Shown: piece after piece, positions 1 through 64,000 of the stretch
Layout of the letters: each line of letters opens with the position of its first letter
Numbering within the stretch: position 1 is the first letter of the stretch
Source: Escherichia coli
GTDB lineage: Bacteria > Pseudomonadota > Gammaproteobacteria > Enterobacterales > Enterobacteriaceae
DNA: 64,000 nucleotides
Assembly (NCBI RefSeq): GCF_044324785.1
Contig: NZ_CP172127.1
Strand: one strand, 5' to 3'
Program-made: the position numbers and the translations under genes
Notes under the pieces: generated by a model
The model's database searches: none
The model's input: the letters and a program-made list of their open reading frames with translations, nothing else
Told to the model about the DNA's origin: nothing

Positions 1-36
1 AGAAACATCTACCTTACCTGCACTGAGGCATTTACT

Positions 37-1395
37 ATGACTCAACGACGTGATTTACAAGCACTGATCGATGCTGCTCCGGTCGGCAAGATGCAGTGGC
101 GCGTTATCATCTGCTGTTTTCTGGTGGTAATGCTCGATGGTTTTGACACCGCGGCTATCGGCTTTATCGCCCCTGATATTCGCACTCACTGGCAACTCAC
201 CGCAGGCGATCTCGCCCCGCTTTTTGGCGCGGGTCTGCTGGGGTTAACCGCAGGCGCACTGCTTTGTGGTCCGTTGTCCGATCGCTTTGGCCGCAAACGT
301 GTGATTGAGCTGTGCGTCTTTTTGTTTGGCGCGTTAAGCCTCGCCTCGGCTTTCTCACCGGATCTGCAAACGCTGGTATTCCTGCGTTTCCTCACCGGCC
401 TTGGGCTGGGTGGCGCGATGCCAAACACAATTACCATGACCTCGGAATATCTGCCTGCCCGCCGCCGCGGCGCGCTGGTGACGCTGATGTTTTGCGGCTT
501 TACCCTGGGTTCGGCGTTTGGCGGGATTGTCAGCGCGCAGCTGGTGCCGGTGATTGGCTGGCACGGGATCCTGGTGTTGGGTGGCGTATTACCGCTGATG
601 CTGTTTGTTGCACTGCTGGTGGTTCTGCCGGAATCGCCACGCTGGCAGGTGCGCCGCCAGCTACCCCAGGCGGTGATTGCGAAAACCGTCAGCGCCATCA
701 CCCGCGAGCGTTATGTCGATACCCACTTTTATCTCATTGAATCAGCCTCCGTTACAAAAGGCAGCATTCGTCAACTGTTTATGGGGCGTCAGTTACCCAT
801 CACGTTGATGCTGTGGGTGGTGTTCTTTATGAGCTTGCTGATTATTTACCTGCTCTCAAGCTGGATGCCAACGCTGCTCAACCATCGCGGCATCGACCTG
901 CAACATGCCTCCTGGGTTACCGCCGCGTTCCAGATTGGCGGTACGTTGGGCGCGCTGGCGCTGGGCGTGCTGATGGATAAGTTCAATCCTTTCCGCGTAC
1001 TGGCGCTGAGCTATGCCATAGGCGCTGTATGCATCGTGATGATTGGCTTAAGCCAGGACGGATTATGGCTAATGGCGCTGGCGATTTTCGGCACCGGCAT
1101 TGGCATCAGCGGATCGCAGGTGGGGCTGAATGCGCTGACCGCAACACTTTATCCAACACAAAGTCGCGCCACGGGCGTGAGCTGGTCAAACGCCGTGGGC
1201 CGCTGCGGCGCGATTGTTGGCTCGCTGTCTGGCGGCGTGATGATGGCGATGAATTTCTCTTTCGACACCCTGTTTTTCATTATCGCTGTGCCCGCGGCGA
1301 TCAGTGCGGTGATGTTAACCCTGCTGATCACCGTGGTTCGCCAGTCGACCTCTGTCCCTGACTCACTGCCTCACGCAGGTGTTGTGAACGAATAA
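37..1395 (+). CDS. mhbT: MFS transporter, aromatic-acid uptake (3-hydroxybenzoate/gentisate transporter, MhbT-like)
   Basis: 452-aa ORF with MFS signature loop (LSDRFGRKR) and multiple hydrophobic spans; first gene of a T-D-H-I-M ordered gentisate cluster; ATG at 37. Confidence 0.75.
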
Positions 1396-1406
1396 GGAGC
1401 ATCCCA

Positions 1407-2435
1407 ATGACTGATAACAATCAAAATAGCCGCGAGCAATTTTATCAGCATATTTCCGGGCAAAACCTGACCCCGCTGTGGGAGTCACTGCACCATCTGG
1501 TGCCAAAAACGCCCAACGCTAACTGTGCGCCAGCGTACTGGAATTATCAGGAGATCCGCCCGCTGCTGCTGGAGAGCGGCAGCCTGATTGGCGCGAAAGA
1601 AGCCGTGCGCCGCGTGCTGGTGCTGGAAAACCCGGCGCTGCGCGGGCAGTCTTCCATCACCGCGACTTTATATGCCGGTTTGCAACTGATCATGCCGGGC
1701 GAAGTGGCACCGAGTCATCGCCATAACCAGTCGGCGCTGCGTTTTATTGTTGAAGGTAAAGGGGCATTCACCGCCGTTGATGGCGAACGCACGCCAATGA
1801 ATGAGGGCGATTTTATCCTGACCCCGCAGTGGCGCTGGCACGATCACGGTAACCCTGGCGACGAACCGGTTATCTGGCTCGATGGGCTGGATCTGCCATT
1901 AGTGAACACTCTGGGCTGCGGTTTTGCCGAAGATTACCCGGAGGAGCAACAACCAGTAACGCGTAAAGAGGGCGATTACCTGCCGCGTTACGCTGCCAAT
2001 ATGTTGCCGCTGTGCCATCAGACCGGGAACTCCTCGCCCATCTTTAACTACCGTTATGACCGTAGCCGCGAAGTGCTACACGATTTAACCCGCCTGGGCG
2101 ATGCCGATGAGTGGGATGGCTACAAAATGCGCTACGTCAACCCGGTCACCGGTGGCTATCCGATGCCGTCGATGGGCGCTTTCCTGCAACTGCTGCCGAA
2201 AGGGTTTGCCTCACGCGTGGCGCGTACCACTGACAGCACCATCTACCATGTGGTGGAAGGTAGCGGGCAGGTCACTATCGGCAATGAAACCTTCAGCTTT
2301 AGTGCAAAAGATATCTTCGTGGTGCCGACCTGGCACGGCGTGTCGTTCCAGACCACGCAAGATACCGTTTTATTTAGTTTTTCGGACAGACCGGTACAAG
2401 AAGCCCTGGGGCTGTTCCGCGAAGCGCGTTATTAA
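1407..2435 (+). CDS. mhbD: gentisate 1,2-dioxygenase (bicupin)
   Basis: 342-aa ORF, cupin His motifs (HRH, WRWHDH), AAGGAG SD 9 nt upstream of ATG; position in cluster. Confidence 0.8.
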
Positions 2436-2450
2436 TTTGGGAGAGAGAAA

Positions 2451-3152
2451 ATGACTCAATACGTATTCGAACCACAAGCGCCCGTTACCGTACCGGTTGT
2501 TGGCAGTGATGAACAATTCCCCGTACGCCGCGTTTACTGCGTCGGACGTAACTATGCCGCCCACGCCCGCGAAATGGGCTTTGATCCGGATCGTGAACCG
2601 CCATTCTTCTTCTGCAAACCGGCGGATGCCGTTGTTCCGGTTGCCGCTGGCGAAACGCTGGCGCTGCCGTATCCGGCGCAGACCGATAACTACCATTATG
2701 AAATTGAACTGGTGGTGGCGATTGGTAAAAAAGGCAGTGATATCCCGCTGGAAAACGCCCATGAATATGTCTGGGGTTATGCCACGGGTCTTGATATGAC
2801 TCGCCGTGACCGTCAAATGGAAATGCGCCAGATGGGCCGCCCGTGGGAAATCGGCAAAGCGTTCGATCTCTCGGCCCCCATCGCGCCGCTGCACAAAGCC
2901 AGCGAAACTGGCGGTATTGATAACGCACCTATCTGGTTACAGGTTAACGGCGAAGATCATCAGCGCAGCGATATTCGTCATCTCATCTGGTCAGTGAATG
3001 AAACCATCAGCTACCTGTCAGGCTTCTTTGAGCTGCAACCGGGCGATCTAATCTTTACCGGTACGCCGGAAGGGGTTGGCCCAGTAGTCAAAGGTGATGT
3101 GATCACGGGCAACGTCGAGGGCTTAACGCCTATCGCGGTGAAGATTGTCTGA
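2451..3152 (+). CDS. mhbH: fumarylpyruvate hydrolase (FAH family)
   Basis: 233-aa ORF typical of fumarylacetoacetate-hydrolase family; follows dioxygenase. Confidence 0.75.
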
Positions 3153-3156
3153 GGTG

Positions 3157-3804
3157 ATGATGAAGCTGTACAGTTTTTTTAATAGTTCAGCGTCTTACCG
3201 GGTGCGCATTGCGCTGGCGCTGAAGGGTATCGATTACCAGACCGAAGGGGTGAATATCCGCATTGGTCAGCAAAACGAACTGGCCTACCGGCGGATGAAT
3301 CCGGTCGGGCTGGTGCCGACGCTGCTGACCGACGAGGGCGAATCACTCGGACAATCGCTGGCGATTATTGACTGGCTGGAGAGTCACTACCCGCAAGTTC
3401 CGCTGATGCCGCAGGAAGAACCGGCCCGCAACAAGGTGCTGGAAATTGTCTATGCCATCGCCTGCGATATTCATCCATTGAATAACCTACGCGTGCTGCG
3501 CTACCTGACCGAAGAGCTGAACGTCAGTGAAGAAGATAAAAAACGCTGGTATGCGCACTGGATCCAGCAAGGGTTAAGCGCGGTGGAACAGCTACTGCGC
3601 CAGAGCCAGTCGGGGCAATTTTGTGTGGGCGAGACGCCGACGCTGGCAGATTGCTGCCTTGTTCCACAGTGGGCGAACGCGCTACGTATGAACTGCGATC
3701 TGAGCGGGTATCCGCGCTGCAAAGCGGTGTACGACGCCTGCACGCAGCTGCCAGCGTTCATTGCCGCAGCGCCAGAAAATCAACAAGATAAAATTTCAGC
3801 CTGA
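3157..3804 (+). CDS. mhbI: maleylpyruvate isomerase (glutathione S-transferase zeta class)
   Basis: GST-fold ORF; ORF-track start at 3145 is TTG, first ATG at 3157 preceded by GAGGTG; overlaps upstream stop. Confidence 0.7.
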   Translation: MMKLYSFFNSSASYRVRIALALKGIDYQTEGVNIRIGQQNELAYRRMNPVGLVPTLLTDEGESLGQSLAIIDWLESHYPQVPLMPQEEPARNKVLEIVYAIACDIHPLNNLRVLRYLTEELNVSEEDKKRWYAHWIQQGLSAVEQLLRQSQSGQFCVGETPTLADCCLVPQWANALRMNCDLSGYPRCKAVYDACTQLPAFIAAAPENQQDKISA

Positions 3805-3818
3805 CCAGGAGAACCATA

Positions 3819-5012
3819 ATGACTAAAGTGACACGCGCAGTAATTGTGGGAGGCGGGATCGGCGGTGCGGCAACTGCGTTGTCACTGGCCCGCCAGGGGA
3901 TCAAAGTGGTGCTGCTGGAAAAGGCGCATGAGATCGGTGAGATTGGCGCAGGTATCCAGTTGGGGCCAAATGCGTTTTCGGCGTTGGATAGCCTCGGCGT
4001 CGGCGAAATCGCCCGCCAGCGCGCGGTATTCACCGATCACATCACCATGATGGATGCGGTAAACGCCGAAGAAGTGGTGCGCATTGAAACCGGTCAGGCC
4101 TTTCGCGATCATTTCGGCGGCCCTTACGCGGTGATCCACCGGGTTGATATTCACGCCTCGGTGTGGGAAGCGGTACTGACGCATCCGGACGTGGAATATC
4201 ACACCTCCACCAACGTCGTGGATATTCGCGAGACAGAAGACGATGTCACCGTTTTCGACGATCGCGGCAATAGTTGGATCGGCGATATTCTGATTGGCTG
4301 TGACGGCGTGAAGTCAGTGGTGCGCCAGAGCTTATTGGGCGATGCGCCGCGTGTCACCGGGCATGTGGTCTACCGTGCGGTTATCGATTGTGCCGATATG
4401 CCGGAAGATTTGCGCATTAACGCACCAGTACTGTGGGCGGGGCCGTGCTGTCACTTGGTGCATTACCCTTTACGCGGCGGCAAGCAGTATAACCTGGTGG
4501 TGACATTCCACAGCCGCCAGCAGGAAGAGTGGGGCGTGAAGGATGGCAGTAAAGAGGAAGTGCTCTCTTACTTTGAAGGGATTCACCCCCGTCCGCGCCA
4601 GATGCTGGATAAACCGACCTCCTGGCGACGCTGGTCAACCGCCGACCGTGAACCGGTAGCGAAGTGGGGAACGAAGCGCATTACGCTGGTGGGCGATGCG
4701 GCCCATCCGGTGGCGCAGTATATGGCGCAGGGTGCCTGTATGGCGCTGGAAGACGCGGTAACACTGGGTAAGGCGCTGGCGCAGTGTGAGGGTGATGCGG
4801 CACAAGCCTTTGCGCTGTATGAGTCGGTACGTATTCCGCGCACCGCGCGCATCGTCTGGTCGACCCGTGAAATGGGGCGGGTTTATCATGCCGCAGGAGT
4901 AGAGCGCCAGGTACGTAACCTGTTGTGGAAAGGGAAATCGCAGGCAGAGTTTTACCGCGGCATGGAGTGGCTGTACGGCTGGAAAGAAGATAACTGTTTG
5001 CAACCACGCTGA
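3819..5012 (+). CDS. mhbM: 3-hydroxybenzoate 6-hydroxylase (FAD-dependent monooxygenase, salicylate hydroxylase family)
   Basis: 397-aa ORF with N-terminal FAD fingerprint [11 protein letters not shown] and DAAH motif; last gene of cluster. Confidence 0.75.
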
Positions 5013-5073
5013 GTACTTTAATCCGTTGACCATAGGCGCTAACATAGCGCCTCATTTTTTTGCGGGTGATGAT

Positions 5074-6021
5074 ATGCGTGTGTTACTGGCTCCGATGGAG
5101 GGTGTGCTTGACTCTCTGGTGCGTGAATTGCTGACCGAAGTTAACGACTACGATCTGTGCATCACCGAGTTTGTCCGCGTGGTGGATCAACTGCTGCCGG
5201 TAAAAGTCTTTCATCGCATTTGCCCTGAGCTACAAAACGCCAGCCGGACACCATCCGGTACGCTGGTGCGCGTGCAGTTGTTAGGTCAGTTCCCACAATG
5301 GCTGGCAGAGAATGCCGCCCGTGCGGTCGAGTTAGGTTCCTGGGGCGTGGATCTCAATTGCGGCTGCCCGTCGAAAACGGTTAACGGTAGCGGCGGTGGG
5401 GCGACGTTACTCAAAGATCCTGAACTCATCTATCAGGGTGCAAAAGCGATGCGCGAAGCTGTACCGGCGCATTTGCCCGTAAGCGTAAAAGTGCGTCTGG
5501 GCTGGGACAGCGGTGAGAAGAAATTTGAAATCGCCGATGCGGTGCAACAGGCTGGCGCTACGGAGCTGGTGGTGCATGGGCGGACAAAAGAGCAGGGTTA
5601 CCGCGCGGAGCATATTGACTGGCAGGCGATTGGCGAGATTCGCCAGCGGCTGAATATTCCGGTGATTGCCAACGGTGAAATCTGGGACTGGCAGAGTGCG
5701 CAACAATGCATGGCGATCAGCGGCTGTGACGCAGTGATGATTGGTCGCGGGGCGCTCAATATTCCCAACCTGAGCCGGGTGGTAAAATATAACGAACCGC
5801 GAATGCCGTGGCCGGAGGTGGTTGCTTTGCTGCAAAAATATACCCGTCTGGAAAAGCAGGGCGATACCGGGTTATATCACGTTGCGCGGATTAAACAGTG
5901 GTTGAGTTATTTGCGTAAAGAATACGATGAAGCAACGGAATTATTTCAGCATGTTCGGGTGTTGAATAATTCCCCTGATATTGCAAGGGCTATTCAGGCA
6001 ATTGATATCGAGAAACTCTAA
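5074..6021 (+). CDS. dusC: tRNA-dihydrouridine(16) synthase DusC
   Basis: 315 aa from internal ATG ([13 protein letters not shown]...) matches K-12 DusC N-terminus; ORF track extends 16 codons upstream. Confidence 0.9.
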
Positions 6022-6252
6022 AAAACCATAGTGATGTTTTTTGACAATGTGTTAGCTCTTTATCAATAGGCCGCACGGTTGTTTGGTGGCGTCAAAATCG
6101 CCGAGGCGTTCCCTGAAGGCCGGGGCAGCCCACATGGATGTGGGCTGAGGGCGCGTTTTACAGGGATAATGAGATGGACGCTCCAGATTTTACGGTATCA
6201 AAGTACCAGACTGGATCGTTGCAATACGTCCTGAAAAATTAGGAGCGTCCAC

Positions 6253-7278
6253 ATGAAAGTATCAACTCTTGGTATCGACCTGGCAAAGAACGTTTTTCAG
6301 CTTCATGGTGTCGATCATGAAGGCCATACTATTTTGCGTAAAAAACTCACCCGGGCTAAGTTTGTTCAGTTTGTGATTCAACTGGAACCTTGTCTGATTG
6401 GCATGGAAGCCTGCTCATCCAGTCATTATTTTGCGCGATTATTCACCCGCTATGGTCATGAGGTAAAACTCATACCTCCGCAGTATGTGAAGCCTTATGT
6501 GAAAACGAACAAGACGGATGCAGCAGATGCTGAAGCAATCTGCGAAGCGGTAACCCGTCCGAATATGCGTTTTGTTCAGATAAAAACCGAAGAGCAGCAG
6601 GCCGTTTTAGCGTTACACACTGAACGGGGAATACTTATCCGTGAGCGGATTGCCTGTGCCAATAGTTTAAGAGCCACACTTGCTGAGTTTGGTATTACGA
6701 TTGCGGCCGGACAAAGCCATTTAACCCGTGAGCTGCCAGCCATTCTGGAGGATGGCGAAAATGGTTTATCTCCCTTTGTCAGAACCAGCATCTACAGACA
6801 GTCTAAACATATCCGGGAACTTGAAGAACAAGTTAAACAGGTAGAAGAAGCTCTGGCCTCCTGGTATAGAACGCAGGAAGCCTGCCAGAGAATGGCCAAA
6901 ATCCCGGGGGTTGGCATGCTAACGGCCACTTATGTGGTAGCAGCAGTGGGTAATGCCCGACAATTCAGTACCGCAAAGCAGTTCGCTTCATGGCTGGGGC
7001 TGACACCAAAGGAACATTCCAGCGGCGGGAAACAGCAACTGGGAGGGATCAGCAAACGTGGAGATGGATATTTCCGATACCTGCTGGTTCACGGCGCACG
7101 CGCACTTACCGCCTGGGTCAACCGAAACGGCGCGGTTGAGGAGAATTCCTGGCTTCAGGGACTCCTTGAGCGGAAGCACTACAATGTAGCTGTTGTCGCC
7201 ATGGCGGCAAAAACAGCGAGGATCATGTGGTCAATGTTGTCACACAATACTGAATATCAACCTCGGCAGCTCGCCTGA
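6253..7278 (+). CDS. IS110-family DEDD transposase/recombinase
   Basis: 341-aa ORF, N-terminal LGIDLAK RuvC-like motif, strong similarity in pattern to IS4321/IS5075-type transposases. Confidence 0.9.
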   Translation: MKVSTLGIDLAKNVFQLHGVDHEGHTILRKKLTRAKFVQFVIQLEPCLIGMEACSSSHYFARLFTRYGHEVKLIPPQYVKPYVKTNKTDAADAEAICEAVTRPNMRFVQIKTEEQQAVLALHTERGILIRERIACANSLRATLAEFGITIAAGQSHLTRELPAILEDGENGLSPFVRTSIYRQSKHIRELEEQVKQVEEALASWYRTQEACQRMAKIPGVGMLTATYVVAAVGNARQFSTAKQFASWLGLTPKEHSSGGKQQLGGISKRGDGYFRYLLVHGARALTAWVNRNGAVEENSWLQGLLERKHYNVAVVAMAAKTARIMWSMLSHNTEYQPRQLA

Positions 7279-7538
7279 CACAAGGTCAGTCAATCTGACG
7301 AGGTGCTGAAAAAAAGTTAACGTCCTGGTAGGTGCAGGTGACTTCAGAAGATGGCAAAACAGGTAAGACCGCAGGCAGGATACACCGAGAGGTAACAAGG
7401 GCAAGTTAGCCCGTAGAGGATGATTGGTACCTGCCTGGCGGATTTCATCATGGTTCGGGATAAAAATCCCATCAGAAACCGGATATATGGCTGCACCTAC
7501 CCGTTTTATTACATAACTGAAGAAAGCATTGCATTCCG
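7279..7538 (+). ncRNA. candidate IS-encoded structured ncRNA (bridge/seek-RNA-like) in 3' non-coding end of the IS
   Basis: 260-nt non-coding stretch between transposase stop and right IR containing 11-bp long-range inverted repeat GGTAGGTGCAG (7327-7337) / CTGCACCTACC (7491-7501). Confidence 0.3.
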
Positions 7539-7779
7539 GGAGCGTCCATATATGTTACCTCGCGCCCGACCCGGTAGCCGTAAGGGATAAGCCGAGGGCA
7601 CCGCGCAGCGGCGATTTTGTTCGCCAGAGCCCGGGGGTGCAGGGGGCGGCGGCGATTGGCCGCCCCCTGCGCGCTCCTTGCGCCAGTGATTATATGAAGC
7701 AATGCACATGACAGGAGCGCAACAGGATGAGAGACTGAAATATTCTCGTTATTTTCGGATCTGATGACATTAATTAATT

Positions 7780-7863
7780 TTAAAATATCATCTTAAATAC
7801 GCCAGTCACCACCAGTAGCCCAATCAGGAAAATAATCAATACAGCCCAGAGTATAATTTTCAT
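7780..7863 (-). CDS. yohP: small membrane protein YohP (27 aa)
   Basis: Manual translation of minus strand gives MKIILWAVLIIFLIGLLVVTGVFKMIF; below ORF-track length cut-off. Confidence 0.85.
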   Translation of the reverse strand: MKIILWAVLIIFLIGLLVVTGVFKMIF

Positions 7864-8086
7864 TGGCGTTCCTTTATTTGTGAGTGCTGAATAAGTATAG
7901 GAAAAAACGAAGTCCTTTGCCGTTATCCATAAACGATTAAGATAAATCGGAAGATATCATTCACTTAGTGTATATTTTTCTGGATATGTCATATTATTGC
8001 CACTGATGTTTTGCCACGCGAAACTAAAAAATATATCGCAACACACGGTAATCTCCGCGCACCTTTTCTTACCTGATTATTCCCCC

Positions 8087-9523
8087 ATGAATCGTGATTC
8101 CTTTTATCCCGCCATCGCCTGTTTTCCGCTGTTACTGATGCTGGCCGGGTGTGCGCCTATGCATGAAACCCGCCAGGCGTTAAGCCAGCAAACGCCTGCT
8201 GCACAAGTTGACACCGCATTACCCACGGCGCTGAAAAATGGTTGGCCAGACAGCCAATGGTGGCTGGAGTATCACGATAATCAGCTCACTTCCTTAATTA
8301 ACAATGCACTACAGAACGCACCGGATATGCAGGTGGCTGAACAGCGCATTCAGCTAGCTGAAGCCCAGGCGAAGGCAGTTGCTACTCAGGATGGTCCGCA
8401 GATCGACTTTTCTGCGGATATGGAGCGGCAAAAAATGTCGGCAGAAGGGTTAATGGGGCCGTTTGCTCTGAACGATCCTGCCGCAGGTACGACCGGTCCG
8501 TGGTACACCAACGGTACTTTTGGCTTAACGGCGGGCTGGCATCTCGATATCTGGGGAAAGAATCGGGCGGAGGTAACTGCTCGCCTGGGTACGGTTAAAG
8601 CACGAGCGGCGGAACGCGAGCAAACCCGCCAATTGCTGGCTGGCAGCGTAGCCCGCCTGTACTGGGAGTGGCAAACCCAGGCGGCGTTAAACACTGTCTT
8701 ACAGCAAATCGAAAAAGAGCAGAACACCATTATCGCCACCGATCGCCAGCTATATCAGAACGGGATTACTTCTTCAGTTGAAGGTGTGGAAACCGATATT
8801 AATGCCAGCAAAACCCGGCAGCAGCTCAACGATGTCGCGGGGAAAATGAAAATTATTGAGGCACGGTTAAGCGCACTTACAAATCACCAGACAAAGTCAC
8901 TGAAGCTTAAACCGGTCGCGTTGCCGAAAGTGGCAAGCCAGCTTCCTGATGAACTGGGGTACTCCTTACTGGCGCGGCGGGCAGATTTGCAGGCGGCGCA
9001 CTGGTACGTTGAGTCATCGTTAAGCACCATTGATGCGGCAAAAGCGGCATTTTATCCTGACATCAACCTGATGGCCTTCCTGCAACAGGATGCGTTGCAC
9101 TTAAGCGATCTGTTCCGTCATTCCGCGCAGCAAATGGGCGTTACGGCAGGCCTGACGCTACCCATTTTCGATAGTGGTCGTCTTAACGCCAATCTCGATA
9201 TCGCAAAAGCCGAAAGCAACTTGTCTATCGCCAGCTACAACAAAGCGGTGGTTGAAGCGGTGAATGACGTGGCGCGGGCAGCCAGTCAGGTTCAGACACT
9301 GGCGGAGAAAAACCAGCATCAGGCGCAAATTGAGCGCGATGCCTTGCGTGTAGTTGGTCTTGCGCAGGCGCGCTTTAACGCGGGCATCATTGCCGGTTCC
9401 CGCGTCAGCGAAGCCAGAATCCCGGCGCTTCGCGAGCGGGCCAATGGCCTGTTATTGCAAGGGCAGTGGCTGGATGCCTCCATTCAACTCACTGGTGCGT
9501 TGGGCGGGGGTTACAAACGCTGA
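8087..9523 (+). CDS. mdtQ: outer-membrane efflux channel (TolC/OprM family) MdtQ, intact
   Basis: 478 aa from ATG at 8087 (MNRDSFYPAIACFPLLLMLAGC lipobox); uninterrupted reading frame. Confidence 0.85.
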   Translation: MNRDSFYPAIACFPLLLMLAGCAPMHETRQALSQQTPAAQVDTALPTALKNGWPDSQWWLEYHDNQLTSLINNALQNAPDMQVAEQRIQLAEAQAKAVATQDGPQIDFSADMERQKMSAEGLMGPFALNDPAAGTTGPWYTNGTFGLTAGWHLDIWGKNRAEVTARLGTVKARAAEREQTRQLLAGSVARLYWEWQTQAALNTVLQQIEKEQNTIIATDRQLYQNGITSSVEGVETDINASKTRQQLNDVAGKMKIIEARLSALTNHQTKSLKLKPVALPKVASQLPDELGYSLLARRADLQAAHWYVESSLSTIDAAKAAFYPDINLMAFLQQDALHLSDLFRHSAQQMGVTAGLTLPIFDSGRLNANLDIAKAESNLSIASYNKAVVEAVNDVARAASQVQTLAEKNQHQAQIERDALRVVGLAQARFNAGIIAGSRVSEARIPALRERANGLLLQGQWLDASIQLTGALGGGYKR

Positions 9524-9575
9524 TGATATGCGCCTTCTATACTTAACGTTTATTCAGCGTTAAGTGGAGAACTCG

Positions 9576-10337
9576 ATGGCACAGGTTGCGATTATTACCG
9601 CCTCCGATTCGGGGATCGGCAAAGAGTGCGCGTTATTACTGGCGCAGCAGGGGTTTGATATTGGTATTACCTGGCACTCAGATGAAGAAGGGGCAAAAGA
9701 TACCGCGCGTGAGGTAGTTAGCCACGGCGTACGTGCGGAGATCGTGCAACTGGATCTCGGCAATCTACCAGAAGGTGCGCAGGCGCTGGAGAAACTGATT
9801 CAACGGCTGGGGCGTATTGATGTGCTGGTGAATAATGCGGGTGCAATGACCAAAGCGCCGTTTCTTGATATGGCTTTTGATGAGTGGCGCAAGATTTTTA
9901 CCGTTGATGTCGACGGTGCATTCTTATGCTCGCAAATTGCGGCCCGCCAGATGGTGAAACAAGGGCAGGGCGGTCGCATCATCAACATTACGTCGGTACA
10001 TGAACATACGCCGCTGCCGGATGCCAGCGCCTACACAGCCGCTAAACATGCGCTCGGCGGGTTAACCAAAGCGATGGCGCTGGAGCTGGTCAGGCATAAG
10101 ATTTTGGTGAATGCGGTTGCACCTGGGGCGATCGCCACGCCAATGAACGGCATGGATGATGGCGACGTGAAGCCCGGCGCGGAGCCTTCGATTCCTCTGA
10201 GGCGTTTTGGCGCAACGCATGAGATTGCCAGCCTGGTAGCGTGGCTGTGCTCAGAGGGCGCAAATTACACCACCGGGCAGTCGTTGATAGTGGATGGCGG
10301 CTTTATGTTGGCGAATCCGCAGTTCAACCCAGAATAG
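9576..10337 (+). CDS. yohF: short-chain dehydrogenase/reductase YohF
   Basis: 253 aa from first ATG (MAQVAIITASDSGIGK Rossmann motif); ORF-track start is GTG 12 nt upstream. Confidence 0.85.
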   Translation: MAQVAIITASDSGIGKECALLLAQQGFDIGITWHSDEEGAKDTAREVVSHGVRAEIVQLDLGNLPEGAQALEKLIQRLGRIDVLVNNAGAMTKAPFLDMAFDEWRKIFTVDVDGAFLCSQIAARQMVKQGQGGRIINITSVHEHTPLPDASAYTAAKHALGGLTKAMALELVRHKILVNAVAPGAIATPMNGMDDGDVKPGAEPSIPLRRFGATHEIASLVAWLCSEGANYTTGQSLIVDGGFMLANPQFNPE

Positions 10338-10367
10338 CGCAGTGAGGTGCGTGGTTATTTCAATGGG

Positions 10368-10448
10368 TTAGGCCAGATAAGACACGCCAGCGTCGCATCA
10401 GGCATGGAACACTCGGTGCCGGATGTGGCGTGAATGCTTATCTGTGGC
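10368..10448. repeat. REP/BIME element (two inverted REP units)
   Basis: TTAGGCCAGATAAGACACGCCAGCGTCGCATCAGGCA is reverse complement of REP consensus; second degenerate REP GCCGGATGTGGCGTGAATGCTTATCTG in opposite orientation; between convergent yohF and yohD. Confidence 0.55.
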
Positions 10449-10455
10449 AACTGCT

Positions 10456-11034
10456 TTACGCTTGATTATCCGGCTTTTTCTTCCCGCGCCGTTTCAGCCA
10501 CCAGCGCACGCCTACCACCAGAACCACGACCAGAATCAACCAGACCCAGTGCTTCAAATGCTGGTCGAGATTGTGCAACCATGGCGCAATCACCTGACCA
10601 CCAGCGTAACCGATAGTGGTAAAAATCAACGCCCAGGCAAATGCGCCGAGGATATTCAGTGGCAGAAAGATTTTCGGCGGCAGCTGGCTGGCACCAATCA
10701 GCGTCGGGCCAATCACCCGAAAGCCATACATAAAACGCGTACCAATGACAAACAGATACGGATGGCGCTGGATAAGTTTCTGCGCCCGCTCAATTTTATC
10801 CTGATGTTTCGAGAAACGGCGTAACAGCTTGCCGCCAAACCGCCGCCCGCACAGATAGAGCACCTGGTCGCCAATCATGCCGCCAAGCGCCACAGAAAGT
10901 ACCACCAGCGGGAACTTTAATAGCCCCTGATGTGCCGCAACGCCTCCCAGCAAAGTCACGGTTTCACCTTCCGCCAGGCTACCGATCACCAGCGCGGCAT
11001 AACCATATTGTGAGATGAGTGTATTGAGATCCAT
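10456..11034 (-). CDS. yohD: DedA-family inner membrane protein YohD
   Basis: 192 aa from internal ATG (MDLNTLISQYGYAALVIGSLAEG). Confidence 0.85.
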   Translation of the reverse strand: MDLNTLISQYGYAALVIGSLAEGETVTLLGGVAAHQGLLKFPLVVLSVALGGMIGDQVLYLCGRRFGGKLLRRFSKHQDKIERAQKLIQRHPYLFVIGTRFMYGFRVIGPTLIGASQLPPKIFLPLNILGAFAWALIFTTIGYAGGQVIAPWLHNLDQHLKHWVWLILVVVLVVGVRWWLKRRGKKKPDNQA

Positions 11035-11203
11035 AGGCCAGTCTGTCTCCCTTTGGTTGCCTGTAAGCATACACCCTGTGAATCATTCACGCTGAAAAAG
11101 GACGTACATCAGACGGTGCAAATTACATGGGCGAACAAAAAATAATCACAAGCTGGCTTATACTTGAACTGTCAGGTTCATGAACTCACAACAAGGGGGC
11201 GGT

Positions 11204-11791
11204 ATGAGCCATGTCTGGGGACTGTTTTCCCATCCCGATCGTGAAATGCAGGTGATTAATCGCGAAAACGAAACGATTTCTCACCATTACACCCACCACG
11301 TTTTGCTGATGGCGGCGATTCCGGTGATTTGCGCCTTCATTGGCACCACACAAATTGGCTGGAATTTTGGCGATGGCACTATCCTGAAGTTATCCTGGTT
11401 TACCGGACTGGCGCTGGCTGTCTTGTTTTATGGCGTTATGCTGGCTGGGGTCGCGGTGATGGGGCGGGTCATCTGGTGGATGGCGCGCAATTATCCGCAA
11501 CGTCCATCACTTGCGCACTGCATGGTCTTCGCGGGCTACGTTGCAACTCCGCTGTTTTTAAGCGGTCTGGTGGCGCTTTATCCGCTGGTCTGGTTGTGTG
11601 CGCTGGTCGGCACGGTGGCGCTGTTTTACACCGGCTACCTGCTTTACCTCGGTATTCCGAGCTTCCTGAATATCAACAAAGAGGAAGGCCTTAGCTTCTC
11701 CAGTTCGACGTTGGCGATAGGCGTGCTGGTGCTGGAAGTGCTGCTCGCCCTTACCGTTATACTATGGGGTTACGGTTATCGTTTGTTCTAG
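11204..11791 (+). CDS. yohC: Yip1-family inner membrane protein YohC
   Basis: 195 aa from ATG at 11204 (MSHVWGLFSHPDREMQ). Confidence 0.85.
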   Translation: MSHVWGLFSHPDREMQVINRENETISHHYTHHVLLMAAIPVICAFIGTTQIGWNFGDGTILKLSWFTGLALAVLFYGVMLAGVAVMGRVIWWMARNYPQRPSLAHCMVFAGYVATPLFLSGLVALYPLVWLCALVGTVALFYTGYLLYLGIPSFLNINKEEGLSFSSSTLAIGVLVLEVLLALTVILWGYGYRLF

Positions 11792-11964
11792 AAAGTTCTT
11801 TTGTGTTGCATTGCTGGCGTAAATGTCAGCAATGCAGCATTTCCTCACGATTCTCCTTTGACGATCGCACTTTTTGCTCGTTATGATGGCGTCGCTAGCC
11901 TCAGTAAATCCTTACTCCGGCGGTGCGCAACCTGTGCGCGTGAACCACTATCTGAATGCTCATC

Positions 11965-12897
11965 ATGCCGAAATTTCGAGTTTCTTTATTTAGCCTGGCC
12001 CTGATGCTGGCTGTGCCTTTTGCACCGCAGGCCGTTGCGAAAACGGCAGCCGCTACCACCGCTTCACAGCCGGAAATTGCCTCCGGTAGCGCGATGATTG
12101 TTGATCTGAATACCAACAAAGTGATCTATTCGAACCACCCGGATCTGGTGCGTCCGATTGCGTCTATCAGCAAATTAATGACCGCGATGGTCGTGCTGGA
12201 TGCGCGACTGCCGCTGGATGAAAAACTAAAAGTGGATATCAGCCAGACGCCGGAGATGAAAGGGGTCTATTCGCGCGTACGACTGAATAGCGAAATCAGC
12301 CGTAAAGATATGCTGTTGCTGGCGCTGATGTCTTCAGAAAACCGCGCGGCGGCAAGCCTTGCGCACCATTATCCCGGTGGTTACAAAGCCTTTATTAAGG
12401 CGATGAATGCGAAAGCGAAATCGCTCGGAATGAACAACACGCGCTTTGTTGAACCGACCGGATTGTCGGTGCATAACGTTTCAACCGCCCGTGACTTAAC
12501 CAAACTGCTCATTGCCAGCAAACAATATCCGTTGATCGGGCAGTTAAGTACTACCCGGGAAGATATGGCAACCTTCTCTAACCCGACGTATACGCTGCCG
12601 TTCCGCAATACTAATCATCTGGTGTATCGCGATAACTGGAATATCCAGCTAACCAAAACCGGCTTTACCAATGCGGCGGGCCATTGTCTGGTGATGCGTA
12701 CGGTTATCAATAATAAACCGGTGGCGCTGGTAGTGATGGATGCGTTTGGCAAATATACCCATTTTGCCGATGCCAGCCGCCTGCGTACCTGGATTGAGAC
12801 CGGTAAAGTGATGCCTGTTCCGGCAGCAGCGTTGAGCTATAAAAAACAAAAAGCCGCCCAGATGGCGGCGGCGGGGCAGACGGCGCAGAACGATTAA
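11965..12897 (+). CDS. pbpG: D-alanyl-D-alanine endopeptidase PBP7
   Basis: 310 aa, signal peptide [25 protein letters not shown], SxxK motif SISKLMT. Confidence 0.9.
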
Positions 12898-12904
12898 GTG
12901 AAGT

Positions 12905-12937
12905 ACGGATGGCGATACTCTGCCATCCGTAATTTTT
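12905..12937. terminator. bidirectional rho-independent terminator between convergent pbpG and dld
   Basis: Perfect 9-bp inverted repeat ACGGATGGC...GCCATCCGT followed by AATTTTT. Confidence 0.6.
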
Positions 12938-14651
12938 ACTCCACTTCCTGCCAGTTTTTCCGCTTACTGGTTTTACCGATCCCCGGATTCATACTGTTGG
13001 TCGGATCGTTCTCGCGATAAAACTTCTGCAACGTCTCCGGTGCTTTATACAAATGACCGACGTTATGCTCGGCAGGGTATTGCGCGCCGCGCTGCTGTAG
13101 CAGTTCCAGCATCTGTTCTTTCAACGCATGCACATCCACGCCTTTTTTAACGATGTAATCCTGATGGAAGACATAGCACATAAAATGGCCGTAATAGAGC
13201 TTGTGCACCAGTTGGCTGTCGATCTCCGGCGGTAAATGCTCATACCACTCGGTGTCGTTACGCCGCAGAGCGATATCCAGTGCCAGAATGTCTTCGACTT
13301 CATCGGAATGCACCGCCTGATAACGAATTGCTGCGCCCGCAGCGGCGAAACGGTGTAAAAACGCTTTGCTACCTTCCTCCGGCGTACAGACAAAGAAATC
13401 GCCTTCGGCCTGTTTGAAATAATCCACCAGCCACGATTTGGCTTCACCGACGCCATCGCCCGCCATTTTTAACAGCAGATGATGTTCGTATTTATCGCGC
13501 CAGTTTTTCATGCGCGGCGGTAAATGGCTGGGGAACAGGTGACCGAATTTTTGCATCGCACGGTCGGTAAAATGCGGACGGAAGAATTTCACTTTCTCCA
13601 GCATCGCATCGGTGCGCCCCTTGAGATTAAAGAAGAACGGCATCTTGTCGGTGCCTAACTTATCAATCATCAGGAAGGTGTCTTTGCCGTATTTTTCCGC
13701 AATATCGTAGATATCCCGGTGCATATATTCCCCGGCAACCGGCAGATTTTCGAAATTAGCCAGAATATGACGGCGGATTTCTGTCAGTACTTCCGGCTGG
13801 TTGGTGCCGATATAAAACACCTGCTGATTTTTTTCCGCTTCGAAGGTATCAAGACGTACCGCAAAGACGGCCAGCTTCCCGGCGCAACCAGAAGATTCAA
13901 ATAACCGATCCGGATCGGCGTTATAACGTGCGGGCGTGTCGGCTTCAATATCACGAACGCGGTGGACATAGTCATAATCGTGGGCGTGACGACCATCGTG
14001 GCGCACATCGTCATCTTTGATGCGATCGTCATCCAGCTTGCTAAGGATCTGCTCCGGCGTTTCGCCCAGATCAATCCCCAGATGGTTCACCAGCGTCAGT
14101 TTGCCGTCTTCATTTATACGCGCGAATAACGACATTTCGGTATACGCCGGGCCACGCTGCACCAGCGAGCCGCCGGAGTTGTTACAAATACCGCCGATGA
14201 CCGATGCGCCTATACACGATGATCCAATCACCGAGTGCGGTTCGCGTCCCAGCGGTTTGAGGGCTTTTTCCAGCGAATAAAGCGTGGTGCCCGGGTAGGC
14301 CAGCACCTGTTCGCCCTTGCCGAGAACGTGCAGCTTGTCGAGACGCAGGGTGCTGATGATCACGATATCGCGATCATAGTCGTTACCGTTTGGCGTCGAT
14401 CCTTCGGTCAGGCCTGTATTGGCAGCCTGCATCAGAATAATTTTGTCGGCGGTGACGCAGGCTTTCAGCACCCGCCACAATTCCAGTAGTGAGCCAGGGA
14501 AAACGACAGCCAGCGCGTCGCCCTGACCAGAACGGAAGCCCTTGCGATAGCGGGCCGTTTTTGCGGGATCGGTGAGCAGGTGTGAATGACCGACCAGACG
14601 GGCAAGTTCATTCAAAAAGGCTTTATTATCAGTTGTTGTCATGGAAGACAT
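12936..14651 (-). CDS. dld: FAD-dependent D-lactate dehydrogenase
   Basis: 571 aa from internal ATG (MSSMTTTDNKAFLNELARLVG). Confidence 0.9.
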   Translation of the reverse strand: MSSMTTTDNKAFLNELARLVGHSHLLTDPAKTARYRKGFRSGQGDALAVVFPGSLLELWRVLKACVTADKIILMQAANTGLTEGSTPNGNDYDRDIVIISTLRLDKLHVLGKGEQVLAYPGTTLYSLEKALKPLGREPHSVIGSSCIGASVIGGICNNSGGSLVQRGPAYTEMSLFARINEDGKLTLVNHLGIDLGETPEQILSKLDDDRIKDDDVRHDGRHAHDYDYVHRVRDIEADTPARYNADPDRLFESSGCAGKLAVFAVRLDTFEAEKNQQVFYIGTNQPEVLTEIRRHILANFENLPVAGEYMHRDIYDIAEKYGKDTFLMIDKLGTDKMPFFFNLKGRTDAMLEKVKFFRPHFTDRAMQKFGHLFPSHLPPRMKNWRDKYEHHLLLKMAGDGVGEAKSWLVDYFKQAEGDFFVCTPEEGSKAFLHRFAAAGAAIRYQAVHSDEVEDILALDIALRRNDTEWYEHLPPEIDSQLVHKLYYGHFMCYVFHQDYIVKKGVDVHALKEQMLELLQQRGAQYPAEHNVGHLYKAPETLQKFYRENDPTNSMNPGIGKTSKRKNWQEVE

Positions 14652-14846
14652 TTTCCACTCCTTGTGGTGGCGAAAAAATATCACAAACTAGAATAGCGCC
14701 TTGTATGACAATTCAGCGAGTGAATATTTTGAAAATTCAGACAATAAACTGAGCATTCTTTTTCTCTCTCCACCATGCTTATGGCAAACTACGGTTTTTG
14801 CACCATTTTCGCTGCCACGTCGGGCAACAAAGGAAGAAAAATCCAT

Positions 14847-17144
14847 ATGAAATGGCTATGTTCAGTAGGAATCGCGGTGAGTCTGGCCCTGCAGCCAGCA
14901 CTGGCGGATGATTTATTCGGTAACCATCCATTAACGCCTGAAGCGCGGGATGCGTTCGTCACCGAACTGCTTAAGAAAATGACAGTTGATGAGAAAATTG
15001 GTCAGCTGCGCTTAATCAGCGTCGGCCCGGATAACCCGAAAGAGGCGATCCGCGAGATGATCAAAGACGGTCAGGTTGGGGCGATTTTCAACACCGTAAC
15101 CCGTCAGGATATCCGCGCCATGCAGGATCAGGTGATGGAATTAAGCCGCCTGAAAATTCCTCTTTTCTTTGCTTACGACGTGCTGCACGGTCAGCGCACG
15201 GTGTTCCCGATTAGCCTCGGTCTGGCCTCGTCTTTTAACCTCGATGCGGTGAAAACGGTCGGACGTGTCTCTGCTTATGAAGCGGCAGATGATGGCCTGA
15301 ATATGACCTGGGCACCAATGGTCGATGTTTCGCGCGATCCGCGCTGGGGACGTGCTTCCGAAGGTTTTGGCGAAGATACGTATCTCACCTCAATAATGGG
15401 TAAAACCATGGTGGAAGCGATGCAGGGTAAAAGCCCGGCAGATCGCTACTCAGTGATGACCAGCGTCAAACACTTTGCCGCTTACGGCGCGGTAGAAGGC
15501 GGTAAAGAGTACAACACCGTCGATATGAGTCCGCAGCGCCTGTTTAATGATTATATGCCGCCGTACAAAGCGGGGCTGGACGCAGGCAGCGGCGCGGTGA
15601 TGGTGGCGCTGAACTCGCTGAACGGCACGCCAGCCACCTCCGACTCCTGGCTGCTGAAAGATGTTCTGCGCGACCAGTGGGGCTTTAAAGGCATCACCGT
15701 TTCCGATCACGGCGCAATCAAAGAGCTGATTAAACATGGCACGGCGGCAGACCCGGAAGATGCGGTGCGCGTGGCGCTGAAATCCGGCATCAACATGAGT
15801 ATGAGCGACGAGTATTACTCGAAGTATCTGCCTGGGTTGATCAAATCCGGCAAAGTGACGATGGCAGAGCTGGACGACGCTGCCCGCCATGTACTGAACG
15901 TTAAATATGATATGGGGTTGTTTAACGACCCATACAGCCATTTGGGGCCGAAAGAGTCTGACCCGGTTGACACCAATGCCGAAAGCCGCTTGCACCGCAA
16001 AGAAGCACGTGAAGTGGCGCGTGAAAGCCTGGTGTTGCTGAAAAACCGTCTCGAAACGCTGCCGCTGAAAAAATCTGCAACCATTGCGGTGGTTGGCCCG
16101 CTGGCAGACAGCAAGCGTGACGTGATGGGTAGCTGGTCCGCAGCCGGTGTCGCCGATCAATCTGTTACTGTGCTAACAGGGATTAAAAATGCCGTCGGTG
16201 AAAACGGTAAAGTGCTGTATGCCAAAGGGGCGAACGTTACCAGTGACAAAGGCATTATCGATTTCCTGAATCAGTATGAAGAAGCGGTCAAAGTCGATCC
16301 GCGTTCGCCGCAAGAGATGATTGATGAAGCGGTGCAGACCGCGAAACAATCTGATGTGGTGGTGGCTGTGGTCGGTGAAGCTCAGGGGATGGCGCACGAG
16401 GCTTCCAGCCGTACCGATATTACTATTCCGCAAAGCCAACGTGACTTGATTGCGGCGCTGAAAGCCACTGGTAAACCGCTGGTTCTGGTGCTGATGAATG
16501 GGCGTCCGCTGGCGCTGGTGAAAGAAGATCAGCAGGCTGATGCGATTCTGGAAACCTGGTTTGCGGGTACGGAAGGGGGTAATGCGATTGCCGATGTATT
16601 GTTTGGCGATTACAACCCGTCCGGCAAGCTGCCGATGTCCTTCCCGCGTTCTGTCGGGCAGATCCCGGTGTACTACAGTCATCTGAATACCGGTCGCCCG
16701 TATAATGCCGACAAGCCGAACAAATACACTTCGCGTTATTTTGATGAAGCTAACGGGGCGCTTTATCCGTTCGGCTATGGTCTGAGCTATACCACTTTCA
16801 CCGTCTCTGATGTGAAACTTTCTGCGCCGACCATGAAGCGTGACGGCAAAGTGACCGCCAGCGTGCAGGTGACGAACACCGGTAAGCGCGAAGGGGCGAC
16901 GGTAGTGCAGATGTACCTGCAGGATGTGACGGCTTCTATGAGTCGCCCGGTGAAACAACTGAAAGGTTTTGAGAAAATCACCCTGAAACCGGGCGAAACT
17001 CAGACCGTCAGCTTCCCGATTGATATCGAGGCGCTGAAGTTCTGGAATCAACAGATGAAATATGACGCCGAGCCTGGCAAGTTCAATGTCTTTATCGGCA
17101 CTGATTCCGCACGCGTTAAGAAAGGCGAGTTTGAGTTGCTGTAA
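14847..17144 (+). CDS. bglX: periplasmic beta-glucosidase (GH3)
   Basis: 765 aa from ATG at 14847 (MKWLCSVGIAVSLALQPALA signal peptide). Confidence 0.9.
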   Translation: MKWLCSVGIAVSLALQPALADDLFGNHPLTPEARDAFVTELLKKMTVDEKIGQLRLISVGPDNPKEAIREMIKDGQVGAIFNTVTRQDIRAMQDQVMELSRLKIPLFFAYDVLHGQRTVFPISLGLASSFNLDAVKTVGRVSAYEAADDGLNMTWAPMVDVSRDPRWGRASEGFGEDTYLTSIMGKTMVEAMQGKSPADRYSVMTSVKHFAAYGAVEGGKEYNTVDMSPQRLFNDYMPPYKAGLDAGSGAVMVALNSLNGTPATSDSWLLKDVLRDQWGFKGITVSDHGAIKELIKHGTAADPEDAVRVALKSGINMSMSDEYYSKYLPGLIKSGKVTMAELDDAARHVLNVKYDMGLFNDPYSHLGPKESDPVDTNAESRLHRKEAREVARESLVLLKNRLETLPLKKSATIAVVGPLADSKRDVMGSWSAAGVADQSVTVLTGIKNAVGENGKVLYAKGANVTSDKGIIDFLNQYEEAVKVDPRSPQEMIDEAVQTAKQSDVVVAVVGEAQGMAHEASSRTDITIPQSQRDLIAALKATGKPLVLVLMNGRPLALVKEDQQADAILETWFAGTEGGNAIADVLFGDYNPSGKLPMSFPRSVGQIPVYYSHLNTGRPYNADKPNKYTSRYFDEANGALYPFGYGLSYTTFTVSDVKLSAPTMKRDGKVTASVQVTNTGKREGATVVQMYLQDVTASMSRPVKQLKGFEKITLKPGETQTVSFPIDIEALKFWNQQMKYDAEPGKFNVFIGTDSARVKKGEFELL

Positions 17145-17153
17145 TGCTTTAGT

Positions 17154-17177
17154 AAGGGCGCGACGTCTGCGCCCTTT
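17154..17177 (+). terminator. rho-independent terminator downstream of bglX
   Basis: GGGCGC...GCGCCC stem followed by TTT. Confidence 0.5.
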
Positions 17178-17292
17178 AAGTATTTATCTGATTCTGCAAC
17201 TGAATCCGCCCAGACAGGCTAACCCTGTCATTATCAACTATGCTTTTCTCTTAATTCGCTGAAAACAACAGTAAAAGAATGAGGAAAGCATC

Positions 17293-18210
17293 ATGCCACT
17301 CTCAAAGCTCTGGGCAGGTTCATTGGTTTTGTTGGCAGCCGTGAGCCTGCCGCTACAGGCGGCTTCCCCCGTTAAGGTCGGTTCAAAAATCGATACCGAA
17401 GGCGCGCTGCTCGGCAACATTATTTTGCAAGTGCTGGAAAGCCACGGCGTACCAACGGTCAATAAAGTGCAACTTGGAACGACTCCTGTGGTGCGCGGGG
17501 CGATCACTTCCGGTGAACTGGATATCTATCCGGAATATACCGGCAATGGGGCGTTCTTCTTTAAAGATGAAAACGATGCTGCGTGGAAAAATGCCGGGCA
17601 AGGCTACGAGAAAGTCAAAAAGCTCGATGCAGAGCAAAACAAGTTAATCTGGCTGACGCCTGCGCCTGCAAATAACACCTGGACCATCGCCGTGCGTCAG
17701 GATGTGGCAGAGAAAAACAAACTCACTTCGCTTGCTGACCTGAGTCGTTATCTGAAAGACGGTGGCACCTTCAAACTGGCTGCCTCAGCAGAATTTATTG
17801 AACGCGCCGATGCGTTACCCGCGTTTGAAAAAGCCTATGGCTTTAAGCTCGGTCAGGATCAGTTGCTGTCACTGGCTGGTGGCGATACGGCAGTGACGAT
17901 CAAAGCCGCTGCTCAGCAAACCTCTGGCGTTAATGCCGCAATGGCTTACGGTACCGACGGTCCGGTCGCGGCGCTGGGGCTGCAAACTTTAAGCGATCCG
18001 CAAGGCGTGCAACCTATCTACGCGCCTGCACCAGTGGTGCGTGAGTCGGTGTTGAAGGAGTATCCGCAAATGGCACAGTGGCTACAGCCAGTCTTCGCCA
18101 GCCTCGATGAAAAAACATTGCAGCAACTGAATGCCAGCATTGCTGTGGAAGGACTGTATGCCAAAAAAGTGGCTGCCGACTACCTGAAACAAAAAGGGTG
18201 GACGAAGTAA
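17293..18210 (+). CDS. osmF: glycine-betaine/osmoprotectant ABC transporter periplasmic binding protein
   Basis: 305-aa ORF with signal peptide; first gene of yehZYXW ABC operon. Confidence 0.85.
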   Translation: MPLSKLWAGSLVLLAAVSLPLQAASPVKVGSKIDTEGALLGNIILQVLESHGVPTVNKVQLGTTPVVRGAITSGELDIYPEYTGNGAFFFKDENDAAWKNAGQGYEKVKKLDAEQNKLIWLTPAPANNTWTIAVRQDVAEKNKLTSLADLSRYLKDGGTFKLAASAEFIERADALPAFEKAYGFKLGQDQLLSLAGGDTAVTIKAAAQQTSGVNAAMAYGTDGPVAALGLQTLSDPQGVQPIYAPAPVVRESVLKEYPQMAQWLQPVFASLDEKTLQQLNASIAVEGLYAKKVAADYLKQKGWTK

Positions 18211-18216
18211 TTTCCC

Positions 18217-19374
18217 GTGACTTATTTCCGTATTAATCCTGTTCTGGCGCTGCTGCTGTTGCTGACGGCAATCGCAGCGGCGCTGCCGTTTATCAGTTAC
18301 GCGCCTAATCGTTTAGTTTCGGGTGAGGGGCGTCATCTCTGGCAGCTGTGGCCGCAAACGATCTGGATGCTGGTGGGCGTTGGTTGCGCCTGGATGACAG
18401 CCTGTTTTATTCCCGCTAAAAAAGGCAGCATTTTTGCACTCATTCTGGCGCAATTCGTCTTCGTATTGCTGGTGTGGGGAGCAGGAAAGGCGGCGACACA
18501 ACTGGCACAAAATGGCAGTGCGCTGGCGCGTACCAGCCTCGGCAGTGGTTTCTGGCTGGCTGCGGCGCTGGCATTGCTGGCCTGTAGCGATGCCATCCGC
18601 CGAATCTCCACGCATCCGCTGTGGCGCTGGTTGTTGCATATGCAGATTGCCATCATTCCGCTGTGGTTGCTGTACTCCGGCACGCTTAACGATCTCTCGC
18701 TAATGAAAGAATACGCCAACCGTCAGGATGTGTTTGACGACGCGCTGGCACAACATCTGACGTTGCTGTTTGGTGCGGTGCTGCCTGCGTTAGTGATTGG
18801 TGTGCCGTTGGGCATCTGGTGCTACTTTTCCACCGCGCGGCAGGGGGCGATTTTTTCTCTGCTCAATGTCATTCAGACCGTGCCTTCGGTGGCGCTCTTT
18901 GGCCTGTTGATTGCGCCGCTTGCCTCGCTGGTTACGGCCTTTCCGTGGCTGGGTAAGCTCGGCATAGCAGGAACCGGAATGACACCCGCACTGATTGCGC
19001 TGGTGCTCTATGCCTTGCTGCCGCTGGTGCGCGGCGTGGTAGTCGGCTTGAACCAGATCCCGCGCGATGTGCTGGAGAGCGCCAGAGCGATGGGCATGAG
19101 CGGGGCGCAGCGATTCCTGCATGTTCAGTTACCGCTGGCGTTACCGGTATTTCTGCGTAGCCTGCGGGTAGTGATGGTGCAAACCGTCGGCATGGCGGTG
19201 ATTGCGGCGTTAATCGGTGCAGGCGGTTTTGGGGCGCTGGTTTTCCAGGGGCTGCTAAGCAGCGCCATTGATTTAGTATTGCTGGGGGTGATCCCGGTAA
19301 TTGTTCTGGCGGTGCTGATCGATGCGCTGTTCGATTTGCTTATCGCACTGCTGAAGGTGAAACGTAATGATTGA
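18217..19374 (+). CDS. yehY: osmoprotectant ABC transporter permease
   Basis: 385-aa polytopic membrane ORF; gene order. Confidence 0.85.
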
Positions 19375-20293
19375 ATTTAGCCATGTCAGCAAACTGTTCG
19401 GCGCACAAAAAGCCGTTAACGATCTCAATCTCAATTTTCAGGAAGGGAGTTTTTCGGTGCTGATTGGTACATCAGGCTCCGGTAAATCCACCACTCTGAA
19501 AATGATTAACCGCCTGGTGGAGCATGACAGTGGCGTGATCCGCTTTGCCGGAGAAGAAATTCGCTCGCTGCCAGTGCTGGAGTTGCGCCGCCGGATGGGC
19601 TATGCCATTCAATCTATTGGCCTGTTTCCCCACTGGAGCGTGGCGCAAAATATTGCCACCGTGCCGCAATTACAAAAATGGTCACGGGCGCGGATCGACG
19701 ATCGTATCGACGAATTAATGGCGCTACTGGGGTTGGAGCCAAATTTGCGTGAGCGTTATCCGCATCAGCTTTCCGGTGGTCAGCAGCAACGTGTGGGAGT
19801 GGCGCGCGCACTGGCTGCCGATCCGCAAGTCTTACTGATGGATGAACCTTTTGGCGCACTGGACCCGGTAACGCGCGGCGCGTTGCAACAAGAGATGACG
19901 CGCATTCACCGTTTGCTGGGGCGCACTATTGTGCTGGTCACTCATGATATTGATGAGGCGCTACGGCTGGCAGAACATCTGGTATTGATGGATCACGGTG
20001 AAGTGGTGCAGCAGGGCAATCCGCTGACGATGCTGACTCGTCCGGCGAATGATTTTGTCCGCCAGTTTTTTGGGCATAGTGAACTGGGTGTCCGCCTGCT
20101 TTCGTTACGTAGTGTGGCGGATTACGTGCGTCGCGAAGAACGGGCAGAAGGTGAGGCACTGGCAGAAGAGATGACGCTACGCGATGCGCTCTCCCTGTTT
20201 GTCGCGCGGGGATGCGAGGTGCTGCCGGTGGTGAACACGCAGGGCCAGCCTTGCGGCACGCTGCATTTTCAGGATCTACTGGTGGAGGCGTAA
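19367..20293 (+). CDS. yehX: osmoprotectant ABC transporter ATP-binding protein
   Basis: Walker [13 protein letters not shown] signature LSGGQQQR, Walker B LLMDEP; overlaps yehY stop by 8 nt. Confidence 0.9.
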
Positions 20294-20297
20294 GCGT

Positions 20298-21029
20298 ATG
20301 AAGATGTTGCGCGATCCGCTGTTCTGGCTCATTGCTTTGTTTGTGGCACTGATTTTCTGGCTGCCTTACAGCCAGCCGCTGTTTGCTGCCTTGTTCCCAC
20401 AACTGCCACGACCCGTTTATCAGCAGGAAAGCTTTGCAGCTCTGGCACTGGCTCATTTCTGGCTGGTGGGAATTTCGAGTTTGTTTGCGGTGATCATTGG
20501 CACTGGTGCAGGAATTATTGTTACTCGCCCGTGGGGCGCGGAATTTCGCCCACTGGTGGAAACTATTGCCGCCGTTGGGCAGACTTTTCCGCCCGTCGCG
20601 GTGCTGGCGATTGCCGTTCCGGTGATTGGGTTTGGTCTGCAACCCGCGATTATCGCCTTGATCCTTTACGGTGTGCTGCCCGTCCTACAGGCGACACTTG
20701 CCGGGCTGGGAGCGATTGATGCCAGCGTGACAGAAGTTGCGAAAGGTATGGGAATGAGTCGAGGTCAGCGACTGCGTAAGGTCGAGCTACCGCTGGCGGC
20801 TCCGGTGATTCTGGCGGGCGTGCGAACTTCGGTGATTATCAACATTGGTACGGCGACGATCGCCTCAACGGTAGGGGCCAGCACGCTGGGTATGCCCATC
20901 ATCATCGGGCTTAGCGGATTTAATACCGCGTATGTGATCCAGGGGGCGTTACTGGTGGCACTGGCGGCGATCATTGCAGACCGCCTGTTTGAAAGGCTGG
21001 TGCAGGCGCTTAGCCAGCACGCAAAATAA
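20298..21029 (+). CDS. yehW: osmoprotectant ABC transporter permease
   Basis: 243-aa membrane ORF directly after yehX. Confidence 0.85.
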
Positions 21030-21117
21030 AGGTATAACCTGCGAGCATGACGCCACCAATTCCGCCTAACGCCATAAACAGGAACAGGGCGATGACCCCA
21101 ATTTTAGCTATGCGCAT
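21010..21117 (-). CDS. yohO: small membrane protein YohO (35 aa)
   Basis: Manual translation of minus strand: [35 protein letters not shown]; 3' end overlaps yehW 3' end by 20 nt. Confidence 0.8.
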
Positions 21118-21176
21118 AATGCACTCCTTATGTTAACGAAAGGATTGTACAGTAAAGCGCATTTGTTAACGAATCA

Positions 21177-21908
21177 TTAAATGCCGAGTGGGAAAATATC
21201 ATGGCCTTGTTCCTGCCAACTGGTAAGTTGCTGCTGTTGGGCAGAGGTTCGATTTTCACCGCACCACACCAGCAATGTACGGCCTTCGAACAGTTCAGGG
21301 CGTAGTTGATTGAGCGAGTGGGCGAGGACATCAATGCGCCATCCTTGTTGACTGGCAATCCAGCCCTCCAGCCACAGACGGGTGGTATCCTGAATATTCC
21401 AGCCAACTACCAGCGCATCTTTACCCTGTTTTTTACGCGCCGAAGCCAGACAAATGGCGATGTAGTTGATCAGTACGCCGTCGAGGATCGCCAGCAGCGC
21501 CTGGAGAGTCGGTTGTTGGCACTGAAGTCGTCGGCGCAGAGGAATAAACAGATGTGTGGTGAGCGTCTGGGCGGGGTAATCCTGACCGCGCTCTTTGATC
21601 CACGTTCGCAGGCTATGCAGATTGCCGCTTTGCAGGTAAGTCAGTAATGTTTCTTGCTGATCGCGCCAGCCGTTCTGCACATCAACATTTTCATTACTGA
21701 GCAGCATTTTAACTTTGCTAACCTGCACGCCGTTGTCGATCCAGCGTTTGATCTCGCGGATCCGGTCAATATCGGCATCATTGAACAGCCGATGACCGCC
21801 GTCTGTCCGTTGCGGTTTCAGCAATCCGTAACGCCTCTGCCACGCGCGTAACGTGACAGGGTTAATATCACAAAGCAACGCCACTTCACCAATTGTGTAA
21901 AGCGCCAT
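21177..21908 (-). CDS. mlrA: MerR-family transcriptional regulator MlrA (curli/csgD activator)
   Basis: 243-aa ORF with N-terminal MerR HTH (YTIGEVALLCDINPVTLRAWQRRYGLL). Confidence 0.9.
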   Translation of the reverse strand: MALYTIGEVALLCDINPVTLRAWQRRYGLLKPQRTDGGHRLFNDADIDRIREIKRWIDNGVQVSKVKMLLSNENVDVQNGWRDQQETLLTYLQSGNLHSLRTWIKERGQDYPAQTLTTHLFIPLRRRLQCQQPTLQALLAILDGVLINYIAICLASARKKQGKDALVVGWNIQDTTRLWLEGWIASQQGWRIDVLAHSLNQLRPELFEGRTLLVWCGENRTSAQQQQLTSWQEQGHDIFPLGI

Positions 21909-22129
21909 CGTCTCACCCTTGCTCGCGAGGTCCCGGTTTAACTTTAGACGCAGTTTTGCGAACCAGGTAGTTTTGCCCGTTTTTTGTGCATCTATAGGGT
22001 GATTTTATTTTTGCCAGGCGATTTTGAGTGATCGTACTCACGAATTCTCATTTTTCTGCAAGAGTTCAAAGAAAGTTAAACGCAGGCAATGTATGTTACG
22101 CGTTTTAAAGGGAAGTGTGGTTTGCGGGT

Positions 22130-23815
22130 ATGTACGATTTTAATCTGGTGTTGCTGCTGCTTCAGCAGATGTGCGTTTTTTTAGTCATTGCGTGGTTAAT
22201 GAGTAAAACGCCATTATTCATACCGTTAATGCAGGTCACGGTTCGTCTGCCGCATAAATTTCTCTGCTACATCGTCTTTTCCATCTTCTGCATCATGGGC
22301 ACCTGGTTTGGGTTGCACATTGACGATTCTATTGCCAATACCCGTGCGATAGGCGCGGTAATGGGCGGCTTGCTCGGCGGTCCGGTCGTCGGTGGGCTGG
22401 TTGGTCTGACCGGCGGGTTACATCGATATTCGATGGGGGGCATGACCGCGCTAAGTTGCATGATCTCGACCATCGTTGAAGGATTGCTCGGCGGCCTGGT
22501 ACACAGCATCCTGATTCGTCGCGGGCGCACTGATAAAGTCTTTAACCCCATTACCGCCGGTGCCGTCACGTTCGTCGCTGAAATGGTGCAAATGTTGATC
22601 ATCCTGGCGATCGCCCGACCTTATGAAGATGCGGTGCGTCTGGTGAGTAATATTGCTGCGCCAATGATGGTCACCAATACCGTCGGCGCGGCGCTGTTTA
22701 TGCGTATATTGCTCGATAAACGCGCGATGTTTGAAAAATACACTTCGGCTTTTTCTGCTACTGCGCTGAAAGTGGCTGCCTCGACGGAAGGCATTTTGCG
22801 CCAGGGGTTTAACGAAGTGAACAGCATGAAAGTGGCACAGGTGCTGTATCAGGAGCTGGATATTGGTGCAGTCGCGATTACCGATCGAGAGAAATTGCTG
22901 GCCTTTACCGGAATTGGTGACGACCACCATTTACCCGGCAAACCGATTTCTTCGACTTATACCTTAAAAGCAATTGAAACCGGTGAAGTGGTCTACGCTG
23001 ATGGCAACGAAGTACCTTATCGTTGCTCTTTGCATCCGCAATGCAAACTGGGGTCGACGCTGGTAATTCCGTTGCGTGGCGAAAATCAGCGGGTGATGGG
23101 CACCATCAAATTGTATGAAGCCAAAAACCGTTTATTCAGTTCAATCAACCGCACGTTGGGTGAGGGGATTGCGCAACTGCTTTCGGCGCAGATCCTCGCC
23201 GGGCAATATGAGCGGCAAAAAGCGATGCTCACCCAGTCAGAGATCAAACTGCTTCACGCTCAGGTGAACCCCCATTTTTTGTTTAATGCGCTTAACACCA
23301 TTAAAGCGGTGATCCGTCGCGACAGCGAACAGGCCAGCCAGCTGGTGCAGTATCTTTCCACTTTTTTCCGCAAAAACTTAAAGCGGCCTTCGGAGTTTGT
23401 TACTCTCGCCGACGAAATTGAACATGTGAACGCTTATCTGCAAATTGAAAAGGCGCGCTTCCAGTCGCGGTTGCAGGTCAACATTGCTATTCCGCAAGAA
23501 TTATCCCAGCAGCAATTGCCCGCGTTTACCCTGCAACCGATAGTGGAAAACGCTATTAAACATGGGACATCACAACTGCTCGATACAGGGCGAGTGGCAA
23601 TCAGCGCCCGACGTGAGGGGCAACATTTGATGCTGGAGATCGAAGACAATGCCGGTTTGTATCAACCGGTAACCAATGCCAGTGGGCTGGGGATGAATCT
23701 GGTGGATAAGCGTTTACGTGAACGGTTTGGCGATGACTATGGGATAAGCGTCGCCTGTGAGCCTGATAGTTACACCCGAATAACGTTACGACTACCATGG
23801 AGGGACGAGGCATGA
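22130..23815 (+). CDS. btsS: pyruvate-sensing sensor histidine kinase (LytS family)
   Basis: 561 aa from ATG at 22130; 5TM-LytS N-terminus, GAF, His-kinase HATPase C-terminus. Confidence 0.9.
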
Positions 23816-24531
23816 TTAAAGTCTTAATTGTCGATGATGAACCGTTAGCACGGGAGAACCTGCGCGTATTTTTGCAGGAGCAGAGCGATATTGAAATCGT
23901 TGGTGAGTGTTCAAACGCCGTGGAAGGGATCGGCGCGGTGCATAAACTGCGCCCGGATGTGCTGTTTCTTGATATCCAGATGCCGCGCATCAGTGGTCTG
24001 GAAATGGTGGGAATGCTCGACCCGGAACATCGTCCGTATATCGTTTTTCTCACCGCGTTTGATGAATACGCCATTAAAGCCTTTGAAGAACATGCCTTTG
24101 ATTATCTGCTGAAGCCAATTGATGAAGCGCGACTGGAGAAAACGCTGGCGCGATTGCGTCTGGAGCGCAGCAAGCAGGATGTTTCGCTGTTACCGGAAAA
24201 TCAACAGGCGCTGAAATTTATCCCTTGTACGGGGCATAGTCGGATTTATTTGCTGCAAATGAAAGATGTAGCATTTGTCAGCAGTCGGATGAGCGGTGTC
24301 TACGTTACCAGTCACGAAGGGAAAGAGGGCTTTACCGAACTGACATTACGTACCCTGGAGAGTCGTACACCACTACTACGCTGCCATCGTCAGTATCTGG
24401 TTAACCTCGCGCATTTACAGGAGATTCGTCTGGAAGATAACGGTCAGGCCGAGTTGATTTTGCGTAATGGCTTAACCGTGCCGGTCAGCCGTCGTTATCT
24501 GAAAAGCTTAAAAGAGGCGATTGGCCTGTAA
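23812..24531 (+). CDS. btsR: LytTR-family response regulator
   Basis: 239 aa from ATG at 23812 ([17 protein letters not shown]); ATGA overlap with btsS stop. Confidence 0.9.
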
Positions 24532-24577
24532 AAGACTGCTAAAATGGCTTTTTGCCTCATCAACACCTGAAGGCCTC

Positions 24578-25048
24578 ATGCTAAGTAACGATATTCTGCG
24601 CAGCGTGCGCTACATTTTGAAAGCCAATAATAATGACCTGGTGCGTATTCTGGCGCTGGGTAATGTCGAAGCCACCGCGGAACAGATCGCCGTCTGGCTA
24701 CGTAAAGAAGACGAAGAGGGTTTTCAGCGTTGTCCGGACATTGTTTTGTCTTCCTTCCTCAATGGCCTAATTTATGAAAAACGCGGCAAGGATGAGTCTG
24801 CTCCGGCACTGGAGCCGGAACGTCGCATTAATAACAACATCGTGCTGAAAAAATTACGCATCGCGTTTTCGCTGAAAACCGATGACATTCTGGCGATCCT
24901 CACCGAACAGCAGTTCCGCGTTTCGATGCCGGAAATTACGGCGATGATGCGTGCACCGGATCATAAAAACTTCCGCGAATGCGGCGATCAATTTTTACGT
25001 TATTTTCTGCGTGGACTGGCAGCGCGCCAGCATGTGAAGAAAAGCTAA
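24578..25048 (+). CDS. yehS: DUF1456-family protein YehS
   Basis: 156 aa from ATG at 24578 (MLSNDILRSVRYILK). Confidence 0.8.
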   Translation: MLSNDILRSVRYILKANNNDLVRILALGNVEATAEQIAVWLRKEDEEGFQRCPDIVLSSFLNGLIYEKRGKDESAPALEPERRINNNIVLKKLRIAFSLKTDDILAILTEQQFRVSMPEITAMMRAPDHKNFRECGDQFLRYFLRGLAARQHVKKS

Positions 25049-25057
25049 GACGGGTAT

Positions 25058-25082
25058 GGCGGCCATGCGGAACATGGCCGCC
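25058..25082. terminator. bidirectional terminator between convergent yehS and yehR
   Basis: 10-bp inverted repeat GGCGGCCATG-CGGAA-CATGGCCGCC. Confidence 0.5.
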
Positions 25083-25088
25083 GACAGA

Positions 25089-25550
25089 TTATTTCACTTC
25101 TTTAAAACCAGCGGCTTTCATCACCAGTTCCATTTGCGCCATAGTGATACCTTTTTTGGCATCTTCAGCAGAAACGTTGATTCCTGAAATACCCTGCAGG
25201 GCTTTAAAATCCACTTTTTCCATATCGATAGTCACGTTTTCCTGCGCGTAGGTATCGGTATAGGTTAATTTTTCTTCAACACCCGCGATGTTTTTGTATT
25301 TGGCGCTTAACGGCTCAAGTGTCTTGGCAGCGTCTTCTTTGGTGGTTGCACCAATGGAGGCAAATTGAATTTTGGTTTCAGAAGATTGCTTAAGCACCTT
25401 GTCACCTTTGTAGACATAGGTAATGGCAATTTCAGTACCGTTCAGATTGGCGCTGAATTTTTTCGATTCTTCTTTGTCACCGCAGCCAGCAAGAGAGAAA
25501 ACCAGAACAGATGCAACAACGAGGGAAAACAGCTTATTGAAAGCCTTCAT
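25089..25550 (-). CDS. yehR: lipoprotein YehR (DUF1307)
   Basis: 153 aa from ATG at 25550; lipobox LAGC. Confidence 0.8.
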   Translation of the reverse strand: MKAFNKLFSLVVASVLVFSLAGCGDKEESKKFSANLNGTEIAITYVYKGDKVLKQSSETKIQFASIGATTKEDAAKTLEPLSAKYKNIAGVEEKLTYTDTYAQENVTIDMEKVDFKALQGISGINVSAEDAKKGITMAQMELVMKAAGFKEVK

Positions 25551-25674
25551 GTAAAACTCCATTTTATTTAATCAAGGAACTGGTGACTCTCACCAGGGGC
25601 TATATAGGATATGCCTAATACTGTGGCGTGAGCAGTCCGGAACTGGAGTAGAACTCTTAGTAAAAAGCACTATT

Positions 25675-27675
25675 TCATCCTTGTTGCTGAAGCATGGGGA
25701 ATAATTGTTCGCAAAGTAAAACACCGTTATTCATTGCTTCTACCCGTGCCTCGCTTTCTGTATTACGAAATTGTGCCAACACATGTGCCAGCCGATAAAA
25801 ACCCACCGCGGAGAGGTCATTCGCCAGCAACTCTGCCTGACCAATAGCACTCTGTTCCTGATAGCGCCAGCCGTTATGGAGCAGTTGAATAAGTAACGCC
25901 TGGCAGCGCATCAGCAACTGATGAGCGGTAGACGGCACAGGCAAAACGCTGGCAGAAGGTAGCGGTGCCACAGGCGCAGTTTCTGCGTCCAGCGCCCAGG
26001 CGCGAGTTTTTGTCATCATCACCCGTGGTTCCAGTGTCAATTGCCCCTCTACAAAGCTGACAAAGCCAGAAACCAGACTCACGGGGTCGTCTGTTTGTTG
26101 CAAAAGCGCCGCCATGCGTTCAACGGCAAAAGGAGAACAGGCAGATGCCGGAAGGGATAACGTCAGCACATTATCTTCCCCTTCGCCGCTAATGACCTGC
26201 GCATCCAGTGTCTGGCGGCTGCTATCCCAACCAAGCGAAATACACTCCGCTACCGGCAGAATAAATAAGTTATCGACCTGGTTGAGTGGTCGTATGCAGG
26301 CGGGGGGACGCTGGCGTAAATATTCCCGCAAAGCCACAATGCCCGGCTGGCGCAACGGCGCACTCAACATTTGCCAGGCGTCTGGCGACAGTGGAACAAC
26401 ACTACTCAAGCGGTTGCGGGTAGCTAACAGCAGCTCGCCATCGGCACTGCGTTTTGCTGCTTGTGAAACAATTTGCCCACCCGCCAGTGCGCCAGCCTGA
26501 AAACTAAACAGCCGACGCGTCGCTGCCGGTGAGTTTTCCTGTTCGCTTCTCGGCCAACTACGCGAAAGGTGCAAAATACTGCCGGTGTCGGGATCGGTAA
26601 ACCAGATGCGTAAACCATACTGCTCAATATCCTGCCAGCAACGCATACCTAAAGACACCAGCCGCAGATGATCAAGCTTTGCTTCTCCGGCAATGCCAGC
26701 GCCAACGACCGTGCGCCACGGCATGGGAGGAACTTCACCAACACTGTCGCGCCGGGCCATCTCTTGTGCACAATTTAATCGATTGTTTAATGCCGCAAGC
26801 TGACATAAGCATTCTCCGGCATGATAGTGGCTGGCGCGGGCGTGGAAGGCATCAACGCTGGCGCGCAGTTGCCGTAGCGATTCACTCACCCAGCGCCAGT
26901 TGCAGCGTTCCGCCGCTTGCTGCGCGCGGCTGAAAGCAGCCTCGTAATGAATAAGCGGCTGGCTGATGCCGCCAAGCCATAACGCCTGGCTTAATTGCTG
27001 AACATATTGACGACACGCGTCGCCCTCATCGTTGGCAAACGGATCGTCAGATGATGTGACGTGTTCGCTGCGCATCTGCCAGATTAAATGAGTAAATTCC
27101 GCTTGCTGCGCTTTGGCCTGGGCAAAGGCCTGTACTGCCAGTACGACATGTTCGCAAAGTGTGCCGTCAATACAATCACAGCGTGCGAAACGAATGCTGC
27201 TGCGGGAATAAAAACGTACATCGCTCATCGGTAAGCGGGCAGAGGGAATTTCGCCAGGCGTACAGAACAACTCAATGGTGATGCCTTTAGCGACCAGTGT
27301 CTGTGCGCGTTTGCGGGTGGCATCGGGCAGGGTAGCCAGTTCTTCCAGCCAGATTGCCGGATCCCACTCTTCTTCTTTTTCCGTAGGCTGGGTGGTGGCG
27401 CAAAGTCGCTGATAACTTAAAACCAGCATCACGCGATGGCGGCACATGCCGCTGGCCCCGCAGCTGCATTGAGCCTCTTTCAGTGCCTGACCGTTCGCCA
27501 GCTGGGTGCGGACACCGTCACTGAAGGTGGCGATTAAAGCGCCGTTCTCATGGCTGATTTCCGGGACGTTGCCATTTTCCAGTTCTTTAAGGCTGCGCTT
27601 AACAAAACCGGCATTGCTTAACGCCGTCAAAGCTTGTGGTGTCAGTTCTAATAATTCCGGCCGTAGTGAATTCAT
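25675..27675 (-). CDS. yehQ: SWIM zinc-finger protein YehQ
   Basis: 666-aa ORF with two CxC..CxH SWIM-like motifs (CSCGASGMCRH, CDCIDGTLCEH); ATGA overlap with yehP stop. Confidence 0.8.
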   Translation of the reverse strand: MNSLRPELLELTPQALTALSNAGFVKRSLKELENGNVPEISHENGALIATFSDGVRTQLANGQALKEAQCSCGASGMCRHRVMLVLSYQRLCATTQPTEKEEEWDPAIWLEELATLPDATRKRAQTLVAKGITIELFCTPGEIPSARLPMSDVRFYSRSSIRFARCDCIDGTLCEHVVLAVQAFAQAKAQQAEFTHLIWQMRSEHVTSSDDPFANDEGDACRQYVQQLSQALWLGGISQPLIHYEAAFSRAQQAAERCNWRWVSESLRQLRASVDAFHARASHYHAGECLCQLAALNNRLNCAQEMARRDSVGEVPPMPWRTVVGAGIAGEAKLDHLRLVSLGMRCWQDIEQYGLRIWFTDPDTGSILHLSRSWPRSEQENSPAATRRLFSFQAGALAGGQIVSQAAKRSADGELLLATRNRLSSVVPLSPDAWQMLSAPLRQPGIVALREYLRQRPPACIRPLNQVDNLFILPVAECISLGWDSSRQTLDAQVISGEGEDNVLTLSLPASACSPFAVERMAALLQQTDDPVSLVSGFVSFVEGQLTLEPRVMMTKTRAWALDAETAPVAPLPSASVLPVPSTAHQLLMRCQALLIQLLHNGWRYQEQSAIGQAELLANDLSAVGFYRLAHVLAQFRNTESEARVEAMNNGVLLCEQLFPMLQQQG

Positions 27676-28808
27676 GACTGAAGATTCTCCGCAAGCCAGG
27701 TCGCCAGTTCGCCCGGCGTCATGGCGGCTATTTGTGCGCCGACATTAACCAGCGCCTGGGCCGTATCGTGGTCATAGCAAGGTGTTGCGGTGCTATCGAG
27801 CGCCGCCAGTCCCAGCACTTTGACGCCGCTCTGGACACACGTTTTCACCTGATGCGTCAGCAATGATGATGAACCCCCTTCATAGAAATCGCTCACGAGG
27901 ATAATGACGCTTTTCGCTGGTTGTTCAATAAGTTGCCGACCATACTCCACGGCACTGGCGATATTGGTCCCGCCGCCCAGTTGTACTTTCATTAATAACT
28001 CTACTGGATCAGCAACGTCTGCCGTGAGATCAACGACGCTGGTGTCAAACGCCACCAGATGGGTACGAATGCCGGGTAACTGCCATAAACAGGCCGCCAT
28101 CACCGCAGAGTGGATCACCGAATCGACCATCGATCCGCTTTGATCAACCAGTAAGACCAGTTGCCATTGTTCGCTTTGGCGTTTAATGCGGCTGTTAAAG
28201 CGGGGGGATTCGATATACAACTTGCCGTGTTGCGGGTGCCAGTGTTGCAGGTTGGCGCGCAGAGTACTTTTGAAATCAAAGTTTCGCGCCAGTGGAATAA
28301 ATGAGCGGCGACGGCGATCGCGGACACCAGAAAAAGCCTGGCGAACTTCCTTTGCCAGTCGCGCCATAATTTCTTCAACAACCTGGCGCACTATCCGGCG
28401 GGCGGCAGCCAGCACTTCGGGATTCATCAGATGTTTGGTGTGCAAAACGGCGCGTAGCAGGCTTTCAGAAGGCTGCATACGTTCCAGCACGTCGAGATTC
28501 GTCACCACATCTTCAATGCCGTAGCGCAGTACGGCATCGCTTTCCAGCCGCTCGATCACCTGTTGCGGAAACAGCGTGTGAATACTGTTGATCCACTCAG
28601 GGGTGGTGAGATTTGAGTCACCTAATCCACCGGAGCGTTCACCACGCTGGAGCCGTTCAGGATCGCGCCCATACAGCCACTCCAGCGCGTGGTCTATCTG
28701 CCGGGCATTGTCATCCAGCCCACAAAGGGTCGTTTCTGCCGCTTCGCCAAGAATTAATCGCCAGCGTTGTAGCTCACGGGTGGTCAGAAGATCGTTCAGT
28801 TCAGACAT
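27672..28808 (-). CDS. yehP: von Willebrand factor A-domain protein YehP
   Basis: 378 aa from internal ATG (MSELNDLLTTRELQ); MIDAS motif DQSGSM; overlaps yehM stop (ATGTCTGA). Confidence 0.85.
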   Translation of the reverse strand: MSELNDLLTTRELQRWRLILGEAAETTLCGLDDNARQIDHALEWLYGRDPERLQRGERSGGLGDSNLTTPEWINSIHTLFPQQVIERLESDAVLRYGIEDVVTNLDVLERMQPSESLLRAVLHTKHLMNPEVLAAARRIVRQVVEEIMARLAKEVRQAFSGVRDRRRRSFIPLARNFDFKSTLRANLQHWHPQHGKLYIESPRFNSRIKRQSEQWQLVLLVDQSGSMVDSVIHSAVMAACLWQLPGIRTHLVAFDTSVVDLTADVADPVELLMKVQLGGGTNIASAVEYGRQLIEQPAKSVIILVSDFYEGGSSSLLTHQVKTCVQSGVKVLGLAALDSTATPCYDHDTAQALVNVGAQIAAMTPGELATWLAENLQS

Positions 28809-31080
28809 GGAAAACTCCCCAGTGTTGCAGCGATGCCAGTGCCTGCTGTTCGAGTTGTTGATGATGTGCAATGGCTTGCGGTGGACAATGCAACGGCATT
28901 TGCAGCGCTGAAACGGGAAGCTGTGCGAGCTGGTAATGCTCAAGCACCTGATGCGCCAGCGTCCCGCGTTCCCGTGGTGGTAGCCAGGCCATCGCCGCAC
29001 GTAAATCGGGCAGGGCGTTAATAAAATCGTCGTCACTCAGTTGATTTAAATGACTACTGAAACCGGCGATAAATGCCGGCTGACAGGCCAGTTGATGGCG
29101 GGCCAGCGCCAGCAAACCGTGCAGTGCCTCGCCGGATTGTGCCGGGGATAATTGCGCCAGCATCGTCAGCGCCGCTTCGGCACTGGCGTTGGGATGTTCC
29201 AGACGCATCAGTGCGCCAAGAGCCGCGCCGCGATCCAGCGCCGGGGCATGAATCGCCTGACTGCGGCGCTCCAGTAAGGCTACCGCCGCAGAAAGAGAAA
29301 CGCCGGGTAAATTAACGCCGCTATGTAGATCGCGCAGGATATGGCAAAGCGCCTGCCAGCTATGCAGGTGAGCGTGAAACTCCTTTTCCTCCGGTCTGCC
29401 GTTGGATTCACACAGCCAGAGTGTGCGATCGATAGCCGCGCATAACGTCGTCTGTAATATCTGCGCGCCTTGCATACCGCTAATTTCATCCAGCCGCCAT
29501 AAGGCGTATAGCACTTCCAGCGCCTGGCCCATTTCGGCAAACTGATTTTCCTGGGCGATTAATAATGTAAGTTGCTCCAGTAATTGTTGACTGAAGGACG
29601 CCAGACCCGCTAACGCCGCCTGGCTAAGACATGTGGTGATACTGCCGATTCCACCCGCGTCCAGCATATCGGCTTCTAATTTATTGCGTGCGGCTTCCTG
29701 GAGTGTGGCACCAAAGCAGGCGGCCTCAATTAATGCCGCATGTTGGCTAAGCGGGCGGGTTAATTTCCAGCGTTCTTCACCGTTGCCTGCAAGTGTCAGT
29801 GTGCTTCCCTGCTGGCGTACAATCCCTGGGATCTCCAGTATTGCCAGCCGATGTAACACCTGACTTTGCGCTAGTCTATTGGGGTTAAAGCGATTTAAGG
29901 TAAGCTCCGCCGGAAGAGAGATTGCGGTACGTTCCAGTTCGCAGGTGACATCTTTTGGCAGAGGCGGTTGTGGCGTAGAAGGGGCAAGTTTACCGAATCC
30001 GTCACCCGCTAATGTGTCTATCAACGTTAGCAGAATCGGATCGGTATCGGGATGAATAACGCCGCGATAGCTCCACGGCAACGGCGCGTTCAAGGCTTCT
30101 TTAATCAGCGAGCCTGCTATGGCATCCAGCCAGTCAGTGCGTAACGGTAGTATATGACCGCGCAACTGTGCCAGCGCCATCGCATGCAGATGAGCGGCAG
30201 CCATATCCGCTGTTGAAGCAGGCAAGTGGTGCTGGCGCAAACGGGTAAGAACCGTTTTCAGCAGTTGTTCACCTGCCTGCTGCAAGCCCCACCGCCAGCA
30301 CCAGTTTTGCCAGACCGGGGCAGGCATTCCTGAAAGGTATCCTGCCAGCACATCAAGGCGCTTTTCACTGTATGGCGTGAGATAGCAACCTGTAACGGCA
30401 TCATCCAGTGAGAGCAATTCTGGCGTGTTAATTTCTTGCGGGCATTCGCGCCACATTTTTGCCAGTGCCGGAGCGTGCCAGCCTCCGCAGACGACTAATA
30501 CGTCGCCATTATTTTGCTGCATCGCCCATCCAATCCAGCGGGCCATAAAGGCTTCGCGCTGACGATTGAGTGCATCGCCGGAGGCGTCGCCCCGCAGTTG
30601 TACAAAATAGTGCGCCAGTGCAGAGGGTAATATAGTTTGCTGGCTTTCATCTTCGAACAAGTGATCCCACAGGGTGTCGCTGTTATCCATGCGGGTGGCA
30701 CGCAGCAGCAAGGTCTGGCTTTCCTCTTGCGTATCAGGCGAATTGTCCTCTTCTTCACTCTGTGCCCAGCAAGGCAAATCGATGAAGTAAGTTTGTGCCT
30801 GAATACGACGTGCGGCTTGTAGCGCCTGCCACTCCGGCGAAAATTCAGCAAATGGCGTCCAGGCACCACGCCCGGGGGCCGCACCGTCCTGATACTGGCA
30901 ATAACTGTAAATAGCTACCGGAAGCTGGTGGGCTAACAACAGTTCGTCTACCCGGTCATTAAAATCAGCCGGGCCTTCAATCAACACGTATCGTGGCCGC
31001 TGGCTTTCGATTAACGATTTCACCAGCCGGGCGCAGGCCGGACTATGATGCCGGATGCCGACAATTAACGGCTCGCTCAT
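28801..31080 (-). CDS. yehM: uncharacterised large protein YehM
   Basis: 759 aa from internal ATG (MSEPLIVGIRHHSPACARL); ORF track extends 47 codons upstream into yehL. Confidence 0.85.
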   Translation of the reverse strand: MSEPLIVGIRHHSPACARLVKSLIESQRPRYVLIEGPADFNDRVDELLLAHQLPVAIYSYCQYQDGAAPGRGAWTPFAEFSPEWQALQAARRIQAQTYFIDLPCWAQSEEEDNSPDTQEESQTLLLRATRMDNSDTLWDHLFEDESQQTILPSALAHYFVQLRGDASGDALNRQREAFMARWIGWAMQQNNGDVLVVCGGWHAPALAKMWRECPQEINTPELLSLDDAVTGCYLTPYSEKRLDVLAGYLSGMPAPVWQNWCWRWGLQQAGEQLLKTVLTRLRQHHLPASTADMAAAHLHAMALAQLRGHILPLRTDWLDAIAGSLIKEALNAPLPWSYRGVIHPDTDPILLTLIDTLAGDGFGKLAPSTPQPPLPKDVTCELERTAISLPAELTLNRFNPNRLAQSQVLHRLAILEIPGIVRQQGSTLTLAGNGEERWKLTRPLSQHAALIEAACFGATLQEAARNKLEADMLDAGGIGSITTCLSQAALAGLASFSQQLLEQLTLLIAQENQFAEMGQALEVLYALWRLDEISGMQGAQILQTTLCAAIDRTLWLCESNGRPEEKEFHAHLHSWQALCHILRDLHSGVNLPGVSLSAAVALLERRSQAIHAPALDRGAALGALMRLEHPNASAEAALTMLAQLSPAQSGEALHGLLALARHQLACQPAFIAGFSSHLNQLSDDDFINALPDLRAAMAWLPPRERGTLAHQVLEHYQLAQLPVSALQMPLHCPPQAIAHHQQLEQQALASLQHWGVFHV

Positions 31081-31090
31081 GCATCTTTCC

Positions 31091-32179
31091 TCACGGCAGG
31101 CGGTGGCGAGCTTGATAATAAGCCTGCCAGTGAGCTTCTTTATGTGTAGCGACACGTTGTTCGAAGTAACGGCGCAGACGTGCGCGATCTTCTTCGTTAT
31201 CTTTGACGATGGTTCCGGCAATACAGTCCACCAGGTCGGCTGGCTCCCCCGCGCGATTCGCTAAAAACCAGGCGCGGACGCCCACAGCGTGGGCCACGTT
31301 CACGGCTTCAGCGGTGGACATAATCGCTGTCAGTGTATCCATTGACGTTTTCTTTTCGCCGTTGGCACGCAGATCGCGGAAGGTGCGTACCAGTAACTCC
31401 AGTACCGCGTCAGGCACTTTATGCGGAATACCGCTATGGGCCAACAAACGCGCCGAAGCACTGGCGACCAGTTCCAGCTCCTGGGCGAAATCCATAATCG
31501 GAAAGACAGTTTCAAAATCGAAGCGACGCTTTAGCGCAGCACTCATTTCATTGACGCCGCGATCGCGGGTATTGGCAGTGGCAATAATATTAAAGCCTTC
31601 CCGCGCATAGAGCTGACTGGCTTCACCAGTGAGTTCCGGCACCGTCATTACCCTGTCAGAAAGCATACCTAACAGACAGTCTTGTACTTCCAGCGGTGTA
31701 CGCGTTATCTCTTCAAAACGGACAATTTTGCCGTCGCGCATTCCCTGGTAAAGCGGGGCAGGGACCAGCGCTTCCGTTGACGGACCATGGTTGATAAGCA
31801 GGGCGTAGTTCCAGCCATACTTGATTTGATCTTCGGTGGTAGATGCGCCGCCCTGGATGGTTAACCCGGCATCGCCGCTAATAGCGGTTGCCAGTAATTC
31901 AGACAGGAGAGATTTTGCGGTGCCAGGTTCCCCCACCAACATCAAACCGCGCCCGGTAGCGAGAGTGACTAACATGCGTTCGACAGCGGAGGGACTGATC
32001 ACGACTTTACGGCTAATATTTTGCGCTTCGTCGCCAAGGATAAAAGCACGGGCCGCAGGCAAACTTAACTGCCAACCTGGCGGGCAAGGTGCGTTATCAT
32101 TTTGTTTTAATTTTGCCAGTTCATCGGCGTATAACACAGCGGCAGGCGGACGCTGCAGATGTTTATTCTGCGGTGACAT
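31091..32179 (-). CDS. yehL: MoxR-type AAA+ ATPase YehL
   Basis: 362 aa from internal ATG (MSPQNKHLQRP); Walker A GEPGTAKS. Confidence 0.85.
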   Translation of the reverse strand: MSPQNKHLQRPPAAVLYADELAKLKQNDNAPCPPGWQLSLPAARAFILGDEAQNISRKVVISPSAVERMLVTLATGRGLMLVGEPGTAKSLLSELLATAISGDAGLTIQGGASTTEDQIKYGWNYALLINHGPSTEALVPAPLYQGMRDGKIVRFEEITRTPLEVQDCLLGMLSDRVMTVPELTGEASQLYAREGFNIIATANTRDRGVNEMSAALKRRFDFETVFPIMDFAQELELVASASARLLAHSGIPHKVPDAVLELLVRTFRDLRANGEKKTSMDTLTAIMSTAEAVNVAHAVGVRAWFLANRAGEPADLVDCIAGTIVKDNEEDRARLRRYFEQRVATHKEAHWQAYYQARHRLP

Positions 32180-32290
32180 ATATTCATCCCTGAAATGTAT
32201 TAATGAAATAAACGATATTTTACGCGCAATAAATGTTTGGCGCATTAGTTGTTTGAGCGAAAAATATCTGGAAAGCAGATCACAGTAAAT

Positions 32291-32371
32291 AAAAAAACCT
32301 GCTGGTGAGGCAGGTTCTTTTATTTACTACAGTGACGCTAACTTGCTGATTGTGCAACATTTCGTACCAAC
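32291..32371 (-). ncRNA. orzO: OrzO-like antitoxin sRNA (copy 1), ~81 nt
   Basis: Minus-strand promoter (-10 TATAAT at 32383-32378, -35 TTGCAA at 32406-32401, 17-nt spacer); terminator hairpin AACCTGC-TGGTGAG-GCAGGTT 32296-32316 followed by U-tract on minus strand; 5' 18 nt complementary to toxin 5' UTR 32520-32537. Confidence 0.6.
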
Positions 32372-32377
32372 GAATAA

Positions 32378-32428
32378 ATTATAACCATATCCACACTCCA
32401 TTGCAATTCAGTGAATGAGATTTATAAT
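32378..32428. promoter_or_regulatory. divergent sigma70 promoters of zor copy 1 and its sRNA sharing one palindromic -35 hexamer TTGCAA
   Basis: Plus strand: TTGCAA (32401-32406)-16 nt-TATAAT (32423-32428); minus strand: same TTGCAA-17 nt-TATAAT (32383-32378). Confidence 0.55.
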
Positions 32429-32609
32429 CCTGCCCGTTGGGAGGTTGTGCCGGATCGGACCAATTTTAAGTCCTGGCTACCGGACGGGTGGTGCCGCAGG
32501 CGGTGCCCTGATCCGGAGAGCAACGTTTCGTACCAACATACGTAAACCAGTATCGACAGGCAGTGTAAGGGTAAGGTGCTGGTGTTGCGCTCCTTAATAA
32601 GGAGAGCGG

Positions 32610-32699
32610 ATGGACACGCTGACACAAAAGTTAACCGTGCTCATTGCTATACTGGAGCTATTAGTGGCTCTGTTACGGTTGATTGATTTGTTGAAGTAA
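32610..32699 (+). CDS. zorO: type I toxin, 29-aa hydrophobic peptide ZorO/ZorP family (copy 1)
   Basis: Manual translation: MDTLTQKLTVLIAILELLVALLRLIDLLK; AAGGAG SD 5 nt upstream; ~175-nt 5' UTR from predicted TSS ~32436; O versus P assignment between the two copies is uncertain. Confidence 0.8.
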   Translation: MDTLTQKLTVLIAILELLVALLRLIDLLK

Positions 32700-32720
32700 C
32701 GGGCAAATTGAAACGCATCT

Positions 32721-32745
32721 AAGGGGGAAAACCGCTTCCCCCTTT
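32721..32745 (+). terminator. rho-independent terminator of zor copy 1
   Basis: AAGGGGGAAAACCGCTTCCCCCTTT hairpin 22 nt after stop. Confidence 0.6.
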
Positions 32746-32897
32746 AATAAAATGATTACTGTTTTTATTAATTCATCATATAACTCATTTTTATTTATAA
32801 ATTCATCGATTTTATATTCAACGTACCATTTGACCGGGATGTGAATATTTATGGTGGGCTATTGGCAAAAAATATCTGGAAAGTAGATCGCAGAAAA

Positions 32898-32979
32898 TAA
32901 AAAAACCTGCTGGTGAGGCAGGTTCTTTTATTTACTACTTTGATGTTAAGTTACTGATAGTGCAACATGGCATCTCAAC
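32898..32979 (-). ncRNA. orzP: Orz-like antitoxin sRNA (copy 2), ~82 nt
   Basis: Minus-strand -10 at 32991-32986, -35 TTGCAA 33014-33009; terminator hairpin 32904-32924 with U-tract; 5' region complementary to copy-2 toxin UTR 33126-33146. Confidence 0.6.
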
Positions 32980-32985
32980 GAACGA

Positions 32986-33036
32986 ATTATAACCACCTCT
33001 GGACAGTGTTGCAATTAAGATAATGAGATTTATAAT
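32986..33036. promoter_or_regulatory. divergent promoters of zor copy 2 and its sRNA sharing palindromic TTGCAA
   Basis: TTGCAA 33009-33014; plus-strand TATAAT 33031-33036; minus-strand TATAAT 32991-32986. Confidence 0.55.
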
Positions 33037-33217
33037 CCTGACTGTTGGGAAGTTGCGCCGGATCGAACCCATTTCAAGTCCTGGCTACCGGACGGGTGGT
33101 GCCGCAGGTAGTGCTCTGATCCGGAGTGCAACATGGCGACTCAACAAACGTAAACCAGTGTCGACAGGCAGTGTAAGGGTAAGGTGCTGGTGTTGCGCTC
33201 CTTAATAAGGAGAGCGG

Positions 33218-33307
33218 ATGGACACGCTGACACAAAAGTTAACCGTGCTCATTGCTGTACTGGAGCTATTAGTGGCTCTGTTACGGTTGATTGATTTGTT
33301 GAAGTAA
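33218..33307 (+). CDS. zorP: type I toxin, 29-aa hydrophobic peptide ZorO/ZorP family (copy 2)
   Basis: Manual translation: MDTLTQKLTVLIAVLELLVALLRLIDLLK (one I-to-V difference from copy 1); same SD and UTR architecture. Confidence 0.8.
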   Translation: MDTLTQKLTVLIAVLELLVALLRLIDLLK

Positions 33308-33326
33308 CGGGCAAATTGAAACGCAT

Positions 33327-33734
33327 CTAAGGGGGAATACCGTTTCCCCCTTTAATAAAGCTATACTCGTCATACTTCAAGTTGCATGTGCTGCGACTTG
33401 AATTATCTAGAGTATATAATTCTATTTGTTGGTTGAATATATTCTGTAGTTCACAATTAAAAATTACTATTACAGGTTCAGGTGATTCGCCTCGTAATTT
33501 TTGCTCATCAATAAACTCATCTCTTATATAAATCAACGCATCATTTATTAGCGGGTCGACATCTTCTCGATCACGTTGATGAAATGTTGGACGTAGCCGG
33601 AATCGCTCCAGCCGGTAGACGGAGCCTGTAAATAATTCAGAGCGTTTATGGATCTCAAGCCTGAAGGAAAACGGCTCTTCAGGTACAGGGGCCTCATAGT
33701 CGTAAATAGTGACCAGCTCTTTTTGCACGATCAT
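33327..33734 (-). CDS. yehK: hypothetical protein (YehK-like), 135 aa
   Basis: ORF in the position of yehK downstream of yehI; identity by position only; 3' end overlaps zor copy-2 terminator. Confidence 0.45.
   Translation of the reverse strand: MIVQKELVTIYDYEAPVPEEPFSFRLEIHKRSELFTGSVYRLERFRLRPTFHQRDREDVDPLINDALIYIRDEFIDEQKLRGESPEPVIVIFNCELQNIFNQQIELYTLDNSSRSTCNLKYDEYSFIKGGNGIPP
33329..33353 (+). terminator. rho-independent terminator of zor copy 2
   Basis: AAGGGGGAATACCGTTTCCCCCTTT hairpin. Confidence 0.6.
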
Positions 33735-33794
33735 CGCTTTTCCCGGTGGCAGGTCGTGTTAATAACGGGCAGTCGCATCACTGCCCGCTGTGTT

Positions 33795-36700
33795 TTAATG
33801 GAAAATAACGTCGGGTGCGCTTAACGCTTCACTCAAATCAAACACATCAAGTTCGGCAAAAGTGACAGATTTATTCTCGCGGTATACATGAAGAGAACGG
33901 AAGCTCATTAGCGCTTTGCTATCAACATTGTAGTGGTTAAAACCGGATGAAAACTTAAGGACCAGCCGGTACTCGCCCAGGTCATAGACAAATGCGTTCT
34001 CATAGCCTGACTCCCAGCCTTTGTATCGCATTCCCATAAGTTGCCCAACGGTAGCAGATTTACCTTCCCAGCGATTCAAACTATTACTGGCTGACTCGTC
34101 AGGCGTGAGCAGCACTGTGCGCCGTGCCAATTGGCGAAAAGGCGGCATAATTTCGTAATCGGCAAAAAGCTGTGCAAACTCACTGCGCATTTCTGCTGCC
34201 ATTTCTAACGGGTGGGCAATGCCAATCAGAGCATCGGCAGGCAGGTCAATGGGCTCATCTTGCTCATTGCAGAACTCCCCCTCAGCGGCCACACGAAAGG
34301 CGTTGAGTAAACGACGCGGTTCATTTGCCGGATAAACACCCCATATTAATCGCTGAGTAACCAGACGGGTAAAGGGATGATTAACAAACAGAGAATGAAA
34401 ATCTGCCAGCGACCAGCGTCGGGTGGTGCGCAGGGCAGTTTCAAGACGCGGGAGCAGGTTTTTGCTCACCTGAGTGGCATCTTTTTTTAGCCCTTTTAGT
34501 CGGGCCAGTGCCTCGGGTGCTTTCAGTTGATCGTCATCGGCGCGCAACCGGGGAACGCTTTTCTGGCGAACGTTTTGCTGATCAAAGATAACCGGGTTAA
34601 GGTTTTCATCGAAGCGAACGGTAAATTGCCGTGGACCAAAATCAAAAATCAACGCCTGCGGATCATCAAGACCCAGTGTTGGGACTAATCTGTCCGCTAA
34701 CTGTTCCTGGCTTAGCCCGCGATTTTCTGCGACCACCTGAAGAAATTCCGCCGCGTTATCACGTAAGGGGCGGGATTTCGCCCGTTGCGATATATGATGC
34801 AGCTGTATCAGTGCCATATCATTATTCATCTGAGTAAGGATGTTCAGGCCGCTGACGGCACGGGCAGATTTGCCTTCCTGTGGCCAGGCAAGGATCTGTG
34901 TCGTCAGATCCCGTGCCGTGCTTTCGTCGCCAAAGAGACTTAACGCCAGAAATGCCCAGTTGTCTTTTGCGGGAGCACCAGCTTGTTGCCACGCGGTGAA
35001 AAGATCCCAGGCAAAAGCTGCCAGCGTTTGCGGCTGGCAGAAAGTTTTCAGTTGTTCCAGTCCGCTATAAAAACGTCCGCCCTGGGTAAAGCACAGCATT
35101 TCGCCGATAATTTCCAGAGCGTCATCGGTAACAGGCTGATTATTAGTGATAAGGCGCGGCCTGGACCACATTGCCGGCTGCCAGAAATCAGGGGCTTTTG
35201 GAATGCGTGTCGGGTAAATCTCTATTGGACTCTGTTTAAGTAATTGCTCCAGGGCAGGCCATACATCTTTACGCTGCCAGCGGTTTGCCACGGTTTGCAG
35301 TAACTCGCCATGTCCCTGTTCGTAAAGTAAACGCAGGGCAAGTAATGCAGCTTCGCTATTATCGCTGGATTTGGTGAAGACAAGAGGGATAAGTGCAGTA
35401 GCCGTATGTTCCGGCCAATGTAAAATCCACTGGCGAGCCAGATCACGCTGCGCCGCGAAACGTCGCCAGACGCGGGCAACGGGCAGTGCCAGTTCGGTTG
35501 CGCCGAAATTTAAAATTAACGGAAATGTTTCTTTTGGACGATGTGAAAAAGCCAACAGCAGACCTGGTAGAGCATCCAATCCGAAGATACTGAGAAAATA
35601 GTCCTCACCCGCAGACAGATGCTTTTTCTCATTGATACGTAGCCAGAAAGTCAAAGCCATCTCACGCGGCAACTGCGCCAATAAATACTGGTTCCAGATA
35701 CTCTTTTCCCGACGATAGCGTGAGTAGCTGTCATTTTCCCATATGTTAATTAACACTTCTACGTGACCGCTGCGAAGCGCCTGTTCTGCTAATTGAGCTT
35801 CCGGGGAGCTCCAGCCATTCATGATCTCTTCAACCCGCCCTGGGTAGTAATGCCACTGAACAATGAGTGAATTGCGTGCAGCATCCAGTTTTCCGGGGAG
35901 TATATAATTCAAAAACAGCCATACATCATCTCCAAAACCCAGCTCCTGTAGTACAACTCGTCCACTTTTATGTTCCATGCGTTCCGCAAGAGATTCCGTG
36001 CTGAAATAACGGGCAGACTCAGTGGCGGCAAGCCTCTCTCGTTCGCCCGGTTGCCAGTAAACTTGCGGCGTTAATTCGAACGGTGCCAAATCAAGACGTG
36101 GAACTGTCATTTTTTTCTTACTACGCCACGGTGGTGAAACGAGGATTTCAGGCATTTGGCTGTTATCGGTGCTATCAATAACCGTTTTGGGCGGTGCCGA
36201 TAAATAACTATTCAGCACTGCCTGGGCTTGAGTACTTAACCACGGCATCACCTCTTCTGCCAGTTGTGGCTGCGATGCCATCAGCGTTTGTAACAGCGTA
36301 CGCCAGAATTCATCACGTGCTTTTTGCTGTGCAGGCAGCTTTTTGTCTTCGATGATTGGATAACCTGGGCGGGCTGGTGGTTCTTTTAACGCCAGCAGTT
36401 CTGCCAGTGCGGTGAGTGTCGCATGGGGGAAGTTTTTACTGTATTTAGCCACACGTTGCAGGCTGGGTTTGTTTTTATCAGCAACTAACAGCAAGGTGCG
36501 GATGACTTGCGGATGGTTAATTTGTACCAGCAGACTGCCGCAATCTTCTTTATGAGCATACATTGCCAGGCGCGGAACGGCTGCCAGTCCTTGTTCGCGC
36601 AAAAGGGAGGCGCAGGCCGCGTAGCCGAAGCGGTTTTCTTGTGACATGTAGCTGGCTTCGCGATCGCTAAATACGTCCAGGCCCCAGTATCGTTCGAGTT

Positions 36701-37427
36701 TTTTTACCGCTCTGGGGTCATTAGCAACAACTTTTAACCACTCCTTAGAATGAAAATGAGTCCGCGGGCATTCAAGGCCTACCAACTCATTGGCGATTTC
36801 TGGTTTTTCCGGGAGGAGCAGCGCAATAAAAGGGCGGCGAACTTTGGTTATTCCTGGCAGTGCGGCAATGAGTTTGTCGGCGCAACGCTGCCAGCTGCTT
36901 TCCTCTGCCAGAGAGAGATGCTTACGCAGTCGGAGATCGAATTCGTTATAGGTTTCTGAGCGATAACCATAGCCATAATCCTCGTTCTGATACTGCAATG
37001 TCACTAGCAGAGGATCACTCTCATAACACCGTGCAATAAACTGGCGTGCAATCACCACCTCAGTCGCATATTCCAGTCCCTCTTGTTGGACGATTTCGTC
37101 GAGCAACTGTTGGCTATCATTTTGCGCGATACAGGTTAGCGCCGCCATTGTCCGGGCCGGAACTGAGGGTTTGTGTTCTCCGATCAAGTTGATGGCCTGC
37201 GTAATGGCCGACTGCCACTCCAGTGAAAAATTTTCATAACGCCAGACAATGTTTTTTTTCTTCTCAGCTTTTTGTAGCAATTCATCACCCAGTGTCTGGA
37301 TGAGGCTTTCAGTGATAACAGGCACCGGTTCGCCCGGCCAACTGCGATGGCTGAGCGGCGTTTTGCCTTTTTTATATTTCAGTTCCACTTGGGCGTTATC
37401 CGCCAGCCACGGTAATTCCTTGTCCAT
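33795..37427 (-). CDS. yehI: DUF4132-family large protein YehI
   Basis: 1210-aa ORF; paralogous to downstream molR over most of its length. Confidence 0.9.
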   Translation of the reverse strand: MDKELPWLADNAQVELKYKKGKTPLSHRSWPGEPVPVITESLIQTLGDELLQKAEKKKNIVWRYENFSLEWQSAITQAINLIGEHKPSVPARTMAALTCIAQNDSQQLLDEIVQQEGLEYATEVVIARQFIARCYESDPLLVTLQYQNEDYGYGYRSETYNEFDLRLRKHLSLAEESSWQRCADKLIAALPGITKVRRPFIALLLPEKPEIANELVGLECPRTHFHSKEWLKVVANDPRAVKKLERYWGLDVFSDREASYMSQENRFGYAACASLLREQGLAAVPRLAMYAHKEDCGSLLVQINHPQVIRTLLLVADKNKPSLQRVAKYSKNFPHATLTALAELLALKEPPARPGYPIIEDKKLPAQQKARDEFWRTLLQTLMASQPQLAEEVMPWLSTQAQAVLNSYLSAPPKTVIDSTDNSQMPEILVSPPWRSKKKMTVPRLDLAPFELTPQVYWQPGERERLAATESARYFSTESLAERMEHKSGRVVLQELGFGDDVWLFLNYILPGKLDAARNSLIVQWHYYPGRVEEIMNGWSSPEAQLAEQALRSGHVEVLINIWENDSYSRYRREKSIWNQYLLAQLPREMALTFWLRINEKKHLSAGEDYFLSIFGLDALPGLLLAFSHRPKETFPLILNFGATELALPVARVWRRFAAQRDLARQWILHWPEHTATALIPLVFTKSSDNSEAALLALRLLYEQGHGELLQTVANRWQRKDVWPALEQLLKQSPIEIYPTRIPKAPDFWQPAMWSRPRLITNNQPVTDDALEIIGEMLCFTQGGRFYSGLEQLKTFCQPQTLAAFAWDLFTAWQQAGAPAKDNWAFLALSLFGDESTARDLTTQILAWPQEGKSARAVSGLNILTQMNNDMALIQLHHISQRAKSRPLRDNAAEFLQVVAENRGLSQEQLADRLVPTLGLDDPQALIFDFGPRQFTVRFDENLNPVIFDQQNVRQKSVPRLRADDDQLKAPEALARLKGLKKDATQVSKNLLPRLETALRTTRRWSLADFHSLFVNHPFTRLVTQRLIWGVYPANEPRRLLNAFRVAAEGEFCNEQDEPIDLPADALIGIAHPLEMAAEMRSEFAQLFADYEIMPPFRQLARRTVLLTPDESASNSLNRWEGKSATVGQLMGMRYKGWESGYENAFVYDLGEYRLVLKFSSGFNHYNVDSKALMSFRSLHVYRENKSVTFAELDVFDLSEALSAPDVIFH

Positions 37428-37436
37428 GCTCTTTCC

Positions 37437-40400
37437 TTATTCAAACAGGGCTTCAATATCGTTAATTAGCTCGCTGGCGGTGATGGCATCGAGTACGGAG
37501 AACTGCGCTTCCTGTGTTGAATTACTCCCCCAGCCATAGCTTTCTGCTTTGCCTTCCCATAGCCACAGCTTGCTTAAGAGTTGCTCGGCACTGAGTTCGG
37601 CTGGCGACATGCCGACCGCAAAACCTTCATCGATTTCCATGATTAACGACCAGCGGCCCAGAGGTTTGATCATCCAGCCGATCCAGCCTCCATCCTGCGG
37701 GGTGCCCTTTATCCAGCCTTTATTCGCCAGCCCCATGACCCGACCGCTCGGGCATTTTCTGCCTGCCCAGTGGGTCAGTTCGCTGGCGTTGCGCTCGGCT
37801 TCTGTCAGGGCGTAACTGTTACGGTCAAGCTGACGGAACGGTGGTAGCAGTTCATAGTCGGCAAAAAGCTGACCAAAGGCGGCAGCATCCGTTGGTGATA
37901 TTTCCAGAACGTGAGGAATGCCGATAGAGATATCGCCTTCCGGCAGGGTGAAAAGATCATCGTCAGCGGTGCTGTAGCTGTTATCTTCCGCCACGCGAAA
38001 GCAAGCCAGTAGCTCGTTTTCGGTGCTATAAACGCCCCAAATCAGACGGCGGGTTAAGTGACGAACCAGCGGATGCTCAACCAGGAAGAGCTGGAAGTTT
38101 TCCGGCGACCAGCGGCGGCGCAGGCACATGGCGGATTCCAGCCTTGCTACCTGCTGGGCGGCGATGGTACGCGCATCTTTTTTCAGCAATTTGTAGCGGT
38201 TAACAGCATCGTTCGCCTGTGATTCATCATCGCTTTTGTTTGGTTTGGGTAAATCTTTCAGGCGGCTGCCGGAAGCGTCACGCACAAACGGTTTTAAGGT
38301 TTCATCAAAGCTGACGGTGAACTGGCGTGGGCCGAAATCCAGCAGCAACGAACCGTTATCATCCAGACCGAGATTCGGTGCTAACCGATCTTCAAGCTCC
38401 GCCACCGTGAGCTCGCGGCTTTCGGCAATGTCGGCAATTTTCTCTTTCGCCCGCTCCTGTAATGCTTTGAATTTCAGTTTCTGGGCGATGCCGTTAAGCT
38501 GCATCAGGGCGATATCACTACCGATAGCAGCGAGAATATCCAACCCAACGGTGGCGCGTTTATGCTGAGATTCGCCAGGCCAGGCGCGGATTAATGGCGT
38601 CAGTTTGCGGGCGGTGTCATCGTTGCCGAGAACACCTAACGCAATGAACGCCCAGCTTTCTTTCGATGGCGCGCCCGCAGTCAGCCAGGCGGTAAACAGA
38701 TCCCAGGCAAATTCAGCCAGAGAGTCAGAGGTACAGGCATCTTTCACCTGCAATAATCCCGGATACAGAGCCTCTTCCAGAGGGAAGCGGAGCATTTCAC
38801 CGAGGTGGAGGAGGGCGTTATCTGGCAGTGATTGGGCGTTTGCTTTTAATACCGGGCGCGTCCAGAGCGATGGCTGATAAAAGGCCGGAAGAGTGGGGAT
38901 TTTTGTCGGGTGATTATCTAAGGCATCGAGCGCAAGCAGAGCGTTCACCGCATCTGTTACTTCCGGCTGGTTATAACGCCGGGCGATTTCTTGCAGTAAT
39001 AGCTGATGACCGTTTTCGGTAAGCATACGCAAGGCAGCGCGGGCGTTATCCTGTGCTTCACCGGCTTTGCCGAGCGCCGAAGGTAGCAGGCCGGTAATGG
39101 CGTGTTCCGGGTATTTCAGCAGCCAGGTGCGGGCGTCTTGTCGTAGGGTTTTGAGTTTGTTGAAGGCGCGGGCGATCAGTGGCGCTAATTCGATAGCCGC
39201 AAAATATTGTGCTACAGGCAGAGCTTCTTGTGGATAGCGTGAAAAGGAGTGAATAAAACCCTGTAACCCAGCGAGTTGCAGGTGTGTCATGACAAACTCG
39301 ACACCGACGTGTGGCTCTTTACTAAGGACATTCCACGCCTGCGCTGTTTTTTCGATAGGCAGGGCGGCTAACATGTAAAGCTGCCATTCCCGTTGATAGG
39401 AGTGCCAGAAGGTTTTAAATTCGCTGATCAGCGCAGAATAATCTCCCCTCTGCCAGAGTTCTACAACAGCATCAGACGCTTTCATAGAGTGGCCATTATT
39501 CCAGCGATTGAAACCCAGACGTGTCAGGTAGTTCTGAATATCCTCTTTTTGGCCGATGTCTATTTGATGTGCGTGCCAGCGATGCCTTGCATGAATCTCT
39601 TTTTCTGCCGTCTCGGTCAATGTGCAGCATGACTCCAGCGGTAATGGCGTTAAATCCAATACCGGCATTACAGATTTTTTCTTTTTCGAAAGCCAGGGCG
39701 GTGAGACTAATACGGCAGGCAGCATATCGGCGCTGGCATGGTTTGAGGGCTGTGTCAGTTGTTGCTGGCATGATTTCAGTACGGCAACTGCGGGTGTTGA
39801 GAGCCAGGGAGTGACCTGTTCTGCTAGTGCCGGTTGCGAGATAAGCATCGTCATCAGCATAATGCGCCAACTATTCTCTTCTTTTTGCGCAAGAAGTTCC
39901 GCCAGTGCAGCCAGTGCTGCGTGTGGGAACGCAGCGCAAGCCTTAGTCATTCGTTCATGGCAGCGTTTAGTTTTGCCAGACACACGTATAAGTAGCATTA
40001 ATGCTTGTGGGTGATTGATCTCTTCGAGAATACTTCCACAAAGATCAGCATAAGCATAGGGGGCGAAGCGAGCGATTCCGGCAATCCCTTGCTCCTGCAA
40101 AACGGTGACATTCCAGATGCAACCATGGTAATAGTCATTAAAAAGGTCGTACGCGCAATAAGATTCCAGTGCTTTGAGCAAGGAAGATTCTTGAACAACA
40201 AGTTTCAGCCATTCAACAGTTTGGACATTTTTCTGCTTCAGTAACTGTCGTGCGACTTCTTCTGCAATCTCCGGGCGTTCCGGTAGCATTAGCGCTACCA
40301 TCGGTTGTTGAACGGGAGGAATATCAGGCAAAGCTGTAATGAATTTATCTACACAGCGTTGCCACAAAGTTTCTTCTGCTAGAGCCAAATGCTTACGCAG

Positions 40401-41186
40401 TCGAACGTCAAAGGGGGTAACACAATGTGCGTGGTTTAATAATGGCTGAAAAGTAATGTGTATGCTTGTTCTGTGATAAGTGCAATCGAACGAGATATAT
40501 TGCATGGCAATAAACATATCCACGGCAAATTCTAGTCCGTAGACATAGACAATTTCATCCATGAGTTCAGGGCATTCGCCCCAGAATTTACGCGAAACCA
40601 GACCAACCTGTACAGCCAACGCAGCAGGAGAAAGTGGACCATTAGCGAGAGCTTCATTGATATTCTGCTGCCAGTTAGCAGAACATGCACTGAAATCGTA
40701 TGTTGTTAATTTTCCTGATAGATTATGAATATCCTGACCTAAATTCATAAGGAGGCTGTCTTGTGGTTCGCTTACAGCATCCCCAGGAAAACGTCGGGAA
40801 GGTAAGGCCTCCTGAGACTTTTTCTCCGATAGATGGATAGTGGAATCATCTGTAAGCCACGGGCATGGTGTCTCAGCAGGTTCAGCAACCATACTTTGGT
40901 CAAATACGACAGTGGTTTCTGCCACGCCAGTTGTATCTACTTCGATCGTTTCTATTTTGATTGCGGGTTGGGATGGCGAAGATAATTCTTCCACATATCC
41001 CTTCTTCACCTTCTCCGCAATCAGCTTCAGTTCCGCTTTTTCCGCAGCCGCAGTATCAGCAAAGCTTTTTACCTGACTTTGCCCTTTGGTGCCAACTTTT
41101 CCCCAACTGATATGCAACTCGTTTCCCTGTTGCTCAACCGCCCAGAATTTATGTGATTTTTCGCCCTGAAAGATAAAGTGTCTCAT
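37437..41186 (-). CDS. molR: WGR-domain/DUF4132 protein MolR (intact)
   Basis: 1249-aa uninterrupted ORF; N-terminal WGR-like domain (FIFQGEKSHKFWAVEQQGNELHISWGKVGTKGQ); 9-nt gap to yehI start. Confidence 0.85.
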   Translation of the reverse strand: MRHFIFQGEKSHKFWAVEQQGNELHISWGKVGTKGQSQVKSFADTAAAEKAELKLIAEKVKKGYVEELSSPSQPAIKIETIEVDTTGVAETTVVFDQSMVAEPAETPCPWLTDDSTIHLSEKKSQEALPSRRFPGDAVSEPQDSLLMNLGQDIHNLSGKLTTYDFSACSANWQQNINEALANGPLSPAALAVQVGLVSRKFWGECPELMDEIVYVYGLEFAVDMFIAMQYISFDCTYHRTSIHITFQPLLNHAHCVTPFDVRLRKHLALAEETLWQRCVDKFITALPDIPPVQQPMVALMLPERPEIAEEVARQLLKQKNVQTVEWLKLVVQESSLLKALESYCAYDLFNDYYHGCIWNVTVLQEQGIAGIARFAPYAYADLCGSILEEINHPQALMLLIRVSGKTKRCHERMTKACAAFPHAALAALAELLAQKEENSWRIMLMTMLISQPALAEQVTPWLSTPAVAVLKSCQQQLTQPSNHASADMLPAVLVSPPWLSKKKKSVMPVLDLTPLPLESCCTLTETAEKEIHARHRWHAHQIDIGQKEDIQNYLTRLGFNRWNNGHSMKASDAVVELWQRGDYSALISEFKTFWHSYQREWQLYMLAALPIEKTAQAWNVLSKEPHVGVEFVMTHLQLAGLQGFIHSFSRYPQEALPVAQYFAAIELAPLIARAFNKLKTLRQDARTWLLKYPEHAITGLLPSALGKAGEAQDNARAALRMLTENGHQLLLQEIARRYNQPEVTDAVNALLALDALDNHPTKIPTLPAFYQPSLWTRPVLKANAQSLPDNALLHLGEMLRFPLEEALYPGLLQVKDACTSDSLAEFAWDLFTAWLTAGAPSKESWAFIALGVLGNDDTARKLTPLIRAWPGESQHKRATVGLDILAAIGSDIALMQLNGIAQKLKFKALQERAKEKIADIAESRELTVAELEDRLAPNLGLDDNGSLLLDFGPRQFTVSFDETLKPFVRDASGSRLKDLPKPNKSDDESQANDAVNRYKLLKKDARTIAAQQVARLESAMCLRRRWSPENFQLFLVEHPLVRHLTRRLIWGVYSTENELLACFRVAEDNSYSTADDDLFTLPEGDISIGIPHVLEISPTDAAAFGQLFADYELLPPFRQLDRNSYALTEAERNASELTHWAGRKCPSGRVMGLANKGWIKGTPQDGGWIGWMIKPLGRWSLIMEIDEGFAVGMSPAELSAEQLLSKLWLWEGKAESYGWGSNSTQEAQFSVLDAITASELINDIEALFE

Positions 41187-41293
41187 TCTGCATCCCTGTA
41201 ATTTTATCCAGTTGAATGCTGATGCTACCAGTATTTATGCGGGTTAGAGAGAGACAAAATCGCAAGAAAACAACTTTAGGAATTTATAAAGAA

Positions 41294-41317
41294 AAGGCGC
41301 TGTCGATGCAGCGCCTT
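41294..41317 (-). terminator. rho-independent terminator of metG
   Basis: AAGGCGCTG-TCGATG-CAGCGCCTT hairpin with U-tract on minus strand, 10 nt past metG stop. Confidence 0.6.
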
Positions 41318-41326
41318 GAAGGGGGA

Positions 41327-43360
41327 TTATTTCACCTGATGACCCGGTTTAGCACCGGCATCCGGGCTTAGCAGGAAAATATCTTTCCCGCCAGGACCGG
41401 CAGCCATCACCATGCCTTCAGAGATACCGAAGCGCATTTTACGTGGTGCCAGGTTAGCCACCATAATGGTGTGACGACCAATCAGTGCCTGCGGATCCGG
41501 GTAGGCAGAACGAATGCCGGAGAAGACATTGCGTTTTTCACCGCCGAGATCCAGCGTCAGGCGCAGCAGTTTGTCAGAACCTTCAACAAACTCTGCGTTT
41601 TCAATCAGCGCCACGCGCAGGTCAACTTTAGCAAAGTCGTCAAAGGTGATGGTTTCCTGAATCGGATCATCTGCCAGTGGGCCAGTAACTGGCGCGGCAG
41701 CTGCTTTCACTTCTTCTTTAGACGCTTCCACCAGTGCTTCAACCTGCTTCATATCGATGCGGTTATACAGCGCTTTGAACGGATTCACTTTGTGGCCCAG
41801 CAGCGGTTGCTGGATACCATCCCAGGTCAGTTCCGTATTGAGGAATGCTTCTGCGCGCTCGGTCAGTTTCGGCAGTACCGGCTTCAGGTAAGTCATCAGC
41901 ACGCGGAACAGGTTGATGCCCATCGAGCAAATTGCCTGCAGGTCGGCATCGCAGCCTTCCTGTTTCGCCACCACCCACGGAGCCTGTTCATCGACATAGC
42001 GGTTAGCCAGATCAGCCAGCGCCATGATTTCGCGGATCGCTTTACCAAATTCGCGGCTTTCCCATGCTTCACCAATCACTTCGGCGGCATCAGTGAAGGT
42101 TTTGTACAGTTGAGGGTCAGCCAGTTCGCTTGCCAGCACGCCGTCAAAACGCTTGTTGATAAAGCCAGCGTTACGGGATGCCAGGTTAACCACTTTATTC
42201 ACGATATCGGCATTCACACGCTGAACGAAATCTTCCAGGTTGAGATCGATATCATCAATGCGCGAAGAGAGTTTCGCAGTGTAGTAGTAACGCAGGCTGT
42301 CGGCGTCAAAATGATTCAGCCAGGTGCTGGCTTTAATAAAGGTACCGCGAGACTTAGACATCTTCGCGCCGTTCACCGTCACATAGCCATGAACAAATAG
42401 GTTGGTCGGCTTGCGGAAGTTGCTGCCTTCCAGCATGGCAGGCCAGAACAGGCTGTGGAAGTAAACGATATCTTTACCGATGAAGTGGTACAGCTCGGCG
42501 GTGGAATCTTTCTTCCAGTATTCATCGAAGCTGGTGGTGTCGCCGCGTTTGTCGCACAGATTCTTGAAGGAACCCATGTAGCCAATCGGCGCATCCAGCC
42601 AGACGTAGAAATATTTGCCCGGTGCGTTCGGAATTTCAAAACCGAAGTACGGCGCATCGCGGGAGATATCCCACTGTTGCAGGCCAGATTCAAACCACTC
42701 CTGCATTTTGTTTGCCACTTGCTCCTGCAACGCGCCGCTGCGGGTCCATGCCTGCAGCATTTCGCTGAAAGAGGGCAGATCAAAGAAGAAGTGTTCAGAA
42801 TCACGCATTACCGGCGTAGCACCAGAAACCACCGATTTCGGCTCGATCAATTCAGTCGGGCTGTAGGTCGCGCCGCAGACTTCGCAGTTATCGCCGTATT
42901 GATCCGGGGATTTACATTTCGGGCAGGTGCCTTTCACAAAACGGTCCGGCAGGAACATGCCTTTTTCCGGATCGTACAGCTGAGAAATAGTGCGGTTTTT
43001 AATAAAACCGTTTTCTTTCAGGCGAGAGTAGATAAGTTCTGACAACTGGCGGTTCTCTTCGCTGTGCGTCGAGTGATAGTTGTCATAGCTGATGTTAAAG
43101 CCTGCGAAATCAGTCTGATGCTCCTGACTCATTTCGCCAATCATCTGCTCCGGGGTGATACCAAGCTGCTGAGCTTTCAGCATGATCGGTGTACCGTGGG
43201 CATCGTCGGCGCAGATGAAGTTGACCTCGTGGCCGCGCATTCGCTGGTAACGGACCCAGACATCAGCCTGGATGTGCTCCAGCATATGGCCGAGGTGGAT
43301 TGAGCCGTTAGCGTACGGCAGTGCGCACGTCACCAGAATTTTCTTCGCGACTTGAGTCAT
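41327..43360 (-). CDS. metG: methionyl-tRNA synthetase
   Basis: 677 aa from ATG ([33 protein letters not shown] motif; KMSKS present). Confidence 0.95.
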
Positions 43361-43491
43361 AGTAGGCATTACTTCTTAATAGTGAAAAGGGGTTAGATAG
43401 TACCAAATGGGAAAATGTTAAGTAAGTACTTCTCTATATTCTTCAGGTAAACTATCAGCTGATGGTTTATCTATACAAAAAAGGAGTCGGG

Positions 43492-44601
43492 ATGAACGAA
43501 CAATCCCAGGCCAAATCACCAGAAGCCTTGCGCGCAATGGTCGCCGGGACACTGGCCAATTTTCAGCACCCAACCCTGAAGCATAACCTCACCACGCTGA
43601 AAGCGTTGCACCATGTCGCCTGGATGGACGACACGTTGCATGTGGAACTGGTTATGCCATTCGTCTGGCATAGCGCTTTCGAAGAGTTAAAAGAGCAATG
43701 TAGCGCCGAACTGCTGCGCATCACCGGGGCGAAAGCTATCGACTGGAAACTGTCGCACAATATCGCCACCTTAAAACGCGTGAAGAATCAGCCGGGAATT
43801 AACGGCGTGAAGAACATCATTGCGGTCAGCTCCGGTAAAGGCGGCGTGGGTAAATCCTCCACGGCGGTAAACCTGGCGCTGGCACTGGCGGCGGAAGGGG
43901 CGAAAGTCGGCATTCTGGATGCCGATATCTACGGCCCATCAATCCCCACCATGCTGGGCGCAGAAAATCAGCGTCCAACTTCGCCGGACGGTACCCATAT
44001 GGCACCGATTATGTCTCATGGACTGGCAACCAATTCAATTGGTTATCTGGTCACTGACGACAATGCGATGGTGTGGCGTGGTCCGATGGCGAGCAAGGCG
44101 TTAATGCAGATGTTGCAGGAAACCTTGTGGCCGGATCTCGACTATCTGGTGCTTGATATGCCGCCAGGTACCGGTGACATTCAATTGACACTGGCACAAA
44201 ACATTCCAGTAACTGGTGCGGTAGTGGTCACCACCCCACAAGACATTGCGTTGATCGATGCGAAAAAAGGCATTGTGATGTTCGAGAAAGTCGAGGTTCC
44301 GGTGCTCGGTATTGTCGAGAACATGAGTGTGCACATTTGCAGTAACTGTGGTCACCATGAACCAATTTTCGGTACCGGTGGTGCAGAGAAACTGGCCGAG
44401 AAATACCACACGCAGTTGCTGGGGCAGATGCCGTTACACATCTCCTTACGTGAAGATCTCGATAAAGGCACGCCAACGGTTATCAGCCGTCCGGAGAGCG
44501 AATTTACCGCTATCTACCGCCAGCTGGCTGACCGCGTTGCAGCCCAGCTTTATTGGCAGGGAGAAGTCATTCCTGGCGAGATTTCCTTCCGCGCGGTCTG
44601 A
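43492..44601 (+). CDS. mrp: Fe-S cluster carrier P-loop ATPase Mrp/ApbC
   Basis: 369 aa from ATG at 43492; Walker A SGKGGVGKSS; CxxC motif. Confidence 0.9.
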   Translation: MNEQSQAKSPEALRAMVAGTLANFQHPTLKHNLTTLKALHHVAWMDDTLHVELVMPFVWHSAFEELKEQCSAELLRITGAKAIDWKLSHNIATLKRVKNQPGINGVKNIIAVSSGKGGVGKSSTAVNLALALAAEGAKVGILDADIYGPSIPTMLGAENQRPTSPDGTHMAPIMSHGLATNSIGYLVTDDNAMVWRGPMASKALMQMLQETLWPDLDYLVLDMPPGTGDIQLTLAQNIPVTGAVVVTTPQDIALIDAKKGIVMFEKVEVPVLGIVENMSVHICSNCGHHEPIFGTGGAEKLAEKYHTQLLGQMPLHISLREDLDKGTPTVISRPESEFTAIYRQLADRVAAQLYWQGEVIPGEISFRAV

Positions 44602-44631
44602 CGCGTATTAACCTTTTTGGTTGTTTTTCAT

Positions 44632-44672
44632 ACACCGCAGAGATGTTACATTGATGCGGTGTATTTGTTTTT
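44632..44672 (+). terminator. rho-independent terminator of mrp
   Basis: ACACCGCA...TGCGGTGT stem followed by ATTTGTTTTT. Confidence 0.5.
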
Positions 44673-44863
44673 GCCGCATTAATGAACACTTATTTAATGC
44701 TGCGAATATTCTGCGGACCTTCGTCCGAAACTCTATAAAGTCGATTGATCGTACAGGCAATGCTTCATTATCATCCTTCGTGGCTGTGTAGTGGATGTAC
44801 AGCTATAGTTTGTTATGCACTCATTCTATCCAGGCATAACCTTTACTACAGGGATAACGTTCA

Positions 44864-45145
44864 ATGAATAAGTACTGGCTGTCAGGAATTATTTTTCTTG
44901 CCTATGGAATGGCTTCTCCCGCGTTCTCTTCACAGACTGCCACATTAACGATTAATGGCAGGATCAGTCCCCCAACATGCAGTATGGCTATGGTTAATGG
45001 TCAACCTCAACAGCATTGTGGTCAGTTAACGTATGATGTTGATACCCGTCATCAGGTTTCTTCGCCAGTCAAAGGTGTAACGACAGAAGTGGTTGTTGCA
45101 GGTAGCGATAGCAAACGTCGAATCGTGTTAAATCGCTACGATTAA
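44864..45145 (+). CDS. yehE: small secreted protein YehE
   Basis: 93-aa ORF with signal peptide. Confidence 0.7.
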   Translation: MNKYWLSGIIFLAYGMASPAFSSQTATLTINGRISPPTCSMAMVNGQPQQHCGQLTYDVDTRHQVSSPVKGVTTEVVVAGSDSKRRIVLNRYD

Positions 45146-45176
45146 TTTGCCACCCTGGTTTTTTAATCGGATTTAG

Positions 45177-45218
45177 AAAGCTGAAATCATTCGTGTGAAT
45201 GATTTCAGCTTTTTTATT
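45177..45218 (+). terminator. strong rho-independent terminator after yehE
   Basis: 15-bp perfect stem AAGCTGAAATCATTC-GTGT-GAATGATTTCAGCTT followed by TTTTTATT. Confidence 0.7.
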
Positions 45219-45440
45219 GATAGCAATAATGCCATTTACAAAAATCTGCATTAATTAATAGATGTGATAAATATTTAATATGCTTAAGTATTTGTTGTAT
45301 TTATATTGCAATAGTTAATTTGTTTTAAATCAATAAAACAATATGTTTACATTGCGGCAACTTTTTTGATGTGAGAAATTTGTTTCCAAGAGATACAGAC
45401 TCTTAACAACCAAAAAATAAATTTTATTAAGGAACATATT

Positions 45441-45983
45441 ATGAAACGTTCAATTATTGCTGCCGCTGTCTTTTCTTCTTTTTTTATGAGCGCCGGGGTA
45501 TTTGCCGCAGACGTTGATACCGGAACATTAACCATTAAAGGAAATATTGCAGAATCTCCGTGTAAATTCGAAGCGGGTGGCGATTCAGTAAGTATTAATA
45601 TGCCAACTGTACCAACCACTGTCTTTGAAGGTAAAGCTAAATACTCGACCTATGATGATGCAGTCGGTGTAACCAGCAGCATGTTAAAAATTAGCTGTCC
45701 GAAAGAAGTTGCTGGTGTAAAACTCTCGTTGATTACCAACGATAAAATAACCGGAAACGATAAGGCGATAGCCAGTAGCAACGATACCGTGGGGTACTAT
45801 CTCTATTTAGGTGATAACAGCGATGTCCTGGATGTTTCTGCACCTTTTAATATTGAGAGTTATAAAACAGCGGAAGGTCAATATGCTATTCCGTTTAAAG
45901 CAAAATACCTGAAGCTGACAGATAATTCAGTGCAATCAGGTGATGTGTTATCTTCTCTGGTTATGCGTGTGGCGCAGGATTAA
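45441..45983 (+). CDS. yehD: fimbrial major subunit (chaperone-usher pilus)
   Basis: 180-aa ORF with signal peptide and fimbrial subunit C-terminus; first gene of D-C-B-A operon. Confidence 0.8.
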   Translation: MKRSIIAAAVFSSFFMSAGVFAADVDTGTLTIKGNIAESPCKFEAGGDSVSINMPTVPTTVFEGKAKYSTYDDAVGVTSSMLKISCPKEVAGVKLSLITNDKITGNDKAIASSNDTVGYYLYLGDNSDVLDVSAPFNIESYKTAEGQYAIPFKAKYLKLTDNSVQSGDVLSSLVMRVAQD

Positions 45984-46019
45984 TAAATAAAACTTCAAGT
46001 TTCTCCAGGTAATAAACAT

Positions 46020-46046
46020 GGCCGCTATCCCCATGGCGGCCTTTTA
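46020..46046 (+). terminator. intra-operon attenuator hairpin between fimbrial subunit and chaperone genes
   Basis: GGCCGC...GCGGCC stem followed by TTTTAATTT. Confidence 0.4.
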
Positions 46047-46063
46047 ATTTAAGAGGCATTAAG

Positions 46064-46738
46064 ATGAAAGGATTATTTGCTTTACTCATTTCTTCTATGG
46101 TCCTTCCTGCACATGCCGGTATTGTTATCTACGGGACGCGTATTATTTACCCGGCAGAAAATAAAGAAGTGATGGTGCAGTTGATGAATCAGGGAAACCG
46201 TTCTTCGCTGCTGCAGGCGTGGATTGATGATGGTGATACGTCGTTACCACCAGAAAAAATTCAGGTTCCTTTCATGTTAACGCCACCAGTGGCAAAAATA
46301 GGGGCAAATTCCGGGCAGCAAGTAAAAATCAAAATTATGCCGAATAAACTGCCCACTAATAAAGAGAGCATTTTTTATCTGAATGTTCTGGATATTCCAC
46401 CAAATAGTCCAGAGCAAGAGGGCAAGAATGCACTGAAATTTGCAATGCAAAACAGAATCAAATTGTTTTACCGGCCTGCGGGTATTGCACCGGTAAATAA
46501 AGCGACATTTAAAAAATTACTGGTAAATCGCAGTGGCAATGGATTGGTGATAAAAAATGACTCAGCAAATTGGGTGACGATTTCGGATGTCAAAGCTAAT
46601 AATGTCAAAGTCAATTATGAAACTATTATGATTGCCCCCTTAGAAAGTCAGAGTATTAATGTCAAAAGTAATAATGCGAATAACTGGTATCTGACCATTA
46701 TCGATGACCATGGCAACTATATTAGTGACAAAATTTAA
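46064..46738 (+). CDS. yehC: periplasmic fimbrial chaperone (PapD-like)
   Basis: 224-aa ORF, signal peptide, Ig-like chaperone pattern. Confidence 0.8.
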   Translation: MKGLFALLISSMVLPAHAGIVIYGTRIIYPAENKEVMVQLMNQGNRSSLLQAWIDDGDTSLPPEKIQVPFMLTPPVAKIGANSGQQVKIKIMPNKLPTNKESIFYLNVLDIPPNSPEQEGKNALKFAMQNRIKLFYRPAGIAPVNKATFKKLLVNRSGNGLVIKNDSANWVTISDVKANNVKVNYETIMIAPLESQSINVKSNNANNWYLTIIDDHGNYISDKI

Positions 46739-46753
46739 TTGCAGGAGCTGCCT

Positions 46754-49234
46754 ATGTTGAGAATGACCCCACTTGCATCAGCAATCTTAGCGTTATTGCT
46801 CGGCATTGAAGCTTATGCAGCTGAAGAAACCTTTGATACCCATTTTATGATAGGTGGAATGAAAGACCAGCAGGTTGTAAATATTCGTCTTGATGATAAT
46901 CAACCCTTGCCGGGGCAGTATGACATCGATATTTATGTCAATAAGCAATGGCGCGGGAAATATGAGATTATTGTTAAAGACAACCCGCAAGAAACATGTT
47001 TATCAAGGGAAATTATCAAGCGGTTAGGCATTAATACCGATAACTTTGCCAGCGGTAAGCAATGTTTAACATTTGAGCAACTTGTTCAGGGTGGGAGCTA
47101 TACCTGGGATATCGGAGTTTTTCGTCTCGATTTCAGTGTCCCGCAGGCGTGGGTGGAAGAACTGGAAAGTGGCTATGTTCCACCGGAAAACTGGGAGCGG
47201 GGTATTAATGCGTTTTATACCTCTTATTATGTGAGTCAGTATTACAGCGACTATAAAGCGTCGGGTAATAGCAAGAGTACATATGTACGTTTTAACAGCG
47301 GGTTAAACTTACTGGGGTGGCAACTGCATTCTGATGCCAGTTTCAGTAAAACAAATAGCAATCCAGGGGTGTGGAAAAGCAATACCCTGTATCTGGAACG
47401 TGGATTTGCCCAACTTCTCGGCACGCTTCGCGTGGGTGATATGTACACATCAAGCGATATTTTTGATTCTGTTCGCTTCAGCGGTGTGCGGTTGTTTCGT
47501 GATATGCAGATGTTGCCTAACTCGAAACAAAATTTTACTCCACGGGTGCAGGGGATTGCTCAGAGTAACGCGCTGGTAACTATTGAACAGAATGGTTTTG
47601 TGGTTTATCAGAAAGAGGTTCCTCCTGGCCCGTTTGCGATTACAGATTTGCAGTTGGCCGGGGGGGGAGCGGATCTTGATGTCAGCGTGAAAGAGGCGGA
47701 CGGTTCGGTAACCACCTATCTGGTGCCTTATGCAGCGGTGCCAAATATGCTGCAACCCGGCGTGTCGAAATATGATTTTGCGGCGGGTCGTAGCCATATT
47801 GAAGGGGCGAGCAAACAAAGTGATTTTGTTCAGGCGGGTTATCAGTATGGTTTTAATAACTTATTGACGCTGTATGGCGGATCGATGGTCGCGAATAATT
47901 ATTACGCGTTCACTTTGGGGACTGGCTGGAATACACGCATTGGTGCCATTTCCGTCGATGCCACGAAGTCGCATAGTAAACAAGACAACGGCGATGTGTT
48001 TGACGGGCAAAGTTATCAAATTGCCTACAACAAATTTGTGAGCCAAACGTCGACGCGTTTTGGTCTGGCGGCCTGGCGTTATTCGTCGCGTGATTACCGG
48101 ACATTTAATGATCACGTTTGGGCAAACAATAAAGATAATTATCGCCGTGATGAAAACGATGTCTATGACATTGCCGATTATTACCAGAACGATTTTGGCC
48201 GTAAAAATAGCTTCTCTGCCAATATGAGCCAGTCATTGCCAGAAGGCTGGGGTTCTGTGTCCTTAAGTACGTTATGGCGAGATTACTGGGGGCGTAGCGG
48301 CAGCAGTAAGGATTATCAGTTGAGTTATTCCAACAACCTGCGACGGATAAGCTATACCCTCGCGGCAAGCCAGGCTTATGACGAGAATCATCATGAAGAG
48401 AAACGTTTTAATATTTTTATATCGATTCCCTTTGATTGGGGGGATGACGTTACGACGCCTCGTCGGCAAATATATATGTCTAACTCAACGACGTTTGATG
48501 ATCAGGGGGTTGCCTCAAATAATACGGGATTATCGGGAACCGTTGGAAGCCGGGATCAATTTAACTATGGGGTCAACCTGAGTCATCAGCATCAGGGAAA
48601 TGAAACGACAGCTGGAGCGAATTTAACCTGGAACGCGCCGGTGGCAACGGTGAATGGCAGTTATAGTCAGTCGAGTACTTATCGACAGGCTGGAGCCAGT
48701 GTTTCAGGGGGCATTGTCGCTTGGTCGGGTGGCGTTAATCTGGCGAACCGTCTTTCCGAAACGTTTGCTGTGATGAATGCGCCAGGAATTAAAGATGCTT
48801 ATGTCAATGGGCAAAAATATCGCACAACAAACCGTAATGGAGTGGTGGTATACGACGGAATGACACCTTATCGGGAAAATCACCTGATGCTGGATGTGTC
48901 GCAAAGCGATAGCGAAGCAGAATTACGTGGCAACCGGAAAATTGCCGCCCCTTATCGCGGCGCGGTTGTACTGGTTAATTTTGATACCGATCAGCGCAAG
49001 CCCTGGTTTATAAAAGCATTAAGAACGGATGGGCAACCATTAACGTTTGGTTATGAAGTCAATGATATCCATGGTCATAATATTGGCGTTGTCGGCCAGG
49101 GAAGCCAGTTATTTATTCGCACCAATGAAGTACCGCCATCGGTTAATGTAGCAATTGATAAGCAACAAGGACTTTCATGCACAATCACCTTCGGTAAAGA
49201 GATTGATGAAAGTAGAAATTATATTTGCCAGTAA
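46754..49234 (+). CDS. yehB: outer-membrane fimbrial usher
   Basis: 826 aa from ATG at 46754 (MLRMTPLASAILALLLGIEAYA). Confidence 0.85.
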   Translation: MLRMTPLASAILALLLGIEAYAAEETFDTHFMIGGMKDQQVVNIRLDDNQPLPGQYDIDIYVNKQWRGKYEIIVKDNPQETCLSREIIKRLGINTDNFASGKQCLTFEQLVQGGSYTWDIGVFRLDFSVPQAWVEELESGYVPPENWERGINAFYTSYYVSQYYSDYKASGNSKSTYVRFNSGLNLLGWQLHSDASFSKTNSNPGVWKSNTLYLERGFAQLLGTLRVGDMYTSSDIFDSVRFSGVRLFRDMQMLPNSKQNFTPRVQGIAQSNALVTIEQNGFVVYQKEVPPGPFAITDLQLAGGGADLDVSVKEADGSVTTYLVPYAAVPNMLQPGVSKYDFAAGRSHIEGASKQSDFVQAGYQYGFNNLLTLYGGSMVANNYYAFTLGTGWNTRIGAISVDATKSHSKQDNGDVFDGQSYQIAYNKFVSQTSTRFGLAAWRYSSRDYRTFNDHVWANNKDNYRRDENDVYDIADYYQNDFGRKNSFSANMSQSLPEGWGSVSLSTLWRDYWGRSGSSKDYQLSYSNNLRRISYTLAASQAYDENHHEEKRFNIFISIPFDWGDDVTTPRRQIYMSNSTTFDDQGVASNNTGLSGTVGSRDQFNYGVNLSHQHQGNETTAGANLTWNAPVATVNGSYSQSSTYRQAGASVSGGIVAWSGGVNLANRLSETFAVMNAPGIKDAYVNGQKYRTTNRNGVVVYDGMTPYRENHLMLDVSQSDSEAELRGNRKIAAPYRGAVVLVNFDTDQRKPWFIKALRTDGQPLTFGYEVNDIHGHNIGVVGQGSQLFIRTNEVPPSVNVAIDKQQGLSCTITFGKEIDESRNYICQ

Positions 49235-49249
49235 TAGTCAGGTGGTTCT

Positions 49250-50284
49250 ATGAAAATTCGCATAATGCTATTTATATTAATGATGATGGTTATGCCTGTG
49301 AGCTATGCGGCATGTTATAGTGAGTTATCTGTTCAGCACAATTTGGTTGTTCAGGGGGATTTTGCACTTAGTCAAACACAAATAGCGACATATGAGCATA
49401 ATTTTAATGATTCGTCATGCGTGAGTACAAATACTATCACCCCTATGAGCCCATCGGATATTATTGTTGGACTTTATAACGATACCATTAAATTAAATTT
49501 ACATTTTGAATGGACCAATAAAAACAACATCACGTTGTCAAATAATCAGACCAGTTTCACCAGTGGTTATTCGGTAACGGTGACACCTGCGGCCAGTAAT
49601 GCAAAAGTGAATGTTTCTGCGGGGGGCGGCGGTTCAGTGATGATTAATGGTGTTGCGACATTATCCAGTGCTTCATCATCGACACGCGGGAGTGCTGCAA
49701 TACAATTTTTACTGTGTTTATTCGGTGGCAAGTCATGGGATGCATGTGTAAATAGCTACAGAAATGCATTGGCACAAAATGCAGGTGTCTATTCCTTTAA
49801 TCTGACATTGTCATACAACCCGATAACCACAACCTGCAAACCGGACGATTTATTAATTACTTTAGAGAGTATTCCCGTTTCACAATTACCAGCCACAGGT
49901 AACAAAGCAACAATAAATAGTAACAAAGGGGATATTGTTCTGCGTTGTAAAAACTTATTAGGTCAACAAAATCAAACATCACGGAAAATGCAGGTGTATT
50001 TATCAAGTTCTGACTTGTTAAACAACAGCAACACGATACTTAAAGGTGCAAAAGATAATGGCGTAGGATTTGTTCTTGAAAGTAATGGTTCGTCAGTCAC
50101 ACTTTTAAATATCACTGACAGCAGTAAAGGATACACAAATTTAAAAGAAATTGCGGCGAAGTCAAAACTTACAGATACAACGGTTTCAATTCCGATAACA
50201 GCCAGTTACTACGTCTACGATACAAACAAAGTTAAATCTGGCGCACTGGAGGCAACCGCATTAATCAACGTGAAATACGACTAA
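49250..50284 (+). CDS. yehA: fimbrial adhesin-like protein
   Basis: 344-aa ORF, signal peptide, Ser/Thr/Asn-rich. Confidence 0.8.
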   Translation: MKIRIMLFILMMMVMPVSYAACYSELSVQHNLVVQGDFALSQTQIATYEHNFNDSSCVSTNTITPMSPSDIIVGLYNDTIKLNLHFEWTNKNNITLSNNQTSFTSGYSVTVTPAASNAKVNVSAGGGGSVMINGVATLSSASSSTRGSAAIQFLLCLFGGKSWDACVNSYRNALAQNAGVYSFNLTLSYNPITTTCKPDDLLITLESIPVSQLPATGNKATINSNKGDIVLRCKNLLGQQNQTSRKMQVYLSSSDLLNNSNTILKGAKDNGVGFVLESNGSSVTLLNITDSSKGYTNLKEIAAKSKLTDTTVSIPITASYYVYDTNKVKSGALEATALINVKYD

Positions 50285-50340
50285 TAACAAGCAAGACGAG
50301 CAAGTGGCTAATAATAAAAAATAATAAGGTGTCTGCATTT

Positions 50341-50359
50341 CCCCCTCATGATGAGGGGG
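50341..50359. terminator. terminator hairpin between convergent yehA and rcnB
   Basis: CCCCCTCATGATGAGGGGG palindrome followed by CTTTTCTT. Confidence 0.5.
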
Positions 50360-50365
50360 CTTTTC

Positions 50366-50704
50366 TTAGCGATGATAAAAAATCTCACCGTCGTAGGCTT
50401 TAATGATTTTACCGTCGGTGTCGCTGATCAACACGTATGCGCCACCCATATAGGTCCAGTGCGTTCCGGCATCAGGCGCGGGCAGATTACGTAACTGCCA
50501 CTGCTTAATGTTGTACTCATCGGTGCGGTACATCTCTGGGACGGTATCGCCTGGTTTGAAATGCTTAAAGTCAGCAATGAAACTGCTTAACTCATACTTA
50601 GAAATTCCCGAGGTATTGGTCGAACCCGCGGTGGCTGGTGCGGCCCAGGCGGCACTGGTAACCAGCAAAAGCACACCCAGCAACATCTTATTTTTAATGG
50701 TCAT
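50366..50704 (-). CDS. rcnB: periplasmic nickel/cobalt homeostasis protein RcnB
   Basis: 112 aa from internal ATG (MTIKNKMLLGVLLLVTSAAWA). Confidence 0.85.
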   Translation of the reverse strand: MTIKNKMLLGVLLLVTSAAWAAPATAGSTNTSGISKYELSSFIADFKHFKPGDTVPEMYRTDEYNIKQWQLRNLPAPDAGTHWTYMGGAYVLISDTDGKIIKAYDGEIFYHR

Positions 50705-50922
50705 AAACTCTCCACTTTGGGGATCTGTAATATCAGTCGCATATCTTTCCTGCCATACAATATAACTGACAAGCGATATTTTGTTAGTGATCCCATGATT
50801 TCGTAAAAAGTGTAAATGAAAGGATGCCCTAAAAGCATCCTTAGCGAGCAGAGAGTCAGCGGAAATAGCTGATTTAAGAATCATCCTGGGCTGAAGATAA
50901 CATGCAAGCCTAAAGGATTGAG

Positions 50923-51744
50923 TTATCGCATTATGCCCATAAAGCCATGCACACCCATATACACACCAACTAAGCCAATCAACAGACTGGAAAAATAGGG
51001 GGCGCGTTTAGCGAGAGTGTTAAATCCGCTCCAACGTTTTGCGACCTGCTGAACGCTGATTGCTGCGCCAACGCCTACGGTGACCAGCGTTAACGCCAGG
51101 CCGATGCTGAAACTGACGACCAGTGTTGCGCCCAGTGTCAGGGCTTTCAACTGAATGCAAATCAACAGCACGGTAATTGCTGCCGGGCAGGGGATAAGGC
51201 CACCGGTTAAGCCAAATAACAAAATTTGCCAGTTGGTGACCTCTCTACCATCAAAGCGTCGTTTAATGTCATTGGCATGGGCTCGTGCATGAGCATCCTG
51301 ATACTCCCCATGTTCGTGATGGTGATGATGTCCATGGTCGTGGTGATCTTCGTGATCGTGATGATGCTCATGATCATGCCCGTGCATATTCTCCAGCCAG
51401 TTGCGTTCGCCGCGCCAGGTACGCCAGAACATCCAGAACGCGGTGCCAATAATGATCACCGCGGAAATCAACTGGAGCCACGGTTCCGCCGACTGCGCAG
51501 TAAAGCGTTTGCTGATCACCATCCCGCCAAAGGCAATCAACCAGACCACTGCGGTATGCGAAATGGTTGCTGCCAGTCCGAGCATCACCGCCTGTTTAAT
51601 GGTGCCTTTGATGGCGATGATAAACGCCGCCATCATCGTTTTTGAGTGCCCTGGTTCCAGGCCATGAAGCGCACCAAGTAAGATGGCGCTGGGGATGAAG
51701 AACCAGGCGTTTCCTTGCTGAAGAAGAGTGGTAAATTCGGTCAT
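50923..51744 (-). CDS. rcnA: nickel/cobalt efflux protein RcnA
   Basis: 273-aa membrane ORF with His-rich loop HGHDHEHHHDHEDHHDHGHHHHHEHGE. Confidence 0.9.
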   Translation of the reverse strand: MTEFTTLLQQGNAWFFIPSAILLGALHGLEPGHSKTMMAAFIIAIKGTIKQAVMLGLAATISHTAVVWLIAFGGMVISKRFTAQSAEPWLQLISAVIIIGTAFWMFWRTWRGERNWLENMHGHDHEHHHDHEDHHDHGHHHHHEHGEYQDAHARAHANDIKRRFDGREVTNWQILLFGLTGGLIPCPAAITVLLICIQLKALTLGATLVVSFSIGLALTLVTVGVGAAISVQQVAKRWSGFNTLAKRAPYFSSLLIGLVGVYMGVHGFMGIMR

Positions 51745-51781
51745 GATAATAATTCTTAGTATTAATTCGGCAATCCGATTC

Positions 51782-51816
51782 TACTCCCCCCCAGTACCTG
51801 ATACTACCCCCCAGTA
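51782..51816. promoter_or_regulatory. RcnR operator: tandem TACT-C7/C6-AGTA sites in rcnA-rcnR divergent intergenic region
   Basis: TACTCCCCCCCAGTA (51782-51796) and TACTACCCCCCAGTA (51802-51816). Confidence 0.7.
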
Positions 51817-51864
51817 GATTAATAGTGCTATGATTTTTCATGTTCTTGTTAACCAGGTGTTGCC

Positions 51865-52137
51865 ATGTCTCATACCATCCGTGATAAACAGAAACTGAAA
51901 GCGCGTGCCAGTAAGATTCAGGGCCAGGTCGTGGCGCTCAAGAAAATGCTCGACGAGCCGCACGAATGCGCTGCAGTTTTACAACAGATTGCTGCTATCC
52001 GTGGCGCGGTAAACGGTCTGATGCGGGAAGTGATTAAAGGTCATCTGACGGAACACATCGTTCACCAGGGGGATGAGCTAAAACGTGAAGAAGATCTGGA
52101 TGTCGTTCTGAAGGTGCTGGATTCTTATATCAAATAA
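51865..52137 (+). CDS. rcnR: Ni/Co-responsive transcriptional repressor RcnR (CsoR/RcnR family)
   Basis: 90-aa [32 protein letters not shown]. Confidence 0.9.
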
Positions 52138-52227
52138 TTTATTAACGCGATTGTAAAACTGCGGTTTTTACTCGTTTACAACGCGTGCGCTGGACATTAC
52201 CATCCTCCTCTGCGATTTATCATCGCA

Positions 52228-52345
52228 ACCAAACGACTCGGGGTGCCCTTCTGCGTGAAGGCTGAGAAATACCCGTATCACCTGATCTGGATAATGCCAG
52301 CGTAGGGAAGTCACGGACCACCAGGTCATTGCTTCTTCACGTTAT
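52228..52345 (+). promoter_or_regulatory. TPP (thi-box) riboswitch in thiM leader
   Basis: Canonical thi-box CTGAGAAATACCCGTATCACCTGATCTGGATAATGCCAGCGTAGGGAA immediately upstream of thiM SD. Confidence 0.85.
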
Positions 52346-52359
52346 GGCAGGAGCAAACT

Positions 52360-53148
52360 ATGCAAGTCGACCTGCTGAGTTCCGCGCAATCTGCGCACGC
52401 GTTACACCTTTTTCACCAACATTCCCCTCTTGTGCACTGCATGACCAACGATGTGGTGCAAACCTTTACTGCCAATACCTTGCTGGCGCTCGGTGCATCG
52501 CCAGCGATGGTTATCGAAACCGAAGAGGCCAGTCAGTTTGCGGCTATCGCCAGTGCGTTGCTGATTAACGTTGGCACGCTGACGCAGCCACGCGCACAGG
52601 CGATGCGTGCCGCCGTTGAACAGGCAAAACGCTCTCAAACACCCTGGACGCTTGATCCAGTAGCGGTTGGTGCACTCGACTATCGCCGCCGTTTTTGTCT
52701 GGAACTTCTGTCTCATAAGCCAACCGCCATACGTGGTAATGCTTCGGAAATCATGGCATTAGCTGGCATTGCTAATGGCGGACGGGGAGTGGATACCACT
52801 GACGCCGCAGCTAATGCGATACCCGCTGCACAAACACTGGCACGGGAAACTGGCGCAATCGTCGTGGTCACAGGCGAGGTGGATTATGTTACCGATGGTC
52901 GTCGCACCGTTGTCATTCACGGTGGCGATCCGCTAATGACCAAAGTGGTAGGAACTGGCTGTGCATTATCGGCGGTTGTCGCTGCCTGTTGTACGCTACC
53001 AGGCGATACGCTGGAAAATATCGCATCTGCCTGTCACTGGATGAAACAAGCCGGAGAACGCGCAGTCGCCAGTAGCGAGGGGCCAGGCAGTTTTGTTCCA
53101 CATTTCCTTGATGCGCTCTGGCAATTGACGCCGGAGGTGCAGGCATGA
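52360..53148 (+). CDS. thiM: hydroxyethylthiazole kinase
   Basis: 262-aa ORF; riboswitch upstream; overlaps thiD start. Confidence 0.9.
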
Positions 53149-53945
53149 AACGAATTAACGCTCTGACGATTGCCGGTACTGATCCGAGTGGTGGTGCGGG
53201 GATTCAGGCCGATCTTAAAACCTTCTCGGCACTTGGCGCTTATGGTTGCTCAGTGATTACTGCACTGGTGGCGCAAAATACCCGTGGCGTACAGTCGGTG
53301 TATCGCATTGAGCCTGATTTTGTCGCCGCCCAGCTCGATTCGGTGTTCAGCGATGTGCGAATCGACACCACTAAAATCGGTATGTTGGCGGAAACCGATA
53401 TTGTTGAAGCGGTGGCAGAACGGTTGCAACGTTATCAGATCCAAAACGTGGTACTCGACACCGTTATGCTGGCAAAAAGCGGCGACCCACTGCTTTCACC
53501 TTCGGCAGTTGCCACGCTACGCAGTCGATTATTGCCACAGGTTTCATTAATAACGCCAAACTTGCCCGAAGCAGCCGCCTTGCTCGACGCGCCACACGCG
53601 CGCACCGAACAGGAAATGCTGGAACAAGGGCGATCGCTGTTGGCGATGGGCTGTGGAGCAGTGCTAATGAAAGGTGGTCATCTGGATGATGAGCAAAGCC
53701 CGGACTGGCTGTTTACCCGCGAGGGTGAACAACGGTTTACCGCACCGCGCATTATGACCCAAAACACCCACGGCACTGGTTGTACACTCTCTGCGGCGTT
53801 GGCTGCACTACGCCCGCGCCATACAAACTGGGCTGACACCGTACAGGAGGCAAAAAGCTGGCTTTCATCGGCGTTAGCCCAGGCCGACACGCTGGAAGTT
53901 GGTCACGGTATTGGTCCGGTTCACCACTTCCACGCGTGGTGGTGA
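53145..53945 (+). CDS. thiD: hydroxymethylpyrimidine/phosphomethylpyrimidine kinase
   Basis: 266-aa ORF, PfkB-like; ATGA overlap with thiM. Confidence 0.9.
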
Positions 53946-54009
53946 GCACCTTACTATAGCTGCTTTGGTTATTGTCAGTCTTTGGCGCTGACATTCAGGG
54001 ATGAAACCA

Positions 54010-54828
54010 ATGCAGCTTAGAATCACCAGTCGAAAAAAATTCACCGCTTTATTATGCGCTCTTGGGCTAATTTCCATCGTTGCAATTTATCCGCGTCAGA
54101 CGGTGAATTTTTTCTACTCGACAGCAATTCAGATTAAAGACTACATCCACTTCTACGGTTATCGCCCGGTTAAATCTTTCGCTATTCGCATTCCTGCCAG
54201 TTACACCATTCATGGTATTGATGTTTCACGCTGGCAGGAGCGAATCGACTGGCAGCGTGTGGCAAAAATGCGCGATAACGGTATTCGCTTGCAGTTTGCC
54301 TTTATCAAGGCGACGGAAGGCGAAAAGCTGGTGGACCCCTATTTTTCGCGTAACTGGCAACTAAGCCGCGAAAATGGCCTGCTGCGCGGGGCGTATCATT
54401 ATTTCTCCCCGTCGGTATCCGCTTCAGTTCAGGCGCGATTATTTCTGCAAACGGTGGATTTTGCCCACGGCGATCTCCCTGCCGTGCTGGACGTAGAAGA
54501 ACGGGGAAAATTATCGGCAAAAGAATTACGCAAGCGGGTAAGTCAGTGGCTAAAAATGGTCGAAAAACGCACGGGAAAAAAGCCGATTATTTACTCAGGA
54601 GCCGTTTTTTATCACACCAATCTGGCGGGCTATTTCAATGAATATCCGTGGTGGGTGGCTCACTACTATCAACGTCGTCCGGACAATGACGGCATGGCCT
54701 GGCGCTTCTGGCAGCATTCCGACCGTGGACAGGTAGATGGCATTAATGGTCCGGTGGATTTTAATGTGTTTAATGGCACGGTGGAGGAGTTGCAGGCATT
54801 CGTTGATGGGATTAAAGAAACGCCTTAA
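54010..54828 (+). CDS. yegX: GH25 lysozyme-like muramidase YegX
   Basis: 272 aa from ATG at 54010; signal/anchor then GH25 motifs (GIDVSRWQ). Confidence 0.75.
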   Translation: MQLRITSRKKFTALLCALGLISIVAIYPRQTVNFFYSTAIQIKDYIHFYGYRPVKSFAIRIPASYTIHGIDVSRWQERIDWQRVAKMRDNGIRLQFAFIKATEGEKLVDPYFSRNWQLSRENGLLRGAYHYFSPSVSASVQARLFLQTVDFAHGDLPAVLDVEERGKLSAKELRKRVSQWLKMVEKRTGKKPIIYSGAVFYHTNLAGYFNEYPWWVAHYYQRRPDNDGMAWRFWQHSDRGQVDGINGPVDFNVFNGTVEELQAFVDGIKETP

Positions 54829-54879
54829 ATAAGAAGCGGTGATATACTCCCACCAGACTCCCTGGCAGGAAAAAGACAA

Positions 54880-55626
54880 ATGGAACAAGCGCATACCCAG
54901 CTGATTGCCCAACTGAACGAGCGTATTTTAGCGGCGGATAACACGCCGCTTTATATTAAGTTTGCCGAAACGGTAAAAAATGCCGTGCGCAGCGGGGTGC
55001 TGGAGCATGGCAATATTTTGCCCGGTGAGCGTGATTTAAGTCAGTTAACCGGCGTTTCGCGCATTACGGTGCGCAAGGCGATGCAGGCGCTGGAAGAAGA
55101 GGGCGTGGTGACGCGTTCGCGTGGTTACGGCACGCAGATCAACAACATCTTCGAATACTCGTTGAAAGAAGCGCGAGGTTTCTCTCAGCAGGTGGTATTG
55201 CGCGGGAAAAAGCCCGATACGCTATGGGTTAACAAGCGTGTCGTGAAATGTCCCGAAGAAGTCGCGCAGCAGCTAGCGGTCGAAGCAGGAAGTAATGTCT
55301 TTTTGCTTAAGCGTATTCGCTATGTCGATGAAGAAGCGGTATCAATTGAGGAATCGTGGGTTCCTGCGCATTTAATTCATGATGTTGATGCCATCGGAAT
55401 TTCTCTTTATGACTACTTCCGCAGCCAGCACATTTACCCACAACGTACGCGTTCCCGCGTTAGCGCCCGGATGCCGGATGCCGAGTTTCAGTCACATATT
55501 CAGTTAGATAGCAAAATACCGGTGCTGGTGATCAAGCAAGTGGCGCTTGACCAACAGCAACGGCCTATTGAGTACAGCATCAGCCACTGTCGCAGCGATC
55601 TATACGTTTTTGTGTGCGAGGAGTAG
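54880..55626 (+). CDS. yegW: GntR-family (HutC subfamily) transcriptional regulator
   Basis: 248-aa ORF with N-terminal HTH and UTRA domain. Confidence 0.85.
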   Translation: MEQAHTQLIAQLNERILAADNTPLYIKFAETVKNAVRSGVLEHGNILPGERDLSQLTGVSRITVRKAMQALEEEGVVTRSRGYGTQINNIFEYSLKEARGFSQQVVLRGKKPDTLWVNKRVVKCPEEVAQQLAVEAGSNVFLLKRIRYVDEEAVSIEESWVPAHLIHDVDAIGISLYDYFRSQHIYPQRTRSRVSARMPDAEFQSHIQLDSKIPVLVIKQVALDQQQRPIEYSISHCRSDLYVFVCEE

Positions 55627-56565
55627 TTCCTCGCGCGTTGGCGCACAATCACCGCCCCGATGCCCGACAACCCACGACGCCACTGCATTGCCCAGTAATA
55701 CGGCATCCGCCAGTGGCAGACCAGAGGCTAGCCCGGCAAGTACGCCACCTGCATGACTGTCGCCCGCCCCAATGGTGTCTACAACTTGCGTTGGAAATGC
55801 CGGAATGCAGCCAGAAGCGTCGTTGCTGAAATACCATGCGCCCTCTTTATCGAGACGAATGATCAACGGCGCGGCAAATTTCTCCTGCCATTGCTTGCCA
55901 AGTGTTGTTATCTCTGCGGATAAAGCAAAACGTTCGGCGGCAATCTCAGCCTCCTGACGATTGAGTGATACTAAAGGTCGACAGGCCATGATCCGCGCCA
56001 GCAATGCATCCGGGATATCGCCAATACGTGGGCCAAAATCGATAAACGGCGTCACGTCTTGCAGCTCTTCCAGCCATTCCACTAACAATTCGCCGCAGGG
56101 CGAGGCCAGTTGATAACCTGAAAAATAGAGCAGGCTGCCAGGCACAACGGCTAATCGCGCCAGCCACTGGCGATTCCACTGATTTTCCACGCCGCTGAAC
56201 GACATAAAAGTGCGTTCGCCATCCGGCTCAACCAGCGCCAGACACCAGCCGTTATCACCTTCGGCGTTATCGATCAGGCTGATTAAGCCCTCTTTTGCCA
56301 TCCGGTTGCGAATAATCTCCGCCCACACCCCCTGACCGAGCGGCAAGGCGTTACCCGCTTCGATGCCGAGGCGCTTTAACGCCACGGCAATATTCAGTGC
56401 GCAGCCGCCAACGTTAACGCTCTGCTGTTTCAGTTCGATATCGCACCCACGCCAGGGGAGGGCATAAGCGTCGGCGATCACATCAATGACCGCCGCGCCA
56501 ATCACCATAACTGGCTGACGCGTGGTTAATTCAGGCAGCAGCGTGTGTAATCGAGCGCCGCTCAT
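55600..56565 (-). CDS. yegV: PfkB-family sugar/nucleoside kinase
   Basis: 321-aa ORF with GAGD motif (DTIGAGDSHAGG). Confidence 0.85.
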   Translation of the reverse strand: MSGARLHTLLPELTTRQPVMVIGAAVIDVIADAYALPWRGCDIELKQQSVNVGGCALNIAVALKRLGIEAGNALPLGQGVWAEIIRNRMAKEGLISLIDNAEGDNGWCLALVEPDGERTFMSFSGVENQWNRQWLARLAVVPGSLLYFSGYQLASPCGELLVEWLEELQDVTPFIDFGPRIGDIPDALLARIMACRPLVSLNRQEAEIAAERFALSAEITTLGKQWQEKFAAPLIIRLDKEGAWYFSNDASGCIPAFPTQVVDTIGAGDSHAGGVLAGLASGLPLADAVLLGNAVASWVVGHRGGDCAPTREELLLAHKNV

Positions 56566-57566
56566 ACCGCCTCCCGTTGTTGACGATATTTCGCCAGCGC
56601 CGTGGCATAGCGGTTGAAATCAAGCTGATTTACCGCATCCAGTTCCGTCTTTAACGCAGGATCGATTGCGTTAACGCCATGCAACGCGCCGCAAATTGCC
56701 GTCGCCATAGCACCGATGGTGTCTGTGTCGCCGCCAAGGTTAGCGCACAGGACGGCGCAACGGTTCGGGTCGGTTTGTGCCAGTTCAACCAGCGCAATGG
56801 CGCACGGAACGGACTCAATAGTGCTGGTACCTGCGCCAACGACCTGGTAAAGCTGTTCGCTGGCGGATTCGGTGCCGTCGGCATTGCGCACAATTTTCAG
56901 CGCAATCTCCAGGCGCGCCGCCAGTGAGGCGCTGAAGGTGGTGATGCGTTTTTGCTGTGCATGTCGCGCAATCGAGGGTAGAGAATCAACAATCGCTGAC
57001 CAGCTTTCTCCGTCAATGGCACGGGAAATCGCCCATGCGATGACTACCGCCCCCGCAACCGCCAGATCGGATTTATGTGTCGGGCTGGAGGCCAGCGCCA
57101 CATCATCAATAAAGGAATCAACATCACGCGCCGGAAGCAAACAACCTAATGGCGAGACGCGCATCGCTGCGCCGTTGGTCACGCCGTTATTTTCCAGTTC
57201 AGCAACGGGTTTACCGTCGCGAATGGCGTTAAGCGCAATCTTCGAGGTCGGACCTAGTACGTTTTTGTTAAAGGCGTCGAAACGCAGCGCCCAGTCGAGA
57301 ATATTACGCCCAATCAGATCTGGATCGATCTTGCCTTCACGTTCCAGTAACGCATCCGCCAGACACAGCGCCATCGAGGTATCGTCGGTGAATTCGGCGC
57401 GGTTAAAATAACAGGCTGCGTTATTCTCCTTTGGTCCAGGCAGAAAACGATCAATCCAGCCAAAGTGTGCTTTAACGCGGCTGCGTGGCCAAAGCTCGGA
57501 GGGCATCCCCATCGCATCCCCTAACGCCTGCCCATAAAGAGCACCGAGAATACGTTCTGTTTTCAT
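56562..57566 (-). CDS. yegU: ADP-ribosylglycohydrolase-family protein
   Basis: 334-aa ORF; 4-nt overlap with yegV. Confidence 0.85.
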   Translation of the reverse strand: MKTERILGALYGQALGDAMGMPSELWPRSRVKAHFGWIDRFLPGPKENNAACYFNRAEFTDDTSMALCLADALLEREGKIDPDLIGRNILDWALRFDAFNKNVLGPTSKIALNAIRDGKPVAELENNGVTNGAAMRVSPLGCLLPARDVDSFIDDVALASSPTHKSDLAVAGAVVIAWAISRAIDGESWSAIVDSLPSIARHAQQKRITTFSASLAARLEIALKIVRNADGTESASEQLYQVVGAGTSTIESVPCAIALVELAQTDPNRCAVLCANLGGDTDTIGAMATAICGALHGVNAIDPALKTELDAVNQLDFNRYATALAKYRQQREAV

Positions 57567-58840
57567 TTAACTTCCCCTTGTGTCAACGCAATATCGCGAT
57601 CATCGACCTTGATAGCCGTAATTTCGTTGTCGGATTCGCGGAAAAAAATCATGAACAGCACGGCGATAATGGCAATCATCACCGCGCCGAAAGTCCACAT
57701 CCCGGACCAGTTGAAAGTCAGTCCGTTTACCGGTTCCTGATAAGCGAACATCTTTTCCATCATCACACCGCCAAGACGATAGCCGAGCAAACTGCCGAAG
57801 CCCTGGCAGCAGAGCGTGATCAGCCCCTGCGCGGCGGTACGCATATGCACGGGGGCTTTTTTATCGACATAGATGTAAGCGGTAACGTAGTAAAAATCGT
57901 AACTTACGCCGTGCAGCAAAATGCCGAGGAACAATAACGCGTAGGTGAAATATTCATCCGCACTACCGTAAATAAAGAAGCCATAGCGGATCGCAGCGGT
58001 GACCAGACCAAGTAATAATACCTTTTTGATACCAAAGCGTTTGGTAAAAAACGGCAATGCCAGCATAAAGAAGATTTCAGAGAACTGGCCGAGCGTCATC
58101 CAGCCGGTGGCGTTTTTCATGCCGACTTCTGTCAGATAACCGTTGGCAAAGATGTAATAGAACGCCAGTGGCATCGCAAACAGGAATGAACAGAAGAAAA
58201 AGACGAGGAAGTTTTTATCGCGCAGCAGGATCAGCGCATCCAGGCCGAGCATGACTTTAATGTCCATTTTGCCGGTGCTTTTTGGCGGCGTGTCGGGCAG
58301 GAAAAACGCAAACACAGCGAGCAGAGCAGAACTTCCGGCGGTAATCAGCAGCGGGATGTTAGTCGGTGAGATATCGGCATACCCCAGCATTTGCGGCAAA
58401 AATCCACATGCCAGACCGGAGGCAATCCAGCCGATAGTGCCCATCACACGAATGCGTGGGAAATCACGCTCAACATCCGGCACGTTGGCAAAAGCGATAC
58501 TGTTAGTCAGCGCAATGGTCGGCATATAGGTTAGCGAGTAGGCCAGCAGTAACGGGAAGAACCCGGCAAAAGTGGTCTGTTGCGCAGCGAAATACATCAG
58601 CGCCGCACCAGCGAACATCAATACCGCCAGCACTTTCTGCGCCGAGAAAAAGCGGTCAGTGATGGAGCCAACCAGAATTGGCGACAGGATCGCCGCAATG
58701 GCGGTACAGGCATACGACCAGCCAATTTCTCCGGCACTAAAACCGCTTTTACTTAACCACAACCACAATGGCACAAACCACGCGCCCCAGATAAACCATT
58801 CAACAAACATCATGAACGACAGCTTTGCTGTTGTTTTCAT
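57563..58840 (-). CDS. yegT: MFS nucleoside:H+ symporter-family transporter
   Basis: 425-aa 12-TM ORF; 4-nt overlap with yegU. Confidence 0.85.
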   Translation of the reverse strand: MKTTAKLSFMMFVEWFIWGAWFVPLWLWLSKSGFSAGEIGWSYACTAIAAILSPILVGSITDRFFSAQKVLAVLMFAGAALMYFAAQQTTFAGFFPLLLAYSLTYMPTIALTNSIAFANVPDVERDFPRIRVMGTIGWIASGLACGFLPQMLGYADISPTNIPLLITAGSSALLAVFAFFLPDTPPKSTGKMDIKVMLGLDALILLRDKNFLVFFFCSFLFAMPLAFYYIFANGYLTEVGMKNATGWMTLGQFSEIFFMLALPFFTKRFGIKKVLLLGLVTAAIRYGFFIYGSADEYFTYALLFLGILLHGVSYDFYYVTAYIYVDKKAPVHMRTAAQGLITLCCQGFGSLLGYRLGGVMMEKMFAYQEPVNGLTFNWSGMWTFGAVMIAIIAVLFMIFFRESDNEITAIKVDDRDIALTQGEVK

Positions 58841-59096
58841 CTTTTAATTCCTTCATGACAGGTAATGTAAGGTACGCTATGACAATACCACTTAATAATA
58901 CCTTTTAAATACCTTTGCGGTGAAAACTTGACCGTGCTAACATTTTTTTTGATGAATCGAGCCAACAGAAAACGCTGAAAAAACATCCAAAAGATGGAAA
59001 AACTCGCCCGTAACGACCAGGATTATGATTGCCCGCAAAAGGCGGGCCAGGACAATCCATAGCCGATATCCAATCGGAATTTACGGGAGCATAGTA

Positions 59097-60149
59097 ATGA
59101 CAGATATTGCGCAGTTGCTTGGCAAAGACGCCGACAACCTTTTACAGCACCGTTGTATGACTATTCCTTCTGACCAGCTTTATCTCCCCGGACATGACTA
59201 CGTAGACCGCGTGATGATTGACAATAATCGCCCGCCTGCGGTGTTACGTAATATGCAGACGTTGTACAACACCGGGCGTCTGGCTGGCACAGGATATCTT
59301 TCTATTCTGCCCGTTGACCAGGGCGTTGAGCACTCTGCCGGAGCTTCATTTGCCGCTAACCCGCTCTACTTTGACCCGAAAAACATTGTTGAACTGGCGA
59401 TCGAAGCGGGCTGTAACTGTGTGGCGTCAACTTACGGCGTGCTGGCATCGGTATCGCGGCGTTACGCGCATCGCATTCCATTCCTCGTCAAACTTAATCA
59501 CAACGAGACGCTAAGTTACCCGAACACCTACGATCAAACGCTGTATGCCAGCGTGGAGCAGGCGTTTAACATGGGCGCGGTGGCAGTTGGTGCGACTATC
59601 TATTTTGGCTCGGAAGAGTCACGACGCCAGATTGAAGAAATTTCTGCGGCTTTTGAACGTGCGCACGAGCTGGGCATGGTGACAGTGCTGTGGGCCTATT
59701 TGCGTAACTCCGCCTTTAAGAAAGATGGCGTTGATTACCATGTTTCCGCCGACCTGACCGGTCAGGCGAACCATCTGGCGGCAACCATAGGTGCAGATAT
59801 CGTCAAACAAAAAATGGCGGAAAATAACGGCGGCTATAAAGCGATTAATTACGGTTATACCGACGATCGAGTCTACAGCAAACTGACCAGTGAAAACCCG
59901 ATTGACCTGGTGCGTTATCAGTTAGCTAACTGCTATATGGGCCGGGCCGGGTTGATAAACTCCGGCGGTGCTGCAGGCGGTGAAACTGACCTCAGCGATG
60001 CAGTGCGTACTGCGGTTATCAACAAACGCGCAGGCGGAATGGGGCTGATTCTTGGACGTAAGGCGTTTAAGAAATCGATGGCTGACGGCGTGAAACTGAT
60101 TAACGCCGTACAGGACGTTTATCTCGATAGTAAAATTACTATCGCCTGA
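59097..60149 (+). CDS. fbaB: fructose-bisphosphate aldolase class I
   Basis: 350 aa from ATG at 59097 ([20 protein letters not shown]). Confidence 0.9.
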
Positions 60150-60233
60150 TGCGCCTCATACGAACAGCACCACCCCGTAGGACGGAAAAGGCGTTTACGT
60201 TGCATCCGGCATAAAAACACGCGCACTTCGTTA

Positions 60234-60261
60234 CGGCTTCCCCCGGGAGGCCGTTTTTTTT
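60234..60261 (+). terminator. rho-independent terminator of fbaB
   Basis: GC-rich hairpin GGCTTCCCCCGGGAGGCC followed by T8. Confidence 0.55.
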
Positions 60262-60279
60262 GCCTGTCATTCTGATTAA

Positions 60280-62521
<2,242 letters not shown>

Positions 62522-62530
62522 GGACGGTAT

Positions 62531-62942
62531 ATGACTAACCTGTTTGTTCGTAGCGGAATTTCTTTTGTCGATCGTAGCGAAGTTTTAACCCATATCGGTA
62601 ATGAGATGCTCGCGAAAGGTGTGGTTCATGATACCTGGCCACAGGCATTAATTACCAGAGAAGCAGAATTCCCTACCGGGATAATGCTTGAGCAGCACGC
62701 CATTGCAATACCGCATTGTGAGGCGATTCATGCTAAGTCGTCAGCCATTTATCTGTTAAGGCCAACAAATAAAGTTCATTTTCAGCAAGCGGATGATGAT
62801 AACGACGTGGCGGTATCGTTGGTTATTGCGTTGATTGTGGAAAATCCGCAGCAGCAATTGAAACTTTTACGCTGTTTATTTGGCAAGTTACAACAGCCCG
62901 ATATCGTCGAGACACTAATCACTCTTCCTGAAACCCAGTTAA

Positions 62943-62965
<23 letters not shown>
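62531..62965 (+). pseudogene. gatA: galactitol PTS EIIA, 3' end replaced by IS5 sequence (truncated/fusion)
   Basis: Reading frame runs into IS5 left end at 62943; last 7 codons (RKVRTSS) are IS5-encoded. Confidence 0.75.

Positions 62966-64000
<1,035 letters not shown>

Follow-up and report, generated by a model that had tools for sequence, protein, structure and literature searches.

Within the window, a stretch of 64,000 nucleotides of the Escherichia coli contig NZ_CP172127.1, we identified five genes (positions 37 to 5012) that, in our confident judgment, are mhbTDHIM, the structural genes of the enterobacterial mhbR/mhbTDHIM operon, which serves the breakdown of 3-hydroxybenzoate by way of gentisate (Table 1). 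The operon is already known and ordinary, and its discovery value is low: RefSeq names mhbT, gtdA, maiA and a 3-hydroxybenzoate 6-monooxygenase on DNA that matches the window at 99.7% identity, studies of Klebsiella and Salmonella established the pathway decades ago, and the structure of the O157:H7 dioxygenase has been solved. The locus represents a strain-variable catabolic trait, present in 611 of the 5,426 complete E. coli genomes (11%), and could serve as a lineage marker. It could also be a niche determinant for aromatic acids from plant polyphenols.

Table 1. Features at the mhb locus, in window coordinates
Feature	Position	Strand	Evidence
mhbT-proximal 36 nt of the divergent mhbR-mhbT control region (126 bp in all)	1..36	+	mhbT ribosome-binding motif GAGG at 25-28
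mhbT, aromatic acid/H+ symporter, MFS family, putative 3-hydroxybenzoate transporter, 452 aa	37..1395	+	Klebsiella orthology, RefSeq name
mhbD (gtdA), gentisate 1,2-dioxygenase, 342 aa	1407..2435	+	TIGR02272, PDB 2D40
mhbH, FAH-family hydrolase, putative fumarylpyruvate hydrolase, 233 aa	2451..3152	+	Solved relatives, orthology
mhbI (maiA), zeta-class GST, glutathione-dependent maleylpyruvate isomerase (putative substrate), 214 aa	3160..3804	+	TIGR01262, solved relatives
mhbM, FAD-dependent 3-hydroxybenzoate 6-monooxygenase, 397 aa	3819..5012	+	NF006021, motifs
Right edge of the 6.07-kb segment absent from K-12	5013..5015	.	BLASTN of K-12 against locus L001 and the window; homology resumes at 5016
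Terminator-like hairpin, 8-9 bp stem, 3-nt loop, then T7	5034..5062	+	Scan, conservation, fold
dusC, tRNA dihydrouridine(16) synthase, flanking core gene outside the pathway	5074..6021	+	NF007838, RefSeq annotation

The initial annotation described five co-directional genes adjoining dusC in the mhbTDHIM order of Klebsiella, and both points held. Five intact ORFs run in the order transporter-dioxygenase-hydrolase-isomerase-hydroxylase, which is common to Klebsiella and at least nine further genera, with dusC (NF007838, 696.5 against a cut-off of 395) directly downstream; orthology and synteny with the Klebsiella loci agree with this order. All five products are full length compared with their orthologues, and each gene is preceded by a Shine-Dalgarno-like motif. 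The genes had been described as overlapping or separated by a few nucleotides. The gaps are indeed small (11, 15, 7, and 14 nt), but an overlap is absent unless mhbI starts at TTG 3145, which would produce an 8-nt overlap with mhbH. We consider ATG 3160 a likelier start than this codon or a further alternative, ATG 3157, because it is the RefSeq start, yields 214 aa as in Klebsiella MhbI, and lies 5 nt after a GAGG motif. A scan for internal promoters returned 6 promoter-like sites against 6.8 expected by chance; since this count does not exceed the chance expectation, we do not claim any. The five genes are probably transcribed as a single unit.

The same six genes, with the same order, orientation, and divergent LysR-type regulator, make up the mhbRTDHIM system of Klebsiella pneumoniae/oxytoca M5a1 (Jones and Cooper 1990; Xu et al. 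2012; Lin et al. 2010; as cited in PMC3572157 and PMC5343071). We used type strains of related Klebsiella species as proxies for M5a1 in this comparison. Klebsiella michiganensis, K. grimontii, and K. spallanzanii share the R/TDHIM order at 84-91% amino-acid identity, and the Klebsiella locus occupies the same yohJ-dusC chromosomal site. MhbI (214 aa) and MhbM (397 aa) have the same lengths in Klebsiella and here, whereas MhbH has 232 residues there and 233 here, and MhbD 345 and 342. The Klebsiella loci also differ in host species and in the mhbM-dusC spacer, which is 143-200 nt long compared with 61 nt in the window. The gentisate cluster of O157:H7 is the same locus, with the same site and gene order and protein identities of 97.7-99.1%, but its mhb nucleotide identity (94.4-96.8%) is lower than that of the left flank (98.5-99.2%), and it carries an extra repeat-like insert of ~98 nt between mhbM and the hairpin. 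Relative to the O157 allele, mhbT differs by 4.3% in nucleotides and by 0.9% in protein, which points to purifying selection. From gentisate onward, the same chemistry is encoded by nagI-nagK-nagL of Ralstonia sp. U2 (a cupin dioxygenase, a glutathione-dependent zeta-class isomerase, and an FAH-family fumarylpyruvate hydrolase; see the reference list of PMC11603403), although sequence similarity to mhb is much lower. The nag genes belong to a naphthalene/salicylate operon that is fed by salicylate 5-hydroxylase, is not known to include MhbM or MhbT, and has a different regulator. In Salmonella diarizonae, where the comparison covers the right half of the Salmonella locus, mhbH-mhbI-mhbM-dusC-mdtQ follow in the same order, and gentisate and m-hydroxybenzoate are both growth substrates for Salmonella typhimurium (Goetz and Harmuth 1992, cited in PMC3572157).

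In K-12, dusC and yohJ lie 238 bp apart and the site is empty of the cluster, as the initial annotation had stated, with a 105-bp filler replacing the 6.07-kb segment. Searched with words as short as 7 nt, this filler resembled neither the window nor any mhb locus, so the deletion junction carries no recognisable scar. The earlier label of accessory is right for presence or absence within E. coli, but probably not in the sense of an insertion, as the locus is syntenic across Enterobacteriaceae. The arrangement cdd-yohKJ-mhbR/mhbTDHIM-dusC is shared by at least 10 further genera of enterobacteria; its hosts include E. albertii, Citrobacter, Klebsiella, Raoultella, Kluyvera, Pluralibacter, Pseudocitrobacter, Pseudenterobacter, and Shimwellia, with Salmonella diarizonae sharing the right side only. 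In every genus, mhb nucleotide identity follows that of the flanking core genes (about 90, 82, 80, and 75%). Because of this synteny across genera and the divergence that tracks the flanks, sequence comparison suggests that the mhb locus is most likely ancestral at the yohJ-dusC site and has since been lost from most E. coli, and the synteny makes the K-12 state better read as a loss than as the failed acquisition of an island.

We think it improbable that the cluster is instead a genomic island that some E. coli lineages gained recently by insertion between yohJ and dusC, though its carriage by a minority of genomes would fit such an origin and the cluster can evidently move. About 9% of the complete E. 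coli genomes have the cluster at the native site, and ~2% more (about 107 genomes) have it elsewhere, either on plasmids, in segments flanked by IS elements, or within an island. Plasmid pOkiPb01690_1, from bovine faeces, combines an mhb segment with STa enterotoxin and F4-type fimbrial genes, and in O145 a copy sits in an island beside cadC. The native junctions, by contrast, show neither an integrase nor an IS, and neither a tRNA nor a direct repeat; placement and gene order are repeated across genera, with mhb divergence in step with that of the core flanks genus by genus; and the E. coli mhb alleles (94-97%) are more diverged than the left flank, not less. The GC content (0.54-0.58) and GC3 (0.56-0.67) of the mhb genes are slightly higher than in most neighbouring genes, and we considered and rejected a foreign origin on this basis: the GC3 range overlaps that of the neighbouring core genes (0.50-0.64), and composition therefore gives no support for horizontal transfer.

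Beyond ancestry and loss, a more specific history can be proposed tentatively, and we would not count on it: the trait may have been lost by one old deletion, represented by the 105-bp filler, and regained by some pathotypes via IS-flanked plasmids or islands. If true, this pattern of loss and regain would point to selection for gut use of plant- or microbiota-derived 3-hydroxybenzoate or gentisate. More broadly, the locus exemplifies an "accessory" trait that is most likely ancestral, was lost by most E. coli, and was later re-mobilised by insertion sequences.

All five functional assignments in the initial annotation agree with family models, solved structures, and orthology. The dioxygenase MhbD scores 598.6 bits on TIGR02272 (curated cut-off 442.1) and 790 bits across residues 1-342 against PDB 2D40, the crystal structure of the E. 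coli O157:H7 enzyme, to which it is 98.5% identical. It retains His104, His106, and His145, which are reportedly the bicupin ligands (Adams 2006). MhbI reaches 308.7 on TIGR01262 (cut-off 171), and its solved relatives include 6JWK (235.7 bits) and the maleylpyruvate isomerase NagL (2V6K/2JL4, 166.9 bits); the genomic context suggests that it would prefer maleylpyruvate over maleylacetoacetate. The best solved relatives of MhbH are 6J5Y (380.8 bits) and 4MAQ, a "putative fumarylpyruvate hydrolase" (250.8 bits), whereas the maleylpyruvate hydrolase 6JVV gives only 82 bits. MhbH shares 91% of its residues with the Klebsiella orthologue at the same position, but in NCBIfam it reaches no model's cut-off, its FAH-family matches all falling below the equivalog cut-offs. 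MhbT likewise scores below the cut-offs of the NCBIfam models PcaK, AAHS, and MhpT, falling just short for AAHS (TIGR00895, 379.7 against 418.55). Klebsiella oxytoca proteins named MhbT, from the same genomic position, match it across all 452 residues at 87% identity and are of equal length; Salmonella homologues are 88% identical, and an identical E. coli gene carries the name mhbT in RefSeq. Because neither MhbT nor MhbH passes a curated NCBIfam cut-off, their putative substrates, 3-hydroxybenzoate and fumarylpyruvate, rest on orthology and genomic context.

In the pathway we propose, MhbT would import 3-hydroxybenzoate, and MhbM, with FAD and NADH, would hydroxylate it para to the existing hydroxyl to give gentisate. 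MhbD, with Fe2+, would open the gentisate ring to maleylpyruvate, which MhbI and glutathione would convert to fumarylpyruvate, and MhbH would cleave this to fumarate and pyruvate. The locus would thus be expected to support growth on 3-hydroxybenzoate.

There is only a slim chance that E. coli keeps the operon in a cryptic or decaying state, unused for growth or serving another role such as detoxifying hydroxybenzoates. The loss of the cluster from most E. coli is compatible with decay, as is one E. coli-like contig (L003) without mhbH and mhbI, and our literature search returned no paper reporting growth of E. coli on 3-hydroxybenzoate. Searches on the E. coli gentisate locus in O-island, dusC, and phylogroup contexts found nothing. 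In the window, however, the five ORFs are intact with their ribosome-binding sites and catalytic residues kept, and differences between this lineage and O157 are mostly synonymous (98-99% amino-acid against 95-97% nucleotide identity). The O157:H7 gentisate 1,2-dioxygenase has been characterised biochemically and is active in vitro (Adams 2006, as cited in PMC4585797), and the repeated recruitment of the cluster onto plasmids and islands argues for a selectable function.

MhbM scores 755.8 on NF006021, the 3-hydroxybenzoate 6-monooxygenase model (cut-off 459), and 139 on the salicylate 1-monooxygenase model (cut-off 446). It contains the FAD/NADH motifs GxGxGG (11-16), DG (162), and GD (292), and Arg169 is also kept. 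In the PDB, MhbM comes closest to the 4BJY group (267 bits). We take 4BJY to be the 3-hydroxybenzoate 6-hydroxylase of Rhodococcus jostii, and His212 and Tyr216 of MhbM align with His213 and Tyr217 of 4BJY. In the R. jostii enzyme, Tyr217 binds the substrate carboxylate (PMC6043778). Entry by salicylate, 5-aminosalicylate, or homogentisate in place of 3-hydroxybenzoate is thus highly improbable: the depositors of 4BJY, the nearest solved hydroxylase, labelled it "probable salicylate monooxygenase," and TIGR01262 is named after maleylacetoacetate, a homogentisate-pathway substrate, but the conserved Tyr and His, the two monooxygenase scores, a 5-aminosalicylate dioxygenase score of 242 against a cut-off of 650, the failure of this cupin to match any homogentisate dioxygenase model, and the close relation of MhbI to NagL, a true maleylpyruvate isomerase, all count against it. 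The refuting outcomes named in the initial annotation, product searches pointing to other substrates such as salicylate or homogentisate and a cluster at this site in K-12, did not arise.

As the initial annotation had noted, the window contains no regulator, since just 36 nt precede mhbT. Its expectation of a divergent LysR-type gene left of position 1 was confirmed upstream in genomes sharing 99.7% identity with the window, where a 302-aa LysR gene, mhbR, lies on the opposite strand 126 bp from mhbT. The mhbR product resembles PcaQ, yet scores below that model's cut-off. The block ctgaggca is conserved in an alignment of 18 loci, and a conserved dyad, ATAACCTCCAGGTTAT, occurs in the mhbR-mhbT intergenic region left of position 1. 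We propose that MhbR, as a divergent LysR-type activator, probably binds this dyad, next to its own start codon, and would thereby regulate the operon.

At the other end, a hairpin begins 21 nt past the mhbM stop codon, and its T-run ends 11 nt short of the dusC ATG. It is top-listed and has the longest stem among five terminator-like sites in 1-8100. Such sites are not enriched in the scan (5 found against 8.8 expected), and the case for the hairpin therefore rests on conservation, in 13 enterobacterial loci and K-12, and on its RNA fold (-18.8 kcal/mol, z = -2.8). The hairpin and T-run are likely the 3' end of the operon, where the mhb transcript would probably stop just ahead of dusC. A terminator placed 11 nt ahead of dusC also counts against the operon account, as it leaves dusC transcription without an explanation; the invariant hairpin and T7 could couple dusC expression to the mhb locus. 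An Rfam scan of 1-8200 (E <= 1) gave no match to the cluster or to this hairpin. Its sole match was AgvB-like, at 7697-7757, and sub-threshold (22.9 bits, where the gathering score is 56).

The five genes belong to the same system as the mhbRTDHIM cluster of Klebsiella and the locus of O157:H7, and their anatomy does not depart from it. RefSeq annotation already names the cluster, and the O157:H7 dioxygenase has been crystallised and assayed according to a passage of PMC4585797 that cites Adams 2006. The cluster is real and the initial annotation read it correctly, the system itself is already known, and its role in growth here is predicted from the genes.

Scored against the NCBIfam models, gene 2 reached 598.6 for gentisate 1,2-dioxygenase (TIGR02272, cut-off 442.1), gene 4 reached 308.7 for a maleylacetoacetate-type isomerase (TIGR01262, cut-off 171), gene 5 reached 755.8 for 3-hydroxybenzoate 6-monooxygenase (NF006021, cut-off 459), and the neighbour reached 696.5 for DusC (NF007838, cut-off 395). 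Gene 1 is an MFS protein of the aromatic-acid/H+ symporter type that fell under the cut-offs of PcaK, TIGR00895, and MhpT, and gene 3 is a FAH-family protein below every equivalog cut-off. Two other identities, salicylate 1-monooxygenase (139, cut-off 446) and 5-aminosalicylate dioxygenase (242, cut-off 650), were rejected, and no homogentisate dioxygenase model in the same collection matched.

Solved structures pointed the same way. Gene 2 matched 2D40, the O157:H7 "putative gentisate 1,2-dioxygenase", over its full length (790 bits). The structures closest to gene 3 were 6J5Y and 4MAQ ("putative fumarylpyruvate hydrolase"), with the maleylpyruvate hydrolase 6JVV distant, and those closest to gene 4 were 6JWK and the NagL maleylpyruvate isomerase 2V6K. 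The best match of gene 5 was the 4BJY group, which we take to represent the 3-hydroxybenzoate 6-hydroxylase of Rhodococcus jostii; in the alignment, MhbM His212 and Tyr216 are the counterparts of its His213 and Tyr217. MhbD keeps His104, His106, and His145, and MhbT is 87% identical to Klebsiella oxytoca proteins of that name over 452/452 residues and 88% identical to Salmonella homologues. MhbM retains the GxGxGG, DG, and GD motifs as well as Arg169, a residue that the Klebsiella enzyme cannot do without (Liu 2005, listed in PMC6043778).

If the proteins act as described for Klebsiella M5a1 (summarised in PMC3572157 and PMC5343071), MhbT would take up 3-hydroxybenzoate, MhbM would convert it to gentisate, and MhbD would cleave gentisate to maleylpyruvate. 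MhbI would then isomerise maleylpyruvate to fumarylpyruvate, with a glutathione dependence suggested by its zeta-GST family, and MhbH would release fumarate and pyruvate, all under MhbR as the predicted transcription activator.

Features of the mhb locus and its surroundings (window coordinates unless a comparison locus is named)
Feature	Position	Strand	Remarks
Gene 1, mhbT ORF	37-1395	+	Shine-Dalgarno-like motif GAGG
Gene 2, mhbD ORF	1407-2435	+	Shine-Dalgarno-like motif AAGGAG
Gene 3, mhbH ORF	2451-3152	+	Shine-Dalgarno-like motif GGGAGAG
Gene 4, mhbI ORF	candidate starts 3145/3157/3160, end 3804	+	Shine-Dalgarno-like motif GAGG
Gene 5, mhbM ORF	3819-5012	+	Shine-Dalgarno-like motif AGGAG
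Terminator-like hairpin, then T7	5034-5052 (site 5034-5062)		of the type GAGGCGCTA-ACA-TAGCGCCTC
dusC ORF	5026-6021, RefSeq start 5074	+	neighbour 3' of cluster
dusC-yohP spacer	6083-6166 and 7554-7739; O157:H7 (L084) 15162-15433		about 270 bp, GC-rich, repeat-like
IS110-family element	6168-7551		1,384 bp, between dusC and yohP
IS110-family transposase ORF	6253-7278	+	"RNA-guided transposase" NF033542, 359 bits
K-12 filler	K-12 (L002) 6445-6549		105 bp, between dusC and yohJ

The close packing of five genes on one strand was confirmed, with intergenic gaps of 11, 15, 7, and 14 nt when mhbI is started at the RefSeq ATG 3160; the overlap that had also been noted did not stand, as it needs the upstream TTG 3145. 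ATG 3160 is favoured because GAGG lies 5 nt before it, its product of 214 aa equals the length of Klebsiella MhbI (PMC3572157), and the TIGR01262 model begins there. A promoter and terminator scan of the cluster returned no convincing internal promoters or terminators, which, together with the short gaps, fits a single mhbT-M transcript.

The mhb transcript probably ends at the hairpin preceding dusC. It was top-listed and had the longest stem among the terminator-like sites in 1-8100, folds at -18.8 kcal/mol (z = -2.8), and is invariant in 13/13 aligned enterobacterial loci, being kept even in K-12, which lacks mhb. Only 11 nt separate the end of its T-run from the dusC start codon, and its position leaves no space for a dusC promoter downstream. 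The mhbM-dusC spacer is 159 nt in O157:H7 (L084 14013-14171) and some other lineages, as against 61 nt; the extra ~98 nt in O157 lie upstream of the conserved hairpin and form a palindromic, REP-like insert of high GC content.

The regulator is invisible in the window because the window begins 36 nt ahead of mhbT. E. coli AST215 matches window 1-6100 at 99.7% identity, and there the divergent LysR-type gene expected to the left was found: a 302-aa LysR-family gene on the opposite strand, 126 bp upstream of mhbT and followed by yohJ, yohK, and cdd. An alignment of the mhbR-mhbT intergenic region from 18 loci contains a near-invariant dyad, ATAACCTCCAGGTTAT, adjoining the regulator start codon, with further conserved blocks closer to mhbT. 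This dyad is a plausible candidate for a LysR-type binding site.

In K-12 MG1655, as had been anticipated, the cluster is absent at this site: dusC and yohJ lie 238 bp apart, and alignment places the filler where an E. coli carrier has a 6,069-bp segment (L001 6947-13015, right end at window 5015). The filler folds as a strong hairpin, AGAGGGATTGC...GCAATCCCTCT (-36.1 kcal/mol for the entire filler), and no similarity between it and any mhb sequence or fetched locus could be detected. Among 5,426 complete E. coli genomes, 4,918 have this filler-type empty site and 611 carry the cluster, so "accessory" is correct for its presence or absence within the species.

The locus is nonetheless most likely old at its native site. 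We used MhbM to scan one genome per species, retrieved loci from many Enterobacteriaceae, and mapped gene order by tblastn. The order cdd-yohK-yohJ-mhbR / mhbT-D-H-I-M-dusC(-mdtQ) recurs in five Citrobacter and three Klebsiella species and in Raoultella, Pseudocitrobacter, Kluyvera, Pluralibacter, Pseudenterobacter, and Shimwellia; E. albertii has it up to mhbM, where the contig ends, and Salmonella diarizonae has the right half. In each genus, mhb nucleotide identity to E. coli follows that of the flanking core genes: about 90% for both in E. albertii, 81-85% and 79-83% in Citrobacter, 74-83% and 77-80% in Klebsiella, and 72-81% and 71-76% in Shimwellia (mhb and core, respectively). This pattern is as expected for vertical descent, with the locus presumably at the yohJ-dusC site in the common ancestor already. 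The native junctions contain no integrase, tRNA, or IS and, given the core-like divergence, a loss best accounts for the state of K-12. Between the window lineage and O157, the cluster is 94.4-96.8% identical in nucleotides (left flank, 98.5-99.2%) and 97.7-99.1% in Mhb proteins, so most of the differences are synonymous, and purifying selection acts on the genes.

Two Serratia marcescens loci contain the full set of six mhb genes, whose products are 84-92% identical to those of E. coli, without yohJ or dusC flanks. The genes seem closer than expected for Yersiniaceae, which suggests a transfer from Enterobacteriaceae.

The window copy is the native-site form. The yohJ-mhbR junction occurs in 504 of the 5,426 genomes; comparing this count with the carriers and empty sites indicates that ~107 genomes combine an empty native site with a cluster elsewhere. 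Such ectopic copies were seen in two settings, on large plasmids and in an IS-rich island. On plasmid pOkiPb01690_1 (186 kb; L083 6220-14322), mhbR-mhbTDHIM has IS1A on one side and IS1414 on the other, and the genes nearby include those for STa enterotoxin, an S6 peptidase, and F4-type fimbriae. PLSDB holds 13 matching Escherichia records, one of which, at 4.9 Mb, is probably a chromosome. On the O145 RM8843 chromosome (L088 1-11013), the cluster is part of an island that adjoins cadC and is rich in IS3, IS66, and ISEc60. A contig labelled Collinsella sp. MAG (JAIJJM010000061.1) has mhbR, mhbT, and mhbM 98-99% identical to E. coli and is therefore almost certainly mis-binned Escherichia DNA; it has a truncated mhbD and neither mhbH nor mhbI, owing to either deletion or misassembly.

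To the right of dusC, the IS110-family element sits in the middle of the dusC-yohP spacer and is absent there in K-12 and AST215. Of the 5,426 complete E. coli genomes, 179 carry 1-4 copies of it, 175 of the 179 at >=99% identity. O157:H7 has the spacer in the opposite orientation to K-12 (88.6% identity, opposite strand).

What the first reader, a model, noticed from the sequence alone, without database searches (positions are those of the whole stretch)
6160..7560. IS110-family (IS1111-like) element inserted between dusC and yohP
A 341-aa DEDD transposase sits in what should be a short convergent dusC-yohP intergenic region. It is flanked by an inverted 11-bp motif (ATGGACGCTCC at 6174-6184; GGAGCGTCCAT at 7539-7549), consistent with the subterminal inverted repeats of IS1111-group elements. 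Exact ends and target site cannot be fixed without an uninterrupted reference.
Basis: partly seen in the sequence, partly recalled or inferred. Interest (0 to 1): 0.55.

Follow-up and report, generated by a model that had tools for sequence, protein, structure and literature searches.

The report
ISEc81 insertion splitting the dusC RRS
This is a copy of the already catalogued insertion sequence ISEc81 (IS110 family, IS1111 group), almost certainly RNA-guided, sitting at its one preferred spot, a hairpin loop inside the conserved 'replication risk sequence' (RRS/TRIP1) repeat just downstream of dusC; the element is ordinary, but its landing site is mildly interesting.

Summary

Main results:
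- **Ends.** K-12 MG1655 has the empty site. The window carries 1386 extra bp, with the IS at about 6167/6168-7552/7553 and a shared T (AT).
- **Name.** The transposase is 98.8% identical to ISfinder's ISEc81, so this is ISEc81 or an isoform.
- **Subgroup.** It has the IS1111-group layout: ATGGAC... subterminal repeats, a 3' non-coding region, and a promoter (TTGCAT-16-TATAAT) that would form only on circularisation.
- **RNA.** The 3' region encodes a conserved two-loop seek/bridge RNA. Its guides match the target flank (GAGGUAACA versus TGTTACCTC) and the IS ends, and they covary with flanks and ends in 12 distant relatives.
- **Target.** The intergenic region is not "short and empty". It holds the about 224-bp RRS/TRIP1c repeat, and the IS lies in a hairpin loop of it. 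It has the same position and orientation at four E. coli loci and three Kluyvera loci.
- **Spread.** 179 of 5426 complete E. coli genomes carry the IS, 92 of them at this site.

Verdict: a known element, correctly interpreted. The RRS-specific targeting is a modest extra.

The parts
5074..6021 (+). dusC (tRNA-dihydrouridine(16) synthase), the left neighbour. It is not part of the IS.
   Evidence: ORF. It is colinear with K-12 b2140, and RefSeq hits name dusC under this stretch.
6079..6167 (+). Left part (89 bp) of the RRS-dusC / TRIP1c repeat. It contains hairpin 1 (CAGCCCAC-AUGGAU-GUGGGCUG) and the 5' half of hairpin 2. Repeat homology begins at about 6068.
   Evidence: The same flank is present at four E. 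coli and three Kluyvera insertion sites. The RRS is defined as 58-281 bp downstream of dusC in PMC10592627, mapped to the window. Rfam TwoAYGGAY-like fold.
6166..6167 (+). AT present once in the empty K-12 site and on both sides of the IS here (second copy at 7552-7553). The T is the shared 'core' base. The A probably matches by coincidence with the conserved IS-borne A at 7552.
   Evidence: 2-bp overlap in the K-12 alignment. In 11 of 12 elements, the last base of the left flank equals the 4th base after IRR.
6168..7552 (+). ISEc81 body (1385 bp). With one copy of the shared T the insertion is 1386 bp. The registers 6166-7551, 6167-7552 and 6168-7553 cannot be told apart using K-12 alone.
   Evidence: There are 0 differences from the copy in strain N3.
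6168..6173 (+). Left terminal extension AATGAG, outside IRL. It is AATGRN in the relatives.
6174..6184 (+). IRL, the left subterminal inverted repeat ATGGACGCTCC.
   Evidence: (I9).
6242..6252 (+). Internal third copy of the repeat (GGAGCGTCCA), directly ahead of the ATG. It supplies the AGGAG ribosome-binding site and forms a 17-nt hairpin with IRL (6175-6191 / 6235-6251).
   Evidence: (D5, I1) and the sequence.
6253..7278 (+). tnp, the 341-aa DEDD transposase. The motifs GIDLAK (7-12), GMEAC (50-54), KTDAADAEAI (87-96) and GLTPKEHSSGG (249-259) were located. By family knowledge, D9, E52, D89 and D92 would be the DEDD residues, and GLTPKEHSSG fits the GL-P----SG motif. No residue-level alignment to IS621 was made.
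   Evidence: Weak C-terminal-domain similarity to the IS621 (8wt6) and ISCro4 (9t56) transposases.
7362..7494 (+). Core of the predicted seek/bridge RNA: a small hairpin, then a target-binding stem-loop (stem 7372-7379 / 7430-7437), then a donor-binding stem-loop (closing stem 7438-7441 / 7491-7494).
   Evidence: The single-sequence fold gives this architecture, z = -2.5. Consensus fold of 12-13 relatives: the target-loop stem 7372-7379/7430-7437 shows 2-4 canonical pair types per position, 10-12 of 12 sequences paired; several shorter helices never vary.
7389..7397 (+). Target guide 'T', GAGGUAACA. It is the perfect complement of the top strand TGTTACCTC (shared T plus the right flank, 7553-7561).
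   Evidence: (I12). Covariation control.
7418..7422 (+). Candidate target guide 'B', GGAUG. It has the same sense as the target GGAT|G, so it would pair with the bottom strand. It is only 5 nt here against 6-9 nt in relatives at the homologous place.
   Evidence: This is the weakest part of the model.
7442..7448 (+). Donor guide AUUUCAU. It pairs with the top strand of the left end ATGAGAT (6169-6175), with one G-U pair.
   Evidence: Covariation of the left-end extension with this segment was read.
7481..7488 (+). Donor guide GGAUAUAU. Its AUAUAU has the same sense as the right-end extension plus the core base (7548-7553).
   Evidence: It tracks ATA / ACA / GTA plus the core base in 12 of 13 elements.
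7529..7534 (+). -35-like TTGCAT. After circularisation it would lie 16 nt upstream of a perfect TATAAT made of T7551, A7552, the shared T, and A6168-T6170.
   Evidence: Junction sequence built. No + strand sigma-70-like site is found in the integrated copy. A junction promoter was shown experimentally for ISEc11 (PMC11187229).
7539..7549 (+). IRR, the right subterminal inverted repeat GGAGCGTCCAT. It is followed by the 3-nt extension ATA (7550-7552), which is AYA in most relatives.
7554..7688 (+). Right part (135 bp) of RRS-dusC / TRIP1c. It includes the G-quadruplex motif GGGGGTGCAGGGGGCGGCGG at 7633-7652. Repeat homology continues to about 7726.
7780..7863 (-). yohP, the right neighbour. It is not part of the IS.

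Best explanation
The feature is an intact copy of ISEc81, or a 98.8%-identical isoform. ISEc81 is an IS1111-group member of the IS110 family. This copy is 1386 bp long and is inserted without a conventional target duplication into the loop of the second hairpin of the RRS-dusC (TRIP1c) repeat: ...GGGCGCGTTTTACAGGGAT | GTTACCTCGCGCCC...

**How it most likely works.** The steps below are inferred by homology with ISEc11 and IS621. The sequence features are shown here.
1. The DEDD transposase excises the element as a circle.
2. Joining the ends creates a TTGCAT-16-TATAAT promoter that reads into tnp and on into the 3' non-coding region.
3. That region yields a seek/bridge RNA of about 130 nt with two loops.
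4. One loop pairs with both strands of the target: GAGGUAACA with the top strand TGTTACCTC, and GGAUG with the bottom strand.
5. The other loop pairs with the IS ends around the junction: AUUUCAU with the left end, and AUAUAU with the right end plus the core T.
6. The RNA brings donor and target together, and strands are exchanged at the shared T (AT).

The guide specifies a sequence found only in RRS/TRIP1 repeats. The element is therefore confined to those few loci, about 2 copies per carrier genome, always in the same position and orientation.
For: **Identity**
- NCBIfam NF033542 at 359 bits and two Pfam domains.
- 337/341 aa identical to the ISfinder ISEc81 protein given in the supplement of PMC11187229.
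- RefSeq annotates the same DNA as an IS110 family (RNA-guided) transposase.

**Ends and target**
- Empty site in K-12.
- Identical junctions at dusC-yohP, ybaP-copA, lysO-aqpZ and yegH-asmA in E. coli, and at three Kluyvera loci.

**IS1111-group layout**
- Conserved ATGGAC... subterminal repeats, an AATGRN left extension and an AYA right extension in 12 relatives.

**RNA**
- A conserved, covarying structure in the 3' non-coding region.
- A 9-nt perfect target guide at the homologous position in 5 of 13 elements with unrelated flanks, against 1 of 156 mismatched IS/flank pairs.
- The donor guides track the differences in the IS ends.

**Promoter**
- No internal + strand promoter is found, but a perfect -10 forms at the circle junction.

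**Recent mobility**
- The N3 copy at another locus has 0 differences.
- The element is present in 179 of 5426 genomes, and 92 of them have it at this site.

**Mechanism precedent**
- ISEc11 and other IS1111 members need the 3' non-coding-region RNA, which has a top-strand match placed 5' of a bottom-strand match (PMC11187229).
Against: - Nothing about ISEc81 itself is experimental. No circle, RNA or transposition data exist in the literature I could search.
- The bottom-strand guide is only 5 nt in ISEc81.
- Four relatives show no clear target guide.
- No relatives between 53% and 96% identity were recovered. The covariation therefore rests on distant elements aligned with MAFFT.
- Nucleotide-level comparison with the ISfinder entry, and its recorded ends, was not possible.
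- Some of the spread between nearly identical TRIP1 copies could be homologous recombination rather than transposition.
Confidence: 0.9

Rival explanations
1. The IS is not autonomously site-specific. It sits in several TRIP1/RRS copies because homologous recombination or gene conversion between the nearly identical repeats copied an ancestral insertion from one repeat to another.
For: - The flanks of the dusC, lysO and ybaP copies are over 90% identical across about 90 + 170 bp.
- TRIP1a/1c recombination is frequent, with 137 events reported in PMC10888264.
- SMS-3-5 shows an inversion between the two occupied repeats.
Against: - The yegH-asmA repeat is much more divergent outside the hairpin, yet it carries the IS at exactly the same base.
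- The IS encodes a 9-nt guide complementary to the flank, and relatives with other flanks have other guides.
- The ORF is intact, and copies are identical or nearly identical.
- Recombination may well contribute, but it does not explain the first insertion or the guide match.
Confidence: 0.07
2. The element belongs to the IS110 group proper, like IS621, with the guide RNA encoded upstream of the transposase. On this reading the 11-bp repeats are incidental.
For: - The NCBIfam and Pfam models do not separate the two groups.
- The only solved structures that match are IS621 and ISCro4.
- The 85-nt 5' region contains a 17-nt hairpin (I1).
Against: - The long non-coding region is 3' of tnp: 273 nt against 85 nt upstream.
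- The subterminal repeats are conserved across relatives.
- The covarying structure and the guides lie in the 3' region.
- The ISEc81 protein occurs in the paper's transposase file and pairwise-identity table alongside IS1111 members (ISEc11, IS4321, IS5075). Group membership was not read from a tree or label.
- The transposase length of 341 aa is in the IS1111 range of 330-350 aa.
Confidence: 0.02
3. The inverted motifs and the transposase are internal parts of a longer mobile unit of about 1.66 kb that includes the flanking repeat arms (6068-7726).
For: In every occupied site examined, including those in Kluyvera, the same roughly 100-bp and 175-bp arms flank the IS.
Against: - The arms exist joined and uninterrupted, without the IS, in 5425 of 5426 E. 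coli genomes, at a median of 3 places per genome.
- The K-12 copy is exactly arms minus 1386 bp.
- The arms are the independently described TRIP1/RRS element.
Confidence: 0.01

Closest known systems
ISEc81 (ISfinder entry; IS110 family, IS1111 group)
   Same: The transposase is 341 aa with 337 identical residues. The host species is the same. The element is detected in E. coli genome surveys.
   Different: There are four amino-acid differences (A91T, S155N, W288R, E297K). The nucleotide sequence, the recorded ends and the recorded target of the ISfinder entry could not be compared here.
ISEc11, the experimentally characterised IS1111-family seekRNA element (Siddiquee et al. 2024, PMC11187229)
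   Same: - Subterminal inverted repeats and a 3' non-coding region.
- A promoter formed at the circle junction.
- An RNA with a top-strand match placed 5' of a bottom-strand match.
- Insertion without a target duplication.
   Different: - Only about 41% aa identity (142/345).
- A different target: GTGAAAATACTG against ACAGGGAT|GTTACCTC.
- A different length: 1433-1443 bp against 1386 bp.
- Here the RNA, the circle and the promoter are predictions only.
IS621 and its bridge RNA (IS110 group; PDB 8wt6)
   Same: - A DEDD/RuvC domain plus a Ser-containing C-terminal domain.
- A two-loop RNA, with one loop for the target and one for the donor.
- A core base or bases shared by donor and target and read by both loops.
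- It also targets a repeated palindromic element (REP).
   Different: - In IS621 the RNA is encoded 5' of the gene and there are no subterminal repeats.
- IS621 has a CT core dinucleotide. Here only one base (T, possibly AT) is demonstrably shared.
- Sequence similarity is limited to the C-terminal domain (E = 1.5e-7).
IS4321 / IS5075 (IS1111 group; Partridge & Hall 2003, cited from memory and from the reference list)
   Same: Subterminal inverted repeats with short terminal extensions. One fixed position and orientation inside a conserved repeated sequence.
   Different: Their target is the 38-bp terminal repeat of Tn21-family transposons, not a chromosomal structural repeat.

Membership tests
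IS110 family | An N-terminal DEDD (RuvC-like) transposase domain, Pfam PF01548. | tested here: met
   PF01548 at residues 6-146, E = 1e-14. NF033542 at 359 bits against a cut-off of 140. The motifs GIDLAK, GMEAC and KTDAADAEAI were located.
IS110 family | A C-terminal PF02371 domain with the G(L)-P----S/T-G motif. | tested here: met
   PF02371 at residues 211-289, E = 4e-24. GLTPKEHSSGG at 249-259. The motif definition comes from PMC11187229.
IS110 family | Site-specific insertion without the usual multi-bp target-site duplication. | tested here: met
   The empty K-12 site differs by exactly the insertion, with only a 1-2 bp shared AT. The same base is used at 8 of 8 examined sites.
IS1111 group | Subterminal inverted repeats of sufficient length, set in from both ends. 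| tested here: met
   11-bp perfect repeats lie 6-7 nt from the left end and 3 nt from the right end. They are conserved as ATGGAC.../...GTCCAT in relatives.
IS1111 group | The longer non-coding region lies downstream of tnp. | tested here: met
   85 nt upstream (6168-6252) against 273-274 nt downstream (7279-7552).
IS1111 group | A seekRNA from the 3' non-coding region, with a top-strand match placed 5' of a bottom-strand match. | tested here: inconclusive
   In silico only. The top-strand match (9 nt, 7389-7397) is strong and covaries. The bottom-strand match (7418-7422) is only 5 nt. No RNA data were available.
IS1111 group | A circular intermediate whose junction forms a promoter. | not testable with these tools
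   The sequence predicts TTGCAT-16 nt-TATAAT across the junction. The circle itself needs PCR.
ISEc81 (same IS or isoform) | Near-identical transposase. The ISfinder naming rule, from memory, is roughly >=95% aa and >=90% nt identity. | tested here: met
   98.8% aa identity.
ISEc81 (same IS or isoform) | Near-identical nucleotide sequence and the same ends. | not testable with these tools
   The ISfinder DNA entry is not available here.
Target: RRS / TRIP1 repeat | The position and sequence of RRS-dusC: 58-281 bp downstream of dusC, containing GGGGGTGCAGGGGGCGGCGG. | tested here: met
   The G4 motif lies at 7633-7652, and the two flanks add up to 224 bp. TRIP1c is reported 43-44 bp downstream of yohI (= dusC).
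Target: Rfam TwoAYGGAY (RF01731) | A score at or above the gathering threshold of 43 bits. | tested here: not met
   30.9 bits for the dusC copy and 30.6 bits for the lysO copy (E = 0.004-0.007). The matches are full-length and have the right architecture. This is a resemblance, not membership.

The most novel reading that the evidence does not exclude
ISEc81 may be a dedicated RNA-guided parasite of the RRS ('replication risk sequence') elements, which flank the Ter macrodomain and provoke lagging-strand ssDNA gaps.

- Its target is a hairpin loop in DNA that is unusually often single-stranded or extruded. That state may be what makes pairing of the guide with both strands efficient.
- The insertion separates the left arm of the RRS from its G-quadruplex half.
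- At least 34 complete genomes carry the IS in both canonical RRS. These are natural test strains for the reported requirement for at least one RRS.
- Neither RRS/TRIP1 paper that I read mentions this IS.
Probability: 0.25. Interest if true: 0.6.

Novelty: already known. Interest (0 to 1): 0.3.

Why it matters
As an element it changes nothing. It is a catalogued IS that RefSeq already labels an IS110-family RNA-guided transposase.

Three things give it some value:
- **A worked natural example.** It shows an IS1111-type guide RNA whose target and donor guides can be read directly from the sequence and checked by covariation.
- **A safe-haven strategy.** The RNA-guided IS is confined to a 3-5-copy structural repeat, which explains its low and stable copy number.
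- **An unnoted link to the RRS.** The IS interrupts the RRS elements, and often both of them. Their function in replication and chromosome topology is under active study, and nobody in the papers I could read has noted this. IS-mediated homology may also underlie some of the reported TRIP1a/1c inversions.

Tried and rejected
- **Rfam.** A scan of 5900-8000 at E <= 1 found no bridge/seek RNA family. It returned only chance-level AgvB and mir-611 hits, so there is no curated model for this RNA.
- **Whole-NCR fold.** The MFE fold of the whole 273-nt non-coding region gave a long-range global fold that the relatives do not share. I replaced it with the consensus fold and the sub-region fold.
- **An 11-bp 'closing stem' (I11).** The stem 7327-7337/7491-7501 is strong in ISEc81, but it competes with the conserved donor-loop closing stem 7438-7441/7491-7494. 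I do not rely on it.
- **A first target reconstruction.** It wrongly contained AT twice. This was corrected: the extra DNA is 1386 bp, not 1384 bp.
- **Genome scan for relatives.** The search for related loci on genome contigs returned only relatives at >=96% or <=53% identity, apart from one truncated 60% fragment (L030), with no usable intermediates such as ISYen1. There is therefore no fine-grained covariation series.
- **ISEc11.** Considered as the identity and rejected: 41% aa identity and a different target.
- **A plasmid 'copy' of the repeat.** It turned out to be a chromosomal macA-poxB segment on a 42-kb replicon and is uninformative about spread.
- **CGUUUUAU (7502-7509).** It has the same sense as target positions -13 to -6. 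It has no counterpart in relatives, so I treat it as chance.
- **AYGGAY resemblance.** The IS repeat ATGGAC and the AYGGAY loops of the target look alike. I noted this and left it as unexplained or coincidental.
Full report
**1. The observation**

The region reads as the first-stage reader said.
- An ATG-initiated ORF of 341 aa runs from 6253 to 7278 on the + strand.
- ATGGACGCTCC lies at 6174-6184 and its exact reverse complement GGAGCGTCCAT at 7539-7549 (pair I9). Each 11-mer occurs only once in the 64-kb window.
- A third, direct copy (GGAGCGTCCA, 6242-6252) sits immediately ahead of the start codon. It supplies the AGGAG ribosome-binding site and forms a 17-nt hairpin with the left repeat (D5 and I1).
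- By my arithmetic, a perfect 11-nt inverted pair in two windows of this size is expected about 0.005 times by chance.
- The stronger argument is that distant relatives carry the same kind of repeat at the same place (section 4).

**2. What the protein is**
- It matches NCBIfam NF033542, 'IS110 family RNA-guided transposase', at 359 bits against a cut-off of 140.
- It matches Pfam DEDD_Tnp_IS110 (6-146) and Transposase_20 (211-289).
- The motifs GIDLAK, GMEAC, KTDAADAEAI and GLTPKEHSSGG are present. The last fits the GL-P----S(t)G motif given for IS1111-family transposases in PMC11187229.
- The only solved structures with detectable similarity are the IS621 and ISCro4 transposases. The similarity is limited to the C-terminal domain, E about 1e-7.
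- The FASTA file in the supplement of PMC11187229 holds the ISfinder proteins. ISEc81 there is 341 aa and differs from the window protein at four positions, 98.8% identity.
- ISEc11, the element studied in that paper, is only about 41% identical.
- The element is therefore ISEc81 or an isoform of it. RefSeq annotates identical DNA as an 'IS110 family (RNA-guided) transposase', WP_000868863.1. The N3 copy has no differences from the window across 6168-7551.

**3. Ends and target**
- K-12 MG1655 has the empty site. Window 5900-6167 and 7552-7900 align to a continuous K-12 sequence at over 99.6% identity, with a 2-bp overlap, AT.
- The window has 1386 extra bp. The target reads ...GCGCGTTTTACAGGGAT|GTTACCTCGCGCCC....
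- K-12 alone leaves three registers (6166-7551, 6167-7552, 6168-7553).
- Relatives narrow this down:
  - The six bases outside IRL are AATGRN in nearly all of them.
  - The three bases outside IRR are AYA in most of them.
  - In 11 of 12 elements, the base before AATGRN equals the fourth base after IRR.
- The body is therefore 6168-7552, plus one shared 'core' base, T. The A of the AT overlap is the IS-borne A of AYA, which happens to match the target.

**4. Subgroup**
- Twelve relatives at 40-53% amino-acid identity were recovered from other phyla and classes. All have ATGGAC-type subterminal repeats and a non-coding region of about 245-470 nt downstream of tnp.
- These are the criteria PMC11187229 uses to separate IS1111 from IS110 proper.

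**5. The guide RNA**

*Structure*
- Aligning the last 215 nt before IRR of 13 elements gives a conserved architecture: a small hairpin, then a stem-loop closed by 7372-7379/7430-7437, then a second stem-loop closed by 7438-7441/7491-7494.
- The first stem shows 2-4 different canonical pair types per position, with 10-12 of 12 sequences paired at each position. This is genuine compensatory variation.
- The ISEc81 sequence alone folds the same way, z = -2.5.

*Target guides*
- The 5' side of the first loop holds GAGGUAACA (7389-7397). It is the exact complement of TGTTACCTC, the shared T plus the right flank (I12, 32).
- At the homologous place, 146-156 nt upstream of IRR, four relatives with unrelated flanks also carry perfect 9-nt complements of their own right flanks, starting at the same base or one base later.
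- In a control, 5 of 13 cognate pairs reach 9 nt, against 1 of 156 non-cognate pairs.
- After a small covarying hairpin, the 3' side of the loop holds a same-sense copy of the left flank: 6-9 nt in six relatives, but only GGAUG (7418-7422) in ISEc81. This is the weak point of the model.

*Donor guides*
- AUUUCAU (7442-7448) pairs with the left end ATGAGAT. It changes with the left end in the relatives: AATGGR goes with UUCCAU, AATGAC with AUGUCAU, and AATGAA with AUUUCAU.
- GGAUAUAU (7481-7488) repeats the right extension plus the core base. It tracks ATA, ACA or GTA plus that base in 12 of 13 elements.

*Reading*
- The RNA has a target loop and a donor loop, and both read the core base. That is the logic of the IS621 bridge RNA.
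- The strand order is the one reported for IS1111 seekRNAs, with the top-strand match first.
- All of this is sequence inference. No RNA data exist for ISEc81.

**6. Expression**
- The integrated copy has no sigma-70-like site on the + strand.
- Joining the ends gives ...TTGCAT-16 nt-TATAAT..., with the -10 box built from both ends and the core base.
- This matches the junction promoter demonstrated for ISEc11.

**7. The target is a known repeat**
- The flanks (about 6068-6167 and 7554-7726) are repeated. The joined K-12 sequence occurs in 5425 of 5426 complete E. coli genomes, at a median of 3 places per genome.
- It is the TRIP1 repeat. TRIP1c lies downstream of yohI (= dusC), TRIP1a between aqpZ and ybjE (lysO), and TRIP1e between ybaP and copA (PMC10888264).
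- It is the same thing as the 222-bp 'Replication Risk Sequence' of PMC10592627, where RRS-dusC is defined as 58-281 bp downstream of dusC.
- In the window this maps to 6079-6167 plus 7554-7688. The RRS G-quadruplex motif lies at 7633-7652, to the right of the IS.
- Both K-12 RRS copies give full-length hits to Rfam TwoAYGGAY, 30.9 and 30.6 bits against a gathering score of 43.
- In that fold the IS sits in the loop of the second hairpin, immediately after AGGGAU.

**8. Distribution**
- The IS occurs in 179 of 5426 genomes, with a median of 2 places and a maximum of 4.
- It is at the dusC junction in 92 genomes and at the lysO junction in 60.
- Other occupied sites are ybaP-copA and a divergent repeat between yegH and asmA.
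- At all of these, and at three loci in Kluyvera genomosp. 3, the junctions are identical and the orientation relative to the repeat is the same.
- The small number of targets explains the low copy number.

**9. Rivals**
- *Spread by recombination between repeats.* This is plausible as a contributor. It does not explain the guide match, or the insertion in the divergent yegH-asmA repeat.
- *An IS621-type layout.* This is excluded by the position of the covarying RNA.
- *A longer composite unit.* This is excluded by the ubiquitous IS-free repeats.

**10. Verdict**
- The finding is real and correctly interpreted. It concerns an element that is already catalogued, so novelty is 'already known' and interest is modest.
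- The part that may be new is the link between ISEc81 and the RRS. At least 34 genomes have the IS in both canonical RRS. The RRS and TRIP1 papers I read do not mention an IS, and the three papers that name ISEc81 only list it.

Noticed in passing
window 6079-6167 + 7554-7616; L001 5230-5381 (-); L041 2537-2676 (+): The RRS/TRIP1 repeat gives full-length but sub-threshold hits to the Rfam TwoAYGGAY motif: 30.9 and 30.6 bits against GA 43, E = 0.004-0.007. It shares the long closing stem and two adjacent hairpins with AUGGAU and AGGGAU loops. TwoAYGGAY has no known function, so the two may be the same kind of element.
   Followed up: partly
E. coli complete genomes (lists, intersected): At least 34 genomes carry ISEc81 at both the lysO-side and the dusC-side RRS junction. 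PMC10592627 reports that MG1655 tolerates loss of one RRS but not both. The G-quadruplex half stays intact, so the function may survive.
   Followed up: partly
L040 (E. coli SMS-3-5, NC_010498.1 907483-913913): One IS copy is flanked by lysO on the left and yohP-mdtQ on the right. This indicates a large inversion between the two occupied RRS loci. The IS adds 1.4 kb of perfect homology to repeats already known to recombine.
   Followed up: no
L038 (strain 33F4, yegH-asmA) and L043 3487-3760 (K-12): There is a sixth TRIP1-like locus that is not among TRIP1a-e of PMC10888264. Strain 33F4 has a divergent full copy carrying ISEc81. K-12 keeps only the right part and lacks 172 bp, including the target hairpin.
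   Followed up: partly
window 37-5012: A 3-hydroxybenzoate/gentisate catabolic cluster lies directly upstream of dusC, where K-12 has yohJK. It comprises an aromatic-acid MFS transporter, gentisate 1,2-dioxygenase, an FAH-family hydrolase, a maleylacetoacetate/maleylpyruvate isomerase and 3-hydroxybenzoate 6-monooxygenase.
   Followed up: partly
window 6174-6179 and 7544-7549 versus 6134-6139 and 6162-6167: The conserved start of the IS1111-type repeat, ATGGAC, itself fits AYGGAY. This is the loop motif of the target's first hairpin (ATGGAT) and nearly that of the second (AGGGAT). It could be coincidence or a protein-recognition feature.
   Followed up: no
L006 (Kluyvera genomosp. 3, third copy): This copy has AC instead of AT immediately to the right of the IS, a change at the shared core base.
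   Followed up: no
L042 (plasmid pZ1323HEC0475-2, NZ_CP148327.1): A 42-kb 'plasmid' carries a chromosomal macA-ybjX-ybjD-aqpZ-lysO-hcp-hcr-poxB segment with a partial TRIP1a. It could be an excised circle or an assembly artefact.
   Followed up: no
window 7697-7757 (-): A weak AgvB (anti-GcvB sRNA) Rfam hit of 22.9 bits against GA 56, E = 0.18, between the repeat and yohP. It is also present in K-12 and is probably chance.
   Followed up: no

Follow-up and report, generated by a model that had tools for sequence, protein, structure and literature searches.

Why does an insertion sequence carry its end repeat three times, with one copy lying directly on the ribosome-binding site of its own transposase gene? 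The question is raised by an element in the dusC-yohP spacer of Escherichia coli, analysed within a 64-kb window (the whole stretch of DNA under study). The exact 10-mer GGAGCGTCCA occurs at 6175-6184 (- strand), 6242-6251 (+ strand) and 7539-7548 (+ strand) and nowhere else in the 64 kb, and all three copies are inside one insertion sequence. Dinucleotide shuffles give an expectation of 0.11 copies, and three matches were reached in 0 of 100 shuffles; the threefold occurrence of the motif at the ends of the element, proposed in a first-pass annotation, is thus upheld. When one mismatch is allowed the motif is not enriched in the window (5 seen, 3.7 expected), and the signal therefore resides in the exact triple inside the element together with its conservation in relatives.

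The ends of the element were established from the empty site. Deletion of 6167-7552 recreates this site, with 315 of 315 positions identical in E. coli strain a7; the empty site is found in more than 5000 genomes, and the element is present in 179 of 5426 E. coli genomes. These ends replace the 6172-7549 given earlier. Three independent copies share the flanks ...TTTTACAGGGA on the left and (T/C)GTTACCTCGCGCCC on the right, and a C following the right end of the copy at locus L001 fixes the right boundary. All three loci share the same target, and insertion is site-specific, without target duplication. The MG1655 annotation carries no repeat feature at the repeated palindromic target element. 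The transposase matches PF01548 (3e-15) and PF02371 (1e-24) in Pfam, and scores 359 bits against NCBIfam NF033542, 'IS110 family RNA-guided transposase' (cutoff 140), which is also the database annotation of the element. The terminal extensions of 7 bp (left) and 3 bp (right) follow the family rule (PMC11187229). With DEDD domains, sub-terminal repeats, 7/3 extensions and no target duplication, the element belongs to the IS1111 group. The two terminal copies of the motif are the known sub-terminal inverted repeats of such an element, which in this group measure about 11-13 bp, and the inverted pair noticed at 6174-6184 and 7539-7549 is indeed perfect over 11 nt. The main features of the element are the following.

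6167-7552, + strand: complete IS1111-group insertion sequence (IS110 family), 1386 bp, without target duplication
6167-6173, + strand: left terminal extension TAATGAG, 7 bp, bounded by the empty site and the flanks of independent copies
6174-6184, + strand: left sub-terminal inverted repeat (IRL) ATGGACGCTCC, an 11-nt perfect inverted repeat with 7539-7549
6253-7278, + strand: transposase gene, DEDD type, 341 aa, from Pfam and NCBIfam matches
7279-7538, + strand: long 3' non-coding region, where the seekRNA (bridge RNA) is expected to be encoded, from position and target-matching segments
7539-7549, + strand: right sub-terminal inverted repeat (IRR) GGAGCGTCCAT, lying within the junction-promoter spacer
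7550-7552, + strand: right terminal extension ATA, 3 bp, from the empty site, the flanks and the junction analysis

The remaining copy of the motif ends 1 nt before the ATG at 6253, not 2 nt as first described, and its GGAG core (6242-6245) sits 7 nt before the ATG, a normal Shine-Dalgarno spacing. The predicted fold of 6165-6260 (-30.2 kcal/mol, z -3.95) pairs this third copy with the left repeat; at minimum energy 6175-6184 is joined to 6242-6251 and the GGAG is buried. The suggestion that the two left-end copies pair and sequester the Shine-Dalgarno sequence is therefore borne out by the prediction, and the pairing is conserved in relatives. The two copies had been described as flanking a loop of about 58 nt; the arms are 57 nt apart, and the interval is structured rather than open, holding a helix extension and two internal hairpins. 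With the extension, the closing helix (P1) has 17-nt arms that are 88% complementary, and the extension has no counterpart at the right end. The parts of the predicted leader are listed below.

6175-6184, + strand: 5' arm of P1, the anti-Shine-Dalgarno arm, from the predicted fold
6186-6191, + strand: 5' side of the P1 extension, GAUUUU, predicted to pair with 6235-6240
6194-6207, + strand: hairpin P2, GGUAU-CAAA-GUACC, the window's version of a conserved CGGCAUC...GUGCCA hairpin
6213-6231, + strand: hairpin P3, variable and weak in this element, from the predicted fold
6235-6240, + strand: 3' side of the P1 extension, AAAAUU, predicted to pair with 6186-6191
6242-6251, + strand: third copy GGAGCGTCCA, 3' arm of P1, containing the Shine-Dalgarno GGAG at 6242-6245

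When the 5' arm is removed, the GGAG is still predicted to be mostly paired, with ACGUCCU at 6226-6232; the contribution of the arm is thus quantitative and not all-or-none, because alternative local pairing covers the GGAG. The 8-mer ACGTCCTG occurs at both 6226-6233 and 7321-7328 and was treated as element-specific. The segment 7320-7328 was also considered as a mirror-image extra copy, since the fold of this element joins it to the right repeat, and was rejected, as it is not conserved. A scan of 5900-7900 against Rfam 15 (E up to 1) returned only chance matches resembling AgvB and mir-611 (E 0.18 and 0.36).

The leader was compared among 65 distinct relatives with 45-100% protein identity. 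The genome scan contributed relatives at 45-54% identity among the matches listed, and closer relatives were added individually. In 60 of the 65, a set that includes ISEc11, six or more left-repeat bases pair with the 18 nt that precede the start codon. The third copy tracks the repeat of each element (ATGGTCGCCCC with GGGGCGACC, GTGGACGGCTCC with GGAGCCGTCCAC, ATGGACTCCTCC with AGGAGTCCA). Among the 43 relatives with an ungapped match of 6 nt or more, its equivalent almost always ends no further than 2 nt from the start codon. In 14 of these 43 elements the third copy has GGAG in place of the right repeat's GGGG, suggesting selection for a Shine-Dalgarno sequence. In relatives P1 closes a three-way junction that also contains the conserved hairpin P2 and the variable hairpin P3, and the same junction is present in the experimentally studied ISEc11. 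RNAalifold recovered P1 and P2. P1 is 88-90% paired with 6-7 pairs changed on both sides, a covariation that is confounded by the need of the left repeat to match the right repeat as well. In P2 97% of cells are paired, 3 of 5 pairs show compensatory changes and the closing U-G pair is conserved. The covariation score was 0.23-0.25, against 0.12 in shuffles (reached by 0 of 500) and 0.014-0.09 in slid controls. The outermost pair of P1 is U-A in 36 sequences and U-G in 22 (n = 64). A test of whether P1 reaches past the repeat to a greater degree than the two ends resemble one another gave a weak result that was not counted as evidence (mean duplex energy -1.8 against -1.1 kcal/mol, p = 0.059). 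In the P3 region, 34 of 36 relatives have a stem of 4 bp or more (median z -2.4); P3 as a fixed helix was rejected, as it is 33-45% paired in the alignments and the position of the hairpin varies. IS4321 and IS5075 carry a degenerate version of the leader, and the structure is absent from IS5708-type relatives.

A covariance model built on the leader (R1) gave 65 matches in 262 kb, each abutting a transposase start except for two extra matches in L055 and L039, loci which seem to hold a second or tandem copy. In the window R1 matches 6174-6261 with 65.2 bits on the + strand, against 16.1 bits on the - strand. Since the pairing of left repeat and third copy is conserved and co-varies in distant relatives, these alignments argue that it is a selected feature and not a coincidence.

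Which transcripts would contain this leader depends on where they begin. Abutting 7552 and 6167, as in joined ends, gives TTGCAT-16 nt-TATAAT, a putative promoter recognized here by its hexamers.

7529-7534, + strand: TTGCAT, -35 box of the joined-end promoter; TTGGCA/TTGCAA is conserved there in relatives
7551-7552 joined to 6167-6170, + strand: -10 box TATAAT of the joined ends, most of it supplied by the first 4 bases of the left extension

Of the 55 relatives scoring at least 8/12 hexamer matches, 54 have an equivalent predicted promoter in this location, with identical geometry. From this geometry we infer a transcription start at about 6177, position 4 of the left repeat. The predicted native mRNA would keep GACGCUCC, about 8 of the 10 pairing bases including the CUCC partner of the GGAG, and its 5' end would fall at the base of P1 with no single-stranded tail. 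A fold started at 6177 still forms P1 (-28.4 kcal/mol). Most of the pairing bases thus survive in the predicted native mRNA, which would be sequestered as well. In this element, opening the ribosome-binding site is predicted to cost 14-15 kcal/mol for read-through transcripts, 9-10.6 kcal/mol for junction starts at 6177-6178, the upper value applying to 6177, and 7.5 kcal/mol with no arm. The family medians are 12.3, 10.6 and 7.1 kcal/mol, respectively; the median fall from read-through to junction transcript is 1.4 kcal/mol across 59 relatives, and the whole arm contributes about 5 kcal/mol across the family. No sigma-70-like promoter was detected on the + strand of the integrated left end, and no intrinsic terminator in the element. 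The dusC gene lies 146 nt upstream in the same orientation, and integrated copies would depend on outside transcription, here from dusC, because their left end has no such promoter.

The long non-coding region of the element is on the other side of the transposase gene (274 nt 3' against 86 nt 5'). It contains two guide-like segments: GAGGTAACA at 7389-7397 (9 nt), which matches the bottom strand of the right flank, and GGGATAA at 7457-7463 (7 nt), which matches the top strand of the left flank plus TAA. The long seekRNA of ISEc11 is located 74-227 nt after the stop codon (bioRxiv 10.1101/2024.04.26.591405), a position that agrees with the one seen here. No Rfam model matched this region. Mini-elements of ISEc11 remain mobile when their left end is cut to 50 bp, and so do elements with cargo placed after bp 50 (PMC11187229). 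Because the region beyond bp 50 is dispensable in ISEc11, the DNA reaction can proceed without the third copy (at about bp 75-85), in line with a regulatory role. The leader motif lies in the short left end and has no target matches; given also the dispensable region of ISEc11, it is therefore not part of the guide RNA.

The following mechanism is proposed. The motif is the sub-terminal inverted repeat of an IS1111-group element, and its third copy (6242-6251) would supply the 3' strand of a folded, conserved leader on the transposase mRNA. As RNA, the left repeat (UGGACGCUCC) would pair with the GGAG-containing copy to form P1, closing a three-way junction with the conserved P2 and the variable P3. 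P1 would hide the ribosome-binding site, and translation of the transposase would stay low. Read-through transcripts, here from dusC, would be sequestered; mRNA from the joined-end promoter of the circular intermediate would be slightly less strongly sequestered, with CUCC retained. That such a leader hides the ribosome-binding site and attenuates transposase translation on read-through and own mRNA alike is the preferred reading, to which a probability of roughly 0.55 is given. The effect on translation is one that we infer from the predicted fold and its conservation, and the leader probably keeps transposase production low. Repression had been proposed for transcripts entering from outside the element; the predicted pairing on which that proposal relied holds, and its specificity for outside transcripts is not supported, as the start predicted at 6177 retains P1. 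The hairpin resembles an attenuator of general action, with an added effect on read-through transcripts that is modest at most.

The stricter form of that proposal, in which the hairpin guards solely against outside transcription and the element's own transcripts start downstream of the repeat or deep within it and are translated freely, as in IS10 and IS50, is rather unlikely. It agrees with the 4-6 kcal/mol drop in opening cost from read-through to starts at 6177-6178 in this element, with the lack of a sigma-70-like + strand promoter at the integrated left end and with the co-oriented dusC upstream. However, 54 of the 55 relatives have their predicted start at position 4 of the repeat and keep CUCC, P1 persists in the fold from 6177, and the family median difference is just 1.4 kcal/mol. 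There is a minor possibility that the leader is real and serves mainly another role, either binding of the transposase or its RNA-protein complex for autoregulation or cis loading, or a 5'-terminal stem against 5'-end-dependent decay. P2 and the following CCAAAGUG are conserved in sequence far beyond what pairing needs, and this strong conservation of P2 is not explained by simple sequestration. The predicted 5' end directly in the base of P1 would suit a protective stem, and the transposase binds RNA and is recovered together with its seekRNA on purification (PMC11187229). Against such roles, no P2-like motif occurs in the right-end non-coding region of any relative (0 of 65), and the published transposase-bound RNA comes from the 3' non-coding region only, from a construct that may lack the leader.

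It is quite unlikely that the third copy acts as DNA, as an extra site for the transposase complex, an operator for auto-repression or an accessory to synapsis. The copy shares the sequence and orientation of the right repeat and varies with it across relatives, and a third DNA copy of a protein-binding site would co-vary equally, because the left repeat also matches the right repeat. Several observations nevertheless speak for RNA: the deviations compatible with G-U pairing (22 of 64 at the outer pair) and those creating GGAG are unexpected for a DNA copy, the motif's score drops from 65 bits to 16 on the opposite strand, P2 and P3 show hairpin covariation, no equivalent extra copy is seen at the right end (search score 4.9 against a null of 5.0), and ISEc11 mini-elements without the region still transpose (PMC11187229). 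A functionless chance or neutral by-product, such as an old right-end duplication, could be seen in the resemblance over 13 nt of the third copy and its next bases (GGAGCGTCCACAT) to the right end (GGAGCGTCCATAT). This explanation is hardly tenable and is effectively refuted by the comparative data, given three exact 10-mers where 0.11 are expected, and a position and pairing kept down to 45% protein identity with compensatory change.

A wider role may also be considered, namely that the leader of about 80 nt represents an undescribed cis-regulatory RNA family of IS1111-type transposases that does more than hide the ribosome-binding site; this is judged unlikely. Under such a role, the transposase or seekRNA complex might bind P2, the three-way junction or the repeat-mimicking P1 duplex, and binding of the leader by the transposase would give feedback control or cis-coupled assembly. 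Alternatively, the leader might be a state switch, in which the right repeat of circle-junction transcripts captures the left repeat and frees the ribosome-binding site. Joining the ends leaves just 10 nt between the right repeat and the left repeat downstream of it. As a side consequence, the repeat's inner half (CUCC / CCCC) would be held to an anti-Shine-Dalgarno function, which, if true, would couple the recombination site's sequence to control of translation.

The bridge RNA and seekRNA recombinases now under development as genome-engineering tools derive from IS1111- and IS110-type elements, whose own regulation of expression has been little described. The attenuating leader preferred here suggests a triple use of one short sequence in a large part of the IS1111 group, as end repeat, promoter spacer and partner of the ribosome-binding site, and this would account for part of the conservation of the repeat. 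Hiding of the ribosome-binding site offers a testable reason for quiet integrated copies, and for engineers the native leaders probably throttle transposase output. The covariance model R1 could serve to annotate left ends and transposase start codons in the IS1111 group.

The element resembles the IS1111 group (ISEc11, IS4321, IS5075, IS1111) in its DEDD transposase, 11-nt sub-terminal repeats, 7-bp and 3-bp extensions, absence of target duplication, extended non-coding stretch after the transposase gene carrying segments that match the target, and promoter hexamers, the -35 box preceding the right repeat and the -10 box spanning the joined ends (PMC11187229, PMC11208160). It differs in having three repeat copies, where these reports describe two (PMC11187229, PMC11208160). 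Protein identity to ISEc11 is 43%. A third copy at the ribosome-binding site or a folded leader was not found described in the full texts searched on the IS1111 group, and older accounts might mention a hairpin.

A transposase leader that hides the ribosome-binding site is a known kind of control, seen in IS10, IS50 and IS200. Fold-back inhibition of read-through transcripts was reportedly described for IS10 and IS50 by Davis, Simons and Kleckner in 1985 and by Schulz and Reznikoff in 1991. In both, the complementary segment is upstream of the element's own start site, and solely outside transcripts are affected. The likeness to these elements is an end sequence complementary to the transposase ribosome-binding site and pairing with it in the same transcript; the difference is that the predicted native start retains most of the arm here. 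In IS200 the stem-loop in the tnpA 5'-UTR is a constitutive attenuator (PMC4513863). The two systems share a segment complementary to the Shine-Dalgarno sequence in the same transcript, with a stable conserved helix here and a predicted effect on the ribosome-binding site; the IS200 stem is not made from a recombination end repeat (PMC4513863), and IS200 also uses an antisense RNA and Hfq and encodes a Y1 HUH transposase. Leader structures in the IS110 group include the ISPpu9 5'-UTR (PMC8450116), the IS621 5' stem-loop and the flank-dependent terminator of ISPpu10 (bioRxiv 10.64898/2026.03.19.712850). There, too, a leader structure limits transposase expression and is linked to the integrated or circular state of the element. 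Those leaders are longer than 200 nt, contain the bridge RNA and act partly via termination or small RNAs, whereas the leader described here is about 80 nt, has no guide RNA and is predicted to bury the ribosome-binding site directly.

The insertion sequence (IS) in the dusC-yohP spacer is an IS1111-group element of 1386 bp at 6167-7552, without target duplication, as deduced from the empty site and the shared flanks. The window without 6167-7552 is identical (315/315) to the unbroken dusC-yohP spacer of strain a7, and this empty site was found in more than 5000 genomes. Three independent copies of the IS share the flanks ...TTTTACAGGGA on the left and (T/C)GTTACCTCGCGCCC on the right; the C following the right end in one of them fixes the boundaries. 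This 1.4-kb sequence was found in 179 of 5426 complete E. coli genomes, each with 1-4 copies. The product of 6253-7278 scored 359 bits with NF033542 ('IS110 family RNA-guided transposase'); a weak match of the protein of 6253-7275 (residues 130-253) to the TIGR-Tas RNA-guided endonuclease model was also seen (31.6 bits, below the cutoff of 100). The non-coding region measures 274 nt 3' of the transposase gene versus 86 nt 5' of it, and the extensions outside the repeats 7 bp on the left and 3 bp on the right, an anatomy exactly as published for the IS1111 group (PMC11187229; PMC11208160). Segments such as the two in the 3' region listed here are what a seekRNA or bridge RNA would be expected to carry.

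Features of the element
6253-7278, transposase gene (341 aa, DEDD; matches to PF01548 and PF02371)
7389-7397, GAGGTAACA, matching the bottom strand of the right flank
7457-7463, GGGATAA, matching the top strand of the left flank and the first three bases of the element
6175-6184 (-), 6242-6251 (+) and 7539-7548 (+), exact copies of the 10-mer GGAGCGTCCA

A palindrome (GAGGGCGCG...CGCGCCC) holds the element in its loop and is itself part of a larger repeated intergenic element (window 6079-6166 and 7553-7690), which has inverted ends of its own (CAAAATCGCCG at 6093, CGGCGATTTTG at 7609) and no annotated repeat feature in MG1655. The flank query matched a median of three places per E. coli genome, and further copies of the IS occupy this repeat between yegH and asmA. 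The yohP-dusC spacer of E. coli N3 also holds this IS, turned the other way with respect to dusC, as would fit a palindromic target with the site available on both strands. In the spacer near yohP (7697-7757, minus strand), the Rfam model of AgvB scored 22.9 bits (E 0.18) against a gathering score of 56, a sub-threshold match that is probably due to chance.

The three exact copies of GGAGCGTCCA in the 64-kb window compare with 0.11 expected, and none of 100 shuffles reached three. The triple motif of the first-pass annotation is thereby confirmed, its coordinates being correct to within a base or two. With one mismatch permitted there was no enrichment in the window, so the signal is the exact triple. 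The outer pair, with one further base, forms an 11-nt perfect inverted repeat (left repeat 6174-6184, right repeat 7539-7549). Since the anatomy is that of the IS1111 group, these two copies are the known sub-terminal repeats, and the third copy alone calls for explanation. A single nucleotide separates it from the ATG at 6253, and its GGAG lies 7 nt 5' of that codon.

The predicted RNA fold of 6165-6260 (-30.2 kcal/mol, z -3.95; 1 of 200 shuffles equally stable) pairs 6242-6251 with 6175-6184, as had been proposed for the two left-end copies, extends the helix by pairing 6235-6240 with 6186-6191, and encloses two hairpins (6194-6207 and 6213-6231). The 8-mer ACGTCCTG, partly complementary to the motif, occurs in both ends (6226-6233 and 7321-7328) and is not conserved among relatives. 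If the 5' arm is absent, its left copy can pair locally with the ribosome site instead; the right copy is predicted to pair with the right repeat in a fold that closes the entire non-coding region.

The relatives comprised those found by scanning a single genome for each species (at least 80 loci, 45-54% protein identity), ten closer ones (53-88% identity) and named plasmid-borne members. A sub-terminal repeat was detectable in 65 distinct elements, and in 60 of them the left repeat pairs with the bases before the start, counting at least 6 repeat positions paired within the 18 nt 5' of the start codon in the minimum-energy fold from left repeat to start codon. Under a strict ungapped criterion, a copy of 6 nt or more is present in 43 elements, nearly all such copies ending no more than 2 nt from the start codon. 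The third copy varies along with the repeat: ATGGTCGCCCC with GGGGCGACC, GTGGACGGCTCC with GGAGCCGTCCAC, ATGGACTCCTCC with AGGAGTCCA, GTGGATGGCTCC with AGGAGCCA.

The common architecture is a three-way junction of a helix between repeat and ribosome-site copy (P1), a conserved hairpin CGGCAUC-NNNN-GUGCCA (P2) and a variable hairpin (P3). RNAalifold recovered P1 and P2 from a MAFFT alignment of 41 leaders. Counted pair by pair, P1 was 90% paired, six of its pairs having changed on both sides, and P2 was 97.6% paired; covariation scored 0.229, versus 0.118 in shuffles (0/500 as high) and 0.03-0.09 with slid partners. The covariance model built from this alignment gave 65 hits at E ≤0.01 in 262 kb, non-seed elements included, and a single strong hit in the window (6174-6261, 65.2 bits; opposite strand 16.1). 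All hits abut the transposase start except two extra ones (loci L055 and L039), which seem to reflect a second or tandem copy. Realigned by the model, the 65 hits show 88% pairing in P1, where seven pairs have changed on both sides, and 97% in P2. P3 could not be aligned column by column across relatives; a stem of at least 4 bp occupies its place in 34 of 36 elements (median z -2.4; whole leader, -4.1). The experimentally studied ISEc11 has the same junction (26 bits; -29.8 kcal/mol, z -3.4), P1 is degenerate in IS4321 and IS5075, and the junction is absent from IS5708-type elements.

Some relatives carry tandem leader motifs, or one directly 3' of the transposase gene (L055 825-914 and 920-1009; L039 2189-2281; L045, L058 and L066 at about 900-975), and three of these have 67-71-nt inverted repeats between left and right regions, which suggests nested or tandem insertions of such elements into one another. 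Two relatives of 54-60% identity (L089 1-521, L091 1-552) lie directly 3' of a group II intron reverse transcriptase gene (RVT_1, GIIM), a hint of a target site in or beside group II introns.

The third copy might instead be an additional DNA binding site, a less favoured reading. Covariation in P1 is by itself indecisive, because the left repeat has to match the right repeat in any case and a third DNA copy would co-vary equally. However, 36 sequences have U-A as the outermost pair of P1 and 22 have U-G, and P2 contains a conserved U-G pair. The third copy differs from the right repeat mainly by GGGG to GGAG, in 14 of 43 elements, which points to selection for a Shine-Dalgarno sequence. The strong strand specificity of the motif in the window and the hairpin behaviour of P2 and P3 also speak against a DNA site, and the right end lacks a corresponding extra copy (score 4.9 versus 5.0 for the null). 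Mini-elements of ISEc11 with just 50 bp of left end transpose, and a 745-bp cargo placed after bp 50 is tolerated (PMC11187229); the third copy, at about bp 75-85, thus lies outside the DNA substrate. The evidence favours an RNA structure.

A promoter formed by the joined ends has been described for IS1111 members (PMC11187229; PMC12288879), and the junction promoter predicted here agrees. Abutting the ends yields TTGCAT (7529-7534), a 16-nt spacer containing the right repeat, and TATAAT (7551-7552 plus 6167-6170). Relatives repeat this layout, with -35 TTGGCA or TTGCAA, a spacer of 16-18 nt and -10 xTA/TAAT (slash, junction), and the predicted start is left-repeat position 4 in 54 of 55 elements scoring at least 8/12 hexamer matches. 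The native mRNA is accordingly predicted to start at about 6177, retaining GACGCUCC. The fold from 6177 keeps P1 (-28.4 kcal/mol), and opening 6238-6258 is predicted to cost 13.6-15 kcal/mol with starts upstream, 10.6 from 6177, 9.0 from 6178 and 7.5 without the arm (the left-repeat side of P1). Across 59 elements the medians are 12.3 for read-through, 10.6 for junction and 7.1 kcal/mol for armless transcripts; read-through exceeds junction by a median of 1.4 kcal/mol (p = 2e-4) and junction exceeds no arm by 3.6 (p = 2e-10). Since the 6177 start keeps P1 and the opening cost stays above the armless value, the hairpin is predicted to attenuate the element's own mRNA too. The extra disfavour of read-through transcripts would be modest generally, and 4-6 kcal/mol in this element. 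The structural part of the first-pass interpretation, a hairpin repressing transcripts that enter from outside, is supported, and the relatives widen it to a conserved leader motif; its read-through specificity finds no support in the predicted promoter geometry. In the integrated state, the left end showed no sigma-70-like promoter on its plus strand. Here dusC, 146 nt upstream, points at the element, so basal expression probably comes from read-through. A transcript crossing the circle junction (7539-7552, then 6167-6191) would comprise the right repeat, a 10-nt loop, the left repeat and AGAUUUUAC; this strong, terminator-like hairpin would compete with P1, and the relatives do not conserve its U-run.

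Neither the papers on seekRNA and bridge RNA nor targeted full-text searching, which covered the older key literature only in part, yielded a description of a third copy or leader fold in IS1111-group elements, and no Rfam family matches the leader. Mechanisms of this kind are known; that the IS1111 group has one, and conserves it, appears undescribed, and all effects on translation are predictions. Hiding the transposase ribosome site with complementary sequence derived from the end is a classic device, as in the fold-back inhibition of IS10 and IS50. Unlike those, the leader of the present element belongs to a predicted native transcript that does not exclude the arm. Leader structures have been reported in the IS110 group for ISPpu9 (PMC8450116) and for IS621 and ISPpu10 (bioRxiv 10.64898/2026.03.19.712850), and IS200 has a leader stem-loop (PMC4513863). 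In its predicted working the present leader would come closest to IS200, with a constitutive attenuator in the native leader.

What the first reader, a model, noticed from the sequence alone, without database searches (positions are those of the whole stretch)
7279..7538. Candidate structured ncRNA (bridge/seek-RNA-like) in the 3' non-coding end of the IS
The 260 nt between the transposase stop and the right inverted repeat contain no plausible ORF but do contain an 11-bp long-range inverted repeat (GGTAGGTGCAG 7327-7337 / CTGCACCTACC 7491-7501) enclosing ~150 nt. IS110-family recombinases are guided by an element-encoded RNA, located downstream of the recombinase in the IS1111 subgroup.
Basis: inference. 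Interest (0 to 1): 0.55.

Follow-up and report, generated by a model that had tools for sequence, protein, structure and literature searches.

The report
Guide RNA gene of insertion sequence ISEc81
The non-coding 3' end of this E. coli jumping gene (ISEc81) encodes the structured guide RNA (bridge/seekRNA) that IS1111-type transposases use to find their insertion site; this is real but an expected, already catalogued feature.

Summary
The 11-bp inverted repeat (7327-7337 / 7491-7501) is real. It is the outer closing helix of a ~175-nt plus-strand RNA domain lying between the transposase stop (7278) and the right subterminal inverted repeat (7539-7549).

An empty-site comparison places the element at 6168-7553, with an AT core. 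It is ISEc81 (4 aa differences), an IS1111-group member of the IS110 family.

The 3' non-coding regions of 16 relatives (40-97% transposase identity) align with it. They share eight helices: 94.8% of cells are paired and 25 of 40 pairs show compensatory changes.

Four single-stranded segments track each element's own DNA:
- 7389-7397 is complementary to the right target flank.
- 7418-7422 is identical to the left target plus core; this match is weak here.
- 7442-7448 is complementary to the left IS end.
- 7483-7488 is identical to the right IS end.

Permutation tests gave 0-4 of 20000. A model built from these sequences also finds the RNA in IS4321 and IS5075, whose guides match their known Tn21-repeat target.

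Durrant et al. 2024 already list a right-end bridge RNA for ISEc81. Expression was not tested. Already known; low interest.

The parts
6168..7553 (+). Insertion sequence ISEc81 (isoform), 1386 bp, IS1111 group of the IS110 family. The AT at 6166-6167 and at 7552-7553 is the shared core dinucleotide.
   Evidence: Empty-site alignment with CP137936. The protein differs at 4 residues from ISEc81 in the Siddiquee 2024 supplement.
6174..6184 (+). Left subterminal inverted repeat ATGGACGCTCC, preceded by the 6-nt extension AATGAG (6168-6173).
   Evidence: pair I6, 11/11 complementary with 7539-7549. Conserved in relatives.
6253..7278 (+). DEDD transposase gene (341 aa).
   Evidence: NCBIfam NF033542 'IS110 family RNA-guided transposase', E 2.6e-107.
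7327..7501 (+).
   Evidence: Model R1 gives a single hit in the window, 7322-7504, 139 bits.
7350..7354 (+). Helix Px, 5' strand GAUGG. It pairs with 7445-7449 UCAUC and resembles the left-end top strand.
   Evidence: Compensatory variants: GAUAA/UUAUC, UAUGG/CCAUA and AAUGG/CCAUU.
7369..7441 (+). Target-binding module. Stem P2 (7369-7379 / 7430-7441, one bulge) plus P2b (7384-7386 / 7426-7428) enclose guide, hairpin P3 (7399-7402 / 7409-7412), then guide.
   Evidence: All 8 consensus P2 pairs have compensatory changes. MFE folds agree.
7389..7397 (+). Right-target guide GAGGUAACA. It is complementary to the top strand at 7553-7561 (T of the core plus GTTACCTC).
   Evidence: pair I9. Family-wide permutation test 0/20000. 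The same right flank is present at an independent plasmid insertion.
7414..7422 (+). Left-target guide region UAGAGGAUG. Only GGAUG (7418-7422) is identical to the uninterrupted target GGAT|G; with one bulged G, 7 of 8 nt match TACAGGGAT.
   Evidence: Family-wide permutation test 0/20000. The match in this copy is only 4-5 nt.
7442..7448 (+). Right-donor guide AUUUCAU. It is complementary to left-end positions 2-8 (6169-6175, ATGAGAT) with one G.U pair, and it overlaps the 3' strand of Px.
   Evidence: Covaries with the left-end extension in relatives: UGUCAU/AATGAC, UUUCAU/AATGAA, UUCCAU/AATGGA, UCUUAU/AATAAG. Permutation test 4/20000.
7452..7480 (+). Hairpin P4 (7452-7455 / 7477-7480) with P5 (7457-7461 / 7466-7470), between the two donor guides.
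   Evidence: 7 of 9 pairs show compensatory changes.
7483..7488 (+). Left-donor guide AUAUAU, identical to the right IS end plus core at 7548-7553.
   Evidence: 6/6 identity in 13 of the 14 loci tested and 5/6 in L007, where the end is masked by N. Also matches in IS4321 and L042 and in L016, L035 and L011. Variants seen: ATACAA, ATATAG, ATACAC, ATATAA, ATAGAT, ATCTAT, ATACAT. Permutation test 0/20000.
7529..7534 (+). TTGCAT, a candidate -35 of the junction promoter. In the excised circle it lies 16 nt upstream of TATAAT, formed from 7551-7553 plus 6168-6170.
   Evidence: Read directly from the sequence. No plus-strand sigma-70-like site lies inside the linear element. The analogy is with ISEc11 (PMC11187229).
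7539..7549 (+). Right subterminal inverted repeat GGAGCGTCCAT, followed by ATAT (7550-7553).
   Evidence: pair I6.
6160..6167 (+). Left half of the target (ACAGGG plus core AT).
   Evidence: Empty site.
7554..7561 (+). Right half of the target (GTTACCTC).
   Evidence: Empty site. Identical at the plasmid insertion L037.

Best explanation
Region 7327-7501 (+) encodes the bridge RNA (seekRNA) of ISEc81, an IS1111-group element.

Inferred expression: the RNA is made as the 3' part of the transposase transcript, most strongly from a promoter assembled when the excised element circularises (TTGCAT-16-TATAAT across the RE-LE junction). It is then probably trimmed and bound by the DEDD transposase.

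Shown by comparison: the RNA has two modules of the form 'guide - hairpin - guide'.
- Target module (closed by P2, 7369-7441). GAGGUAACA pairs with the top strand of the right target half. The 3' side (..GGAUG) pairs with the bottom strand of the left half plus core.
- Donor module (in the multiloop closed by P1). AUUUCAU pairs with the top strand of the left IS end. AUAUAU pairs with the bottom strand of the right IS end plus core.

Inferred mechanism: by holding target and circle junction side by side, the RNA lets the transposase exchange strands at the AT core. The element then lands at ...GGGAT|GTTACCTC..., in the loop of a hairpin in a ~165-bp palindromic chromosomal repeat. The guide order (top-strand guide 5', bottom-strand guide 3') is the IS1111 order, the reverse of IS621.
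For: - Boundaries and core come from an empty site. Subterminal inverted repeats are present. The protein is an IS110 family RNA-guided transposase, identified as ISEc81.
- Structure: the MAFFT alignment has 17 sequences, 40 pairs and 8 helices. 94.8% of cells are paired against 45% or less when partners are slid. 25 pairs have compensatory changes against 11 or fewer when slid. No shuffle of 500 reached the observed values on any measure.
- Strand: 39 G.U cells against 7 A.C cells, which points to a plus-strand RNA.
- Guides: each RNA segment matches its own element's flank or end better than those of other elements. RTG 0/20000, LTG 0/20000, RDG 4/20000, LDG 0/20000 permutations.
- In the window, the RTG match is 9/9 (I9). 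The same GTTACCTC right flank occurs at an unrelated plasmid insertion.
- Untrained validation: model R1 hits directly downstream of tnp in IS4321, IS5075, IS5708, L042, L035, L011 and L016. In IS4321, the RTG AAAACGGAA is the reverse complement of the Tn21-repeat right flank and the LDG ATAGAT equals its right end.
- Literature: seekRNA in the 3' NCR with the top-strand match 5' of the bottom-strand match (PMC11187229). Bridge RNA predicted in the RE of 93% of IS1111 elements, with ISEc81 listed as 'RE' (PMC11208160).
Against: - There is no expression, processing or binding evidence for this RNA. The 5' and 3' ends are unknown.
- The left-target guide matches this copy's left flank over only 4-5 contiguous nt. 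The plasmid site has a different left flank. Left-side recognition is therefore loose, or these sites are sub-optimal.
- The right-donor guide overlaps helix Px, so it may not be free in the unbound RNA.
- The core dinucleotide on the left and right junctions differs in several relatives (table), so the exact register of crossover in the family is not settled.
- There was no hit in Rfam 15, and the published bridge-RNA models could not be run.
Confidence: 0.9

Rival explanations
1. The conserved inverted repeats act only at the DNA level, as transposase-binding or end-recognition sites in a long right end. No functional RNA is made.
For: The region lies next to the right subterminal inverted repeat, and several motifs resemble the IS ends, for example GGATATAT against CCATATAT. 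Transcription was not tested.
Against: The helices keep pairing through G.U wobble on the plus strand only: 39 G.U against 7 A.C cells. That asymmetry is meaningless for double-stranded DNA sites. Segments covary with the target flanks, which differ in every element, and a fixed protein-binding site would not do that. In the related ISEc11, ISPa11 and ISKpn4, the NCR RNA co-purifies with the transposase and works in trans (PMC11187229).
Confidence: 0.03
2. It is a structured 3' UTR or terminator that stabilises or ends the transposase mRNA, without any guide function.
For: It lies directly after the stop codon and folds more stably than shuffles (z -2.9 and -2.3).
Against: No terminator-like site (GC stem plus T run) is found. 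A stabiliser would not need four single-stranded segments that covary with the element's own ends and flanks.
Confidence: 0.03
3. The RNA gene is genuine but this copy is a decaying or inactive one. Its left-target guide no longer matches its site, so it no longer moves efficiently.
For: The LTG matches only GGAUG. The Kluyvera copies carry two mismatches in P1, and one has a deletion in P3. Several E. coli copies are interrupted by an IS3-family element (H18-H25).
Against: The transposase ORF is intact and 98.8% identical to the ISEc81 reference. About 175 of 5426 complete E. coli genomes carry full copies at more than one locus and on plasmids, which indicates recent movement. All helices are intact in the window copy.
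Confidence: 0.1
4. The 11-bp inverted repeat is a chance match in non-coding DNA.
For: Short repeats occur by chance. One of 300 shuffles reached 11 nt.
Against: The helix is conserved, with compensatory changes, in relatives down to 40% protein identity.
Confidence: 0.01

Closest known systems
seekRNA of IS1111-family elements ISEc11, ISPa11, ISKpn4 and ISPst6 (Siddiquee et al. 2024, PMC11187229)
   Same: It is encoded in the long NCR downstream of tnp, inside an element with subterminal inverted repeats. The top-strand target match lies 5' of the bottom-strand match, the two flank a small hairpin, and they overlap at the insertion point. A junction promoter is formed on circularisation. The target sits in a potentially folded repeat, as for ISPa11 (REP) and ISKpn4 (attC). 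Domain sizes are similar: about 73-100 nt for the target module and about 175 nt for the whole domain, against reported 82-96 nt short and 154 nt long forms.
   Different: It is a different element, with about 40% transposase identity or less to those tested, and a different target. There is no experimental evidence here. The donor-end guides described in this report were not described in that paper.
IS621 bridge RNA (IS110 group; Durrant et al. 2024 PMC11208160; Hiraizumi et al. 2024 PMC11208158)
   Same: Both are bispecific RNAs with one module for the target and one for the donor (the circle junction). One guide pairs with the bottom strand of the left half and one with the top strand of the right half, and recombination occurs at a 2-nt core. 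Both work with a DEDD/RuvC-Tnp recombinase.
   Different: The IS621 RNA lies upstream of tnp, in the left end. The order of guides within each loop is reversed here. The donor guides sit in a three-way multiloop rather than a simple internal loop. The subterminal repeats are long (11 bp) rather than 2-3 bp. The core is AT rather than CT.
IS4321 / IS5075 (same transposase cluster as ISEc81 in Durrant Supplementary data; target is the 38-bp terminal repeat of Tn21-family transposons)
   Same: The model built without them finds the same RNA architecture directly after their tnp (52.8-53.5 bits, E about 1e-13). Their guides match their known target and ends in the same alignment columns. The left-end extension AATGAG is the same.
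   Different: About 40% protein identity. A different target and different guide sequences.

Membership tests
IS1111-group bridge RNA / seekRNA | Encoded on the transposase strand in the long non-coding region downstream of a DEDD (IS110-family) transposase, inside the element's boundaries. | tested here: met
   tnp is 6253-7278 (NF033542). The IS end is at 7553 by the empty site. The RNA domain is 7327-7501.
IS1111-group bridge RNA / seekRNA | The element has subterminal inverted repeats of 7-17 bp with short terminal extensions, and makes no target duplication beyond the shared core. | tested here: met
   11-bp sTIR at 6174-6184 / 7539-7549. Extensions are AATGAG and AT(AT). The empty site shows only the AT core on both sides.
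IS1111-group bridge RNA / seekRNA | Secondary structure conserved among relatives, with compensatory base changes. | tested here: met
   25 of 40 pairs are compensatory, 94.8% of cells are paired, and both the slid and shuffled controls are far lower.
IS1111-group bridge RNA / seekRNA | Two short segments match the top and the bottom strand of the target, with the top-strand match 5' of the bottom-strand match. | tested here: met
   The top-strand match is 9 nt (7389-7397 against 7553-7561). The bottom-strand match is 5 nt (7418-7422, GGAUG), in the expected order. Both are significant across the family. The bottom-strand match is weak in this copy.
IS1111-group bridge RNA / seekRNA | Segments complementary to the donor (the joined RE-LE ends). 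| tested here: met
   7442-7448 matches the left end and 7483-7488 matches the right end. Covariation across 14 loci gave 4/20000 and 0/20000, and the pattern holds in untrained loci.
IS1111-group bridge RNA / seekRNA | Matches a published bridge-RNA covariance model or an Rfam family. | not testable with these tools
   Rfam 15 gave no relevant hit at E up to 10. The published models are not available here. As a substitute, model R1 finds IS4321 and IS5075, and Durrant's table lists ISEc81 with a bridge RNA in the RE.
IS1111-group bridge RNA / seekRNA | The RNA is transcribed, co-purifies with the transposase, and is required in cis or trans for circle formation and targeted insertion. | not testable with these tools
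   No expression or biochemical data. Only the sequence-level junction promoter TTGCAT-16-TATAAT was found.
IS110-group (IS621-type) bridge RNA | Encoded in the left end, upstream of the recombinase gene. | tested here: not met
   The left NCR is only 85 nt (6168-6252). The RNA lies downstream of tnp.
IS110-group (IS621-type) bridge RNA | Within each loop, the bottom-strand (left) guide lies 5' of the top-strand (right) guide. | tested here: not met
   The order is reversed in both modules. The IS621 definition comes from PMC11208158.

The most novel reading that the evidence does not exclude
Helix Px (7350-7354 GAUGG with 7445-7449 UCAUC) covaries in the family and overlaps the right-donor guide. 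Its 5' strand looks like the top strand of the left IS end (AATGR). The RNA may therefore carry a built-in decoy of its own donor end. This decoy would mask the donor guide until real donor DNA displaces it, a toehold-like switch ordering donor capture.

A related possibility concerns the conserved AAUGAGG after the left-target guide, which repeats the first bases of the left end. It might act as a bottom-strand 'handshake' guide for the post-exchange left junction.
Probability: 0.15. Interest if true: 0.45.

Novelty: already known. Interest (0 to 1): 0.2.

Why it matters
It confirms that a tool-free reading of raw sequence correctly picked out a guide-RNA gene. It also gives a base-by-base map (helices, four guides, core, junction promoter) for ISEc81 and its relatives, including the clinically common IS4321 and IS5075. 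That map could be used to predict or reprogram their insertion sites.

Biologically it adds nothing unexpected. RNA-guided targeting by IS1111-type elements was established in 2024. ISEc81 is already listed with a right-end bridge RNA, and NCBI already names the protein an RNA-guided transposase.

Tried and rejected
- **Rfam 15 scan of 5500-8500 at E up to 10.** It returned only sub-threshold chance hits (AgvB, miRNA and snoRNA models) and nothing for bridge RNA.
- **First reading of the donor guides.** I took AGAUGG (7349-7354) and AUAUAUGG (7483-7490, complementary to CCATATAT, I4) as donor guides in the opposite strand sense. I rejected this for two reasons. ATATAT is palindromic in this element. 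In relatives, the segment is identical, not complementary, to the right end: ATACAA, ATATAG, ATACAC.
- **GGGAU in the P5 hairpin (7457-7461) as left-target guide.** Rejected because it is a helix strand with compensatory changes.
- **Searching the papers' supplements for the RNA sequence.** This found nothing. Only the protein and the element name were found.
- **The K-12 record around dusC.** It carries no repeat annotation that would name the ~165-bp target repeat.
- **ISPpu9/Ssr9 (PMC12288879).** I looked at it as a possible analogue of a 3' sRNA, but it is a different arrangement: an IS110-type element with a hitch-hiking sRNA.
- **IS5708 (L043).** The RNA is found, but I could not place its ends convincingly, so it was left out of the guide tests.

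Full report
**Observation**

In 300 shuffles of 7279-7538, only one reached 11 nt. The transposase ORF ends at 7278 and the right subterminal inverted repeat begins at 7539. The 260-nt non-coding stretch is therefore as described.

**The element**

- The window is E. coli chromosome, downstream of dusC.
- An uninterrupted copy of the site (CP137936, L001) reads ...TTTTACAGGGAT|GTTACCTCGCGCCC.... The element is therefore 6168-7553 (1386 bp), and an AT dinucleotide is present at both junctions (6166-6167 and 7552-7553).
- It has 11-bp subterminal inverted repeats, ATGGACGCTCC 6174-6184 and GGAGCGTCCAT 7539-7549 (I6).
- The 341-aa protein scores 359 bits on NF033542, 'IS110 family RNA-guided transposase'.
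- The protein differs at four residues from the ISEc81 transposase printed in the supplement of Siddiquee et al. 2024.
- Full copies occur in about 175 of 5426 complete E. coli genomes. They are found at this site, at ybaP-copA and on plasmids.

**Structure**

A scan of one genome per species returned 34 loci encoding relatives at 40-97% identity. Their 3' non-coding regions align with the window despite the divergence. RNAalifold on the 17-sequence MAFFT alignment predicts 40 pairs in eight helices, and 25 pairs have compensatory double changes.

On the same alignment:

| Measure | Observed | When 3' partners are slid |
|---|---|---|
| Cells forming a standard pair | 94.8% | 32-45% |
| Pairs with compensatory change | 25 | 7-11 |

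No shuffle of 500 reached the observed values. G.U cells outnumber A.C cells 39 to 7, so the pairing makes sense only for a plus-strand RNA.

Helices in window coordinates:

| Helix | 5' strand | 3' strand |
|---|---|---|
| P1 | 7327-7337 | 7491-7501 |
| Px | 7350-7354 | 7445-7449 |
| P2 (one bulge) | 7369-7379 | 7430-7441 |
| P2b | 7384-7386 | 7426-7428 |
| P3 | 7399-7402 | 7409-7412 |
| P4 | 7452-7455 | 7477-7480 |
| P5 | 7457-7461 | 7466-7470 |

These come, with P3 corrected by eye. The eighth consensus helix is an invariant 3-bp hairpin (7362-7364 / 7368-7370). It never varies in the alignment, so it is neither supported nor contradicted by covariation, and its 3' strand overlaps the extended P2 given in the table.

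**Guides**

Four single-stranded segments vary between elements, in step with each element's own DNA.

1. *5' side of the P2 loop.* GAGGUAACA (7389-7397) is the exact reverse complement of 7553-7561, which is the last core base plus the right flank GTTACCTC (I9).
2. *3' side of the same loop, after hairpin P3.* UAGAGGAUG (7414-7422) is identical to the uninterrupted target only over GGATG. With one bulged G it matches TACAGGGAT at 7 of 8 positions.
3. *Directly after P2.* AUUUCAU (7442-7448) is complementary to left-end positions 2-8 (6169-6175), with one G.U pair.
4. *Directly before the 3' arm of P1.* AUAUAU (7483-7488) is identical to the right end plus core (7548-7553).

I compared each RNA segment with flanks and ends across 14 non-redundant loci, own against others:

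| Guide | Permutations reaching the observed sum |
|---|---|
| Right-target guide | 0 of 20000 |
| Left-target guide | 0 of 20000 |
| Right-donor guide | 4 of 20000 |
| Left-donor guide | 0 of 20000 |

The left-donor guide equals the right end in all six letters in 13 of the 14 loci and in five of six in L007, whose end is masked by N. Variants include ATACAA, ATATAG, ATACAC and ATATAA.

An independent plasmid insertion of the same IS (L037) has the same right flank, GTTACCTC, but a different left flank, CCGGAAT. This fits a strong right guide and a loose left guide.

**Validation outside the training set**

I built a covariance model from the alignment (R1).

- It gives one hit in the 64-kb window, 7322-7504 at 139 bits.
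- It gives hits directly downstream of tnp in loci that were not used to build it: L035, L011, L016 and L025.
- It also hits a 52%-identical plasmid element (L042), IS5708, IS4321 and IS5075.

In IS4321, the predicted right-target guide AAAACGGAA is the reverse complement of the Tn21-type terminal-repeat sequence TTCCGTTTT immediately right of the insertion. The left-target guide UAUUUUC equals the uninterrupted target. The left-donor guide AUAGAU equals its right end.

In L042 all four guides match: 8, 10, 7 and 6 nt.

**Mechanism**

*Shown by comparison:* this is a structured plus-strand RNA domain with a target module and a donor module. Each module is arranged as guide, hairpin, guide.

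*Taken from the literature on related elements:*
- The RNA binds the DEDD transposase and is needed, in cis or in trans, for circle formation and targeted insertion (PMC11187229).
- In IS621, the left guides pair with the bottom strand, the right guides pair with the top strand, and strands are exchanged at a 2-nt core (PMC11208158).

The window's arrangement has the same strand logic, but with the right (top-strand) guide 5' of the left (bottom-strand) guide in both modules. That is the order Siddiquee et al. reported for the target matches of IS1111 members. The donor guides lie in the three-way multiloop formed by P1, P2 and P4, as Durrant et al. remarked for many IS1111 orthologues.

*Inferred from sequence:*
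- No plus-strand sigma-70-like promoter or intrinsic terminator lies inside the linear element.
- Joining the ends creates TTGCAT (7529-7534), a 16-nt spacer, then TATAAT (7551-7553 plus 6168-6170).
- The RNA would then be made with the transposase message from the circle and processed afterwards.

**Target**

The empty site is part of a ~165-bp GC-rich imperfect palindrome found about three times per E. coli genome. As single-stranded DNA it folds far better than shuffles (z -4.1). The insertion point lies in the loop of the hairpin GGGCGCG/CGCGCCC. This resembles the folded targets (REP, attC) of other IS1111 members.

**What is not shown**

- There is no evidence of transcription, RNA ends, protein binding or activity for this copy.
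- The left-target match is weak here.
- Helix Px overlaps the right-donor guide, and its 5' strand resembles the left end. Both Px and the guide-to-left-end match covary. Whether Px masks the guide is open.
- The left and right core dinucleotides differ in several relatives (table), so the exact crossover register in the family is not fixed by these data.

**Novelty**

RNA-guided targeting by IS1111-type elements was published in 2024. ISEc81 is in ISfinder. Durrant et al.'s supplementary table lists 'ISEc81 - RE - IS1111', meaning a bridge RNA predicted in its right end. RefSeq already names the protein 'IS110 family RNA-guided transposase'.

The guide map given here is more detailed than what I could find in those papers, but the feature itself is already known. 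Interest is low: it is a correct call of an expected feature.

Noticed in passing
window 6175-6191 and 6235-6251: A 17-nt inverted repeat (88%) pairs the left subterminal repeat with a third copy of GGAGCGTCCA. That copy contains the transposase Shine-Dalgarno sequence (AGGAG 6241-6245), just before the ATG at 6253. In a transcript this hairpin could hide the ribosome-binding site (I1).
   Followed up: no
window ~6085-6167 plus 7554-7680 (uninterrupted in L001 285-470): The insertion target is a ~165-bp GC-rich imperfect palindromic intergenic repeat, present at a median of 3 places per E. coli genome. It is also the ISEc81 site at ybaP-copA and in Kluyvera. As single-stranded DNA it folds with z -4.1, and the insertion point is in a hairpin loop. 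The K-12 record gives it no name.
   Followed up: partly
L011 ~1560-1669 (Francisellaceae MAG contig CAIJNR010000128): After the RNA, the 27-nt right end GTTGCGAATTCTGGACGGCCCATATAT is repeated head-to-tail at least four times, up to the contig end. This could be an assembly artefact or a tandem array of right ends.
   Followed up: no
E. coli genomes H17-H25: Several ISEc81 copies at this kind of site are interrupted by an IS3-family element (span 2812 bp against 1551 bp). One copy (H17) has about 164 extra bases.
   Followed up: no
window 7697-7757 (-): A weak, sub-threshold Rfam match to AgvB (anti-GcvB sRNA): 22.9 bits against a gathering score of 56, E 0.26. Probably chance.
   Followed up: no
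L032 3568-3673 (-) and L016 133-319 (+): Extra copies of the RNA lie away from the matched transposase gene. L032 has an inverted partial copy at the locus end. In L016 the RNA lies about 1.7 kb upstream of the tnp match, so it presumably belongs to a neighbouring element.
   Followed up: no
window 7639-7650 and 7659-7670: A perfect 12-bp GC-rich palindrome, GCAGGGGGCGGC / GCCGCCCCCTGC, lies inside the flanking repeat, outside the IS (I5).
   Followed up: no
L035 (Xenorhabdus vietnamensis) ~1170-1200: The right-target guide AUUACAUU matches the flank AATGTAAT, but 4 nt further from the IS end than in other loci. The sequence there reads ATATAA-ATATAA, suggesting a small duplication at the right junction of a decayed copy.
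   Followed up: no
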